A stretch of 63,471 nucleotides of DNA, counting the filler, from Octopus bimaculoides (Eukaryota), in NCBI RefSeq assembly GCF_001194135.2. It is 6 parts of 4 records of this genome, joined end to end, with 100 filler letters (N's around TTAATTAATTAA, not from the genome) between each part and the next. Parts side by side here need not be neighbours in the genome. Positions count along the whole stretch, not along the records: positions 56,034 to 61,199 come from NC_069003.1; 5 more parts are not named here. One strand, given 5' to 3'. The notes under the pieces are model-generated. The model was not told the DNA's origin. It worked only from the letters and a program-made list of their open reading frames with translations, and made no database searches. The position numbers were made by a program, and so were the translations under genes. Position 1 is the stretch's first letter, and every line of letters starts with the position of its first letter. This document shows positions 1 through 63,471 of the stretch, in pieces.

Positions 1-43
<43 letters not shown>

Positions 44-47
44 TATA

Positions 48-350
48 TCCTATTTTCTCCGTCTGTTACATTTTTATGTTCGTTAACTCCTCCTAGACCG
101 TTGGTGCAAGGACAACGAAACTCAAACCAGCAACTCCTCTAATCTCAGGGAATGTCCTAAGGGGGTCTATTTTTTCAAGGGCCACCTAATTGGGACCCCA
201 CTGACACCCCTATTTTTGCTGCCTTTTAAACTAAATATATGGCATTGGCGACCAGGTCGGAGCAATGACAACGAATTTCATACCATGAACTCCCAGGGAT
301 TATTGTAAAGAGGTTTAATTTCTGAAGGGCTGCTTAAATGGGGGCCCCCA
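48..350. mobile_element. Helentron/HINE-like non-autonomous element fragment
   Basis: Begins after a (TA)n run with tccgtctgttac...aactcctcctagaccgttgg, resembling DINE-1/HINE-type elements as recalled from memory. Confidence 0.35.
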
Positions 351-372
351 CTGACCCCGCCTTACTATTTTT

Positions 373-658
373 AAGCCTAGTACTTATTCTATCTTTTGCC
401 GAACCGCTAAGTTACAAGGACGTAAACACACGGACATCGGTTGTCAAGCGATGGTGGGGAGACACACACACACACACACATATATATATGTTTATATATA
501 TATACGACGGGCTTCTTTTAGTTTCCGACTATCAAATCCACTCAAGGCTTTGGTCGAGCCGAGGCTGTAGTAGAAGACACTTGCCGAAGGTGCCACGCAG
601 TGGGACTGAACCCGGAACCAAGTGGTTGGGAAGTAAGCTTCCTACCACACGGCCACTC
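373..658 (-). mobile_element. tRNA-derived SINE family A (CORE/OR-like, internal microsatellite)
   Basis: Reverse complement of the copy at 46819-47256 (...ccttgggcaagtgtcttctactatagc...). A further partial copy follows at about 680-810. Confidence 0.85.
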
Positions 659-958
659 GCACGACAGGCTTCCACATAATTACCGTCTACTGAATCCACT
701 CACAAGGTATTACTCACACCTGGGTAATAGAAGACACTTGCCCAAGGTGATGCCGCTCAGTGGGACTGAACCTAAAACCCCATGGTCGCAAAGTGAGCTT
801 CTTAACTACACAACCGTGTCTGTACAGCGACTTGCTATTTTATTGCTTATTTTACAATCTCTGTCTTTTCAAAGTTGCCAAACAACTTTAGTAATTAGAG
901 AACGCATGCTGATTATTAATATTAAATTGTAATATAAATGAAATGTTATATTAAATAG

Positions 959-1065
959 CAGCCTGGAGGGATTTAAATCAGGCATGGAGAACGTTTCTCG
1001 AGAAACGGGCCACAAGAGACATTGCTCACCATCAGACGAGCCGCACCACTAAAAGTGAACTTAAG
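959..1065 (+). CDS. Candidate internal exon of an upstream gene (gene A), product unknown
   Basis: Tandem tag/cag acceptor, strong donor AAG|gtaatg, phase 1-0. Translates AAWRDLNQAWRTFLEKRATRDIAHHQTSRTTKSELK and is GC-richer than its flanks. Confidence 0.4.
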
Positions 1066-1591
1066 GTAATGTTTCGTTAAGTATACCAATCAGAAAGTCC
1101 CGTGGGTTGCAGTTTGCCAATGACTGATTTAAGCTATTAAAAAAATAAGCAGGGGACATAACTGCCATGCGATAGTGTGCCAGGCTTCTTGGTTTAGTAT
1201 TTAGGTTGCTAGTAGGTGTAAATTAACTTTATTATCTGCTGAATCGAACCCTATTTAATTACTATTATTCGTTTTATTTTGGGAGAAGTTAATGCCCAGC
1301 TAGAGATATTTGAACTTACGTGAAAAAAAAAAATATATATACAATGAAGGGACGTAACTGCCATGCGATAGTTCTTTTTTTTTTATTTGCCAGTGTTAAG
1401 ACAGCTAATTAATGTGAGGAAAATCTATTGCCTACAAATTTAATATCGATTTAATTACTGATATTTATTTTACAAGGTCTGGAGAAGGCGATGTCAATTT
1501 GGAGAGATTTGAACTCCGGAAAAATGTTGTAAATATGGTTAATAAGTGTCACGTGGTAGTTAGTGAAAGGCGTTTCGCTTTGTTGTTTCAG

Positions 1592-1654
1592 GGCCTCCGA
1601 AACTGGCGAAAGGAAGGGCAAGAGTTGTCCCCGCTAGAGTCTTGCAAGGATCAG
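1592..1654 (+). CDS. Candidate exon of gene A
   Basis: Strong acceptor tttcgctttgttgtttcag, donor CAG|gtgacg, 63 nt. Phase 0 reading GLRNWRKEGQELSPLESCKDQ joins the 959-1065 exon in frame. Confidence 0.4.
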
Positions 1655-1859
1655 GTGACGGTCTTAAACCACTGAAAGATTAAGTTTACAACCCATGAAT
1701 TCAGAACTGGAAGAGCCGGAAAAAGTTTAGCAGAATATCTCATCTGATGTGCTAACAGCTCCTACCAACCTACTCTCTTCGACTGGTATTTTATTATTGA
1801 CCCCGAAAAGGTGAAAAGTAAAGTTGATTTCAGCTGAACTTAAACTCAGAGTGTGGAGG

Positions 1860-2032
1860 CACTAGCGTAGCTGCGGAGGAGGAGAGGAAGCGATTGGTGC
1901 TTCCCGCCCTGGGCGGCACTTTTAAAGGGGCACCACTTTTGGGACTGCTGTAGACAATGTGTTTTTTGAGGGGTCCAGAGGCGGCAAAAGGAAGGGCCGC
2001 CCCGGGCGGCACACACCCTAGCTACGCTATTG
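1860..2032. mobile_element. hAT-type MITE nested in a SINE
   Basis: TIRs cactagcgtagctg and ctagctacgctattg, with internal repeat gccc(t/c)gggcggcac. Sits at the end of a minus-strand family B SINE remnant. Confidence 0.7.
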
Positions 2033-2395
2033 GGTAGAAGTCTGTAACAGAACTTGTAAAGTATTTTGGACTCCACTCTAAAGATGCTGCCAGTCCACAA
2101 TTCTAAATAAGTCTTTCTAATATAGGCACAAGGCCAGCAATTTTTAGGGGGTGGTTAAGTCGATTACATTGTCTCCAGTGCTCAGCTGGTACTTTTTCAT
2201 CCGCCCCGAAAGGATGAAAGGCAAAGTCAACTTCAGTGGAATTTGAACTCGTGACACAAAGAGCCGAAAGAAATGCCGTAAAGCGCTAGCGTTTCTTCCA
2301 GCCCAGGCACAAAGCCAACAATTTTGAGTGGAGGGGTTAATCGATATTATCGATCCTAGTATTTGACTATCACTTTATTGTATTGACCCTAGAGA

Positions 2396-2822
2396 CAGGG
2401 CCGGATTAAATCCCATCGAGACCCTAAGTACGTAAATGATTTCGGTGCTCCCATAAAATATTATGTAATTCAAAATATAAACAGTAACAAACCATAAAAT
2501 AAATTTTTATTTTTCAAAACGAAACAAAAAAGTGAGAGGGAAAATAAGGTTTATTCTTGTATATTTCCACTTTATTTATATTTGAAAAGTTTCCTCCTAC
2601 TATTTTGAATTGCAAAGTCTTTGACCAGATTCTCAAAATTAATCTTAGGAAACACATCTGCATCTATACTTAATAGAGATAAAGGCATCCCGAATATTAT
2701 TTTAGCAAGTTTAAAGTCATTTCTTTTGTGCTGTAAACCATTTACCATCTCTGTGGTGCCCCCTCCTTCCCTTGATGCCCTAAGCACGTACTTATTTTGC
2801 TTAATGGTTAATCCAGCCTAGT
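2396..2822 (-). mobile_element. Non-autonomous hAT element retaining the C-terminal dimerisation-domain relic
   Basis: TIRs cagggccggattaa and ttaatccagcctag. The minus ORF 2572-2787 has LSLLSIDADVFPKINFENLVKDFAIQNSRRKLF, the hAT dimerisation tail. Splits a family B SINE. Confidence 0.8.
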
Positions 2823-3255
2823 GGGCTGAAAAGTAAAGTTGACCTGAGATGGAATTGAATTCAGAGCGCAGAGAAATGAAACAAATACTGCAAAACATTT
2901 CGTTTTAATCTCGAAAGACTTTGCCAGCACAGTGCCCTTAACAATAATAATGCTTTTGATTTGGATTCAGCGATTTTGTGAGGCGGGTTTAGTCAATAAC
3001 TATCGACTCCAGTATTCGACTAGCACTTTATTTTATTGACCCTGGAGAGATGAAAGGCAAAGTTGACCTCAGTGGGAATTGAACTACTTGTTCAGAGAGC
3101 TGAAATACATATTGTAAATCATTTTGTCCAACGCTCTAACGACTCTGCCAACTCACCGCCCATGGGTGCGGAAACGAAATTTGCTTAAGAGGTGCAAACC
3201 CAGGTTCAAATTTTTTTACAAAGTCGATCTTTTTCGATCTTTTGAACGTCTAAAA

Positions 3256-3706
3256 CAGGGGTGGGGAAACGCCCGCAAGCTCATTTTATTGCGCCTGGAG
3301 GCTAATGTACTCGTGTGCACAAAATATAGTAAATTTTTCAATTCTAAAATTTATACAATATTCGTATGCCTATTTGCGATATAAGTCGCGTTTCCACTAC
3401 GATTTAAAACGGTTAGACTCGAATAGAAAATTGTCCGTTAATTGCCATTTGAATGGCACTATAAAACTCATATTGCTAGGTTTGAACTACCCCATTGAGA
3501 CCCAACTATACTCTATGTGAAAAATATAGAATACCTCATAAGTAATATAAATGTCCTAAATTCAGTGGCGGCGTTAATGAAAATGTTACGCGTTAATTTA
3601 ATCTTTATTAATGCATATCGAATTATACTTAGATATATACAAGATCTACACAGATATAAGAGTTGGAACTTGTGATCTGCCCGCGGACCTTTTTCTTTGT
3701 AAATTT
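3256..3706. mobile_element. hAT-like non-autonomous element, right end in gap
   Basis: Starts with caggggtggggaaac, a typical hAT/Charlie-type terminus. The other end is not visible. Confidence 0.45.
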
Positions 3707-4427
3707 NNNNNNNNNNNNNNNNNNNNNNNNNNNNNNNNNNNNNNNNNNNNNNNNNNNNNNNNNNNNNNNNNNNNNNNNNNNNNNNNNNNNNNNNNNNNNN
3801 NNNNNNNNNNNNNNNNNNNNNNNNNNNNNNNNNNNNNNNNNNNNNNNNNNNNNNNNNNNNNNNNNNNNNNNNNNNNNNNNNNNNNNNNNNNNNNNNNNNN
3901 NNNNNNNNNNNNNNNNNNNNNNNNNNNNNNNNNNNNNNNNNNNNNNNNNNNNNNNNNNNNNNNNNNNNNNNNNNNNNNNNNNNNNNNNNNNNNNNNNNNN
4001 NNNNNNNNNNNNNNNNNNNNNNNNNNNNNNNNNNNNNNNNNNNNNNNNNNNNNNNNNNNNNNNNNNNNNNNNNNNNNNNNNNNNNNNNNNNNNNNNNNNN
4101 NNNNNNNNNNNNNNNNNNNNNNNNNNNNNNNNNNNNNNNNNNNNNNNNNNNNNNNNNNNNNNNNNNNNNNNNNNNNNNNNNNNNNNNNNNNNNNNNNNNN
4201 NNNNNNNNNNNNNNNNNNNNNNNNNNNNNNNNNNNNNNNNNNNNNNNNNNNNNNNNNNNNNNNNNNNNNNNNNNNNNNNNNNNNNNNNNNNNNNNNNNNN
4301 NNNNNNNNNNNNNNNNNNNNNNNNNNNNNAGCCATGTACGAAAGTTATACGTAGTAAATGTTTACTAAGAACAAAAGGCATTGAATTGTAGAAAATAAAA
4401 TACTTTCTTTTAATGGTTTCTGTCCAG

Positions 4428-4535
4428 ACGAATGGATTCTGCTCCTGGCTTTCACAGAATTCTGAGACAAGTCAGATTGATGCGACCGACAGTTATCTTG
4501 AATAGTTGAAAGTAGTCGACACGTCAGAGAAAAAC
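4428..4535 (+). CDS. Candidate exon of gene A with one in-frame TAG
   Basis: Acceptor tactttcttttaatggtttctgtccag, donor AAC|gtaagc, 108 nt, phase 0-0. Reads TNGFCSWLSQNSETSQIDATDSYLE*LKVVDTSEKN. Confidence 0.33.
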
Positions 4536-5075
4536 GTAAGCAAAAAGAGAAGTCCATGAAGAAGGAGCGGGAGTAATAGTTAAGGCAGGAACATGTATAC
4601 TATATAATGTGTGTGTGTGCGCGAGCGCGTGTAGATTTGTATGCTTTGCTTTATGTATGCATTCTCATGCATATAGTTCCATATCTAGACACGTTCATAT
4701 ATATTTAAATGATAAACTTCTAGAAAGTTATATGTATGTATGTATGTTATCGTCATCATCATTTAAAGTCCATTTTCCATGCTTGCATGGGTCAGATGGA
4801 GTTTGTTGAGGCAGCTTTTCTATGACCAGATGTCCTTTCCTCTGTCACCAACCCTCATCGGTTTCTTATCACGGTAATATTTTCTCATGGCCAGACATGT
4901 TTTCCATAGAAAACCGGAGCCACAAGTACGCAGGCACGCACACACGCACGCACGCACACACACACATATATACACACAGACACACTACAATGAAAAGCAA
5001 TATGATTGAGGTTTCTTTTCGACTTGCTACTAAATTTAACATGTAAATGAGTAATTACTGTGGCCCAGCGGTGTA

Positions 5076-5271
5076 CAGTAATCCCTCGCCCTATCGCGGT
5101 TTATTATTTAAGCTTACGCCGATTCCTCTGTGGTGTTGTTTTGCATTTATAATTAAATAAATATATACAAATAATAAGATATACAGTTCAACACTGTTTC
5201 TACTTCGCGGATTTTCATCTATCGCGGGTGGAGGTTGAAACATAACATCCGCGATAGTCGAGGGATTACTA
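5076..5271. mobile_element. Tigger/pogo-type MITE
   Basis: TA|cagtaatccctcgccctatcgcgg ... ccgcgatagtcgagggattacta|TA: long TIRs and TA target duplication. Confidence 0.85.
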
Positions 5272-7895
5272 TAATCGTACTGAAATACACTCTCAACAGA
5301 TTCATAACAGTGTATTTGAGAGATGCCTGCCTGTCTGCGTGTGTGTTTCTCTCTTTTTGTGAGCGTGTTTTTATGATTTTCAAAATTAAGAATGATCTCC
5401 CTTGCGTTTATTACTCCATTTATTATGAACTATGGTTTGTAGCATCGATACAGGGCCCACAGTTTTGAATAGGATAGTGGATTACTCCGATCCCGTCGGT
5501 CAACCCCAAAAGGTTGACCTTGGTGGTATCTGAACTCAAAACCAAGAACCGAAACAAATATTGCAAAGCTTATTTTTTTCTGGCAATCTAACGATTGATT
5601 CTGTCAGCTCACCAATAGCGTTTTATCACCATAACAACATATTTTTGTTTTTAAAATATATTTCAACGTTATATATTTTGCGCAGTTATCACAGACGATT
5701 TTCCAATTGACGCCTTATAAGATTGATTGTTTTTATTTTCTTTGCTTTGTCATGCAATTATTTCATGGAGTTACGTTTATCTTTACTGTCATAATAACAT
5801 TGTTTAGTATCAAAAATATTTGATAGTATTTATAATGCAGAATTAGAAATAAAAAGTCATTTCGATTGCCTGAGCCATCGTTGATATTGCTGGAGTAAGT
5901 TTGACTAAGAATCGATTGTTATTAAAACAATTCTCTTATATATAAAAGCTTGTTATATAATTTTTGTATGATTTCATTTCTTCAGTGTTAAAATATATAA
6001 CATATGCTGTCCGTGTCTCTCGTTTCAAAAGTATAAACATCTATTTCTTGCTTTATGCAACGTCTATGCTAATTGTGTGTGTGTGTGTGTGTGTGTATGT
6101 GTGTGTGCATGTGCGCGCACGCTTGTTAGTAACATTTGTGTCAGGCGGTAACTATCAAAAGGAATTTGTTTTTATATCAAGTTTGTATACATTATTTGCG
6201 TAACATTTCAGTGAAATGTCTTATCCGAACTGTCCTCATACATAAACAAAGTGGTAAATTATAAGTTTTTGCAAACTATTTTTTTCNNNNNNNNNNNNNN
6301 NNNNNNNNNNNNNNNNNNNNNNNNNNNNNNNNNNNNNNNNNNNNNNNNNNNNNNNNNNNNNNNNNNNNNNNNNNNNNNNNNNNNNNNNNNNNNNNNNNNN
6401 NNNNNNNNNNNNNNNNNNNNNNNNNNNNNNNNNNNNNNNNNNNNNNNNNNNNNNNNNNNNNNNNNNNNNNNNNNNNNNNNNNNNNNNNNNNNNNNNNNNN
6501 NNNNNNNNNNNNNNNNNNNNNNNNNNNNNNNNNNNNNNNNNNNNNNNNNNNNNNNNNNNNNNNNNNNTTATACTTGAGAGTGAAATATTTGTGACCATTA
6601 TTATTTTTGGTAGCATGCAAAGGAAAAAAATTAACTTCAGCCAAAATTAAAGCACAAGCCTTTTTGTTTATATTGCATATGTGAATTTAATGAATAAATT
6701 TGAATAAATTCGCTGTTATAACCGATCTTTCACTTAAATGTGGAATTGAAAGTAAAAGAAGAAGAAGCCAGGGATGTATAAACTTAAACTTGCCGGCTAT
6801 CCTGAATAAGCGAAACGAAACAAAGCATATGTTTAAAAGTAGGTTATTAAACGTTATTACTACGGATTTCTATTTTCATTTCTCAATAGCGTCATTTAGT
6901 TAACTTTACACACTTGCGTACATGCATCTGCTCGGACAGGCCGACAACTCCAGTCAAAAATTCATAAATTTCTCTTCTTTCAATTATTTTTGTTTACTTT
7001 CGAAACGTGTCAGTTTGCAGTTACTTGTATTCAACGCTGCTGAGGAGAGAGAACAGAACTAATGAAGTTTAATAACCTACTTTGAAGCATTCACTTTTCT
7101 GATAAGCTTTCTCAGGAAGATTTTGTACATTCCCGGCTTCATTGTCTTTCATCCTCAATCCTACGCTTATATATACCAAGCGCAAAAGTAAGCGAATTTT
7201 TAATTTGTTTTTCCAAATAAATTGCTTGAAAATTATTGATCACGTATTTATAAGGAAACTCGGCAAATTATGACGTCATAATAGAACTGCATCGAAATTT
7301 TCAAATGAAATAAAGAGCAAAAGAAATATATGAAATATATTACCTCCCTTCAATTTTTTATTTGTTGAAAAATCATGATTGAAATGACGTCATAAGAGAA
7401 GATTCTTTCAAATGCTAAAAATATCGTTTGATGAGATCATTCAAATACCATGGGGTGAAAAAGAGAAATGGAGGCATAGAAAGAGAATCATTTGAAAATT
7501 CGTCTCCACGCATAGATTTTGTATACAAGCGATGTTTTAAAATAAAATTCATGAATTATTTCCGATGCAGTCGATGATGTTTGTCTCACTACTTAAAACA
7601 TTGGTCGGTCCGGAGCTCATAGTAGAAGGCACTTATCCCAGGGTGCCGCGCAATGGAACTGAACCCGAAACCACGCGGTTACAAAGCGAACATCCTAGCC
7701 ACACACCCGTAAAACATAGTTGTTTTCAGTTTGATATCCAAAAATATCTCTTTTTCTATTAATAAACAAAATGTATTGAATGCTGTTTTGCTGAAACTGT
7801 TATAAATATAAGCATTTCGGATTCCAGATGCCACCTCAGGTCCATTTTTTATAAACAAGGTCTTATTAATGTTTTCATTTCTTTTTGTGCATCAG

Positions 7896-7962
7896 CACGG
7901 AGGCTGAGATGAATATGGAGAGCTGCCTGCGTGCAGCGGAGGGCCTACTTGAAAGGCATTGA
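7896..7962 (+). CDS. Candidate terminal coding exon of gene A
   Basis: Strong acceptor gttttcatttctttttgtgcatcag. The longest open frame (phase 2) reads TEAEMNMESCLRAAEGLLERH*. GC-rich island. Confidence 0.33.
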
Positions 7963-8639
7963 TGATTATAAATATTGAGCTTGAACAATGTATTCGATGG
8001 GTTATCTGTCGGTGGGCGCCGGTGCCCCTCCCATTTTTCATTTTTATTTTTATTTGCTATTTTTCACCTTTTTTTGTTATCACCCTCATCTCATTAATGT
8101 CCGTGTCCAGCCCACAGCTTCTTTACGTTTGTCTGTCCTTGTTTGTCCCCTCTTTGTAAGGCCTTAATGGCCAATTAAAATGAAATAAAGAAGAAATCTG
8201 ACTTCAAGCTACCTTTTACAAATCACTTTTTTGCGCTCTGTTTTCTGAACCTGAGAAAAGTATGCAAGGGTGCAAAGTTTGGTTTTGTACTCGACAAACA
8301 TTTTAGGAGGTGCGCTTGCGCCCACTGCACCCCTTGTTCCCGGACCCATGGATCACAGCATAAAGATAAACAAACATACCAATTGTTGCCATTGATTTTA
8401 TAATATTGGAGCAAAAGACTTGGCTAAAATTATTGACAATGTAACATTAAATATCTTGAACAAATTATCCATTTAAAGTCGGTAGATTACTTAGATATGA
8501 TAGACAGATTATCCTTAGGACCTTTAACGAACAAAAATATCAACAGATTTCGAAAAGAACTCTATCTAAAAATTGCTTCTGAGGCTAATCATAAATTAGC
8601 CTTCTAAATACTGAAAGCGGTTCATTTTTAAGGCTTGTA

Positions 8640-8778
8640 GTGGCGTGAAATTATAGCCGCCATTGAGGAAGTACTATTCTGCGCATGCGCAGCGGACTTC
8701 ACCACAGGAAGCCCCTCGAGTTGCGTTTGCGCAGTGAAACTCGTACTTAAGCAGTTAGTTTCAATTTCTCGGTGAGTT
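8640..8778. promoter_or_regulatory. Promoter-like GC-rich island with possible first-exon donor
   Basis: NRF1-type palindrome TGCGCATGCGCA at 8680-8691, YY1-like GCCGCCATTG at 8656-8665, ETS-like GAGGAAGT at 8665-8672, and donor CG|gtgagt at 8772. Confidence 0.5.
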
Positions 8779-9080
8779 GAGCTCAGACCTTCTACATGAC
8801 AACACCTCGCTCCTCCACGAAGCACTTTTACACTGTTCTATGGCAAGCATCAAAGAAGGCCTCAACACATTATTAATAGTGCAGTTAATTTAGAAAATCC
8901 AGTTAATTCCTTTATTACATAAACAGACGTTCTACGCATCACAAGAACATATTAGATAATCTAACTTGAAATATTTCCTACGGTATTTCTTGCCTCTCTT
9001 CAAATGCAGAGATTTTTCAACGAGGCCTCTACTATAATAATACTTTATTAAAACGCGGTTTCACTTTATAGGTAAATTAT

Positions 9081-9287
9081 AACGGGGGCCACAGTATTTT
9101 CTTAACGAAACACTTTGAAACTTGGAACACTGGTAGAATGTGTCATATAAAACATCTTTTTCTCTTAGTCTTCTTAAAAAAAAAAAGAAATCCCTAAGTT
9201 ATTCCATGTTAAAGTTGTCGTATTTCTGTAATTTAAACCAATCACTGACGTCCATTCAGCCGATATACATTAAGTGCCGACTACATA
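9081..9287 (-). mobile_element. Second copy (one arm) of the telomeric-palindrome MITE
   Basis: Near-identical reverse complement of about 18479-18682. Runs into the gap at 9288-9898. Confidence 0.85.
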
Positions 9288-9971
9288 NNNNNNNNNNNNN
9301 NNNNNNNNNNNNNNNNNNNNNNNNNNNNNNNNNNNNNNNNNNNNNNNNNNNNNNNNNNNNNNNNNNNNNNNNNNNNNNNNNNNNNNNNNNNNNNNNNNNN
9401 NNNNNNNNNNNNNNNNNNNNNNNNNNNNNNNNNNNNNNNNNNNNNNNNNNNNNNNNNNNNNNNNNNNNNNNNNNNNNNNNNNNNNNNNNNNNNNNNNNNN
9501 NNNNNNNNNNNNNNNNNNNNNNNNNNNNNNNNNNNNNNNNNNNNNNNNNNNNNNNNNNNNNNNNNNNNNNNNNNNNNNNNNNNNNNNNNNNNNNNNNNNN
9601 NNNNNNNNNNNNNNNNNNNNNNNNNNNNNNNNNNNNNNNNNNNNNNNNNNNNNNNNNNNNNNNNNNNNNNNNNNNNNNNNNNNNNNNNNNNNNNNNNNNN
9701 NNNNNNNNNNNNNNNNNNNNNNNNNNNNNNNNNNNNNNNNNNNNNNNNNNNNNNNNNNNNNNNNNNNNNNNNNNNNNNNNNNNNNNNNNNNNNNNNNNNN
9801 NNNNNNNNNNNNNNNNNNNNNNNNNNNNNNNNNNNNNNNNNNNNNNNNNNNNNNNNNNNNNNNNNNNNNNNNNNNNNNNNNNNNNNNNNNNNNNNNNNTC
9901 TCTCTCCCCCTCTCTCTCTCTTTCTTTCTCTCTCTATCTATCTATCTCTCTCTCTCCCCTCTCTCACTCTT

Positions 9972-10008
<37 letters not shown>

Positions 10009-10184
10009 CTCTATCTATCTCTCTATCTATTTATCTCTCTCTCTCTCTTTCTCTCTCTTTTACCCTTCATGACACTATTTTCTACAGTAAAAATATTTCT
10101 CCAAATTGTAAGCTGAATCCAGCGTCTGCCAAATCATGTTGATCCGAGTATCCTTTCATATTTTATAAGAACAAAAGTGGTTTT

Positions 10185-10272
10185 AATTTATTCATGTCAG
10201 CCTTTACCAAATACAAACCTGCATTCATAATTTATTCATGTCAGCCTTTACCAAATACAAACCTGCATTCAT
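10185..10272. repeat. Perfect 44-bp tandem duplication
   Basis: aatttattcatgtcagcctttaccaaatacaaacctgcattcat occurs twice. Confidence 0.95.
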
Positions 10273-10487
10273 AATAACCCTGCAAAACACAATATTATGA
10301 AGTTGTCTCCGCAGTATTATACGTTTATGTATTTTATTAGTCATGATATTCAATAAGTAAATTTGTAATTACTAGCTACGTTTCTATGACAACTACTGAA
10401 CAATTGACAGTGCTCTGTTTGCTGAAGAAAATTCACAACACCCAGTTGGAGGTAATATGATAAAAGGCAATTCAACAAAGACGTTAG

Positions 10488-10522
<35 letters not shown>

Positions 10523-11159
10523 TGCTGTTACTGACAACTTTAAATTTCAATTATAAGTCATGTATCCATTTACATGAACGCTTTCAATCGCAAAGGATTG
10601 TCATTGTTATATTCAAGAGGGGTGTGGTTAGCCAAAAGGCATTCATGCAAAAAAAAAATGAATAATAAGGTTAATATAGAAGGAGGAAAGCCAAAAAGGT
10701 AAAGAGAATTAAAGCTTTAAACAAAGCCAGACTGGAAGTCAGTTGAGGAAAAAGAAAGAAGGAAAATGGTGTGAAGGGTAAAGCCAAAGGCATTTACCTT
10801 TTGCACAATACAGATCTCACATATACAGCCTTCATGACAACCACATTTACGTATTGTTGTACACACATAACGTAAACACAAGAGCGTGGGAGTATACGCA
10901 CCCATACATACTTGCATTTAAACACACAATGACATTTACACAACATAGATCAAGGAAAATCTTGGTGAGGGCGGAGGACACCAGAAGTGAGCGCAGTAAT
11001 GATGTGAGGTGGAAGGCATAAAAATTAAAAAGAAAAACTATGTTGTACGTTTATACTCTACTGTACATACGCTCTTACGTTGAAGATGAGGACATTTTTC
11101 ATTGGGTTTGTCATTTTAATCATTGTGCTGGAGAATACCAAAAACTGAGAGACGGTTAG

Positions 11160-11490
11160 AGTAGTGAGAAAGTTAAAAAAGGAAGCCTACGACTTGGAGG
11201 AGTTTCTAAGGCTTGTTACATACATCGAGATGTTCCCGGAACTGATCCTCCATGCAACGAGCTACCATGGCCATGTATCATTAGGGTGTTTCAATGCTAA
11301 GAACTATTTTACATGTGAGGAAATATTTGACTCTATTGACCGTGGATTTGTGATTTAGAAGAAATGTGGTTTGAGAAATGTAGGGACAAATATAGGAACG
11401 GTGGACGGATACAAGTTGAAGTTCTAGGCTGGGTGGAACTTGGTACAAGAAATCTACTGAACAGAAGGTTACATATATTTTGTCATCTCT
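11160..11490 (+). pseudogene. Possible highly decayed LINE apurinic endonuclease fragment
   Basis: ORFs contain LGCFNAK (compare GDFNAK) and VELGTRNLLNRRLHIFC (compare GLGERNERGERLIEFC). Confidence 0.3.
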
Positions 11491-11639
11491 TTTTGAATGA
11501 GAGAAGCAAAGACTCGGGGGAGGAGGATCACTTTTTAAAGTTATCTCTACAGATTTTCTATAGAAATTAGAGCCAGCACTGAAATTAGAGCCATCGCTTC
11601 GTATACGAATACGACCATGTAAACACTGCGATCGAAGAT

Positions 11640-13250
11640 AGAAAATGGGTAATGGGTGTATATGCATGTTTCCTGAGTTATTGCTCCTTCTTCAGCACCA
11701 CATCCAAAAACCATCAACCATCCACGAACACATTGTGTAAATAGCAACCAGGATAAATTGGCGCGGTTATTTGGTTCAATTGTAGAAGGCTTTAAGTTAC
11801 GGAGTATGGCTTGCTGAAGCGACCGGGTTGCAGGAAAAAAAGTAAAATGTATCCAGTCACGAAGCGTAGAAGTCTTTGTGAAATGAATCCCTAGGTCTGA
11901 CTGTTTGGGCTCAGATTTCTTTGTCATTTCCAAACAACAAACAAATATATTTAGAACAACCACGAGTATTACATGTCTAACAAGTAGATGAACTTCTCTA
12001 CTCAGTTCGAAGACAGATGTCATCGACCATGATTTTTGATTCGATATACCGGACACTATTGCAGTGCTTCTGATACTGTTTTGATATCTAGAGTTGTTGC
12101 AGCTGTTCATGCTTTGTTGCATTCCTCTGACAGCACTGAAATTCGATATTCAGCCATCTGCAAAGAGAAGATCGTGGACAGCAGTGGTTTCAATTTTAGC
12201 GACTGTTTTCATGCAGGCGAATGACTATGTTAAGTCTGCCATCCATTTTGTAAAGGATGTAAACACCTGGAACATTATCTATGAAGGCGTCCGTGAGTAT
12301 TACCAAAAGCATCATATCGACGCCAATACACAATAACTATTTCGTACTATTGTTGACAGGAAAGACAGTCGATGCTCACCGTTGTAGAAGGTTCAAACCG
12401 TCATGCTGTCGTGGAACTGCCAGATAATGTTTGCCAGACAAAATTTGTCTGAGCTGCCAAACTTCCAAAGATTTTAGTGATGCATTGTGCTAAATGCCTT
12501 GGTTAGATCGTCAAATGGTGTATATATTCTAGTGTTCTTGGCATTTCTCCTGCAGTTGACTCACAGCAAATACTATATCTACAGTTCCATGTCCTGCACG
12601 GAAGCAACATTGGCTTTCTGGTAGCAGATCGACCTTTTGGTATATGATAAGATGGTTCAGCAGAACTCCAGCCAGGATCTTTCATCCAACAATCATCAGC
12701 AGAGAAATGCTACGATGATTATTGTATAACTAACTGACTTTCTCTTGAATTGTAGATGTGGATTGTCAAAGGTTCTTTGAATTATTGTTCAATGCCCAAG
12801 CTCCAGAAAGATCTGGCCACTTCTGATCAATTTCTGTTACGGGATCGATCATCCAGGTTTAAAATTTCGGATGGTATGGCTCTGTGCCAGGAGCTTTTCC
12901 ACAGGTCAATTACTTAAGGGCCACGTCTGTGTCAGTAAATGATTGCCAAGTTTAAAGAGTTTCGATTTGAAGGTAAACGAAAGATTGCTGCTTCGGTTGA
13001 GGATGCCAGTTGAGGACTTAATCGAAGTGGTTCTGTCCATTTTTCTAAAATATGTTCATCTATGAGAAGTGTTGATCCGTCAGCGTTTAGAAAAGGTGCA
13101 GTTCCTGTGAACTGAAGACAACTTTCAATGTGTCCGAACCTCTTCGACTCATGCTTATTACCAAAATGCTGGTTCTTGTCAGCGTCTTTTGCAAAGCCAA
13201 GTTTTGGGAGATGTGTCTTTGTTGGTTTTGTCTACCCTCTGGCGTAGCCG
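11640..13250 (-). mobile_element. Decayed RTE-clade (BovB-like) LINE ORF2, reverse transcriptase region
   Basis: The minus strand gives LNADGSTLLIDEHILEKW, CGKAPGT, NHRSISLL, LPESQCCFRAGHGTVDIVFAVSQLQEKCQEH, DLTKAF, QFHDSM and HDLLFADG across several frameshifts and stops. Confidence 0.9.
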
Positions 13251-13430
13251 TTGACTTTTACACTAACAGAGTAGGTAATACGATTCTATTCCAATAAATA
13301 TAATCAACAGAATTGATAAACTTGTGATCTATGTCGGAATGAATCGGAAGAAAACTAAAATCGTTATCAGACGCGAGCAAAACTAAAGTAGATAACTCAT
13401 GAAAATGTATGTGTGTACGTACGTGTGTGT

Positions 13431-13477
<47 letters not shown>

Positions 13478-13698
13478 TTTATAAGACTTTCTGCAACACA
13501 GCAACCAACTGACCTTGTAAAACGTAAAACCATAAGAATAATTTCACCTTCAAAATGAGACGGGTGTAATATAAAATTTTTTACTAAATATCCTCTATTC
13601 TCAGAAGCATATTTATCCATCCATCCATCCGTCCGTCCATCCATCTATCCATCCATCCATCCATCCATTTCTCCACCCACTATTCCTGGAAAGGTTGT

Positions 13699-13765
13699 GT
13701 GTGTGTATGTACGCGCATGTGTGTGTATGTACGCGCATGTGTGTGTATGTACGCGCATGTGTGTG
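13699..13765. repeat. 20-bp minisatellite, about 3 copies
   Basis: gtgtgtatgtacgcgcatgt repeated. Confidence 0.9.
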
Positions 13766-13815
13766 CGTGTGTGTGTGTGAGTGCTAGGGGACCAGATTCA
13801 TTTGTATTTATACTC

Positions 13816-13846
<31 letters not shown>

Positions 13847-13851
13847 AATAT

Positions 13852-14005
13852 AGGCGCAGGTGTGGCGGCATGGTAAGAAGCTTGTTTCCCAATCACAAAT
13901 TTCCAGGTTCAGTCCCATTGCATGGTACTTTGAACAAATGTCTTCCACTATAGCCGTGGGCTGACCAAAGCCTTGCGGGTGGATTTGGTAGACGGAAACC
14001 CGTCA
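13852..14005 (+). mobile_element. SINE family A, 5' half
   Basis: tRNA-like head with A box (tggcggcatggtaag) and B box (ggttcagtccc), followed by the family A body. Confidence 0.85.
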
Positions 14006-14084
14006 TATATATGTATGTCTGTGCGTGTGTGCATATCCGCGCGCATATGTATGTGTGTGTGTGTGTATGTCGGGGGGAGGGGTA

Positions 14085-14400
14085 GAGAAATCCGCTTCCA
14101 TAGGGTCCTATCAGAAGCAACCCTCATTACACTTTCCGGCTGGATTCCCAACCGTAACCAACTGAGACTGGACATCATCCAAACATCTCGTTCTTGGTCG
14201 AGCCCTAGGTCTCCTGTTGGATAGATCAGCTTGAAAAGCCCGTCTTGTGATTTTTTCCTGCGACATTCTAATCACATGTCCGCATTAACGGATTTGTGAT
14301 CTCTCAATGCAGAGACGTAGCGGCTCGACTTGGAGATACTTTCTGATCTCCGAGCTATGTATCCTGTCGAAGTAAGGTTGCGAAGATGCATTGATTTATG
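14085..14400 (-). mobile_element. RTE-clade LINE 3' coding fragment
   Basis: The minus strand reads DRIHSSEIRKYLQVEPLRLCIERSQIR*CGHVIRMSQEKITRRAFQADLSNRRPRARPRTRCLDDV, the RTE C-terminal W.GHV.RM...R.RGRP motif. Confidence 0.85.
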
Positions 14401-15669
14401 CTGCTAAATAAGAGCTGTTATATTCTTGTCTTAATTTCGTCTTATTTTAACCTGAGCTTCTTAAATTCCCAGGTCAAATTTCACCGAAGTCAGCTGCGCC
14501 TTTGGTCCTTCCAGGGTCGATAGAAATAAAGTATCAATCGATAGAAATAAAGTACTTTGATCGTTGATAAATTCGGTTGGGCGATTCTTCGATATTGGTC
14601 TACAGAGTGTCGGAACGAGGAGACGCCGTCATTCACACTCTTTTTCAGCGAAGCTTCTTTATGTCATGAAAGAAGGATGAATGACGTCAAGTACCAATAT
14701 CGAAGGATTACTATCGGCTGTTTCCCCTCTTCCACATTTCTGCCTTGAGCCTACGTAAGAAATTGTTACTTTACTAACAAATTAAGAAGCGATCTATTTG
14801 ATGTTGGTATGTAGAAAAAAAAGGGGGGAAATGAAATTCATAGCAGTTATCTCCATGAACAAATCTTTAGTTTCCTACGCATATTACACACTCACTCATT
14901 TATAATCTCTTTTTCTTTTTTACATTAAGTATGCCTTCTCTCTCTCTCTCCCTCTCTCTCTCGTGCGTGCGCGTGTACGCCAACTTCTAGATGTTTGTCA
15001 AGGAATGTGAGGAACGGAATTCTTTTTTTTTTTTAATTTTAAAAAATCGTAATTAAAACATGTTAAACAGATCATGGATTTTTTTTTCCGTCACATGTGT
15101 CACAAATTTTGTCGTGTGTGGTTGTTTGGTATAATCAATTGCATCGATTTGTAACACCTACCTAGTTCATATTTTATCGACCTCGGAAGCATGCAAGTTG
15201 AAGTCGACCTTGGGATGCAGTCGAACTCAAAAATATAAATGGACGTAACTATATACGATAAGGCATTTTTTTCCCTGGCTGGCTCCCAATTCTGTTTAAA
15301 ATTAGTGCTTGCTTCCTTACTGGCACTCCAGTACACACACAAACGCATGCACCTACACACACACATACACACACAGAGCAAGCGAGACAGAGAGAAAGAA
15401 AGACAGAAGATGCACTTTTTTGATAACCACATAGACTCACAGTCAGATGTACGAAGATTTGTTTGCCCAAAGATTCTTCAAGAATATCAAAATACGTCGA
15501 AACACGCTGAAGCATGTTACGTAACCGTTGTATCAGTTTCCAAAATTACGAGCCACGCTTCCTAAAAATAATCATTCCAAGAAATGTTATGAATCAGTTT
15601 GTTGTGAGGTAAAAAGCCTAACTGCCAGTTTCCGCGGATCTTATTTTACTAAAAATAATATTAGCGTCT

Positions 15670-15772
15670 GTCGTTACCTAGCAACTAAATGCGTTGGCGT
15701 GTAAAAGTTGGTTTGCGATAGAGTTAAATGTTTTTCTGCGTTTACTTCCGTTAATCTAGGGGAGGTAACTCT
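15670..15772 (+). promoter_or_regulatory. Possible second promoter: RFX X-box, ETS site and donor
   Basis: GTTACCTAGCAAC at 15673-15685, ACTTCCG at 15744-15750, and GAG|gtaact at 15765. Confidence 0.3.
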
Positions 15773-17437
15773 AAGTTACTTTAAAAAAATACTGATAATT
15801 TCTGAGATCCTTGTAAAACGGCCACTAAATCAGTTGATGCGCACGCACACATACACACTAGCGCGCACACACACATATATACACGCACACTGTCACACAC
15901 CTTCGACCACAAAGCACAGTCATTTATGATACTTTCATTTTAGTGATTTAAAAGTACTTCGTGACAGATACACATACACAGATACACATACACACACACA
16001 TACACCTACGCAACACACTATCCTATCATGCTATCACTCTCTCTCTCTCTTTTACTCTCTCCTTCATACACACACACATACACACACATAGACACAATCA
16101 GTCAGTCACTCACAACACGATATTCGCCGTCAGTCAAAGGTAAGCCCTGCCTCCTCATTATAACTCTCTCTTATGTAAACGCTTTGGCTATACTGCATTT
16201 TAACTGTGGAAATTAGAAACTGCGTGTATAAACAAATAAACTCACTGTATTGACAAATAATGTATTAACCTCTTGTTATTGATAAATGACATTAAGAAAT
16301 AGATTATTTTTTAGCAATGTTTATGTTATTAATCCGTGATAGAATGACAGTAGAATACATTCCTTATCTATTTAGATCTGCATATTCATTTGCTTGTATA
16401 TAATTCGTTTTAAATCGTTTAAATACAAATAAACTATTTGTTTATATCTTTTTTTTCTCTGATATCATCTTATGATGAATCTGGACACCTCATTAGTGAT
16501 GTTATCTGGTGAACCTGAATGTTTAGGGTGTTTAAGTGATCAGATACCCTTACCTAGGCGACCCGGCCAGGTTGATCGAGACCCAGTTTATGATCAGTTA
16601 ACACTTCCTCATTCATGGCTCACACCTCCTCTGACTATGGCCATCTTCAAGCAACTTCTGCCTCGTTAGCCAGCTTCGTGGCCTTCCACTAACCGGCCCT
16701 TTTGATACCCCCAGTATGTTGGCTTTGCAGAAGGACAGGTGCATTCCACTTGAAAGGGTTCACATCTTACTCATCATAAAACGATATAATTGTAAGAAGC
16801 TCGTAATTTTCAATCATTTTACACACACACACACACACACACATTATATATACACACATACATACAGACAGACAGATAGACCGGGGGGGGGAGAGATATA
16901 GTTATGTTTCGTTTCTTGTCACTTAAATCCATCTGAGTGAATGAAATAAGGGCAAAAGTAAAGAATACATACACCCGGTGTTTAGGGTTTAGGGTTAGGG
17001 TTTTTGTTACTCCGAAAACGGGTGGTGTACATATACATTCCTTACCCCCGCCGAAATAAGTACCTGTAACATTGCTCGTGTTGATTAAATCAACGTTACC
17101 TGGCTCTTTGCAAAATTTCTCCTTTGTGCCTTGGCAAAAATCAATAATTCATTAAAGGTGTGACGTGAAATAAGAGGTTTGACCCTGATGACATTTGGTT
17201 TTGATATCACTTTGTGATATCTCATTTTGTTTGTCAATAAGTGAGCCGGGGAAGAAGGGAGGGGCAGTGTCCATGATCTCTGCTAATCGTTTCAGCCTGT
17301 TGAAAAGGATACGTCTAGTGCCCAGCCTGAAAGTCTGCATGTTATTATCTGCAAGAAAATCGTGGTTTGAGATCGAAATTTGAAAGCTCACAATATAGGG
17401 AACTGTATTAAGTGTTTCCCGAGTAGATGTTCAACTG

Positions 17438-17653
17438 AAGGTGGTGAGCTGGCAAAAACGTTAGCATGCCGGGCGAAAAGCTTAGCAGTATTTCGTCTGT
17501 CTTTATGTTCTGAGTTCAAATTCCGCCGAGGTCGACTTTGCTTTTTATCCTCTCGGAGTCGATAAATTAAGTACCGGTTGCTTACTGGGGTCGATCTAAT
17601 AGACTGCCCCCACTCCCCAAAAATTTCGAGCCTTGTGCCTAGAGTAGAAAAGT
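17438..17653 (+). mobile_element. tRNA-derived SINE family B (Meta-domain-like)
   Basis: A box tggcaaaaacgttagc, B box gagttcaaattcc, and central gtcgactttgc...cctctcggagtcgataaattaagtacc resembling the Meta domain. Confidence 0.85.
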
Positions 17654-18126
17654 AGATGTCCCACTGTGTATCACCTTGGGCAAGTATCTTCTACACTTGT
17701 GATTGGATTTGGTAGACGGAAACTGAAAGAAGCCCGTCGTGTGTGTGCGTGTTTGTTCCTCCACCACTGCTTGACAACCGGTGTTGGTGTGTTTACGGTC
17801 CTATAACTTAGCAGTTCGGCAAAAGGGTTCAATAGAATAAGCACCAGGCTTTAAAATTCTTCAAGGCGATGCCCCAGCATGACCGCAGTCTAATAACTGA
17901 AACAAGTAAAAAAAAAAAAGATATCACCCAAAAGCTTATATGAGAGGTATTAATGTACAAATTGGATAACTGGGATATTGTGGCACTTATGCTTTTACTA
18001 TAAGCATTAGTAGTATTAACCTATAAAGTGCTGGGATTTGCACTTACATAGCATGGACTGCTGAGCACATTTTATGAAAATGAGACTACCAAGCACACAT
18101 AAAAAACAAAAAATAGTTTAAATATC

Positions 18127-18694
18127 GGATCATTTTTAAAACGGGGTCCACATTTTTCATTAAGGTTTTACGTAGTGTTTTTGGTAGCGAAAGACTTTCA
18201 AACTTCGTATACTTATCTATTTTGTGTTATAGAACAGAAAAATATTTTTGTATTCGAATTTATTTCATGTAAAAAATTGTCTTATTTCGATAATTTCAAC
18301 CAATCACTGACAAGTATTCAGTTGTTTACATTTACTCCTTTGGCTCACTAAGCGATGTAAAGCGTATTTAATCTCCATACCTTCGTTTTATTTGCTTTTT
18401 TCATTTTAAATTTGCTTTAACCCTAACCCTAACCCTAGGGTTAGGGTTAGGGTTAATTGTTTCAGAATCGTTTGTTTATGTAGTCGGCACTTAATGTATA
18501 TCGGCTGAATGGACGTCAGTGATTGGTTGAAATTACAGAAATACGACAACTTTAACATGGAATAATTTATGGATTTCTTTTTTTTTTAAGAAGACTAAGA
18601 GAAAAAGATGTTTTATATGACACATTCTACCAGTGTTCCAAGTTTCAAAGTGTTTCGTTAATGAAAAATGTGGCCCCCGTTTTAAAAAAGATCC
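18127..18694. mobile_element. MITE with 37-bp TIRs, internal inverted repeats and a central telomeric palindrome
   Basis: TIRs at 18127-18163 and 18658-18694 match 35/37. An inner 21-bp inverted pair lies at 18291-18311 and 18515-18535. A perfect 40-bp palindrome lies at 18417-18456. Confidence 0.9.
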
Positions 18695-19031
18695 TAAATA
18701 TCTTCTTAGTATATAATGGTGGTAAGTTTTACATCATCTGAAAAGTCATTAGTGGAACTATTAGTCCTCTTGCATTCTGTGGGGTTTTGGAGCGTTTGAG
18801 TGACATTAGACCCCAACAAACGCCCGTAAGTTAAATGCATCTATCTGGGCCACGATCATGGCCTGTTGACCTGTGCCTGACGGCCATGAACGTGGCCTGT
18901 CATGCTTTATGTGTTAAATGTGTAGCTTTGACAGAACTGCAACTCAATAAATCCAGTCTTGTCAATATTGTGACCCTTCAGTTGACAGATTTTCATTTCT
19001 TATCTATTATAATCACAACGTTTATTTAGAG

Positions 19032-19228
19032 CCGTGGTTCTCAACCATTTTCTACTTGTGGACTCCATTGATTCCTATTTTTATAGTCAAATATTAGGAA
19101 TTATACGAAAAAATTGTTAAAATATTTTGTGTTGTAGAGGTGCAATTAATTTATTGCTCATAATCTTTTAACATAAAAATTTTGTATGGACCCCCAAAGG
19201 TCATATGAGCCCTGGTTGAGAACGACTG
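19032..19228. mobile_element. hAT Charlie/MER5-like MITE
   Basis: TIRs ccgtggttctcaacc and ggttgagaacgactg, with partly matching 8-bp flanks atttagag and ttttgaag. Confidence 0.75.
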
Positions 19229-19648
19229 TTTTGAAGTAAGACTTCAAATATGTTCTTATATCAAATTAATGTATATGTATGTGTAAAGTATCTACCTCTA
19301 CTGTATAGGGGCAGTCTGTATGTGGTCGTTTGACTTGCTAGAAACAGCAGCCAAATCTCCATACCATCACCTTATCGTCTCAAAAAAGAACTCTCTGGAT
19401 AATGTAGTCTAAGATACAATGTTTGAAAATATGATGAGATGGTCATGGCTAGAACGTCTTTGATCTAGATCTGCTGAATCAAGGCTGATCCAAGGGTAAA
19501 CAGCGACTGAGAGTTGACATCTGAAGTGATGCATTGCAATGAAGTTTCTTTTCCCAATTGAACTATTCTGCTAAACTTAGCCACCTTAACTTTTGGCCTA
19601 ATTGGGCTGGTTGATACTGACCGCTTCTGATGTTTGTATATATATATA

Positions 19649-19699
<51 letters not shown>

Positions 19700-20180
19700 G
19701 TTGGAGTTTTAGCACTTTAGCTGCTATTTCTGAACTTCGGTATGTGGTGAAGCAACTGTTGCTGATCCCTTAATTATGTTTTTATATATATATATACAGG
19801 GAGAGAGAGAGTGGGATGTGTAAATATGTGTTTGTATGCATGTCCATATATATGGAAGTGTATACACATACATATTTGCATATATATATATATATATATA
19901 TACATATTTGCATATATATATATATATATATATGCACATACAGACACACATGCATACACACACATGTGCACACAAACGCGCGTGCACTCACACGCACACA
20001 GAAAATTGGAGGCTGGGTAATATATCTGTTTTTTGAAATTCTATGATGTTGAACACCTGGTTGATTTTCTGGGAAAAAAAATTCTTTTTTGGAATATCTC
20101 AAACCACACATCTAAGCTATAAATAAATATTGGGCTAAAAAAAACTGGTTTGAATAGAAGATATATAAAAAAAAAAAAAA

Positions 20181-20437
20181 CCTAGAGGTTGTACTTGGGA
20201 CTGAAACCACACCTCCTGTGGTCATGACAGACATTCTACCACTGGACTAAAGCAATCCTATAAATTCTTCTAACCATTTTTCTAACTTTATTCTAACCAG
20301 CAAATATTGTATGTTGTTAACATTCTAAAGATAAAGTTTCTAAAATGAATAGAGAAATTCAAAGGATTGCTTTTATCCAATGGTAGACAGTCATGTCTAT
20401 GGGAGATGTGGGTTCAAGTCCCATAGGGAGTCTTCAA
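20181..20437. mobile_element. Element made of two divergent tRNA-like heads
   Basis: The minus copy (20181-20259) and plus copy (20363-20437) both begin aggattgcttt, with A-box tccartggtaga and B-box ggttcaagtccc or ggtttcagtccc. Confidence 0.55.
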
Positions 20438-21414
20438 CTTTTTTAATAAAAAATGGTTTTTTAACGCATTATTTATAGCTTTATGTGTGTACTTTTGAAA
20501 TATTCTAAATAAGAATTATTTCAAATTCTTATGATGTCAATAAAGATACTGATTTATTCATTTTAGTATTAATGATTACAGGAACTGACTATGTGTAAGG
20601 TCTATGTTGTAATCAGAAAACTTAAAGTTAATACTGAATAATTTAATATTGAGTATATTCAGCAATTGTTTTTAAATAAGGGATTAATTCAACCTCCTAC
20701 TTTACAATATATATATGTGTGTGTGTGAGTATGTGTTTGTTTGTATATATGTATGTATATTTGCTTGAGTATGTATATATACACATGACTGGCTTCTTTC
20801 AGTTTCTGTCTACGAAATTAACTCAAAAAGCTTTGGTCAACCCAAGGCTATAGTAGAAGAGAATTTCTCAAGGTGCCATGCAGTAAGACTGAAACTGGAA
20901 CGATGTGGTTGGTAAGCTTATCTTTGTGTATTACACACAACAATTTATCAAAAACCATTGTTTTATACTTATAATGTTTCACAACACATTAAAGAGTTAC
21001 ACATACAATTTTTATAAAAATAAAGCTGTGTCCAAAATGCAAGTGATAAAGATATTTCCAAGCAAGGATATTTATTACACCCATTTCAGTGGGTATTTTC
21101 AATAGAAATAATATAGATTTCATTCAATGAAACATAATACATAAGGGGAGTGGTCATGGAATTCACTTCAGTGCATACCTAAATGTGTATTAGTACAAAA
21201 GATAACATAAATATGCTTTGACCGTGAAGGAGTATGACGACTATCACTTTTTTTAAGTAGAACACTTATGTGACTTGTAGTTTTGTTTTTTTTTAAGCTC
21301 TTTTATATTTTTTTCTATGCTTTAACATAAAATATAACGAGGAGATTTAATCATCCTGCCTCTTTTCTAATGACTTTTTGTTTTTTTTTAGTATATAGCT
21401 ATATGGATGGGATC

Positions 21415-21886
21415 AGACATGGCTATGTGTGGTTAAGAATTTCTTTTCTAACCAAATGGCTTCAGATTCAGTCCCACTGGTAACCTTGGCCAAGTCTCTT
21501 TTACTATAGCCCCAGCAGGCCGACAAAAGCTTTGTGAGTTGGTATGGTTGACAGAAATTGAAAGGAGACTATCATGCGTGCATGTGTGTGTTCCGGAAGA
21601 AAATTATTCTGGTCCTTATCAAAGGACACTCTCTTTCCGAAGTTAGTCTGATTAGGGATAAAGTTTTTAGAACTAAAGATTTCTCTAAGTAAAATGAAAC
21701 AGTGATATTACTGCTTCAAGGAAGTATGTTTTTAATTATATGTGTGTGTCTGTGTGTCTTTTTGTTTGTCTCCTGTAACTTAGCAGTTCAGCAAAAAGAT
21801 ATCATTAGAATAAGTCCCAGGCTTATAAAAAGAAAATAAGTCATGGGATTCATTCATTAATTCAACTAAAAATTTTTCAAGGTGGT
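21415..21886 (+). mobile_element. Diverged SINE family A copy with internal insertion
   Basis: Family A head and body to about 21585, unrelated sequence to about 21740, then the family A tail running into the gap. Confidence 0.65.
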
Positions 21887-22160
21887 NNNNNNNNNNNNNN
21901 NNNNNNNNNNNNNNNNNNNNNNNNNNNNNNNNNNNNNNNNNNNNNNNNNNNNNNNNNNNNNNNNNNNNNNNNNNNNNNNNNNNNNNNNNNNNNNNNNNNN
22001 NNNNNNNNNNNNNNNNNNNNNNNNNNNNNNNNNNNNNNNNNNNNNNNNNNNNNNNNNNNNNNNNNNNNNNNNNNNNNNNNNNNNNNNNNNNNNNNNNNNN
22101 NNNNNNNNNNNNNNNNNNNNNNNNNNNNNNNNNNNNNNNNNNNNNNNNNNNNNNNNNNNN

Positions 22161-22201
<41 letters not shown>

Positions 22202-22562
22202 AGTATTGTCTCTTGAGGCACATCACATAAAGAAATAAATAACAGCATGTGAATAATGGAGTGACAATCCCCTTTTAGGGGATCTACTGGAGATGAAATT
22301 CACATCTCCAGTAGACATGACAGGTATTCTACCACTGCTCTAAAGCAGTCCTTTGAATTTTTCTCTCCATTTGAGAAACCTTATTCTTACCAATGTAGTT
22401 TGTATGTTTTTGACGCCATGAGAACTTATAAGCTATTGAGAGAACATGAATAGATATAAATATCTATTGTCAACAGTATATATCTGTGTGTCTGTTTCTC
22501 TCTCACTCTCTCATGTGTGTGTGTATATATATATATATATATAATTTATACATATATATATA

Positions 22563-22640
<78 letters not shown>

Positions 22641-22995
22641 CTTATGTGTATATATGTGCATGTGTGTGTGTATATATATATATTGATACACACATATACT
22701 CATTCTTAACTGTTTATTCATGTTAACTCTTTATTCATAACACACTTCAGTTCATTTCAACAATAGAAAAACAAAAACGAAAAACAGAAAAAAACTGTAC
22801 AAATGAAGTCAAACCAGAAATCTAATAAATGGTTGCCACACCTAAAGATTTTGTGGATGTCAACCTGAACTGAGAGAGCAATAATCAATCAAACTGTACA
22901 CAAGTCAACAGTTGGGGGGTACATAGCTGGAATTTTAAATTACTCTGTGTGGTAAACAGACTTGGAAAAAGTTTTTATGGGTGATATCATTTTAA

Positions 22996-23209
22996 CCCTC
23001 TAGTGTTCAGATTACTCCATCAAATGCAATGCTTATATATTCACCTTGTTTTGAATTAACCATGCATTATCTCATGGCCACAAGATTTCAATATGATTGT
23101 TTATTTTTATTTGATATTGTAAGGTGGATGTAAGAGGTTAGATCTGGCCAGTTGCAGCATAAAACGTAGAATATTTTGGCTGGATATGGCCAGTTTAAAT
23201 GCTAAAGGG
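22996..23209. mobile_element. piggyBac-type MITE
   Basis: TTAA|ccctctagtg ... gctaaaggg|TTAA: TTAA target duplication and CCC/GGG termini. Confidence 0.8.
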
Positions 23210-23566
23210 TTAACTTTGCTTTAGGAAGGTATGTTATGGTATCAACATAAAAATCATTCAAAGAATTGTTTGTCATTTCATAACAAGGGTGAAAGGAAGT
23301 CTCTATGCAGTCACTCAGTCTGCTAGAAATAGTAACCTTGTCTCGATCAAATACAAAAGGTGGATTGATTATGTAGAGGTTTCCCACACCAGCTTTATGT
23401 TGTTGTGTAACAGTTATTGTTTTGCACCAGATCAACTTTGAATGTGTAGTCAGGATCATCCTGTCGTTATTTTTATTTTTTTATATTTTACTTTGGTGTT
23501 GTTGTTCTTCTTCTTCTTCTTTTGCAGACAGAATATATCTAGGTCTACATTATCGGTTGAGAATGT

Positions 23567-23785
23567 AAGGTGGCGAGCTGGCAGAAACGTTAGCACACCC
23601 GGCGAAATGCTTAGCGGTATTTCGTCTGCCGCTACGTTCTGAGTTCAAATTCTGCCAAGGTCAATTTTGCCTTTCATCCTTTCGGGATCGATATATTAAG
23701 TACCAGTGAAATACTGGGGTCAATGTCATCAACTAGTCCCCTCCCCACAAGTTTCAGGCCTCGAGCCTTTAGTAAAAAGGATTAT
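23567..23785 (+). mobile_element. SINE family B, full length
   Basis: aaggtggcgagctggcagaaacgttagc...gagttcaaattctgcc...aaaaaggattat. Confidence 0.88.
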
Positions 23786-24209
23786 CCCTTGTGAAGGTGT
23801 ATGGCCTAGTGGTTAGAATATTGCACTCATAACCAGAGGATTGTGGTTTCAATTTCTGAATTGGCTGGAGTATTGTGTTCTTGAAGAAAACACTTCATTT
23901 CTCATCACTCCAGTCTACTGCAGAGGCACATAGCTCAGTGGTTAGGCTGTTGGACACATGATCATAAGATTGATGTTTCAATTCCTGGACCAGGCAGTGC
24001 ACTGTGTTCTTGAGCAAATCACTTCATTTCATGTTGCTCCAGTCCACTCAGCTGGTAATAATGAGTAAGCCGGCAACGGACTGTTATCCCATCCAGGGGA
24101 GAAATATAACCACTGCAGAATCTGGGAAACTGGCCGGCCCTATGAGCCTATATAACTCAGGAAACAATCTTTATCCTTATCCTGCTCTAGTGAATTCAGC
24201 TGTAAATTA

Positions 24210-24620
24210 AAGGCGGCAGAAACGTTAGCATGCCGGGTGAAATGCTTAGTGGTATTTCGTTTGTCTTTACTTTCTGAGTTCAAATTCCGCCGAGGTCGAC
24301 TTTGCCTTTCATTTTTGGGGTCAATAAATTAAGTACCAGTTACGCACTGGGGTCAATCTAATTGACTTAATCCCTTTGTCTGTCCTTGTTTGTCCCCTTT
24401 ATGTTTAGCCCCTTGTGGTCAATAAAGAAATAAGAAACGTTAGCATGCCGGGTGAAATGCTTAACGGTATTTTGTATGCCTTTACGTTCTGAGTTCAAAT
24501 TCCGCTGAGGTCGACTTTGCCTTTCATCCTTTCGAGGTCAATAAATCAAGTACTGGGGTTGATCTAATTGACTGGCCCTTTCCCCCAAAATTTCGAGCCT
24601 TTGTCTAGAGCGGAAAAGAA
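24210..24620 (+). mobile_element. Two head-to-tail SINE family B copies with alternative 3' tails
   Basis: The first ends in the ...gtccttgtttgtcccc...gccccttgtgg...aaagaaataa tail and the second in the ...cccccaaaatttcgagcc...gaaaagaat tail. Confidence 0.88.
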
Positions 24621-25674
24621 TTCAGCTGTAAATAATTTCCAGCAATACGTGGGCAGTTATCCTTGGAACAGACAAATATTCCATTCAAGGAGCGGTAGTT
24701 TTATTATCTCAGTCTTTTATACACCTTGGGAAATGGGTTAAGCTCCAGCCATTTGAGTCATAGGACACATGACAGACATAAGCCTGTATTATCTAATGTG
24801 CTCTTCCTTATTTAAGATAGTATGATGTAATTTGAGAGTTATTCGGTTACTATTTCCCACAGATACAATGGTCAAAGCGTGGGCTTCTTGTTAACTTTAA
24901 AAAGTAATGAAAAAATAGCAGTTTCGTGTGTGAATAAGAATTGAGCTCAGAAACAATCAGTTTATGAAATCACTATCAATCATCAATTCTAAAATGTTGT
25001 TGCTGCTTACAACAGCAAATTATGTCACCCTCACTGACAATTTTGGGGTTGGTTGTATCATTATTACTGATAAGAGCTAATTTATCTTGGCCTTGAAACA
25101 CAACACAGGATCATCAAGTTATGGCTGGCTGGCTGGTTGGCTGGTTGGTTGGTTGGTTGGATAGAAAAATGGATGGTTAATTGTCTGTTTCTGAATTATC
25201 CCCTCATTAATCCTGCCAACCTCAACCTATGATCACAGTAAAGGTTAAAGGCTAAAATTGAGTGATGAATGAAAAGATTTGCCAGTAATTTACCCTTTAT
25301 TCACTTCCATCAGGCATCATGTAAACAAATGTCCTTGGTATATGAATAATGTTCAAAATTTAGGCCAACTTTTACAAAAGATGTGAGCACAAATAAACAC
25401 CTAAAAAAAACACGATGAGATCGTGTTCTCTTTTTTTTTTAAATTTATTTATTTATTTGTTTTGCTTTGTCTGTCCCCTACCCCCACTCCCTGTCTTGTC
25501 TGAAAGGACATAAAAATAATGTACTATTATCAGTGTTATTATCAGTTATATATTATCAAGGTATAAAGGATGGCAGAAATGGTAGAAGGCCCAGGTCAGC
25601 TCTGGTCAAGCTGTCCTATGACAACCATGTAGTCGACTGACCTACAGATCAATCTTTCTAATATTTTCTTTGTT

Positions 25675-26217
25675 TAAGGCGGTGAGCTGGCAGAAACGTT
25701 AGCATGCCAGGCGAAATACTTAGCGGTATTTCGTCTGCCACTATGTTCTGAGTTCAAATTACGCCGAGGTCAACTTTGCCTTTCATCCTTTCAGAGTTGA
25801 TAAATTAAGTATCAGTTGCATACTGGGGTCGATCTAATCAACTGGTCCTCTCCCTTAAAATTTTGGTCCTTGTACCTAAAGTAGAAAAGAATATTTTTTT
25901 TTACGTTCCCAGTTCCAATTCCGCTGAAGTCAACTTTACATTTCATCCTTTCGAGGTTGATAAATTAAGTACCAGTTGTGTACTGAGGTCTATCTAATCA
26001 ACTGGTCCCCTCCCCCAAAATTTCAGACCTTGTGCCTAGAGTAGAAAAGTATATTCTTTTTTTTTACATTCAGAGTTCAAATTCTGCCGAGGTCGACTTT
26101 GCCTTTCATTCTCTCAGGGTCGATAAATTAAGTACCAGTTGCATCCTGGGGTCAGTCTAATCGACTGACCCCACTCCCCAAAAATTTGGGGCTTTATGCC
26201 TTGAGTAGTAAAGAATA
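25675..26217 (+). mobile_element. Three head-to-tail SINE family B copies, two of them 5'-truncated
   Basis: The unit gagttcaaatt...cctttcatcctttc...aagtaccag...gtagaaaagaat is repeated, starting at about 25675, 25905 and 26066. Confidence 0.88.
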
Positions 26218-26809
26218 TTTCTATTTTCTGGAACGTAAGTATGTCACTACTAGTTAACCAGCCGATGTTTTTACATTAGAGACTCTGTATCATTCTAATT
26301 AAGTAATTTAGAAATGAGATAATTAATAGCTTTATGGCATTGTACATAACATAATGGCTTTACTTGTATATGAGTAATAGCTTAGTCAATGTTATTCATC
26401 AACTTCTAAGCTCTCGTCTCGTTAGCATTTTATTTACATAATTTCCTAGTATCAGTTATTGAAATATTGATGTTGCTTTTGTCATCAGGTGAAACTATGC
26501 CAGGTGTAATATGTGCAGGAAAGCTTATACATGTGTGTGTGTGTGTGTGTGTACATATATATGTATGTATCGAGATATCTGGTACCTTGCTGTACTCAAG
26601 AAAACCTGTCTGCCACAGCAAAATTGATACTGGTGTTGGTTCTACATGAAAAACATTCATGCTGGTGCCACATTAAAAGCACTAGTGCTGGTGCAACATA
26701 AAGTAGATGACTTTAGTTGTGGCTGACACCAGTGCCACCTGACTGGCACCTGTGCTGGTGGCATGTAAAAAGCACCATTCAAGCGTGGGTCAATGCCAGT
26801 GCTGCCCGA

Positions 26810-27426
26810 CAGAGATCTTGACAGACTTCAATACAATGTTCTTGCTGCTCAGTGGTCAGCAGATGGGGGACAAACTTGGCAGAGACGTGCCACATGTTCA
26901 ACTCAGACATTAAGATTGCTTGCACTGACCCATACGACAGACCAAAAACATCAGCAATGTCATTGATTGTCCCTTTATGATCCTCATGCACAAGCTGATG
27001 AATTTTCGTTCCATTTCCAGGGATGGCACTCATGGCAGATGTTCCAGATCACTCAGCGTCTTCCAGAGACATTCTTTCTCTTTTGAAGCTCCTGTGCCAC
27101 CTGAAACATTGCATACGATCCATTGCCATGTCACCGTAAGCTTGCCGAAGCATACTTAATGTCTCTGTAGTAGGCTTTCCAAGTTTATCGCAAAATTTCA
27201 CGTTGCCTCTTTGTTCCAACTTCCTGTCCATGACAAGAATCACAGGCTACAACATACATCTGATCACAAAATCATCAATTTCACAACCTGTGAAGTAAAC
27301 ACAGCAATGTCACTCAGCACACTGTCTCATAAAAGTCACTGCTAGCACTCACTGCACATGCAACTGTGTGCTGCCATCTGTTGGCATGCTACAGAACTAG
27401 TTCAAAAACTTTTTGATACCACCTCT
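26810..27426 (-). mobile_element. Mariner (Tc1/mariner) relic: one TIR plus 5' transposase pseudogene
   Basis: TA plus TIR-like agaggtggtatcaaaaagtttttgaac at about 27400-27428. Minus ORFs LEQRGNVKFCDKLGKPTTETLSMLRQAYGD...FRWHRSFK and INDIADVFGLSYGSVQAILMSELNMWHVSAKFVPHLLT match the mariner HTH domains and the WVPHxL-equivalent motif. Confidence 0.9.
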
Positions 27427-27430
27427 TATA

Positions 27431-27431
27431 T

Positions 27432-27475
<44 letters not shown>

Positions 27476-27990
27476 TGTTTAACATCTGCTTTCCATGCTG
27501 ACATGGGTTGGACGGTTCGACTGGGGACTGGTGAGCCAGATGGCTGCACCAGGCTCCAATCTGATCTGGCATAGTTTCTACAGCTGGATGCCCTTCCTAA
27601 TGCCAACCACTCTGAGAGTGTAGTGGGTGCTTTTACGTGTCACCAGCATGAGGGCCAGTCGGTGGTACTGACAACAGCCATACTCAAATGGTGTTTTTAC
27701 GTGTCACCTGCATAGGAGCCAGTCCATCAGCACTGGCAATGCCCTTGCTTGAATGTTGTTTTTCACATACCACCGGTACAAGTGCCAGTAAGGCGACGCT
27801 GGTAACGATCATGNNNNNNNNNNGGTACAAGTGCCAGTAAGGCGACGCTGGTAACGATCATGCTCGAATGGTGCTTTTTTACGTGCCACAGGCATGGGGG
27901 CCAGTCAGTGGCCCTGGCAACGATCATACTCAGATGGTGCTCTTAGCGCTCCACTAGCACAGATGCCAGTCATGTAGTGCTGTCATCGAA
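27431..27990 (-). mobile_element. Non-autonomous retroposon with (TGA)n tail and internal tandem subrepeats
   Basis: (CAT)n at 27433-27474, then ctggatgcccttcctaatgccaacc and repeated ttttacgtg(t/c)cac units. An opposite-orientation fragment lies at about 26640-26810. Confidence 0.7.
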
Positions 27991-28274
27991 TTTGATATAT
28001 ATATATATATATATATAGTCCATTTTTTGTATTATAGTGCATTGTTGTACCATTAAAAACTTTTTATTCTTTATATGGCCTGGCCATCCTCTCCCCTACC
28101 TTTGGGTAGCGCATTAAGTTTGAGAAATGTTTGCAGGTTGTAGGTACTGTTTTGCTTATGAATTCTTCCAATTGCAAGTTTTCTTTTCAGGTACACGACA
28201 CTGCTTTTCCCCTTCCCAGGCTACAGGCCCNNNNNNNNNNNNNNNNNNNNNNNNNNNNNNNNNNNNNNNNNNNN

Positions 28275-28286
28275 TTAATTAATTAA
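28275..28286. other. Artificial TTAATTAATTAA spacer inside N gaps, also at 35916, 45848, 55978 and 61244
   Basis: Each is an identical 12-mer centred in an N run (44 N + 12 + 44 N = 100 at this site) and places stops in all six frames. Confidence 0.95.
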
Positions 28287-28413
28287 NNNNNNNNNNNNNN
28301 NNNNNNNNNNNNNNNNNNNNNNNNNNNNNNATATACACTATATACTATATATATGTGTGTGTGTATGTGTGTGTGTGTGTGTTCGTATATGTGTGAATGT
28401 GTATCCAGACAGG

Positions 28414-28474
<61 letters not shown>

Positions 28475-28757
28475 GGATGGATAGATACATAGATAGCTAG
28501 GCAGGAAGCGAGGCATGAGAGACAGAAAGAGTGATACATCTATGTATACACGTGACTGTGCTAATACAGAGTGGGATGTAGCTACGTGAGCATAAATGTT
28601 TCGGAGTAAAGAGCTACAAGCATGTGGGCTGAATAATGGTGTGTGAAAGAGTAAGCTTATACAGAGCATATTGACGGGAGTGGTTTGTACTTGATGATCG
28701 TCACCACAAAAGATGAAACAAAATCGCTGTCGTCATTCTGCATGCGGGGTTGATGAA

Positions 28758-28823
<66 letters not shown>

Positions 28824-28934
28824 CACACACATATGTATGAGAATAAGAAATAGAAAATCTTTCGTACAGTATTATATATTTGAAAAAATGAATAGAAATA
28901 CTTTTCTGATAATTTTTTCCTCTTTAATCTATAT

Positions 28935-29270
28935 ATATAAAACTGAGAATATGTGTGTGAGTGTGTGTGTGTGCGTGTGTGTGTGTGTGTAGGTGTGTGT
29001 GTGTGTATCCGTCTGTCTGTTTGTCCGTCTATATTTATGCATCACTAAAACTCGAGAACTACCCAACTGCTTTCATTCAACTTTTACACATGCCTTACTT
29101 AGGGTCCATGCAGTGTCATGGGCCCAAAAAGTTTTCAACTTCTTACCTAATATGAACCCAGAGCAATCTCTTATCTCTTACCCTATTTCAAAATTGCGTG
29201 TCAAAAATGTAACAATAACATCTCTATTGTAATATGAGATAATACTTTCAGTTTTAACAGTTTCACTACA
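28935..29270. mobile_element. Helentron/HINE-like non-autonomous element
   Basis: tatataaaactgagaat, then (GT)n and tccgtctgtctg, then aaaactcgagaactac: the typical HINE 5' layout. Confidence 0.4.
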
Positions 29271-29327
29271 TATATGTATGTTAGTTTAATTTCCATTAGC
29301 CTCACTATGTATTAATATACGTTTGTA

Positions 29328-29368
<41 letters not shown>

Positions 29369-29389
29369 CGTCAAGTATATTTGCCACTT

Positions 29390-29620
29390 AAATGCGGCTA
29401 AACCCTAAGGGTGAATGTTACCGTTGCTTTTAGCCCCAGGAGAACATCTCCTCCAGCTGGCTATTGACACACATCTCTGCTCTGTCGGTATTTGCAAAGG
29501 GAAGTTATCCTTCCCATCTTGATCTGACGTGATACGCACGGACTCGAGTTTCTGGTTATTCACCCTTCGTCAGCGACGAAGGGTAAATGTTTATACCTCG
29601 TTCAGAGATTTAACATTGCT
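29390..29620 (-). mobile_element. Penelope-like terminal-repeat fragment carrying a hammerhead ribozyme motif
   Basis: The minus strand reads CTGACGA-agggtgaataacca-GAA-ACTCGAGT-C at about 29541-29573. Confidence 0.6.
29535..29578 (-). ncRNA. Minimal hammerhead ribozyme motif (palindromic stem III, GUC site)
   Basis: Canonical CUGACGA and GAAA cores, stem II GGU/ACC, self-complementary ACUCGAGU, then C. Stem I is only about 2 bp. Confidence 0.6.
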
Positions 29621-30009
29621 TATATGTATATATATATATCTGTATATAAAATTAGCAGAATGAGATAAAAATCCAAGGCTGTGACAGATTTCAGGACATT
29701 TATAAATAGGTCNNNNNNNNNNNNNNNNNNNNNNNNNNNNNNNNNNNNNNNNNNNNNNNNNNNNNNNNNNNNNNNNNNNNNNNNNNNNNNNNNNNNNNNN
29801 NNNNNNNNNNNNNNNNNNNNNNNNNNNNNNNNNNNNNNNNNNNNNNNNNNNNNNNNNNNNNNNNNNNNNNNNNNNNNNNNNNNNNNNNNNNNNNNNNNNN
29901 NNNNNNNNNNNNNNNNNNNNNNNNNNNNNNNNNNNNNNNNNNNNNNNNNNNNNNNNNNNNNNNNNNNNNNNNNNNNNNNNNNNNNNNNNNNNNNNNNNNN
30001 NNNNATATA

Positions 30010-30051
<42 letters not shown>

Positions 30052-30144
30052 GGTATGTATGTATATATATATATCTGTATATAAAATTAGCAGAATGAGA
30101 TAAAAATCCAAGGCTGTGACAGATTTCAGGACATTTATAAATAG

Positions 30145-30193
30145 GTCTTACAGCTGTTTCCAGGATATTTTTTTATATCCCTTCATCGGAGAC
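30145..30193 (-). ncRNA. Minimal hammerhead ribozyme motif (palindromic stem III, GUA site) in a Penelope-like repeat
   Basis: The minus strand reads GTCT-CCGATGA-ag-GGATAT-a6-ATATCC-tg-GAA-ACAGCTGT-A-AGAC. All three stems are present and the core has U4 to C. Confidence 0.7.
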
Positions 30194-31744
30194 GGTGTGA
30201 GAAAATGGTTAAGCAATATTTATTCTAGATAAGATATGAGATAGAGAGTCAAATGAAAATAAACATGAGATATGCAGGGATATTGTTTCTTCAGTTCCAT
30301 TATTTAGGCAGAATCGTATACATAGAAGATTCCTCTACTTTGTGATTAAGTTCCAATAGTATTTAAAATTGGTCATTCCAAGCATAGAGTTTGCAAATAG
30401 TGTTATTGTATCGAAGGTTTCAATCCCTCGATTCAATAACCTTAATCTGGACCGATAACCATGAGAGTAGAATAGTGCACAAGGAGTGAGGTGACAATTC
30501 AACTGAATAAATGTCATATATTCGAAGAGCAGCTAAAGTGGAGCGAACTTGGTTCCTTTCACTATGTATGTACTCCAGAGATAACAAAGACTATCGTTCA
30601 TTAATAACTTATCATGAGTACTGATCGTTAAATCGATAACTATCCACTAATTGTCTGGTCATCAAAACAAATTTTCCTTGAGCAGTAAAATAGGTTGCAG
30701 GTCACATGCTTAGTCAGTGTTTCATCACAAGCGTAACAGCATGTTTACTATTTTTTCAAACTGAGTTACATTGCTAGGAATTATGTCGCCTTTCGTAATA
30801 TGTTTACAAAATTAAATATTAGAAAGTGCAACTTAACACAAAATAGTTGATACACATTTCCAAATACAAATCTTTCTACATGCATCTTTCTCGAATTTCA
30901 CCAAATGTACTATTCAAAAATTTCTTACTGCTTCTACAAACGTAATATGTTTCAAAATATTCGTACAGTATACTGAACAGACTCTTGAAAGAACATAAAG
31001 AATTGATTTGAAAAATATTGCATGAAATAAGATAACAAGGCTCTTCCCAAAAATATGATTTCACACTGCCAATAATTTTGGTACAGTGGAAACTGAAATT
31101 AAGAAGCCGTAGCAGAAACCACTGAACAAAGTTGACATTAGTTAATGTTTTAAGTGAGGGTGGTAATATCAGGTAATGGTTTTACTCATATGATGTGAAC
31201 CTCAAAAATGAAAACCTATCAAAATGAGAGTAGTAACGTGCATATGAGGAGGATGAAGGCCAAAACGGAACATGAAACTGAGACACAAACGGAACATATG
31301 AACTGAGACACAAAATTCTTAATAGAAGGTCTCAAAGCTATTTTTATAACTTTCGAGGATAAAAAGTAGATGATAATGGAAATAGAGCAGAATATGAAGC
31401 GAATAGCACAGGTCAAAAAACAAACTTAAAATGCTTTCAGGTGATAAAAGATCATGCTCAAAGAGAAGAAAGAAAAAGTTTATTTTGTAACATTAAAAAT
31501 AATGAATACTTTTAAATTCTTTTTCTTTTTCTTTTTTTTGCATATAGTGATGAAGGTCAATAATCACATGAGACCTTGTCCAATGCATTTATTTACTTCT
31601 TTCTATCTATCGATTTTCATATGCCCTTTTCCATAAAATATTCAAAACGTTAGATATTTAGTAATTTCAAAGTCTCAACATCAATCTGAACATTTACATG
31701 TATTCGAATAGTGCATTGGTCAATGTTCCACGAGTTAACCCACT

Positions 31745-31776
<32 letters not shown>

Positions 31777-31879
31777 CATATATAGGGAGAATTCACAAAA
31801 AAAACCCCCAAAAGACGAAAACAGGTGGTGTAGACAACAAACAGATGTATTAGTATAACGCTCGGGAAGTGAATAAGTC

Positions 31880-31915
31880 TTTAACGTTTCGAGCCTACGC
31901 TCTTCCACAGACAGG
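31880..31915 (-). ncRNA. Degenerate hammerhead-like motif in a Penelope-like repeat (about 31790-32030)
   Basis: The minus strand reads cctgt-CTGTGGA-a-GAGC-gtag-GCTC-GAA-ACGT-T-aaag. The core deviates from CUGANGA. Confidence 0.4.
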
Positions 31916-32513
31916 AACACAGAAAGAAACAAGGACAGAAACAAGGAGAGAAAAAAATGAATGAGTAGTGGCTAGCGATCTATCATGGCGAATGCCGGAC
32001 ACACAGGAGAGCTAGAAAGAGGGAAGAAGGGATATATATATATAATGTATATATATAATTAAAAAACACAAGTCCTGTGAAATACAGCTAGCCAGGGTCT
32101 CCTGATTGAAACATTAATTAATTTCGCCATTTTTCTAGCTAAGAAAGAGATTGTTTTTCAGTTGCTTTTTTAAGCAGATGACATTTGAACAAGTGACGCC
32201 CATAAGGAAGAAGACAAAAATGAAAATCACTAGGTTTATGACTAAAGTATCAAAAGTATGTAAACAAGATATTAAGTGTTTATGATGTGTCTAGTAGCCT
32301 ATTTTAAAATTCCGATAAGATGTATTTTAATAAAATAATGAAACTGAGACACAAACAGCAGAATTCTAAGTAGAATGTCTGAAAGAGCGTGAACATAAAG
32401 AAACCTTGGATAGAAACATTTCACAAATTGACTAATAATAAAAGAGTGGAATTGAATCAGTGCCTGTGTTATTAATATTGACAGAATGACTCAACAAAAA
32501 CACTACAAAATAT

Positions 32514-32584
<71 letters not shown>

Positions 32585-33200
32585 GCCTTTGGTGCTTATT
32601 GTTGGTTGAGGCTCGTGTTTAGTGGTAAGGGTGATGCATTCATAATCGTAAGATTGTGGTTTCCATCCCTGGACCGGGTGATGCGCTGTATGTTTGAGCA
32701 AAACGGTTCTTTATGTAGCAAAAGTTTCAATTGTAAGATCAAATATTTAGTGGTATTTCGTTTGTCGCTACGTTCGGAGTTCAAATTCCACCGAGGTCAA
32801 CTTTGCCTTTCATCCTTTCGGGGTCGATAAATCAAGTACCAGTTGAGTATTGGGGTAGATGTAAAATACTATTCCCCTCCCCCAAACTTCAGGCCTTGTG
32901 CCTATAGTAGAAAGGATTATTAATCTCTACTGTGGTCTTGTGTACTCTTTTCCGATAATCAAGAACAAAACAAAAGACATCCAAGGTCCTTCTCGAATCA
33001 TAGACTCACAAGTCCGGCTTACCAGATTCTGTAGCAATCCTTCGCAGGGTTACTCCTTTTTGCTAGCTGAGGAGTCAAAAGAAGCGTATGGCTCAAAACA
33101 GTTTGATTCAAATTCGTTGGTAATTTTGAGTTTCAAGCGCGATGCTAGTTGTCAGCCATTTTGAATTTGAATGACAGAAGTTCATTCAAATTCAAAATGG

Positions 33201-33712
33201 CTCGAGAAGACCAAGGTGATTGTGAGTGGGGTGGAAGGAGAAGTGTTAGTGGGTAAGGCGAATCTATATGGTGTATGTGAGAGGAGGGTAATGGAAAATG
33301 CAGTGTTGTGTACGATATGTGAGAAATGGATTCATGGTAGGTGTACGAAAATGAAGTAAGTGACCCCCAAGAATGACAAGAGAGTTTTATTTGTGGAAGA
33401 TGTGAGAAAGGGACTGAAGGGCTAGCAAAGTCAGTGGAAACACTATGTGATGAGGTGGAAACAGTGAGAGGATTTTGTTATTTGGGAGATAGGGTGGATG
33501 TAAGTGGAAGATGTGAAGCAGCTGTAACAGCAACAGCGAGACTTACCTGCTTGAAATTCAGGGAGTGTGGAGAGTTGTTATATAGGAAAGGGTTTTCATT
33601 GAAGACAAAAGGAAAGGTCTGTAGGAGTCGTGTGAGAGCTGCAATGTTGTATGGGAGTGAGACATGGTGTTTGAGAGAGAGATGGCAATTTTGAGAAGGA
33701 CTGAGAAAACAA
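33201..33712 (+). mobile_element. RTE-clade LINE fragment with PHD-like zinc finger and RT thumb
   Basis: Reads KTKVIV...GVCERRVMENAVLCTICEKWIHGRC, then FCYLGDRV...KFREC...KGKVCRSRVRAAMLYGSETW, with a stop and frameshifts. Confidence 0.9.
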
Positions 33713-34337
33713 TGTATATATATATATATATNNNNNNNNNNNNNNNNNNNNNNNNNNNNNNNNNNNNNNNNNNNNNNNNNNNNNNNNNNNNNNNNNNNNN
33801 NNNNNNNNNNNNNNNNNNNNNNNNNNNNNNNNNNNNNNNNNNNNNNNNNNNNNNNNNNNNNNNNNNNNNNNNNNNNNNNNNNNNNNNNNNNNNNNNNNNN
33901 NNNNNNNNNNNNNNNNNNNNNNNNNNNNNNNNNNNNNNNNNNNNNNNNNNNNNNNNNNNNNNNNNNNNNNNNNNNNNNNNNNNNNNNNNNNNNNNNNNNN
34001 NAGATTACCAACTTTCTTTTAAATAGACTTAACTGTGTATCGTCCGATTTCGCGATTACTAGAATGAATCTAGATTTCGTTCATCAGCACAATATTGTCC
34101 CAAAAATATATATAAATAAACAGAATTCTCACCTCACCAAAAACGAACAACTACGTATCCGACAGAGTAAAGGGAATGAAGTTTATCTGTATATATCTTC
34201 ATCAAAGAAGCGGGAAATACTTCCGGGTTGTTTTTTGGGTACCCATGTGGAGACAGGAATAAAAAATTCAACATTGAATGTATTCCGTGTATATATTTGA
34301 TAAGTAAATTAAAAAAAGGATAAAACTCTTTTACAAG

Positions 34338-34509
34338 AATTTTATCAAGAAGCCATTACGTAGTGAATGTTCCACTATGCGGAGAATAAAGCGCGTTCTA
34401 GCTGCTCTGTACCAGTTCGTTAATGCATGGGCACCTGGAGCCATTACTGAAAACATTGAACATGCTGAACAGCAATTCATCTCAGATTTTGTACGAGTGT
34501 CGGAAATAG
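34338..34509 (+). CDS. Weak candidate exon, product unknown
   Basis: ctcttttacaag acceptor, ATAG|gtgcgt donor, phase 0-1. Only one frame is open: NFIKKPLRSECSTMRRIKRVLAALYQFVNAWAPGAITENIEHAEQQFISDFVRVSEI. No domain recognised. Confidence 0.22.
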
Positions 34510-34607
34510 GTGCGTGTATGTGTGCGTGTTTGTATAACTGTGTTTGTGTGTGTATGTGTGTGTGCATGTATGTTTATGTATACATATGTATATATATATA
34601 TATATAT

Positions 34608-34670
<63 letters not shown>

Positions 34671-35029
34671 TGCCTTTCTTGTAAGCAATCTAATTGATCG
34701 AGGAGTCAAATTAACCCCTTACTCATGCTCGTTATATTTACAATTAGAAAGCGTTGTAAAGTTGTAGGCGTACCTGCTTCAGTTGTCAACTGAATATCGT
34801 TATTTGTGGTTTGTCAGAGGAGTAGCTAAGTGCAGAATGTGTGCGTACTTATAAAAAGTAACATATGGCGTAAATAATCAACCAGTTAGGTGTTGGAAAG
34901 GAAACTTACAGCATTATAAGAGCCTATCAGGAACGCTAACTGTCACGTTTAATTATGATTAAGTTCAGCAATAGTTATTGTATCTCCCTCCTTCTCTCTG
35001 TCTTTATCTCTGTTTCTTTTCCTCTTTCT

Positions 35030-35248
35030 CCATCTCTGTCTGTCTCTCTCTCTCGCCTTCTCTCTCTCTCTCACCTTCTCTCTCTCTCTCGCCTTCTCTC
35101 ACTCGCCTTCTCTCTCTCTCGCCTTCTCTCTCTCTCTCTCTCGCCTTCTCTCTCTCTCTCACTCGCCTTCTCTCTCTCTCTCGCCTTCTCTCTTTCTCGC
35201 CTTCTCTCTCTCTCTCGCCTTCTATCTCTCTCTCTCGCCTTCTCTCCC

Positions 35249-35291
<43 letters not shown>

Positions 35292-35295
35292 TTCT
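35030..35295. repeat. (CT)n-derived minisatellite
   Basis: The unit (ct)n-cgccttct is repeated about 10 times. Confidence 0.9.
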
Positions 35296-35531
35296 TTCTC
35301 TCGAGTGTCTCCGATTCTCAGTTCGGTTAAGATACTGCATGTTATGTGTTTATACTTGTTTGAAATCTAAGTTTCACTATATATGTGTGCTTGTGTGTGT
35401 GTGAATTTATATATTTTATACTGTGAAACTTAATTTAATTTTAACTTTTGATAAATTGAATTTAATTGAGCTTTTACCTGTAAATTTGGATTTTTATCCG
35501 TAATATATATATATGTATATATATATATATC

Positions 35532-35815
35532 TCAGTAGCAAATTTCCTAGATGTAACATTAGATATGAAGAATAAAACATAGACCATACCACAAACCCCT
35601 AACAAACCTACAGTATATAAGTAAATCAAGTAACCATCCTAGGGCTATAATAGAAAATCTAGTAAAAAATATATCTTTAAGACTCTCCAAACTATCTGCT
35701 AACAATAGGGTAATTAATAATGAAGCTAATTTCTATAATGCAGCACTAAATAAGGCAGGATATAAAGAAAGGGTCTCCTATATTGAAAATGGTAGCAAAG
35801 GAATTGAAACAACTG
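35532..35815 (+). mobile_element. Penelope-like element RT C-terminal fragment
   Basis: NFLDVTLD then, after a frameshift, RPYHKP..LQYISKSSNHPRAIIENLVKNISLRLSKLS...FYNAALNKAGY, running into in-frame (AAC/AAT)n. Confidence 0.85.
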
Positions 35816-35835
35816 ACAACAACAACAACAACAAC

Positions 35836-35871
<36 letters not shown>

Positions 35872-36384
35872 NNNNNNNNNNNNNNNNNNNNNNNNNNNNN
35901 NNNNNNNNNNNNNNNTTAATTAATTAANNNNNNNNNNNNNNNNNNNNNNNNNNNNNNNNNNNNNNNNNNNNATATATATATATATATATATATAACTTAT
36001 GCATATTCATATGTACACATATTTAGGAACATATATCTATATAGAAAGAAATGTTAAATTTAATTTTCAATATAATATATTCGATGTAAATGCTATAAAA
36101 CACTAGTTCTGTTTCGTATTAAAACATTAAACTGTGTACATATATTTGAAGTTACTGGCTTAACATATCTCACAATATTGAGTAATAAATATAAGCAAAA
36201 ATGAAATATAACGACTTCAATAATATGAACAGATTTTTCGTTCTCAAAAATCTTGAAAACTGTTGGTACGTAACGCAAATTACATAAGCTATCGAAAAAT
36301 GATCTTCGAATGTCATATATTGATAATCATGTATCGATAATCAATATATAATATATACACACGCAAAAATATATATCTATATAT

Positions 36385-36510
36385 ATGACGAAGGCTGGAG
36401 GGTATATCAGCCGAAACGTTGTGTTAACAACAAACAAGATGAGGACAGATATCCGTCAAATGTAAATAATGTAAATAATGTAAATAATTCCTCATCTCTT
36501 AAATATAGAA
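36385..36510 (+). mobile_element. Penelope-like terminal-repeat fragment with a 5'-truncated hammerhead motif
   Basis: (a)TGACGA-a-GGCTG-gagggtatat-CAGCC-GAA-ACGT-T, followed by (aatgtaaat)n. C3 and the 5' stem I strand are replaced by (TA)n. Confidence 0.55.
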
Positions 36511-50941: not shown

Positions 50942-51101
50942 GTCAATTAGATCGACCTCAGTATGCAACTTAATTTATCGAACCCGAAAGGAGGAAAGGC
51001 AATGTCGACCTCGGCGGAATTTGAACTCAGAACGTAAAGACAGACGAAATACCGTTAAGCATTTCGCCCGGCATGCTAACGTTTCAGCCAGCTCACCGCC
51101 T
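50942..51101 (-). mobile_element. SINE family B
   Basis: Family B consensus in reverse. Confidence 0.85.
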
Positions 51102-52332
51102 TATGTTAATTTACTATTGTAAATGGATTTATTTGTGTCAGAATTTATTGGTAGAATATACAGGTTTACACATGTACACATATCTACTTACTCTCATGCA
51201 ACACTTGTATTTGCAACAAGTCTATACTTACATATAAAATGCATCCCGTATTTCATAAACTGCTTGTTTCACTCACTGGATTTTAGCCATACTGGGATAC
51301 GTGTTTCAGTCATTGGATTGTCGCCATGCTGGGATACTGCCTTGAAAGGTTTAGTCGAGCAAGTAGACCACAGAACTCATATTTTGAATCTGATATTTAT
51401 TCTTTCTTCCACATTTGTTGAACCGCTAATTTACGGAGAACGTTGAAAAACCAACACTGGTTGTTAAGCGGTAGTTGGGTAGAAACACAAGCACAGACAC
51501 ACGCACACATACATACATACATACATACATACATACATACATACACAGAGCAATTATAATGTTATGAATTAAACAACCTTAACTATGGAACGAAACTAAA
51601 GACATTTTTGAAATCTTTAACACAATGAAACAAGTAAGAACGCTATGAATTAAGTGACTTTTTGTATGGAACGAAGTCAAAGACGTGATTAAAATCTTTT
51701 ATATTACAGAACGAATTGGAGTGTTTTGGGTAACTTTACTTAAATATGAAACAAAGTTAAGGATGTAACCGAAATTATATGACGCTGTGGTAGTTTGTGT
51801 GTCTCGATGCCCTTGAGAGCCATGCCAGCGATGCACAAGCTCCTTGTTGTGTATCGCATGCTGAACGAGACAAAAAATAGAAGCCTGACTAATATTGACC
51901 TCATCTTACTGGAGTCACAAATAGGTTTTCGTGGGTAGGGTAAAATAAACCAATCTAGAAAAAGAGAAAGTTACAGAAGCCTCGGTGACAATTCAAAACC
52001 AACAGGACCTGGAGATAACAGCTCTTAGTCTAGAACAGCGGAGAAAAAGGGTCGATGGCCTCTGTTCCATTCAGAGAGAAGGGCTTAAGTAAGTATATTT
52101 GAAGCATTACCATTGAAAGTTTATTAAAGAAAAGTATTGAGGGGCCATGGTTTTATTCAAAATTTCGTCTTGACAGACATAGAAAGCTAGCTAGATATTT
52201 CCTGATAAAACAGAATCAAGCAAACAGATTACCGCATGCAAGATTTCCAAATTTGGGTTACGGGTAATGGCACGTGTACGCTACAAGAGCTCCCGGGACG
52301 ACCAATGTCTTACGTGTGTGTGTGTACGTGTA

Positions 52333-52381
<49 letters not shown>

Positions 52382-54399
52382 NNNNNNNNNNNNNNNNNNN
52401 NNNNNNNNNNNNNNNNNNNNNNNNNNNNNNNNNNNNNNNNNNNNNNNNNNNNNNNNNNNNNNNNNNNNNNNNNNNNNNNNNNNNNNNNNNNNNNNNNNNN
52501 NNNNNNNNNNNNNNNNNNNNNNNNNNNNNNNNNNNNNNNNNNNNNNNNNNNNNNNNNNNNNNNNNNNNNNNNNNNNNNNNNNNNNNNNNNNNNNNNNNNN
52601 NNNNNNNNNNNNNNNNNNNNNNNNNNNNNNNNNNNNNNNNNNNNNNNNNNNNNNNNNNNNNNNNNNNNNNNNNNNNNNNNNNNNNNNNNNNNNNNNNNNN
52701 NNNNNNNNNNNNNNNNNNNNNNNNNNNNNNNNNNNNNNNNNNNNNNNNNNNNNNNNNNNNNNNNNNNNNNNNNNNNNNNNNNNNNNNNNNNNNNNNNNNN
52801 NNNNNNNNNNNNNNNNNNNNNNNNNNNNNNNNNNNNNNNNNNNNNNNNNNNNNNNNNNNNNNNNNNNNNNNNNNNNNNNNNNNNNNNNNNNNNNNNNNNN
52901 NNNNNNNNNNNNNNNNNNNNNNNNNNNNNNNNNNNNNNNNNNNNNNNNNNNNNNNNNNNNNNNNNNNNNNNNNNNNNNNNNNNNNNNNNNNNNNNNNNNN
53001 NNNNNNNNNNNNNNNNNNNNNNNNNNNNNNNNNNNNNNNNNNNNNNNNNNNNNNNNNNNNNNNNNNNNNNNNNNNNNNNNNNNNNNNNNNNNNNNNNNNN
53101 NNNNNNNNNNNNNNNNNNNNNNNNNNNNNNNNNNNNNNNNNNNNNNNNNNNNNNNNNNNNNNNNNNNNNNNNNNNNNNNNNNNNNNNNNNNNNNNNNNNN
53201 NNNNNNNNNNNNNNNNNNNNNNNNNNNNNNNNNNNNNNNNNNNNNNNNNNNNNNNNNNNNNNNNNNNNNNNNNNNNNNNNNNNNNNNNNNNNNNNNNNNN
53301 NNNNNNNNNNNNNNNNNNNNNNNNNNNNNNNNNNNNNNNNNNNNNNNNNNNNNNNNGTAATATTTCTGTAAATTGATGTCAAGAATTATGCGTTCATGTT
53401 TCTGGTGTAATCTCCACTTTGAAAGAAACAGATAAACTTCTAGAATTATTTTTAATAAATATAATACAAACATTGCATTTATTTTTTCTGTTTTTGTTTT
53501 TGTTGTTTAACGTTAAGATGACTCAAATCGAACAATTCTATGATGATTGATGATGGAAGTCGTTCAACTGATATGCGGTGACTTTAATGCTAGAAATAGT
53601 AGCCAAATCTTACGGTGCGCATTGATGCCGTCGAGAGGTAGGCCCCGAAACGGCGCGCATTCTTTCCTGATGACCCCATGCACTTGCTGGCTTCCGGTAT
53701 GCGGAGTTCTTGACTGGTAGCACTTGCATGTGCGAGTTGTTTGCAAGACATTTTGTTGTGAAGGCGTTAGATTGACAGGATCATTAAAACATGGTACTTT
53801 AAAATGTCTTGTGGTACTTGTTTCAACTTCTTGTGTTCTGATTTCAAATCATGCTGTGGTCAACTTTACCTTTCGTCCTTATAGGATCGATAAAATAAAG
53901 AATTAATCAATGAAGTGTTGGAGTCGATATCATTGACTAAACCCTCCTCTCAGATTTGTGATCTTGTACCCGTGTAAGAAACGATTATTTAGTCATTGTA
54001 GTTGTTTTCACTCAATTCAATTCTGATACGGAAGAGCATCCCCTCGTCTGAGGAAAAAACGGATTAAGCATCGAAGAATGACCTTCCATGCGTTCGATAA
54101 TTAAAATATCAGTCATATACTGAGGTCGATAGAATTGACCACATTCCCTCCTTCATAAACGTGTGTTAACGCGATATCATTAGAAATTGCCATTTAGTTT
54201 CAACTCAATACATTGCGAGTTCAAATTTCAACAGATAGGGCATCACTTCTTATTCCTTCCACTGTCGATAAAATAACTTCAAGACACGATTTCTTGTAGG
54301 AATTTTTTTTGGTAAAGTTCCTATTTATTAATTTACGGAAACGAGAATTTTTAAGACGTTCTTTCTCTTAATTAATTTTCAAATATTATTTTTCTCTCT

Positions 54400-55015
54400 T
54401 CCTCTCTCTCTTTCACTCTCTGTCTCCCCGTCACTGTCTCCGCACCAGTCTCTCTTTCTCTCTCTCTCTTTCTCTCTTTCTTTTTCTCAGTCTCTCTCCT
54501 TCTTTCTATTTTATTATAAATAAATAATAAATAAATAAATGATAAAGCTGTTTTATTGTTTTTCGTCTTCTTTTTAATCTCATTTTCTACTCACCCCATT
54601 CGTTTCCCTCCCTCCACTGTCGTCTGCCACTATTTTTCTCTCTAACCTCCATCTTTTTATTTCTCTTTCCCTCTCTCCTCTCTCTCACACTCTATCGCTC
54701 TTTCTCTTCCTTGCTTTTTCTCTTTGTCACGCTCTTTCTCTCTCTCTCGCTCTTCCTTTATATCTCTCTTACACTACACTGTCTCTCTATTTATCTATTT
54801 TCTTCACTCCCTCTCTCATATTTGACATACTTTCACTTTCACTTTATAACCTTCTCTGTCTTTTAATTCCATCTCTCTTTTTCTCCCCCCCTCTCTCTCT
54901 CTCTGTCAGTCACATCCAGACTCCCGCTCTCTTTTCTCCCAACTTCATCACTTTCTTCCTCTCCCTCTTTCTCTCTCGACACCCCTCTCTTTCTTCGCCT
55001 CTTTCTCTCACTGAT
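54400..55015. repeat. Degenerate CT-rich low-complexity region
   Basis: About 600 bp of polypyrimidine on the + strand. Confidence 0.85.
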
Positions 55016-55686
55016 TCCGTGTTGTCGCCGACAAACTTTCATATACGCATCTATAAAAACTATTTAATTATTTATTTTATTTACACATCTCATAAATATT
55101 CATTTGAAATAATCGCTCGAGAAAGAATTTGCGTATATCGATCGAATTTAAGTTGTGAGGACAGTATTTTGAAATTTGACATAATTATTTTTAACATTTC
55201 AAACAAGACTACACATTTGCAAGGAAGAGATAAAGGCGACTCAGCTAACCTAATTGCAAGAAGCTCTTCTACGTGGTCACTCGCATGGGTAGAAATAACA
55301 GCAAAATCTTCCCTTAAATTACACCCTACCATCTGGAAAAAAACCCCCAAAAACAAACAAAACGACAACTATGAATGGCGTATTCCTGGTGTATTATGGA
55401 GTGGTAGAAATAACAGCAAATTCTTCCCTCAAAAGACGATCTAATATCTATGTCTCTCTAAAGTATTTTCATAAGTTTGTCCTAAACGTTCACATTTATT
55501 TTCACACTTTTAGCTAACGTCTTCTTTCACTTGCTCTGAGTAATATAAAGCTTGCCTTACATAAGCCCCAAGTTACTCTAGCGTTTAAACAAAATTAGAA
55601 TGTACATCATACATGATGCTTGGACTCTAGGAAAATGTGATATACAGGATAGGCAAAAGTAAAAAAAAAAAAACACTTGGATACTC

Positions 55687-55933
55687 TCTTTTACTCTTTT
55701 ACTTGTTTCAGTCATTTGACTGCGGCCATGCTGGAGCACCGCCTTTAGTCGAGCAAATCGACCTCAGGACTTATTCTTTGTAAGCCTAGTACTTATTCTA
55801 TCGGTCGCTTTTGCCGAACCGCTAAGTTACGGGGGACGTAAACACGCCAACATCGGTTGTCGGGCGATGTTGAGGGGACAAACACAGACACACAAACACA
55901 TGCACACACACGCACATACATACATATATATAT
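55687..55933 (-). mobile_element. SINE family A, 3' half
   Basis: Reads ttactcttttacttgtttcagtcatttgactgcggccatgctggagcacc and onward. Confidence 0.88.
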
Positions 55934-56033
55934 NNNNNNNNNNNNNNNNNNNNNNNNNNNNNNNNNNNNNNNNNNNNTTAATTAATTAANNNNNNNNNNN
56001 NNNNNNNNNNNNNNNNNNNNNNNNNNNNNNNNN

Positions 56034-56115
56034 TAGTTAGGGTTAAGGTTTTAGGATTAGGGTTAGGATTTTAGGGTTAGGGTTATAGAAACGAAGGTTT
56101 TAGGGTTAGGGTTAT
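56034..56115 (+). repeat. Degenerate interstitial (TTAGGG)n-like tract
   Basis: Multiple ttaggg, ttaagg and ttagga units next to a gap. A shorter tract lies at 16981-17000. Confidence 0.8.
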
Positions 56116-56441
56116 GGAAACAAAGTCAAAAATGAAGAAATTGAGGGGGAAGTGGGGACGAAATATCAAAATGCCGATTTTTGGCAATTTTCCGGATTCT
56201 CCGTATCCGAAAACGGGGATTTTTGGCAAAAAAAAAAGAAAATAATAATACTAAATAAATAAAAATAAAACAAAATTCGGAGAAAATGGTGGAAAACGGG
56301 AGGGAGTCTTTCCGACAGTTATCCAAGGCACCGCGCAATAAGACAAAATTGAACCTGAAACTATTTGGTTGCAGACCAAGCTTCTTAACCTCATAACCAT
56401 ATCTGCACTCATAATTTAAAAAAAAATGTTTATTCTTTCAG

Positions 56442-56633
56442 GTACAGCACGGTGTTTCTTTGGAGGCGCAGTCAGAGCGAATAATTTAGAGATTCCCATT
56501 GAAGTAAAGCCTCTTCCAAGAGTTGAAATTACCCCCAACCCAATATATGTAGAGGAAGGAAAAAAAGTTGACGTGTCTTGTTCCATTACCAACAACGTGA
56601 ATGGCAAAGTCTATATCAATTCCACTAAAGCAG
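56442..56633 (+). CDS. Adhesion GPCR-like gene, internal exon: end of one Ig-like domain and first half of the next
   Basis: Acceptor tttattctttcag, donor GCAG|gtattg, 192 nt, phase 1-1. Translates GTARCFFGGAVRANNLEIPIEVKPLPRVEITPNPIYVEEGKKVDVSCSITNNVNGKVYINSTKA, with Ig A/A'/B strand pattern (P.V.ITP..I.V.EG..V.VSC). Confidence 0.88.
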
Positions 56634-56684
56634 GTATTGTACAGCTCTTATGTGTATTTTTGTGTGTGAGTGTGTAGTGTGTGT

Positions 56685-56767
<83 letters not shown>

Positions 56768-56870
56768 AAATCCCTGCGAAATCAATTTCAGCATATTTCT
56801 TCTTAAATAATATGTATGTATGTATGTATGTATGTATCTATCTATCTATCTATCTGTTTAAATAATAACA

Positions 56871-56906
<36 letters not shown>

Positions 56907-58111
56907 GCTCTGATTCAGTACCAGGCATTGGCTGTCATGGCTTCTAATTGTAAGTGATTGGAAGTGTTATCATGCACATTGTTTTGTCTTAGTATGAAAA
57001 AATGAGCTACAGCAAATATTCTGCTTAGTACCACAGATTTGCTTGTCTGTTGTTTGACTTTAACCAGTTGAGCTTGTCCCCTGGTGGCTGACAATATGTG
57101 CATCTCTGATCATGAGCAGGAGTAGTGGGGGAGCATCATAGTCACGTGTTGAAAGGAATTCTTTGGGGTTTGAATAATTCACCTCTAGAAACATGGATGT
57201 TTTGTTCAACATCTTTAAACGACACTTATTCAGGGACCTTTTGAGTGGGATGGGCTACTCGACATGAAGAAATTTCTAACTGGGTATCACCTGAAAAGTC
57301 ATGTGCTGTTTATCTTTATATGACGGGTAGTCACGATGGGTGTATTGGATTTCGTATATTTTATCCTGAAATGTGATGAAAAGTTGGCCAGCTTCAAAAC
57401 AATGGTGTTCAGGTGACAAAAGCAAAGTTTGAAGGGGATAGTAGTCATTTCCTTTGACTTCTAGACAGAAGCAAATAGGAAATAACACTTACTGACCAAA
57501 GAAAAAAGATAAATAAACAAATAAGTGAATTAAAAAATAACAATTTTGTCACACTGTTATTTCTTATGACTTGTACACACACACACACANNNNNNNNNNN
57601 NNNNNNNNNNNNNNNNNNNNNNNNNNNNNNNNNNNNNNNNNNNNNNNNNNNNNNNNNNNNNNNNNNNNNNNNNNNNNNNNNNNNNNNNNNNNNNNNNNNN
57701 NNNNNNNNNNNNNNNNNNNNNNNNNNNNNNNNNNNNNNNNNNNNNNNNNNNNNNNNNNNNNNNNNNNNNNNNNNNNNNNNNNNNNNNNNNNNNNNNNNNN
57801 NNNNNNNNNNNNNNNNNNNNNNNNNNNNNNNNNNNNNNNNNNNNNNNNNNNNNNNNNNNNNNNNNNNNNNNNNNNNNNNNNNNNNNNNNNNNNNNNNNNN
57901 NNNNNNNNNNNNNNNNNNNNNNNNNNNNNNNNNNNNNNNNNNNNNNNNNNNNNNNNNNNNNNNNNNNNNNNNNNNNNNNNNNNNNNNNNNNNNNNNNNNN
58001 NNNNNNNNNNNNNNNNNNNNNNNNNNNNNNNNNNNNNNNNNNNNNNNNNNNNNNNNNNNNNNNNNNNNNNTATATATATATATATATTATTTTTCTTTTT
58101 ATTCAACTCAG

Positions 58112-58240
58112 CTGAAGGAGGAAACACTGCTAAAATTACTTTAGACAGAGTAACAAAAGATCAGTCTATTATTTGCTACGCTGTAACTGATGATCAGAGA
58201 GGACCGATAAAGAAAGCAGTACTTGAATTTATTGCTCAAG
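58112..58240 (+). CDS. Adhesion GPCR-like gene, exon: second half of Ig-like domain
   Basis: Acceptor ttttctttttattcaactcag, donor CAAG|gtacgt, 129 nt, phase 1-1. Translates AEGGNTAKITLDRVTKDQSIICYAVTDDQRGPIKKAVLEFIAQ, supplying the F-strand Cys that would pair with VSC of the previous exon. Confidence 0.88.
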
Positions 58241-58847
58241 GTACGTTTTACATGCCTATCATTATGTTTTTTTCTTTTTACTCATTTATTCTTTTACTTG
58301 TTTCAGTCATTTGACTGCAGCCATGCTGGAGCACAACCTTAAGTGTTTCTCTTTAATCGTTTGTGTGTTTCAGTCATTGGATTGAGAGCATGCTGGGGCA
58401 GCGCCCTGAAGGGTTTTGGTCAAACACATCAATCCTAGTACTTGATAAGTTTTAATAATAATAAAATAAATGCGCCCTTTTAAAGCCTAGCCAGGCTCAT
58501 GGGCCCGGTTTCCCGATATCAATGGCGTGCATATGACGGTTTATTACTGTTTGGCACAGACCAGAAAACAGTTTGTTCAGGGAATTTAGAAACAAGGCCT
58601 CGAGTGTGGGATAGAATTATTAGTCCAGGAATATTACTTCTGGCTGGCAAGACACAGCAATGTTGAAACACCAGAGTCCTTTGCACTAATGAATCGGTCT
58701 TATTATGAACTCAAGTTCATCATGAAGGAGTTGTTCTGCAACGAAACACACCACTGATTAGCAAAATTACGTTCGAAACACCGAACGAGTATTAAGAATG
58801 AGTATGTATGTTATGGTTTCGATTCTTATATAATTTCTGTTCTGCAG

Positions 58848-58949
58848 GGGCGAAGATGTGCAGCAATTCAACAGACAATGACGGAAATAAATGGCCACAG
58901 ACAGCTTCTGGCAAAACAGCCAAGATTCTATGTGAAGGAGACTATACAG
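58848..58949 (+). CDS. Adhesion GPCR-like gene, exon: N-terminal half of HRM (HormR) domain
   Basis: Acceptor atttctgttctgcag, donor ACAG|gtattc, 102 nt, phase 1-1. Manual translation GAKMCSNSTDNDGNKWPQTASGKTAKILCEGDYT matches the C..G..WP.T..G..A...C pattern. The ORF track shows only a different frame here. Confidence 0.92.
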
Positions 58950-59274
58950 GTATTCATTGATTTATTATTTCACATTTCTGAACGGTTGCGCGCGCACACA
59001 CACACCATCTCTCTCTCGCACACACACACACACACACACACGTGTTTATGTATTCGTATATTCATATATAGTAAGAGACTCTCAAAATGAGAGGGTCAAC
59101 GCACATTCCACATTTTTGTCTTTTTTTCTGAACAAAATTTTAAATTTTCAATTCAACTGAAAAAATGGTTTGTTTCATGGCGTAAACAACCTGATAATCA
59201 ATTAAAGAAATAAGTGTTTGAAACAACTGTAGGTTCACTATATATACTTGTATGTATGTACATACATACATAAT

Positions 59275-59586
59275 ATATACGACAGGCGTCTTTCAGTTTC
59301 CGTTCACTAATTCCTCTTAAAAGGCGTTGGTCACCCCGAGGCTATAGTAGAAGACACTTGCCTATAGTAGAAGATACTTGCCCGGAACTATGTGGTTAGG
59401 AAGCAAGCGTCTTATTTCTTTACTGCCCACAAGGGACCAAACATAGAGGGGACATCGACCCCAGTGCGTAACTGGTACTTAATTTATCGACCCCGAAAGG
59501 ATGAAAAGCAAAGTCGATCTCGGCGGAATTCGAACTCAGAATGTAACGGCAGACGAAATACCGCTAAGCATTTTGCCCGGCGTGCT
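59275..59586 (-). mobile_element. Adjacent family A and family B SINE fragments
   Basis: Family A 5' half to about 59412, then a family B copy to 59586. Confidence 0.8.
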
Positions 59587-59994
59587 ACAGAAATGTTAAT
59601 GTAAAAATGGAAAACAGATTAGGTTTATCCGCGGAAAGAAAAGCCTACGGAAAAGACCACGGTAGCCTTGGGCAATAATGTCATGCAAAAANNNNNNNNN
59701 NNNNNNNNNNNNNNNNNNNNNNNNNNNNNNNNNNNNNNNNNNNNNNNNNNNNNNNNNNNNNNNNNNNNNNNNNNNNNNNNNNNNNNNNNNNNNNNNNNNN
59801 NNNNNNNNNNNNNNNNNNNNNNNNNNNNNNNNNNNNNNNNNNNNNNNNNNNNNNNNNNNNNNNNTAACGTTTCTGCCAGCTCACCGCCTTTTTATCACAT
59901 AGCCTACGCCTACCATAAACAACTCATCTGTGCAGTTTGTTGAACAAGAATTTGCAGAATCTCCAGAGGCTATCCAGTCATTAATACAAGTCGA

Positions 59995-60203
59995 AGGCGG
60001 CGAGAAACGTTAGCAAACCGGGCGAAATGCTTAGCTGTATTTCGCTAACTTTTACCTTCTGAGTTCAAATTCAGCCGAGGTCGACTTTGGCTTTCATCCT
60101 TTCGGGGTTGATAAATTAAGTACATGTTGCGTACTGAGGTCGATCTGATCCACTGACCCCCTCCCGCAAAATTTCGGGCCTTGTGCTTAGAGTAGAAAAG
60201 AAT
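59995..60203 (+). mobile_element. SINE family B, full length
   Basis: Family B consensus, inverted relative to the 59415-59586 copy. Confidence 0.88.
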
Positions 60204-60763
60204 ACTATTACAAGTCGGTCATTTAACATTGCAATTTGTTAACAATAGTGTCTTGGATTTCCAACAGGCATATTACTGGTTTATTGCATGTCTACTGAAG
60301 AATGTAACAAAGGAGTTTCAGTGAGTCGGAGCAGAACAAATATCACTGGGGACTTCGTTAAGAAAGTACCTGTATATTGACTTTTTGCCAGGTTTTTAAG
60401 GTATTTTTTGGCCTCTTTTAGGTAGCGGAGAGGACCGAGTAGTGGTGATAAATGCCTATAGCTGTCCTCTACCACATATTTACTTTTGTGACTGCGGTCG
60501 ACCTGAGATTCCAGGCTGTAAGACTGAACCCGAAATCATATGATTGAAAAGTGAATTATTTACAACACAGACAGGCTTTTGAACTGATTAATTTTGATTC
60601 TTGCAAGTGTCGATTAAAAACAATGCTTGCCAAACAAAAAGCAAAATAAAAAGAATAAAGTTCTAGTGCTCCCCCCGACTCCAATCAAAAAACAAAAAAG
60701 TTTAAAAAAATAAAATAAAGGAATCGGCAATCTCATTATTATTCTTCATGTTTTCCGTTGCAG

Positions 60764-60858
60764 GAATGATTTCTAGATATTGTGCAGAAGATAAAACGTG
60801 GGGCGATCCGAACAAAGAGCATTGTATCAGACGTGTTTTCATCGATATTATCAATAAA
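60764..60858 (+). CDS. Adhesion GPCR-like gene, exon: C-terminal half of HRM domain and probable start of GAIN helices
   Basis: Acceptor ttttccgttgcag, donor AAA|gtaagt, 95 nt, phase 1-0. Translates GMISRYCAEDKTWGDPNKEHCIRRVFIDIINK, matching G...R.C....W..P....C. Confidence 0.92.
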
Positions 60859-60885
60859 GTAAGTGAAATTTTGCTACGATGTTAT

Positions 60886-61050
60886 AGGCGTAGGAGTGGC
60901 TGTGTGGTAAGTAGCTTGCTTACGAACCACATGGTTCCGGGTTCAGTCCCACTGGGTGTCACCTTGGGCAAGTGTCTTATACTATGGCTTCGGGCCGACC
61001 AAAGCCTTGTGAGTGGATTTGGTAGACGGAAACTGAAAGACCCGTCGTAT
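60886..61050 (+). mobile_element. SINE family A, 5' half (young-looking copy)
   Basis: aggcgtaggagtggctgtgtggtaagtagc...ggttccgggttcagtcccact...gacccgtcg. Confidence 0.9.
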
Positions 61051-61053
61051 ATA

Positions 61054-61093
<40 letters not shown>

Positions 61094-61096
<3 letters not shown>

Positions 61097-61186
61097 TAGC
61101 AGAAATACCCGGCGTTGCCCGGGTTAAAGAGAATAATGAAATCTAAAAACGCCGTCTAGACTACGCATCATCTTTATATATAGAGA
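61094..61186. mobile_element. Short Helentron/HINE-like element
   Basis: tactagcagaaatacccggcgttgcccgggt (GC hairpin near one end) ... tctttatatatagag. Confidence 0.55.
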
Positions 61187-62194
61187 TGTATATACACACN
61201 NNNNNNNNNNNNNNNNNNNNNNNNNNNNNNNNNNNNNNNNNNNTTAATTAATTAANNNNNNNNNNNNNNNNNNNNNNNNNNNNNNNNNNNNNNNNNNNNA
61301 TATAGCTCGCTCCGGCCAGTCATGGTATTAGCTGTCAGTAGCCAAAGAATCAACTCAAACCAGCAACAGGCATGCAGGCAGACAGGCAGACAGACACATA
61401 CTTCACTAGCAGTGAGCACTTTCACTTCTGACAGCTAATAGCATGATAGTGCCTACCCGAGAACTACGTTAAGGGTAAACGTGTCTGTGGAGTGCTCAGC
61501 CACTTGCACGTTAATTTCACGAGCAGGCTGTTCCGTTGATTGGATCAACTGGAATCCTCGACGTCGTAAGCGACAGAGTGCCAACAACAACAATAAGTAC
61601 ATTATAAACAAAGAATGAAAATTCCTATAAAATCGCAAAAATACAAAACTACTTTTATGCTTAATATTTTTAGAAGTGTTTTTTTCCTCCAGAATATTCC
61701 TGTGGAAGAACTCTTTCATTTGAGTTCAAATAACATTATTTTTCTCTTAAAAAGCGAAAACATTTTGATTTCTTATAATTATCACCATTTTCCCCTCACT
61801 GAAAGCAAAACAACAGTTTCGTAGCTAATATTTTTTATTTATAAAATTTCCCCCACACCTTTAGAAAACAAGGCTTTCACATCCTTAGAAAACGGGAGAA
61901 AATGGTTAGCTCACTACAACAAAAGATCGAACACGTACTTCTCAATCTCCAACAAAATCATATTGTACTGTTAAACTAAGCGACATATGACTGTAAATGC
62001 CGTCTTTTATAATGTCAAATATCTTAACATGACAAAAATATTTTAATTTGTTAAAATGATCACTTTTCTATGACTTAAAAGCACGTTGCAGTTTTTGTAG
62101 CTAATATATATTAACGAGATTTTCACAAGATTTATCTCATACAGCTCTTTCATTTGAACACAGCTATTGTATAGTTTACTTAAATATTGCTCTC

Positions 62195-62582
62195 AAATTT
62201 TGGCACGAGGAAGGGAGTAAGTCGATTACATCGACTTCAGTGTTCAACCGGTACTTGTTTAATCGAACCCGAAAGGATAAAGGCAAAGCCGAGCCTGGTG
62301 GAATTTGAACTCAGAACATAAAGACAGGACGAAATGCCGTTAAGAATTTCGCCCGTCGTGCTAACGTTTCTTTACTGTCCACAAGGGGCTACACACAGAG
62401 GGGACAAACAAGGACAGACAAAGGCATTAAGTCGATTATATCGACCCCAGTGCGTAACTGGTACTTATTTAAATGACTCCGAAAGGATGAAAGGCAAAGT
62501 CGACCTTGGCGGAATTTGAACTCAGAACGTAGAAGCAGACGAAATACCGCTAAGCATTTCGCCCGGCGTGCTAACGTTTCTG
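62195..62582 (-). mobile_element. Two tandem SINE family B copies
   Basis: Two family B units in reverse, with the junction at about 62368. Confidence 0.88.
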
Positions 62583-62819
62583 ACAACTGGTTTACTTCTG
62601 CCTTGAGTTTACTTCAATATTATCAGAGATATTTCGTTTCAAAGTCAATTTTGGGGATTATTTACCATTTCTTTCCGTCACTTAAAACCTCACAACTTCT
62701 TTTCCTAACAAATGCTTTTTAATGCGGTTACCATCAAAAGATTCTTCTCGGTGAGCGCATTCTTTTACATTCAATCCTAACTGGGCTGTTAATCAACAGT
62801 CTAGTCTAAGGGAAGTAAC

Positions 62820-63246
62820 TCTGAAAACAGAAAGTAGAGAAGCAGCGGTTGGATGGATTGATAGGACAGGTGAGAATGAGATTCAAAGCCAAAAAATCTC
62901 GAAGCGTGGCTTTCATGAAAGGAGTGCAAAAAGAAGTGAAATTCAGGATAAGAGATGAAGATATACCAACGGTGAAGGAACAACCAGTAAAGAGTCTCGG
63001 CAGATGGTATAGAGACTTATTAAATGATAAGAAGCAAGGGAAAGAGACACATGAGTTAGTAGAACAAGGGTTAAAGGCAATTGACAGAACAACACTGCCT
63101 GGAAAATTCAAATGTTGGATACTGCAATTTGGACTGTACCCAAGGATAATGTGGCCATTGCAAATGTACGAAATAGCCTCGAGTAGAGTAGAAAGGATAG
63201 AACAAAGATGCAGTGTGTTTATCAGAAAGTGGCTTGGTCTGCCGAA
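62820..63246 (+). mobile_element. HERO-clade-like non-LTR retrotransposon RT C-terminal fragment
   Basis: FKAKKSRSVAFMKG...IPTVKEQPVKSLGRWY...LPGKFKCWILQFGLYPRIMWPLQMYE...IRKWLGLPK matches the HERO/NeSL-group thumb region. The fragment is interrupted by unrelated sequence after LPK. Confidence 0.8.
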
Positions 63247-63419
63247 ACCACAGCGCACCTTACAAGAAGTCAAAATATTTTGGCACACTTCGTACATAAA
63301 TTCTAAATTTATCCAAAAGGCGTTTTATATATATTAGCATAGCATAAGCTATAAAGTAACATGTAAATAATTAAAAATACAGAAAAATTGCATGTGCAAA
63401 TAATGTTTTGTTTTACAAA

Positions 63420-63456
<37 letters not shown>

Positions 63457-63471
63457 TTTATGTATATATTA

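What the first reader, a model, noticed from the sequence alone, without database searches (positions are those of the whole stretch)
56442..60858. Ig-Ig-HRM adhesion GPCR ectodomain reconstructed from four exons
Seen: four exons with canonical splice sites and matching phases (1-1, 1-1, 1-1, 1-0) splice into a compact Ig domain (about 42 aa between cysteines, no canonical Trp) followed by C-x10-W-x12-C-x11-C-x5-W-x7-C. Known: this Cys/Trp pattern is the HRM domain that precedes GAIN in adhesion GPCRs, and Ig plus HRM occurs in ADGRA and ADGRF-type receptors. Inference: a multi-Ig cephalopod adhesion GPCR whose GAIN and 7TM exons lie beyond the window, possibly with a lineage-specific architecture.
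Basis: partly seen in the sequence, partly recalled or inferred. Interest (0 to 1): 0.7.

Follow-up and report, generated by a model that had tools for sequence, protein, structure and literature searches.

The report
Octopus adhesion GPCR ectodomain exons
These four exons are a real, correctly spliced piece of an Octopus bimaculoides adhesion G-protein-coupled receptor gene (end of one Ig domain, a second Ig domain, and a hormone-receptor-motif domain); the gene is already in the public annotation as a truncated 'uncharacterized protein', and its full-length Octopus vulgaris counterpart has the expected GAIN, cleavage-site and seven-helix membrane parts, so the finding is correct but ordinary.

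Summary
Four AG/GT-bounded exons (56442-56633, 58112-58240, 58848-58949, 60764-60858) have phases 1-1, 1-1, 1-1, 1-0. They join into an open 172-aa peptide with exactly the stated C-x10-W-x12-C-x11-C-x5-W-x7-C pattern. Pfam HRM scores above its curated cut-off. The Ig part is below threshold by sequence, but an AlphaFold model matches only Ig-superfamily structures. The peptide is 100% identical to residues 7-178 of RefSeq XP_052832066.1 (Octopus bimaculoides LOC106871914). That model is cut off by assembly gaps and reads into intron at both ends. Both N gaps lie in introns. The almost gap-free O. sinensis ortholog has the same four exons, same lengths and splice sites, with no indel, so no coding sequence is hidden relative to that model. 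GAIN exons lie downstream on the O. bimaculoides chromosome. The O. vulgaris ortholog (CAI9739306.1, 1425 aa) reads mucin-like region, SEA-like region, Ig, Ig, HRM, GAIN, GPS (HL/T), 7tm_2. The adhesion GPCR reading is supported. GPS and 7TM exons of the O. bimaculoides copy itself were not seen. The architecture recurs in gastropods (SEA included) and, from Ig onward, in bivalves, so it is not cephalopod-specific. It is a new member of a known kind, of low interest.

The parts
56034..56441 (+). 3' end of the intron that precedes E1. It includes degenerate telomere-like (TTAGGG-type) repeats at 56037-56125. It also holds the ATG at 56426 that the RefSeq model uses as a false start by reading through the E1 acceptor.
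   Evidence: The stretch aligns to O. sinensis intron sequence at 85%.
56442..56633 (+). Exon E1 (192 nt, phase 1-1). It encodes the last two strands of Ig domain 1 (TARCFFGG...IEV) and the first half of Ig domain 2, up to and past Cys46. It corresponds to exon 5 of the O. sinensis model.
   Evidence: 94% nt identity to L002 18149-18340, identical splice sites; strand pattern.
56634..58111 (+). Intron 1, with an assembly gap at 57590-58070. Microsatellites (TG)51, (TATG)11 and (AAT)15 lie just after the donor.
   Evidence: The O. sinensis intron is 2.5 kb and its gene model has no exon there.
58112..58240 (+). Exon E2 (129 nt, phase 1-1). It encodes the second half of Ig domain 2 (strands E, F, G, with Cys85 in IICYAV).
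58241..58847 (+). Intron 2 (607 nt, no gap).
58848..58949 (+). Exon E3 (102 nt, phase 1-1). It encodes the first half of the HRM domain (C111, W122, C135).
58950..60763 (+). Intron 3, with an assembly gap at 59692-59864. The gap is flanked by an inverted pair of repeat copies, 59454-59587 and 60011-60144 (134 nt, 84% complementary).
60764..60858 (+). Exon E4 (95 nt, phase 1-0). It encodes the second half of the HRM domain (G141, C147, W153, C161) and the start of the helix that leads into GAIN (RRVFIDIINK).
   Evidence: (aligns to the HormR-GAIN of CELSR1 and ADGRB2).
60859..61199 (+). Start of intron 4. It holds a dispersed repeat copy at about 60882-61098 (10 or more copies in the 38-kb O. 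sinensis locus) and a (TA)24 microsatellite. The RefSeq model translates this stretch as a false C-terminus ending at the TAA at 61144-61146.

Best explanation
The piece is an internal segment of one Octopus bimaculoides gene for an adhesion (class B2) GPCR. It lies on chromosome CM046623.1 at about 10.09 Mb and is annotated as LOC106871914.

The four exons encode the middle of the extracellular region. They cover the tail of Ig domain 1, a complete short seven-strand Ig domain 2 that keeps its disulfide but lacks the core Trp, and an HRM/HormR domain with four invariant Cys and two Trp.

The full domain order is read from the O. vulgaris ortholog. It is a Thr/Ser/Pro-rich mucin-like stalk, a SEA-like domain carrying a GSVVA motif, Ig, Ig, HRM, GAIN with a canonical GPS (CSCTHL/TNFAVLINP), a seven-helix 7tm_2 domain, and a cytoplasmic tail.

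What is shown here is the exon structure, the domain identities, the orthology, and the GAIN exons downstream in O. bimaculoides.

The mechanism is inferred from established knowledge of adhesion GPCRs. The HRM packs against GAIN as a rigid unit. The Ig domains and the glycosylated stalk project a binding surface away from the membrane. GAIN cleaves itself at HL/T and holds the TNFAVL tethered agonist. Ligand binding or mechanical pull on the N-terminal fragment then exposes that agonist to the 7TM domain and starts G-protein signalling. The SEA-like domain may provide a second, force-sensitive cleavage point.
For: Exon structure. The peptide is a 100% match over all 172 aa to NCBI XP_052832066.1, which uses the same introns.

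Domains in the piece. HRM scores above the curated cut-off. The Ig fold is supported by an AF2 model with pLDDT 82.6 and by Foldseek, whose list is almost entirely Ig-superfamily ectodomains (PTP-delta, titin Z1Z2, MDGA1, ICAM-1, MAG), including all eight matches with E <= 0.001.

Ortholog in O. sinensis. XP_029650223.1 is 81% identical, with the same exon lengths and splice sites and dN/dS 0.45. It carries GAIN with E 2.5e-14.

One gene across the gaps. The piece is L001 9609-14774, bounded by N gaps. An upstream SEA-like exon (L001 1634-1746) and downstream GAIN exons lie on the same strand and are collinear with the orthologs. The junction between exons 11 and 12 is phase-compatible. The composite GAIN peptide gives E 1.1e-17.

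Full-length ortholog. O. vulgaris CAI9739306.1 sits in the same 90% identity cluster as the O. sinensis protein. It has HRM, GAIN (E 1.7e-24), GPS (E 1.2e-13) and 7tm_2 (E 9.2e-41). The window peptide matches its residues 596-767 at 79.7% identity.

Wider family. All collinear distant relatives (20-29% identity) are molluscan proteins with Ig-HRM-GAIN(-GPS-7tm_2).

Solved structures. HRM plus GAIN align to the solved HormR-GAIN structures of CELSR1, ADGRB2, ADGRF1 and BAI3.
Against: The GPS and 7TM exons of the O. bimaculoides copy itself were not seen. The 10 kb downstream is 50% N, and a profile search for GAIN-B/7TM proteins found none on that chromosome.

No transcript-derived protein of this gene turned up in the 5.8-billion or 1.84-billion protein collections, so no expression evidence was available here.

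The Ig and SEA assignments are below Pfam's cut-offs by sequence alone: Ig_3 at 15 bits, ICAM_N at 17 bits, SEA at 13.5 bits.

dN/dS in the HRM half is 0.88, though this rests on only 28 substitutions.

The O. vulgaris model starts without a recognisable signal peptide, so even that model may be incomplete at its N-terminus.
Confidence: 0.9

Rival explanations
1. The O. bimaculoides copy is a truncated or decaying gene. It would be a pseudogene, or a secreted protein made only of the ectodomain with no 7TM, even though its relatives in O. vulgaris and O. sinensis are complete receptors.
For: The 7TM and GPS exons were not found for this species. Both annotated models in O. bimaculoides and O. 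sinensis end by reading into an intron. No transcript-derived proteins were found. The HRM half has dN/dS 0.88.
Against: All eight O. bimaculoides exons that can be seen are open, in compatible phases, and have intact AG/GT sites. Overall dN/dS is 0.45, and every scaffold Cys, Trp and Gly is conserved. The truncations coincide exactly with N gaps. In O. sinensis the apparently missing 7TM turned up on an unplaced 11-kb contig, so there the break is an assembly artefact, not biology.
Confidence: 0.07
2. The Cys/Trp module is not an adhesion GPCR HormR. It would instead be the hormone-binding ectodomain of a class B1 (secretin-type) receptor, or a Sushi/CCP repeat of a non-GPCR protein.
For: Pfam HRM is the same family in B1 receptors. 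CRF receptor ectodomains appear as very weak matches (E about 0.9). Sushi gives a sub-threshold hit (15.3 bits against a cut-off of 20.7).
Against: GAIN exons follow the HRM directly in three Octopus species, whereas B1 receptors have no GAIN. HRM scores above its cut-off and Sushi below. The best structural-sequence matches are HormR-GAIN units of adhesion GPCRs.
Confidence: 0.02
3. The spliced reading frame is a chance product of AG/GT sites in repeat-rich non-coding DNA.
For: The piece is rich in microsatellites and dispersed repeats. Part of the RefSeq model is indeed translated repeat sequence.
Against: The exons are conserved in length, phase and splice sites in O. sinensis. There is a domain hit above threshold. 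There are 121 significant homologs. The predicted fold is confident.
Confidence: 0.01

Closest known systems
Octopus vulgaris CAI9739306.1 ('G protein-coupled receptor B1-like', 1425 aa), Octopus sinensis XP_029650223.1 (LOC115223690) and XP_029654167.2 (partial 7TM)
   Same: These are orthologs. They are 80-81% identical over the 172-aa window peptide. The four exons have identical lengths and splice sites in O. sinensis. The domain order around the peptide is the same.
   Different: The O. bimaculoides copy is visible only in pieces between assembly gaps. Its mucin-like region, most of SEA, Ig1, one GAIN exon, and GPS/7TM were not seen. The automatic name 'B1-like' is not backed by any thrombospondin repeats.
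Molluscan Ig-Ig-HRM-GAIN-GPS-7tm_2 receptors, for example Patella vulgata XP_055954372.1 (with SEA), Haliotis asinina XP_067674839.1, Mytilus californianus XP_052089256.1 and Argonauta hians GAB1606681.1
   Same: They align collinearly over Ig-Ig-HRM-GAIN, and over SEA in Patella and Haliotis. The same ten Cys, Trp and Gly positions are invariant.
   Different: Identity is only 20-29% across the two comparisons made, the 172-aa peptide alignment and the longer Ig-to-GAIN alignments. Most non-cephalopod relatives keep the canonical Ig Trp that the Octopus proteins and two other relatives (the Argonauta one and one of unknown source) lack. The N-terminal modules differ (SRCR, FN3, LDLa, LRR).
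Human ADGRF5/GPR116 (and ADGRF1/GPR110)
   Same: The architecture is similar: a SEA domain with a GSVV-type autoproteolysis motif, then Ig repeats (F5), then GAIN-7TM. The SEA and motif point is from PMC6954182. The ADGRF1 chain aligns to the octopus-family proteins from the second half of HRM onward.
   Different: By sequence the ortholog's GAIN/7TM scores far better against ADGRL3 (E 5.5e-70) and ADGRD1 (1.1e-57) than against ADGRF1 (1.9e-40). No phylogeny was made. The octopus SEA is below Pfam's threshold.
Human ADGRL3 (latrophilin-3) and ADGRD1
   Same: They give the best sequence match among solved structures for the GAIN-GPS-7TM of the ortholog. HormR-GAIN-7TM is the ancient core layout of the family (PMC13197933).
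   Different: Latrophilins carry lectin and olfactomedin domains, and ADGRD1 carries a pentraxin-like domain. Neither has Ig or SEA.
Human ADGRA2/3 (GPR124/125) and ADGRG6/G4
   Same: ADGRA has Ig directly before HormR-GAIN. ADGRG6 and G4 have SEA-HormR-GAIN (PMC6954182, PMC13197933).
   Different: No LRR (ADGRA) or CUB/PTX (ADGRG6) modules are present in the ortholog. The Ig pair sits between SEA and HormR.

Membership tests
HRM / HormR domain (Pfam PF02793) | A profile score above the curated gathering threshold | tested here: met
   29.3 bits (E 1.2e-6) for the E3+E4 peptide and 26.4 bits for the whole 172 aa, against a cut-off of 26.2.
HRM / HormR domain (Pfam PF02793) | The conserved Cys and Trp scaffold | tested here: met
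   C111, W122, C135, G141, C147, W153 and C161 are invariant in all 12 aligned relatives. They are unchanged between O. bimaculoides and O. sinensis.
Immunoglobulin-superfamily domain | A sequence profile match above threshold | tested here: not met
   ICAM_N 17.2 bits (cut-off 21), Ig_3 15 bits (cut-off 30), Ig_2 13.6, V-set 13.1. The canonical core Trp is absent (YIN in its place).
Immunoglobulin-superfamily domain | A two-sheet beta sandwich with the B-F disulfide | tested here: met
   The AF2 model (pLDDT 82.6) has seven strands between residues 27 and 104. C46 and C85 are invariant. The Foldseek list is almost entirely IgSF ectodomains, including all eight matches with E <= 0.001. This rests on a prediction, not a solved structure.
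Adhesion GPCR (class B2) | A GAIN domain | tested here: met
   O. bimaculoides exons downstream of the piece, joined to O. sinensis exon 9, give PF16489 E 1.1e-17 over profile positions 4-155 of 210. The domain is complete in the O. vulgaris ortholog (E 1.7e-24). The last third of GAIN was not seen in O. bimaculoides.
Adhesion GPCR (class B2) | A GPS motif with the H-L/T cleavage site and tethered agonist | tested here: inconclusive
   It is present in the O. vulgaris ortholog (CSCTHLTNFAVLINP; PF01825 E 1.2e-13).
Adhesion GPCR (class B2) | A 7tm_2 seven-helix domain after GAIN | tested here: inconclusive
   It is present in the O. vulgaris ortholog (E 9.2e-41) and on an unplaced O. sinensis contig (E 7.4e-40). 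A profile search found no such protein on the O. bimaculoides chromosome. That search scores only 8000 word-sharing candidates and depends on the gene having been called.
ADGRF subfamily (GPR116-like) | A SEA domain with a GSVV-type motif N-terminal to the Ig repeats | tested here: inconclusive
   The octopus SEA-like region scores only 13.5 bits (E 0.083). It does contain GSVVA, and it is collinear with the Patella relative whose SEA passes threshold (E 4.9e-7). In O. bimaculoides only the first SEA exon is visible.
ADGRF subfamily (GPR116-like) | A 7TM that groups with ADGRF | tested here: not met
   The ortholog scores ADGRL3 5.5e-70, ADGRD1 1.1e-57, ADGRG6 2.2e-44, ADGRE5 2.2e-42 and ADGRF1 1.9e-40. 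The same order holds for relatives. These are pairwise scores only, and no tree was built.
ADGRA subfamily (GPR124/125-like) | Leucine-rich repeats N-terminal to Ig-HormR | tested here: not met
   No LRR hit in the full-length ortholog. The N-terminus is a mucin-like repeat followed by a SEA-like region.
ADGRB subfamily (BAI-like, the automatic NCBI name) | Thrombospondin type 1 repeats before HormR | tested here: not met
   No TSP1 hit in the ortholog. The TSP1/ADAMTS gene downstream in O. sinensis is a separate gene that lies beyond a 100-N scaffold join.

The most novel reading that the evidence does not exclude
Molluscs may carry an old clade of adhesion GPCRs that joins an ADGRF5-like ectodomain to a latrophilin/ADGRD-like 7TM. 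The ectodomain is a mucin stalk, a cleavable SEA, two Ig domains and HormR-GAIN. In that case the SEA-Ig layout, usually treated as a vertebrate ADGRF trait, would either predate the protostome-deuterostome split or have been assembled twice by exon shuffling of phase 1-1 modules. Within that clade the Octopus gene would be a fast-evolving branch. It has at most 29% identity to any annotated non-Octopus relative found here, including one from Argonauta. It has lost the Ig core Trp, and its HRM surface is changing at close to the neutral rate.
Probability: 0.3. Interest if true: 0.4.

Novelty: new member of a known kind. Interest (0 to 1): 0.2.

Why it matters
The value is mainly in annotation. 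Two RefSeq models in O. bimaculoides are pieces of one adhesion GPCR gene broken by assembly gaps: the upstream 407-aa model and LOC106871914. In O. sinensis, LOC115223690 and the partial 'B1-like' 7TM on an unplaced contig are likewise pieces of one gene. All of these models contain translated intron. Merging them would correct the GPCR counts used in studies of octopus receptor expansions (PMC6408891, PMC6900090). Biologically this adds one more example of the modular, phase 1-1 exon construction of adhesion GPCR ectodomains. It also gives a molluscan receptor with two potential self-cleaving domains (SEA-like and GAIN). It does not open a new question.

Tried and rejected
Word-indexed searches. 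(1) A search with the 172-aa peptide returned only the RefSeq model itself. With the O. sinensis protein it returned only the two Octopus models, and the upstream 407-aa O. bimaculoides model did not appear.

Search for the 7TM. (2) A profile of GAIN-B/GPS/7TM from six molluscan relatives (A1) was searched in order to find the downstream O. bimaculoides gene model, using chromosome length as the filter. It gave 105 hits. None was on CM046623.1 or CM016881.1. The only O. bimaculoides hit (P0164, 'ADGRD1') is on another chromosome.

Search of the flanks. (3) A tblastn of 119 relatives (the 121 hits less the two Octopus proteins) against both 10-kb flanks found no GPS or 7TM exons. (4) Exon 12 of O. 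bimaculoides has no counterpart in the 5 kb that follow exon 11 in O. sinensis, before the scaffold join. That stretch is microsatellite-rich and contains a palindromic segment.

Other checks on the piece. (5) An Rfam scan gave only sub-threshold hits on simple repeats, and there are no tRNA genes. (6) The ORF list shows no other credible coding ORF on either strand.

Readings rejected. The Sushi and class B1 readings of the Cys/Trp module were considered and rejected. The ADGRB name given by NCBI was rejected because the ortholog has no TSP1 repeats.

Full report
**What is in the piece.**

The usable stretch is window 56034-61199. It is AT-rich, repeat-laden animal DNA with two N gaps.

Four segments bounded by polypyrimidine-AG and GT were translated and joined:
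- E1, 56442-56633
- E2, 58112-58240
- E3, 58848-58949
- E4, 60764-60858

Only one frame is open, and it runs for 172 codons (TARCFF...IDIINK).

The Ig cysteines are 38 residues apart, not about 42.

**Domain identity.**

Pfam HRM (PF02793) scores 29.3 bits (E 1.2e-6) on the E3+E4 peptide. Its curated cut-off is 26.2. Sushi is below its cut-off.

The E1+E2 part gives only sub-threshold Ig hits (ICAM_N 17 bits, Ig_3 15 bits).

I therefore aligned the peptide with eleven collinear relatives and predicted a structure from that alignment. The model has mean pLDDT 82.6. It contains:
- an N-terminal beta hairpin, which is the F-G strands of a preceding Ig domain
- a seven-strand sandwich between residues 27 and 104
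- the small HRM module
- a C-terminal helix

Foldseek against the PDB returned almost only Ig-superfamily ectodomains, including all eight matches with E <= 0.001 (PTP-delta, titin Z1Z2, MDGA1, ICAM-1, MAG).

The piece therefore holds the tail of Ig1, a full but compact Ig2 without the core Trp, and an HRM. In the alignment the Trp is present in most non-cephalopod relatives. It is missing in the two Octopus sequences and in two other relatives, the one from Argonauta hians and one of unknown source.

**It is an annotated gene, but a broken model.**

The peptide is 100% identical to residues 7-178 of XP_052832066.1, 'uncharacterized protein LOC106871914 [Octopus bimaculoides]', 273 aa.

That model starts at an ATG inside the E1 polypyrimidine tract (window 56426). 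It runs through the E4 donor into a dispersed repeat and a TA microsatellite, ending at a TAA at 61144-61146. Both of its ends are therefore translated intron.

The chromosome context (L001 = CM046623.1:10079425-10104145) explains why. The piece is L001 9609-14774. It is bounded by N gaps of 4595 and 2803 bases. 42% of the 24.7-kb locus is N.

**Gap test.**

The two gaps inside the finding fall in introns 1 and 3.

The O. sinensis ortholog (XP_029650223.1, 484 aa) lies in locus L002, which has a single 100-N gap far downstream. Its four corresponding exons are L002 18149-18340, 20839-20967, 22516-22617 and 24645-24739. They have the same lengths and the same acceptor and donor sequences, and the proteins align without an indel.

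Nothing coding is hidden in the gaps relative to that model, and the frame is continuous across them.

Exon nucleotide identity is 83-94%. Overall dN/dS is 0.45, made up of 0.28 for the Ig part and 0.88 for the HRM part. The HRM figure rests on only 6 synonymous and 22 non-synonymous changes. All scaffold residues are unchanged.

**The rest of the gene.**

The O. sinensis model has eleven exons. They encode a SEA-like start, Ig1, Ig2, HRM and GAIN subdomain A (Pfam GAIN E 2.5e-14).

In O. bimaculoides the following exons lie on the same strand, in collinear order:
- The first SEA-like exon, at L001 1634-1746. It is the last exon of an upstream 407-aa model, which also reads through a gtgagt donor.
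- GAIN exons at L001 18215-18286 and about 19338-19443.
- A further exon at 22868-22999 (AVVVQKVEKEKDVVFPGENKK...), with good splice sites and a phase that fits exon 11.

Joining O. sinensis exon 9 to these three O. bimaculoides exons raises the GAIN score to 64.6 bits (E 1.1e-17) and extends the match to profile position 155 of 210.

The SEA C-terminal exons, the Ig1 exon and GAIN exon 9 fall in N gaps.

**The 7TM question.**

My own attempt to find the 7TM failed. A profile of GAIN-B/7TM from six relatives found no protein on either Octopus chromosome, and tblastn of the flanks found nothing.

The answer came from the 90% identity cluster of the O. sinensis protein. It also holds CAI9739306.1 from O. 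vulgaris (1425 aa) and a 258-aa O. sinensis fragment on an unplaced 11-kb contig.

The O. vulgaris protein has this domain layout:
- HRM at 712-757
- a complete GAIN at 781-979 (E 1.7e-24)
- GPS at 1006-1050 (E 1.2e-13), with the canonical CSCTHL/TNFAVLINP
- 7tm_2 at 1061-1300 (E 9.2e-41)
- about 415 N-terminal residues that are 31% Thr, 18% Ser and 10% Pro, in tandem repeats

It is 97.7% identical to the O. sinensis protein over 469 aa. It contains the window peptide at residues 596-767 (79.7% identity), and it contains the O. bimaculoides exon 12 peptide directly after IMTENL, as predicted. The O. sinensis fragment is the 7TM of the same gene, 96.8% identical to the O. vulgaris protein over 251 aa.

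For O. bimaculoides itself the GPS and 7TM exons remain unseen.

**Relatives and subfamily.**

A full scan of 1.84 billion representative proteins gave 121 hits. Those that align across the whole peptide are adhesion GPCRs. Nine of the ten I looked up are molluscan; the tenth comes from unnamed transcript-like contigs. The named ones come from Patella, Haliotis, Mytilus, Mizuhopecten, Ylistrum, Sinanodonta and Argonauta. Identity is only 20-29% across the two comparisons made, with the 172-aa peptide and with the longer Ig-to-GAIN alignments. They have Ig-Ig-HRM-GAIN-GPS-7tm_2 with variable N-terminal modules. The Patella protein also has a SEA that passes threshold.

The architecture is therefore molluscan, not cephalopod-specific.

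The octopus SEA-like region is sub-threshold (E 0.083). It does carry GSVVA, the kind of motif that drives SEA autoproteolysis in MUC1, ADGRF1 and ADGRF5 (PMC6954182).

In layout the protein resembles ADGRF5 (SEA, Ig repeats) combined with the SEA-HormR-GAIN arrangement of ADGRG6 and G4 (PMC6954182, PMC13197933). By sequence, the ortholog's GAIN/7TM matches ADGRL3 (5.5e-70) and ADGRD1 (1.1e-57) much better than ADGRF1 (1.9e-40). Two relatives behave the same way.

NCBI's 'B1-like' label has no support, because there are no TSP1 repeats. No tree was built, so subfamily placement stays open.

**How it most likely works.**

What is shown here is the domain identities and their order.

The mechanism is inferred from what is established for adhesion GPCRs (PMC3321182, PMC13197933). 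HormR and GAIN form a rigid membrane-proximal unit. GAIN cleaves at HL/T and retains the TNFAVL tethered agonist. The Ig pair and the glycosylated stalk present a binding surface. Ligand engagement or pulling force releases or repositions the N-terminal fragment, so that the agonist activates the 7TM. The SEA-like domain may add a second force-sensitive cleavage point.

The ligand, the tissue and the G-protein coupling are all unknown.

**Context in the literature.**

[quoted passage not shown] O. bimaculoides sequences were part of a reclassification that found subfamilies outside the vertebrate scheme (PMC6900090). Those surveys start from 7TM-containing models. A gene that is split like this one would therefore be missed or miscounted.

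**Verdict.**

This is a correctly read fragment of an ordinary, already-annotated (though badly modelled) adhesion GPCR gene. It is a new member of a known kind, and interest is low.

Noticed in passing
proteins P0003-P0008 found (not in the window): After the Octopus orthologs, the best-scoring matches to the octopus HRM are proteins built of long tandem arrays of HRM domains. One is a 1783-aa Blastocystis sp. protein (KAK8799527.1) with 11 Pfam HRM stretches (E 2e-73) plus Big_5 and fn3. Several others are unnamed proteins from ENA assemblies with 8-12 matched stretches each, one ending in a transmembrane segment. No paper in the searched library pairs Blastocystis with 'hormone receptor domain'. 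HRM arrays in a stramenopile gut protist seem worth a look of their own.
   Followed up: partly
window 56037-56125: Degenerate telomere-like repeats (TTAGGG / TTAGGGTTAAGATTTTAGGA units) sit inside the intron upstream of E1, at the very edge of the piece next to a 4.6-kb assembly gap.
   Followed up: no
window 59454-59587 and 60011-60144: An inverted pair of copies of one dispersed repeat family (134 nt, 84% complementary, 423 nt apart) brackets the assembly gap in intron 3. It may be why the assembler failed there. The same family has many copies in the O. sinensis locus.
   Followed up: partly
window 60882-61098 and 56426-56441: The RefSeq protein XP_052832066.1 includes about 95 residues translated from a dispersed repeat and a TA microsatellite, and 6 residues from the E1 acceptor tract. 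The upstream 407-aa model and the O. sinensis model also end by reading through donors.
   Followed up: yes
L002 31260-32100 and 33506-33605: In O. sinensis the sequence after GAIN exon 11 contains a roughly 800-bp near-perfect palindrome and long microsatellites, followed by a 100-N scaffold join. The next gene is ADAMTS-like. The receptor's 7TM sits on an unplaced 11,110-bp contig. This looks like a local misassembly that splits the gene.
   Followed up: partly
L001 4164-5012 (- strand) and L002 29272-29544 (- strand): Transposon remnants lie in the introns. One is a 283-aa ORF with a YLDD reverse-transcriptase-like motif, abutting the 4.6-kb gap in O. bimaculoides. The other is a 90-aa ORF resembling the C-terminus of a mariner/Tc1-type transposase (PYSPDIAPSDF) in O. 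sinensis. Neither was searched against a domain library.
   Followed up: no
window 58848-60858 (HRM exons) compared with L002 22516-24739: Between O. bimaculoides and O. sinensis the HRM exons show 22 non-synonymous and 6 synonymous changes (dN/dS 0.88). The Ig exons show 0.28. Every Cys, Trp and Gly of the scaffold is unchanged. There are too few sites to tell relaxed constraint from positive selection.
   Followed up: partly
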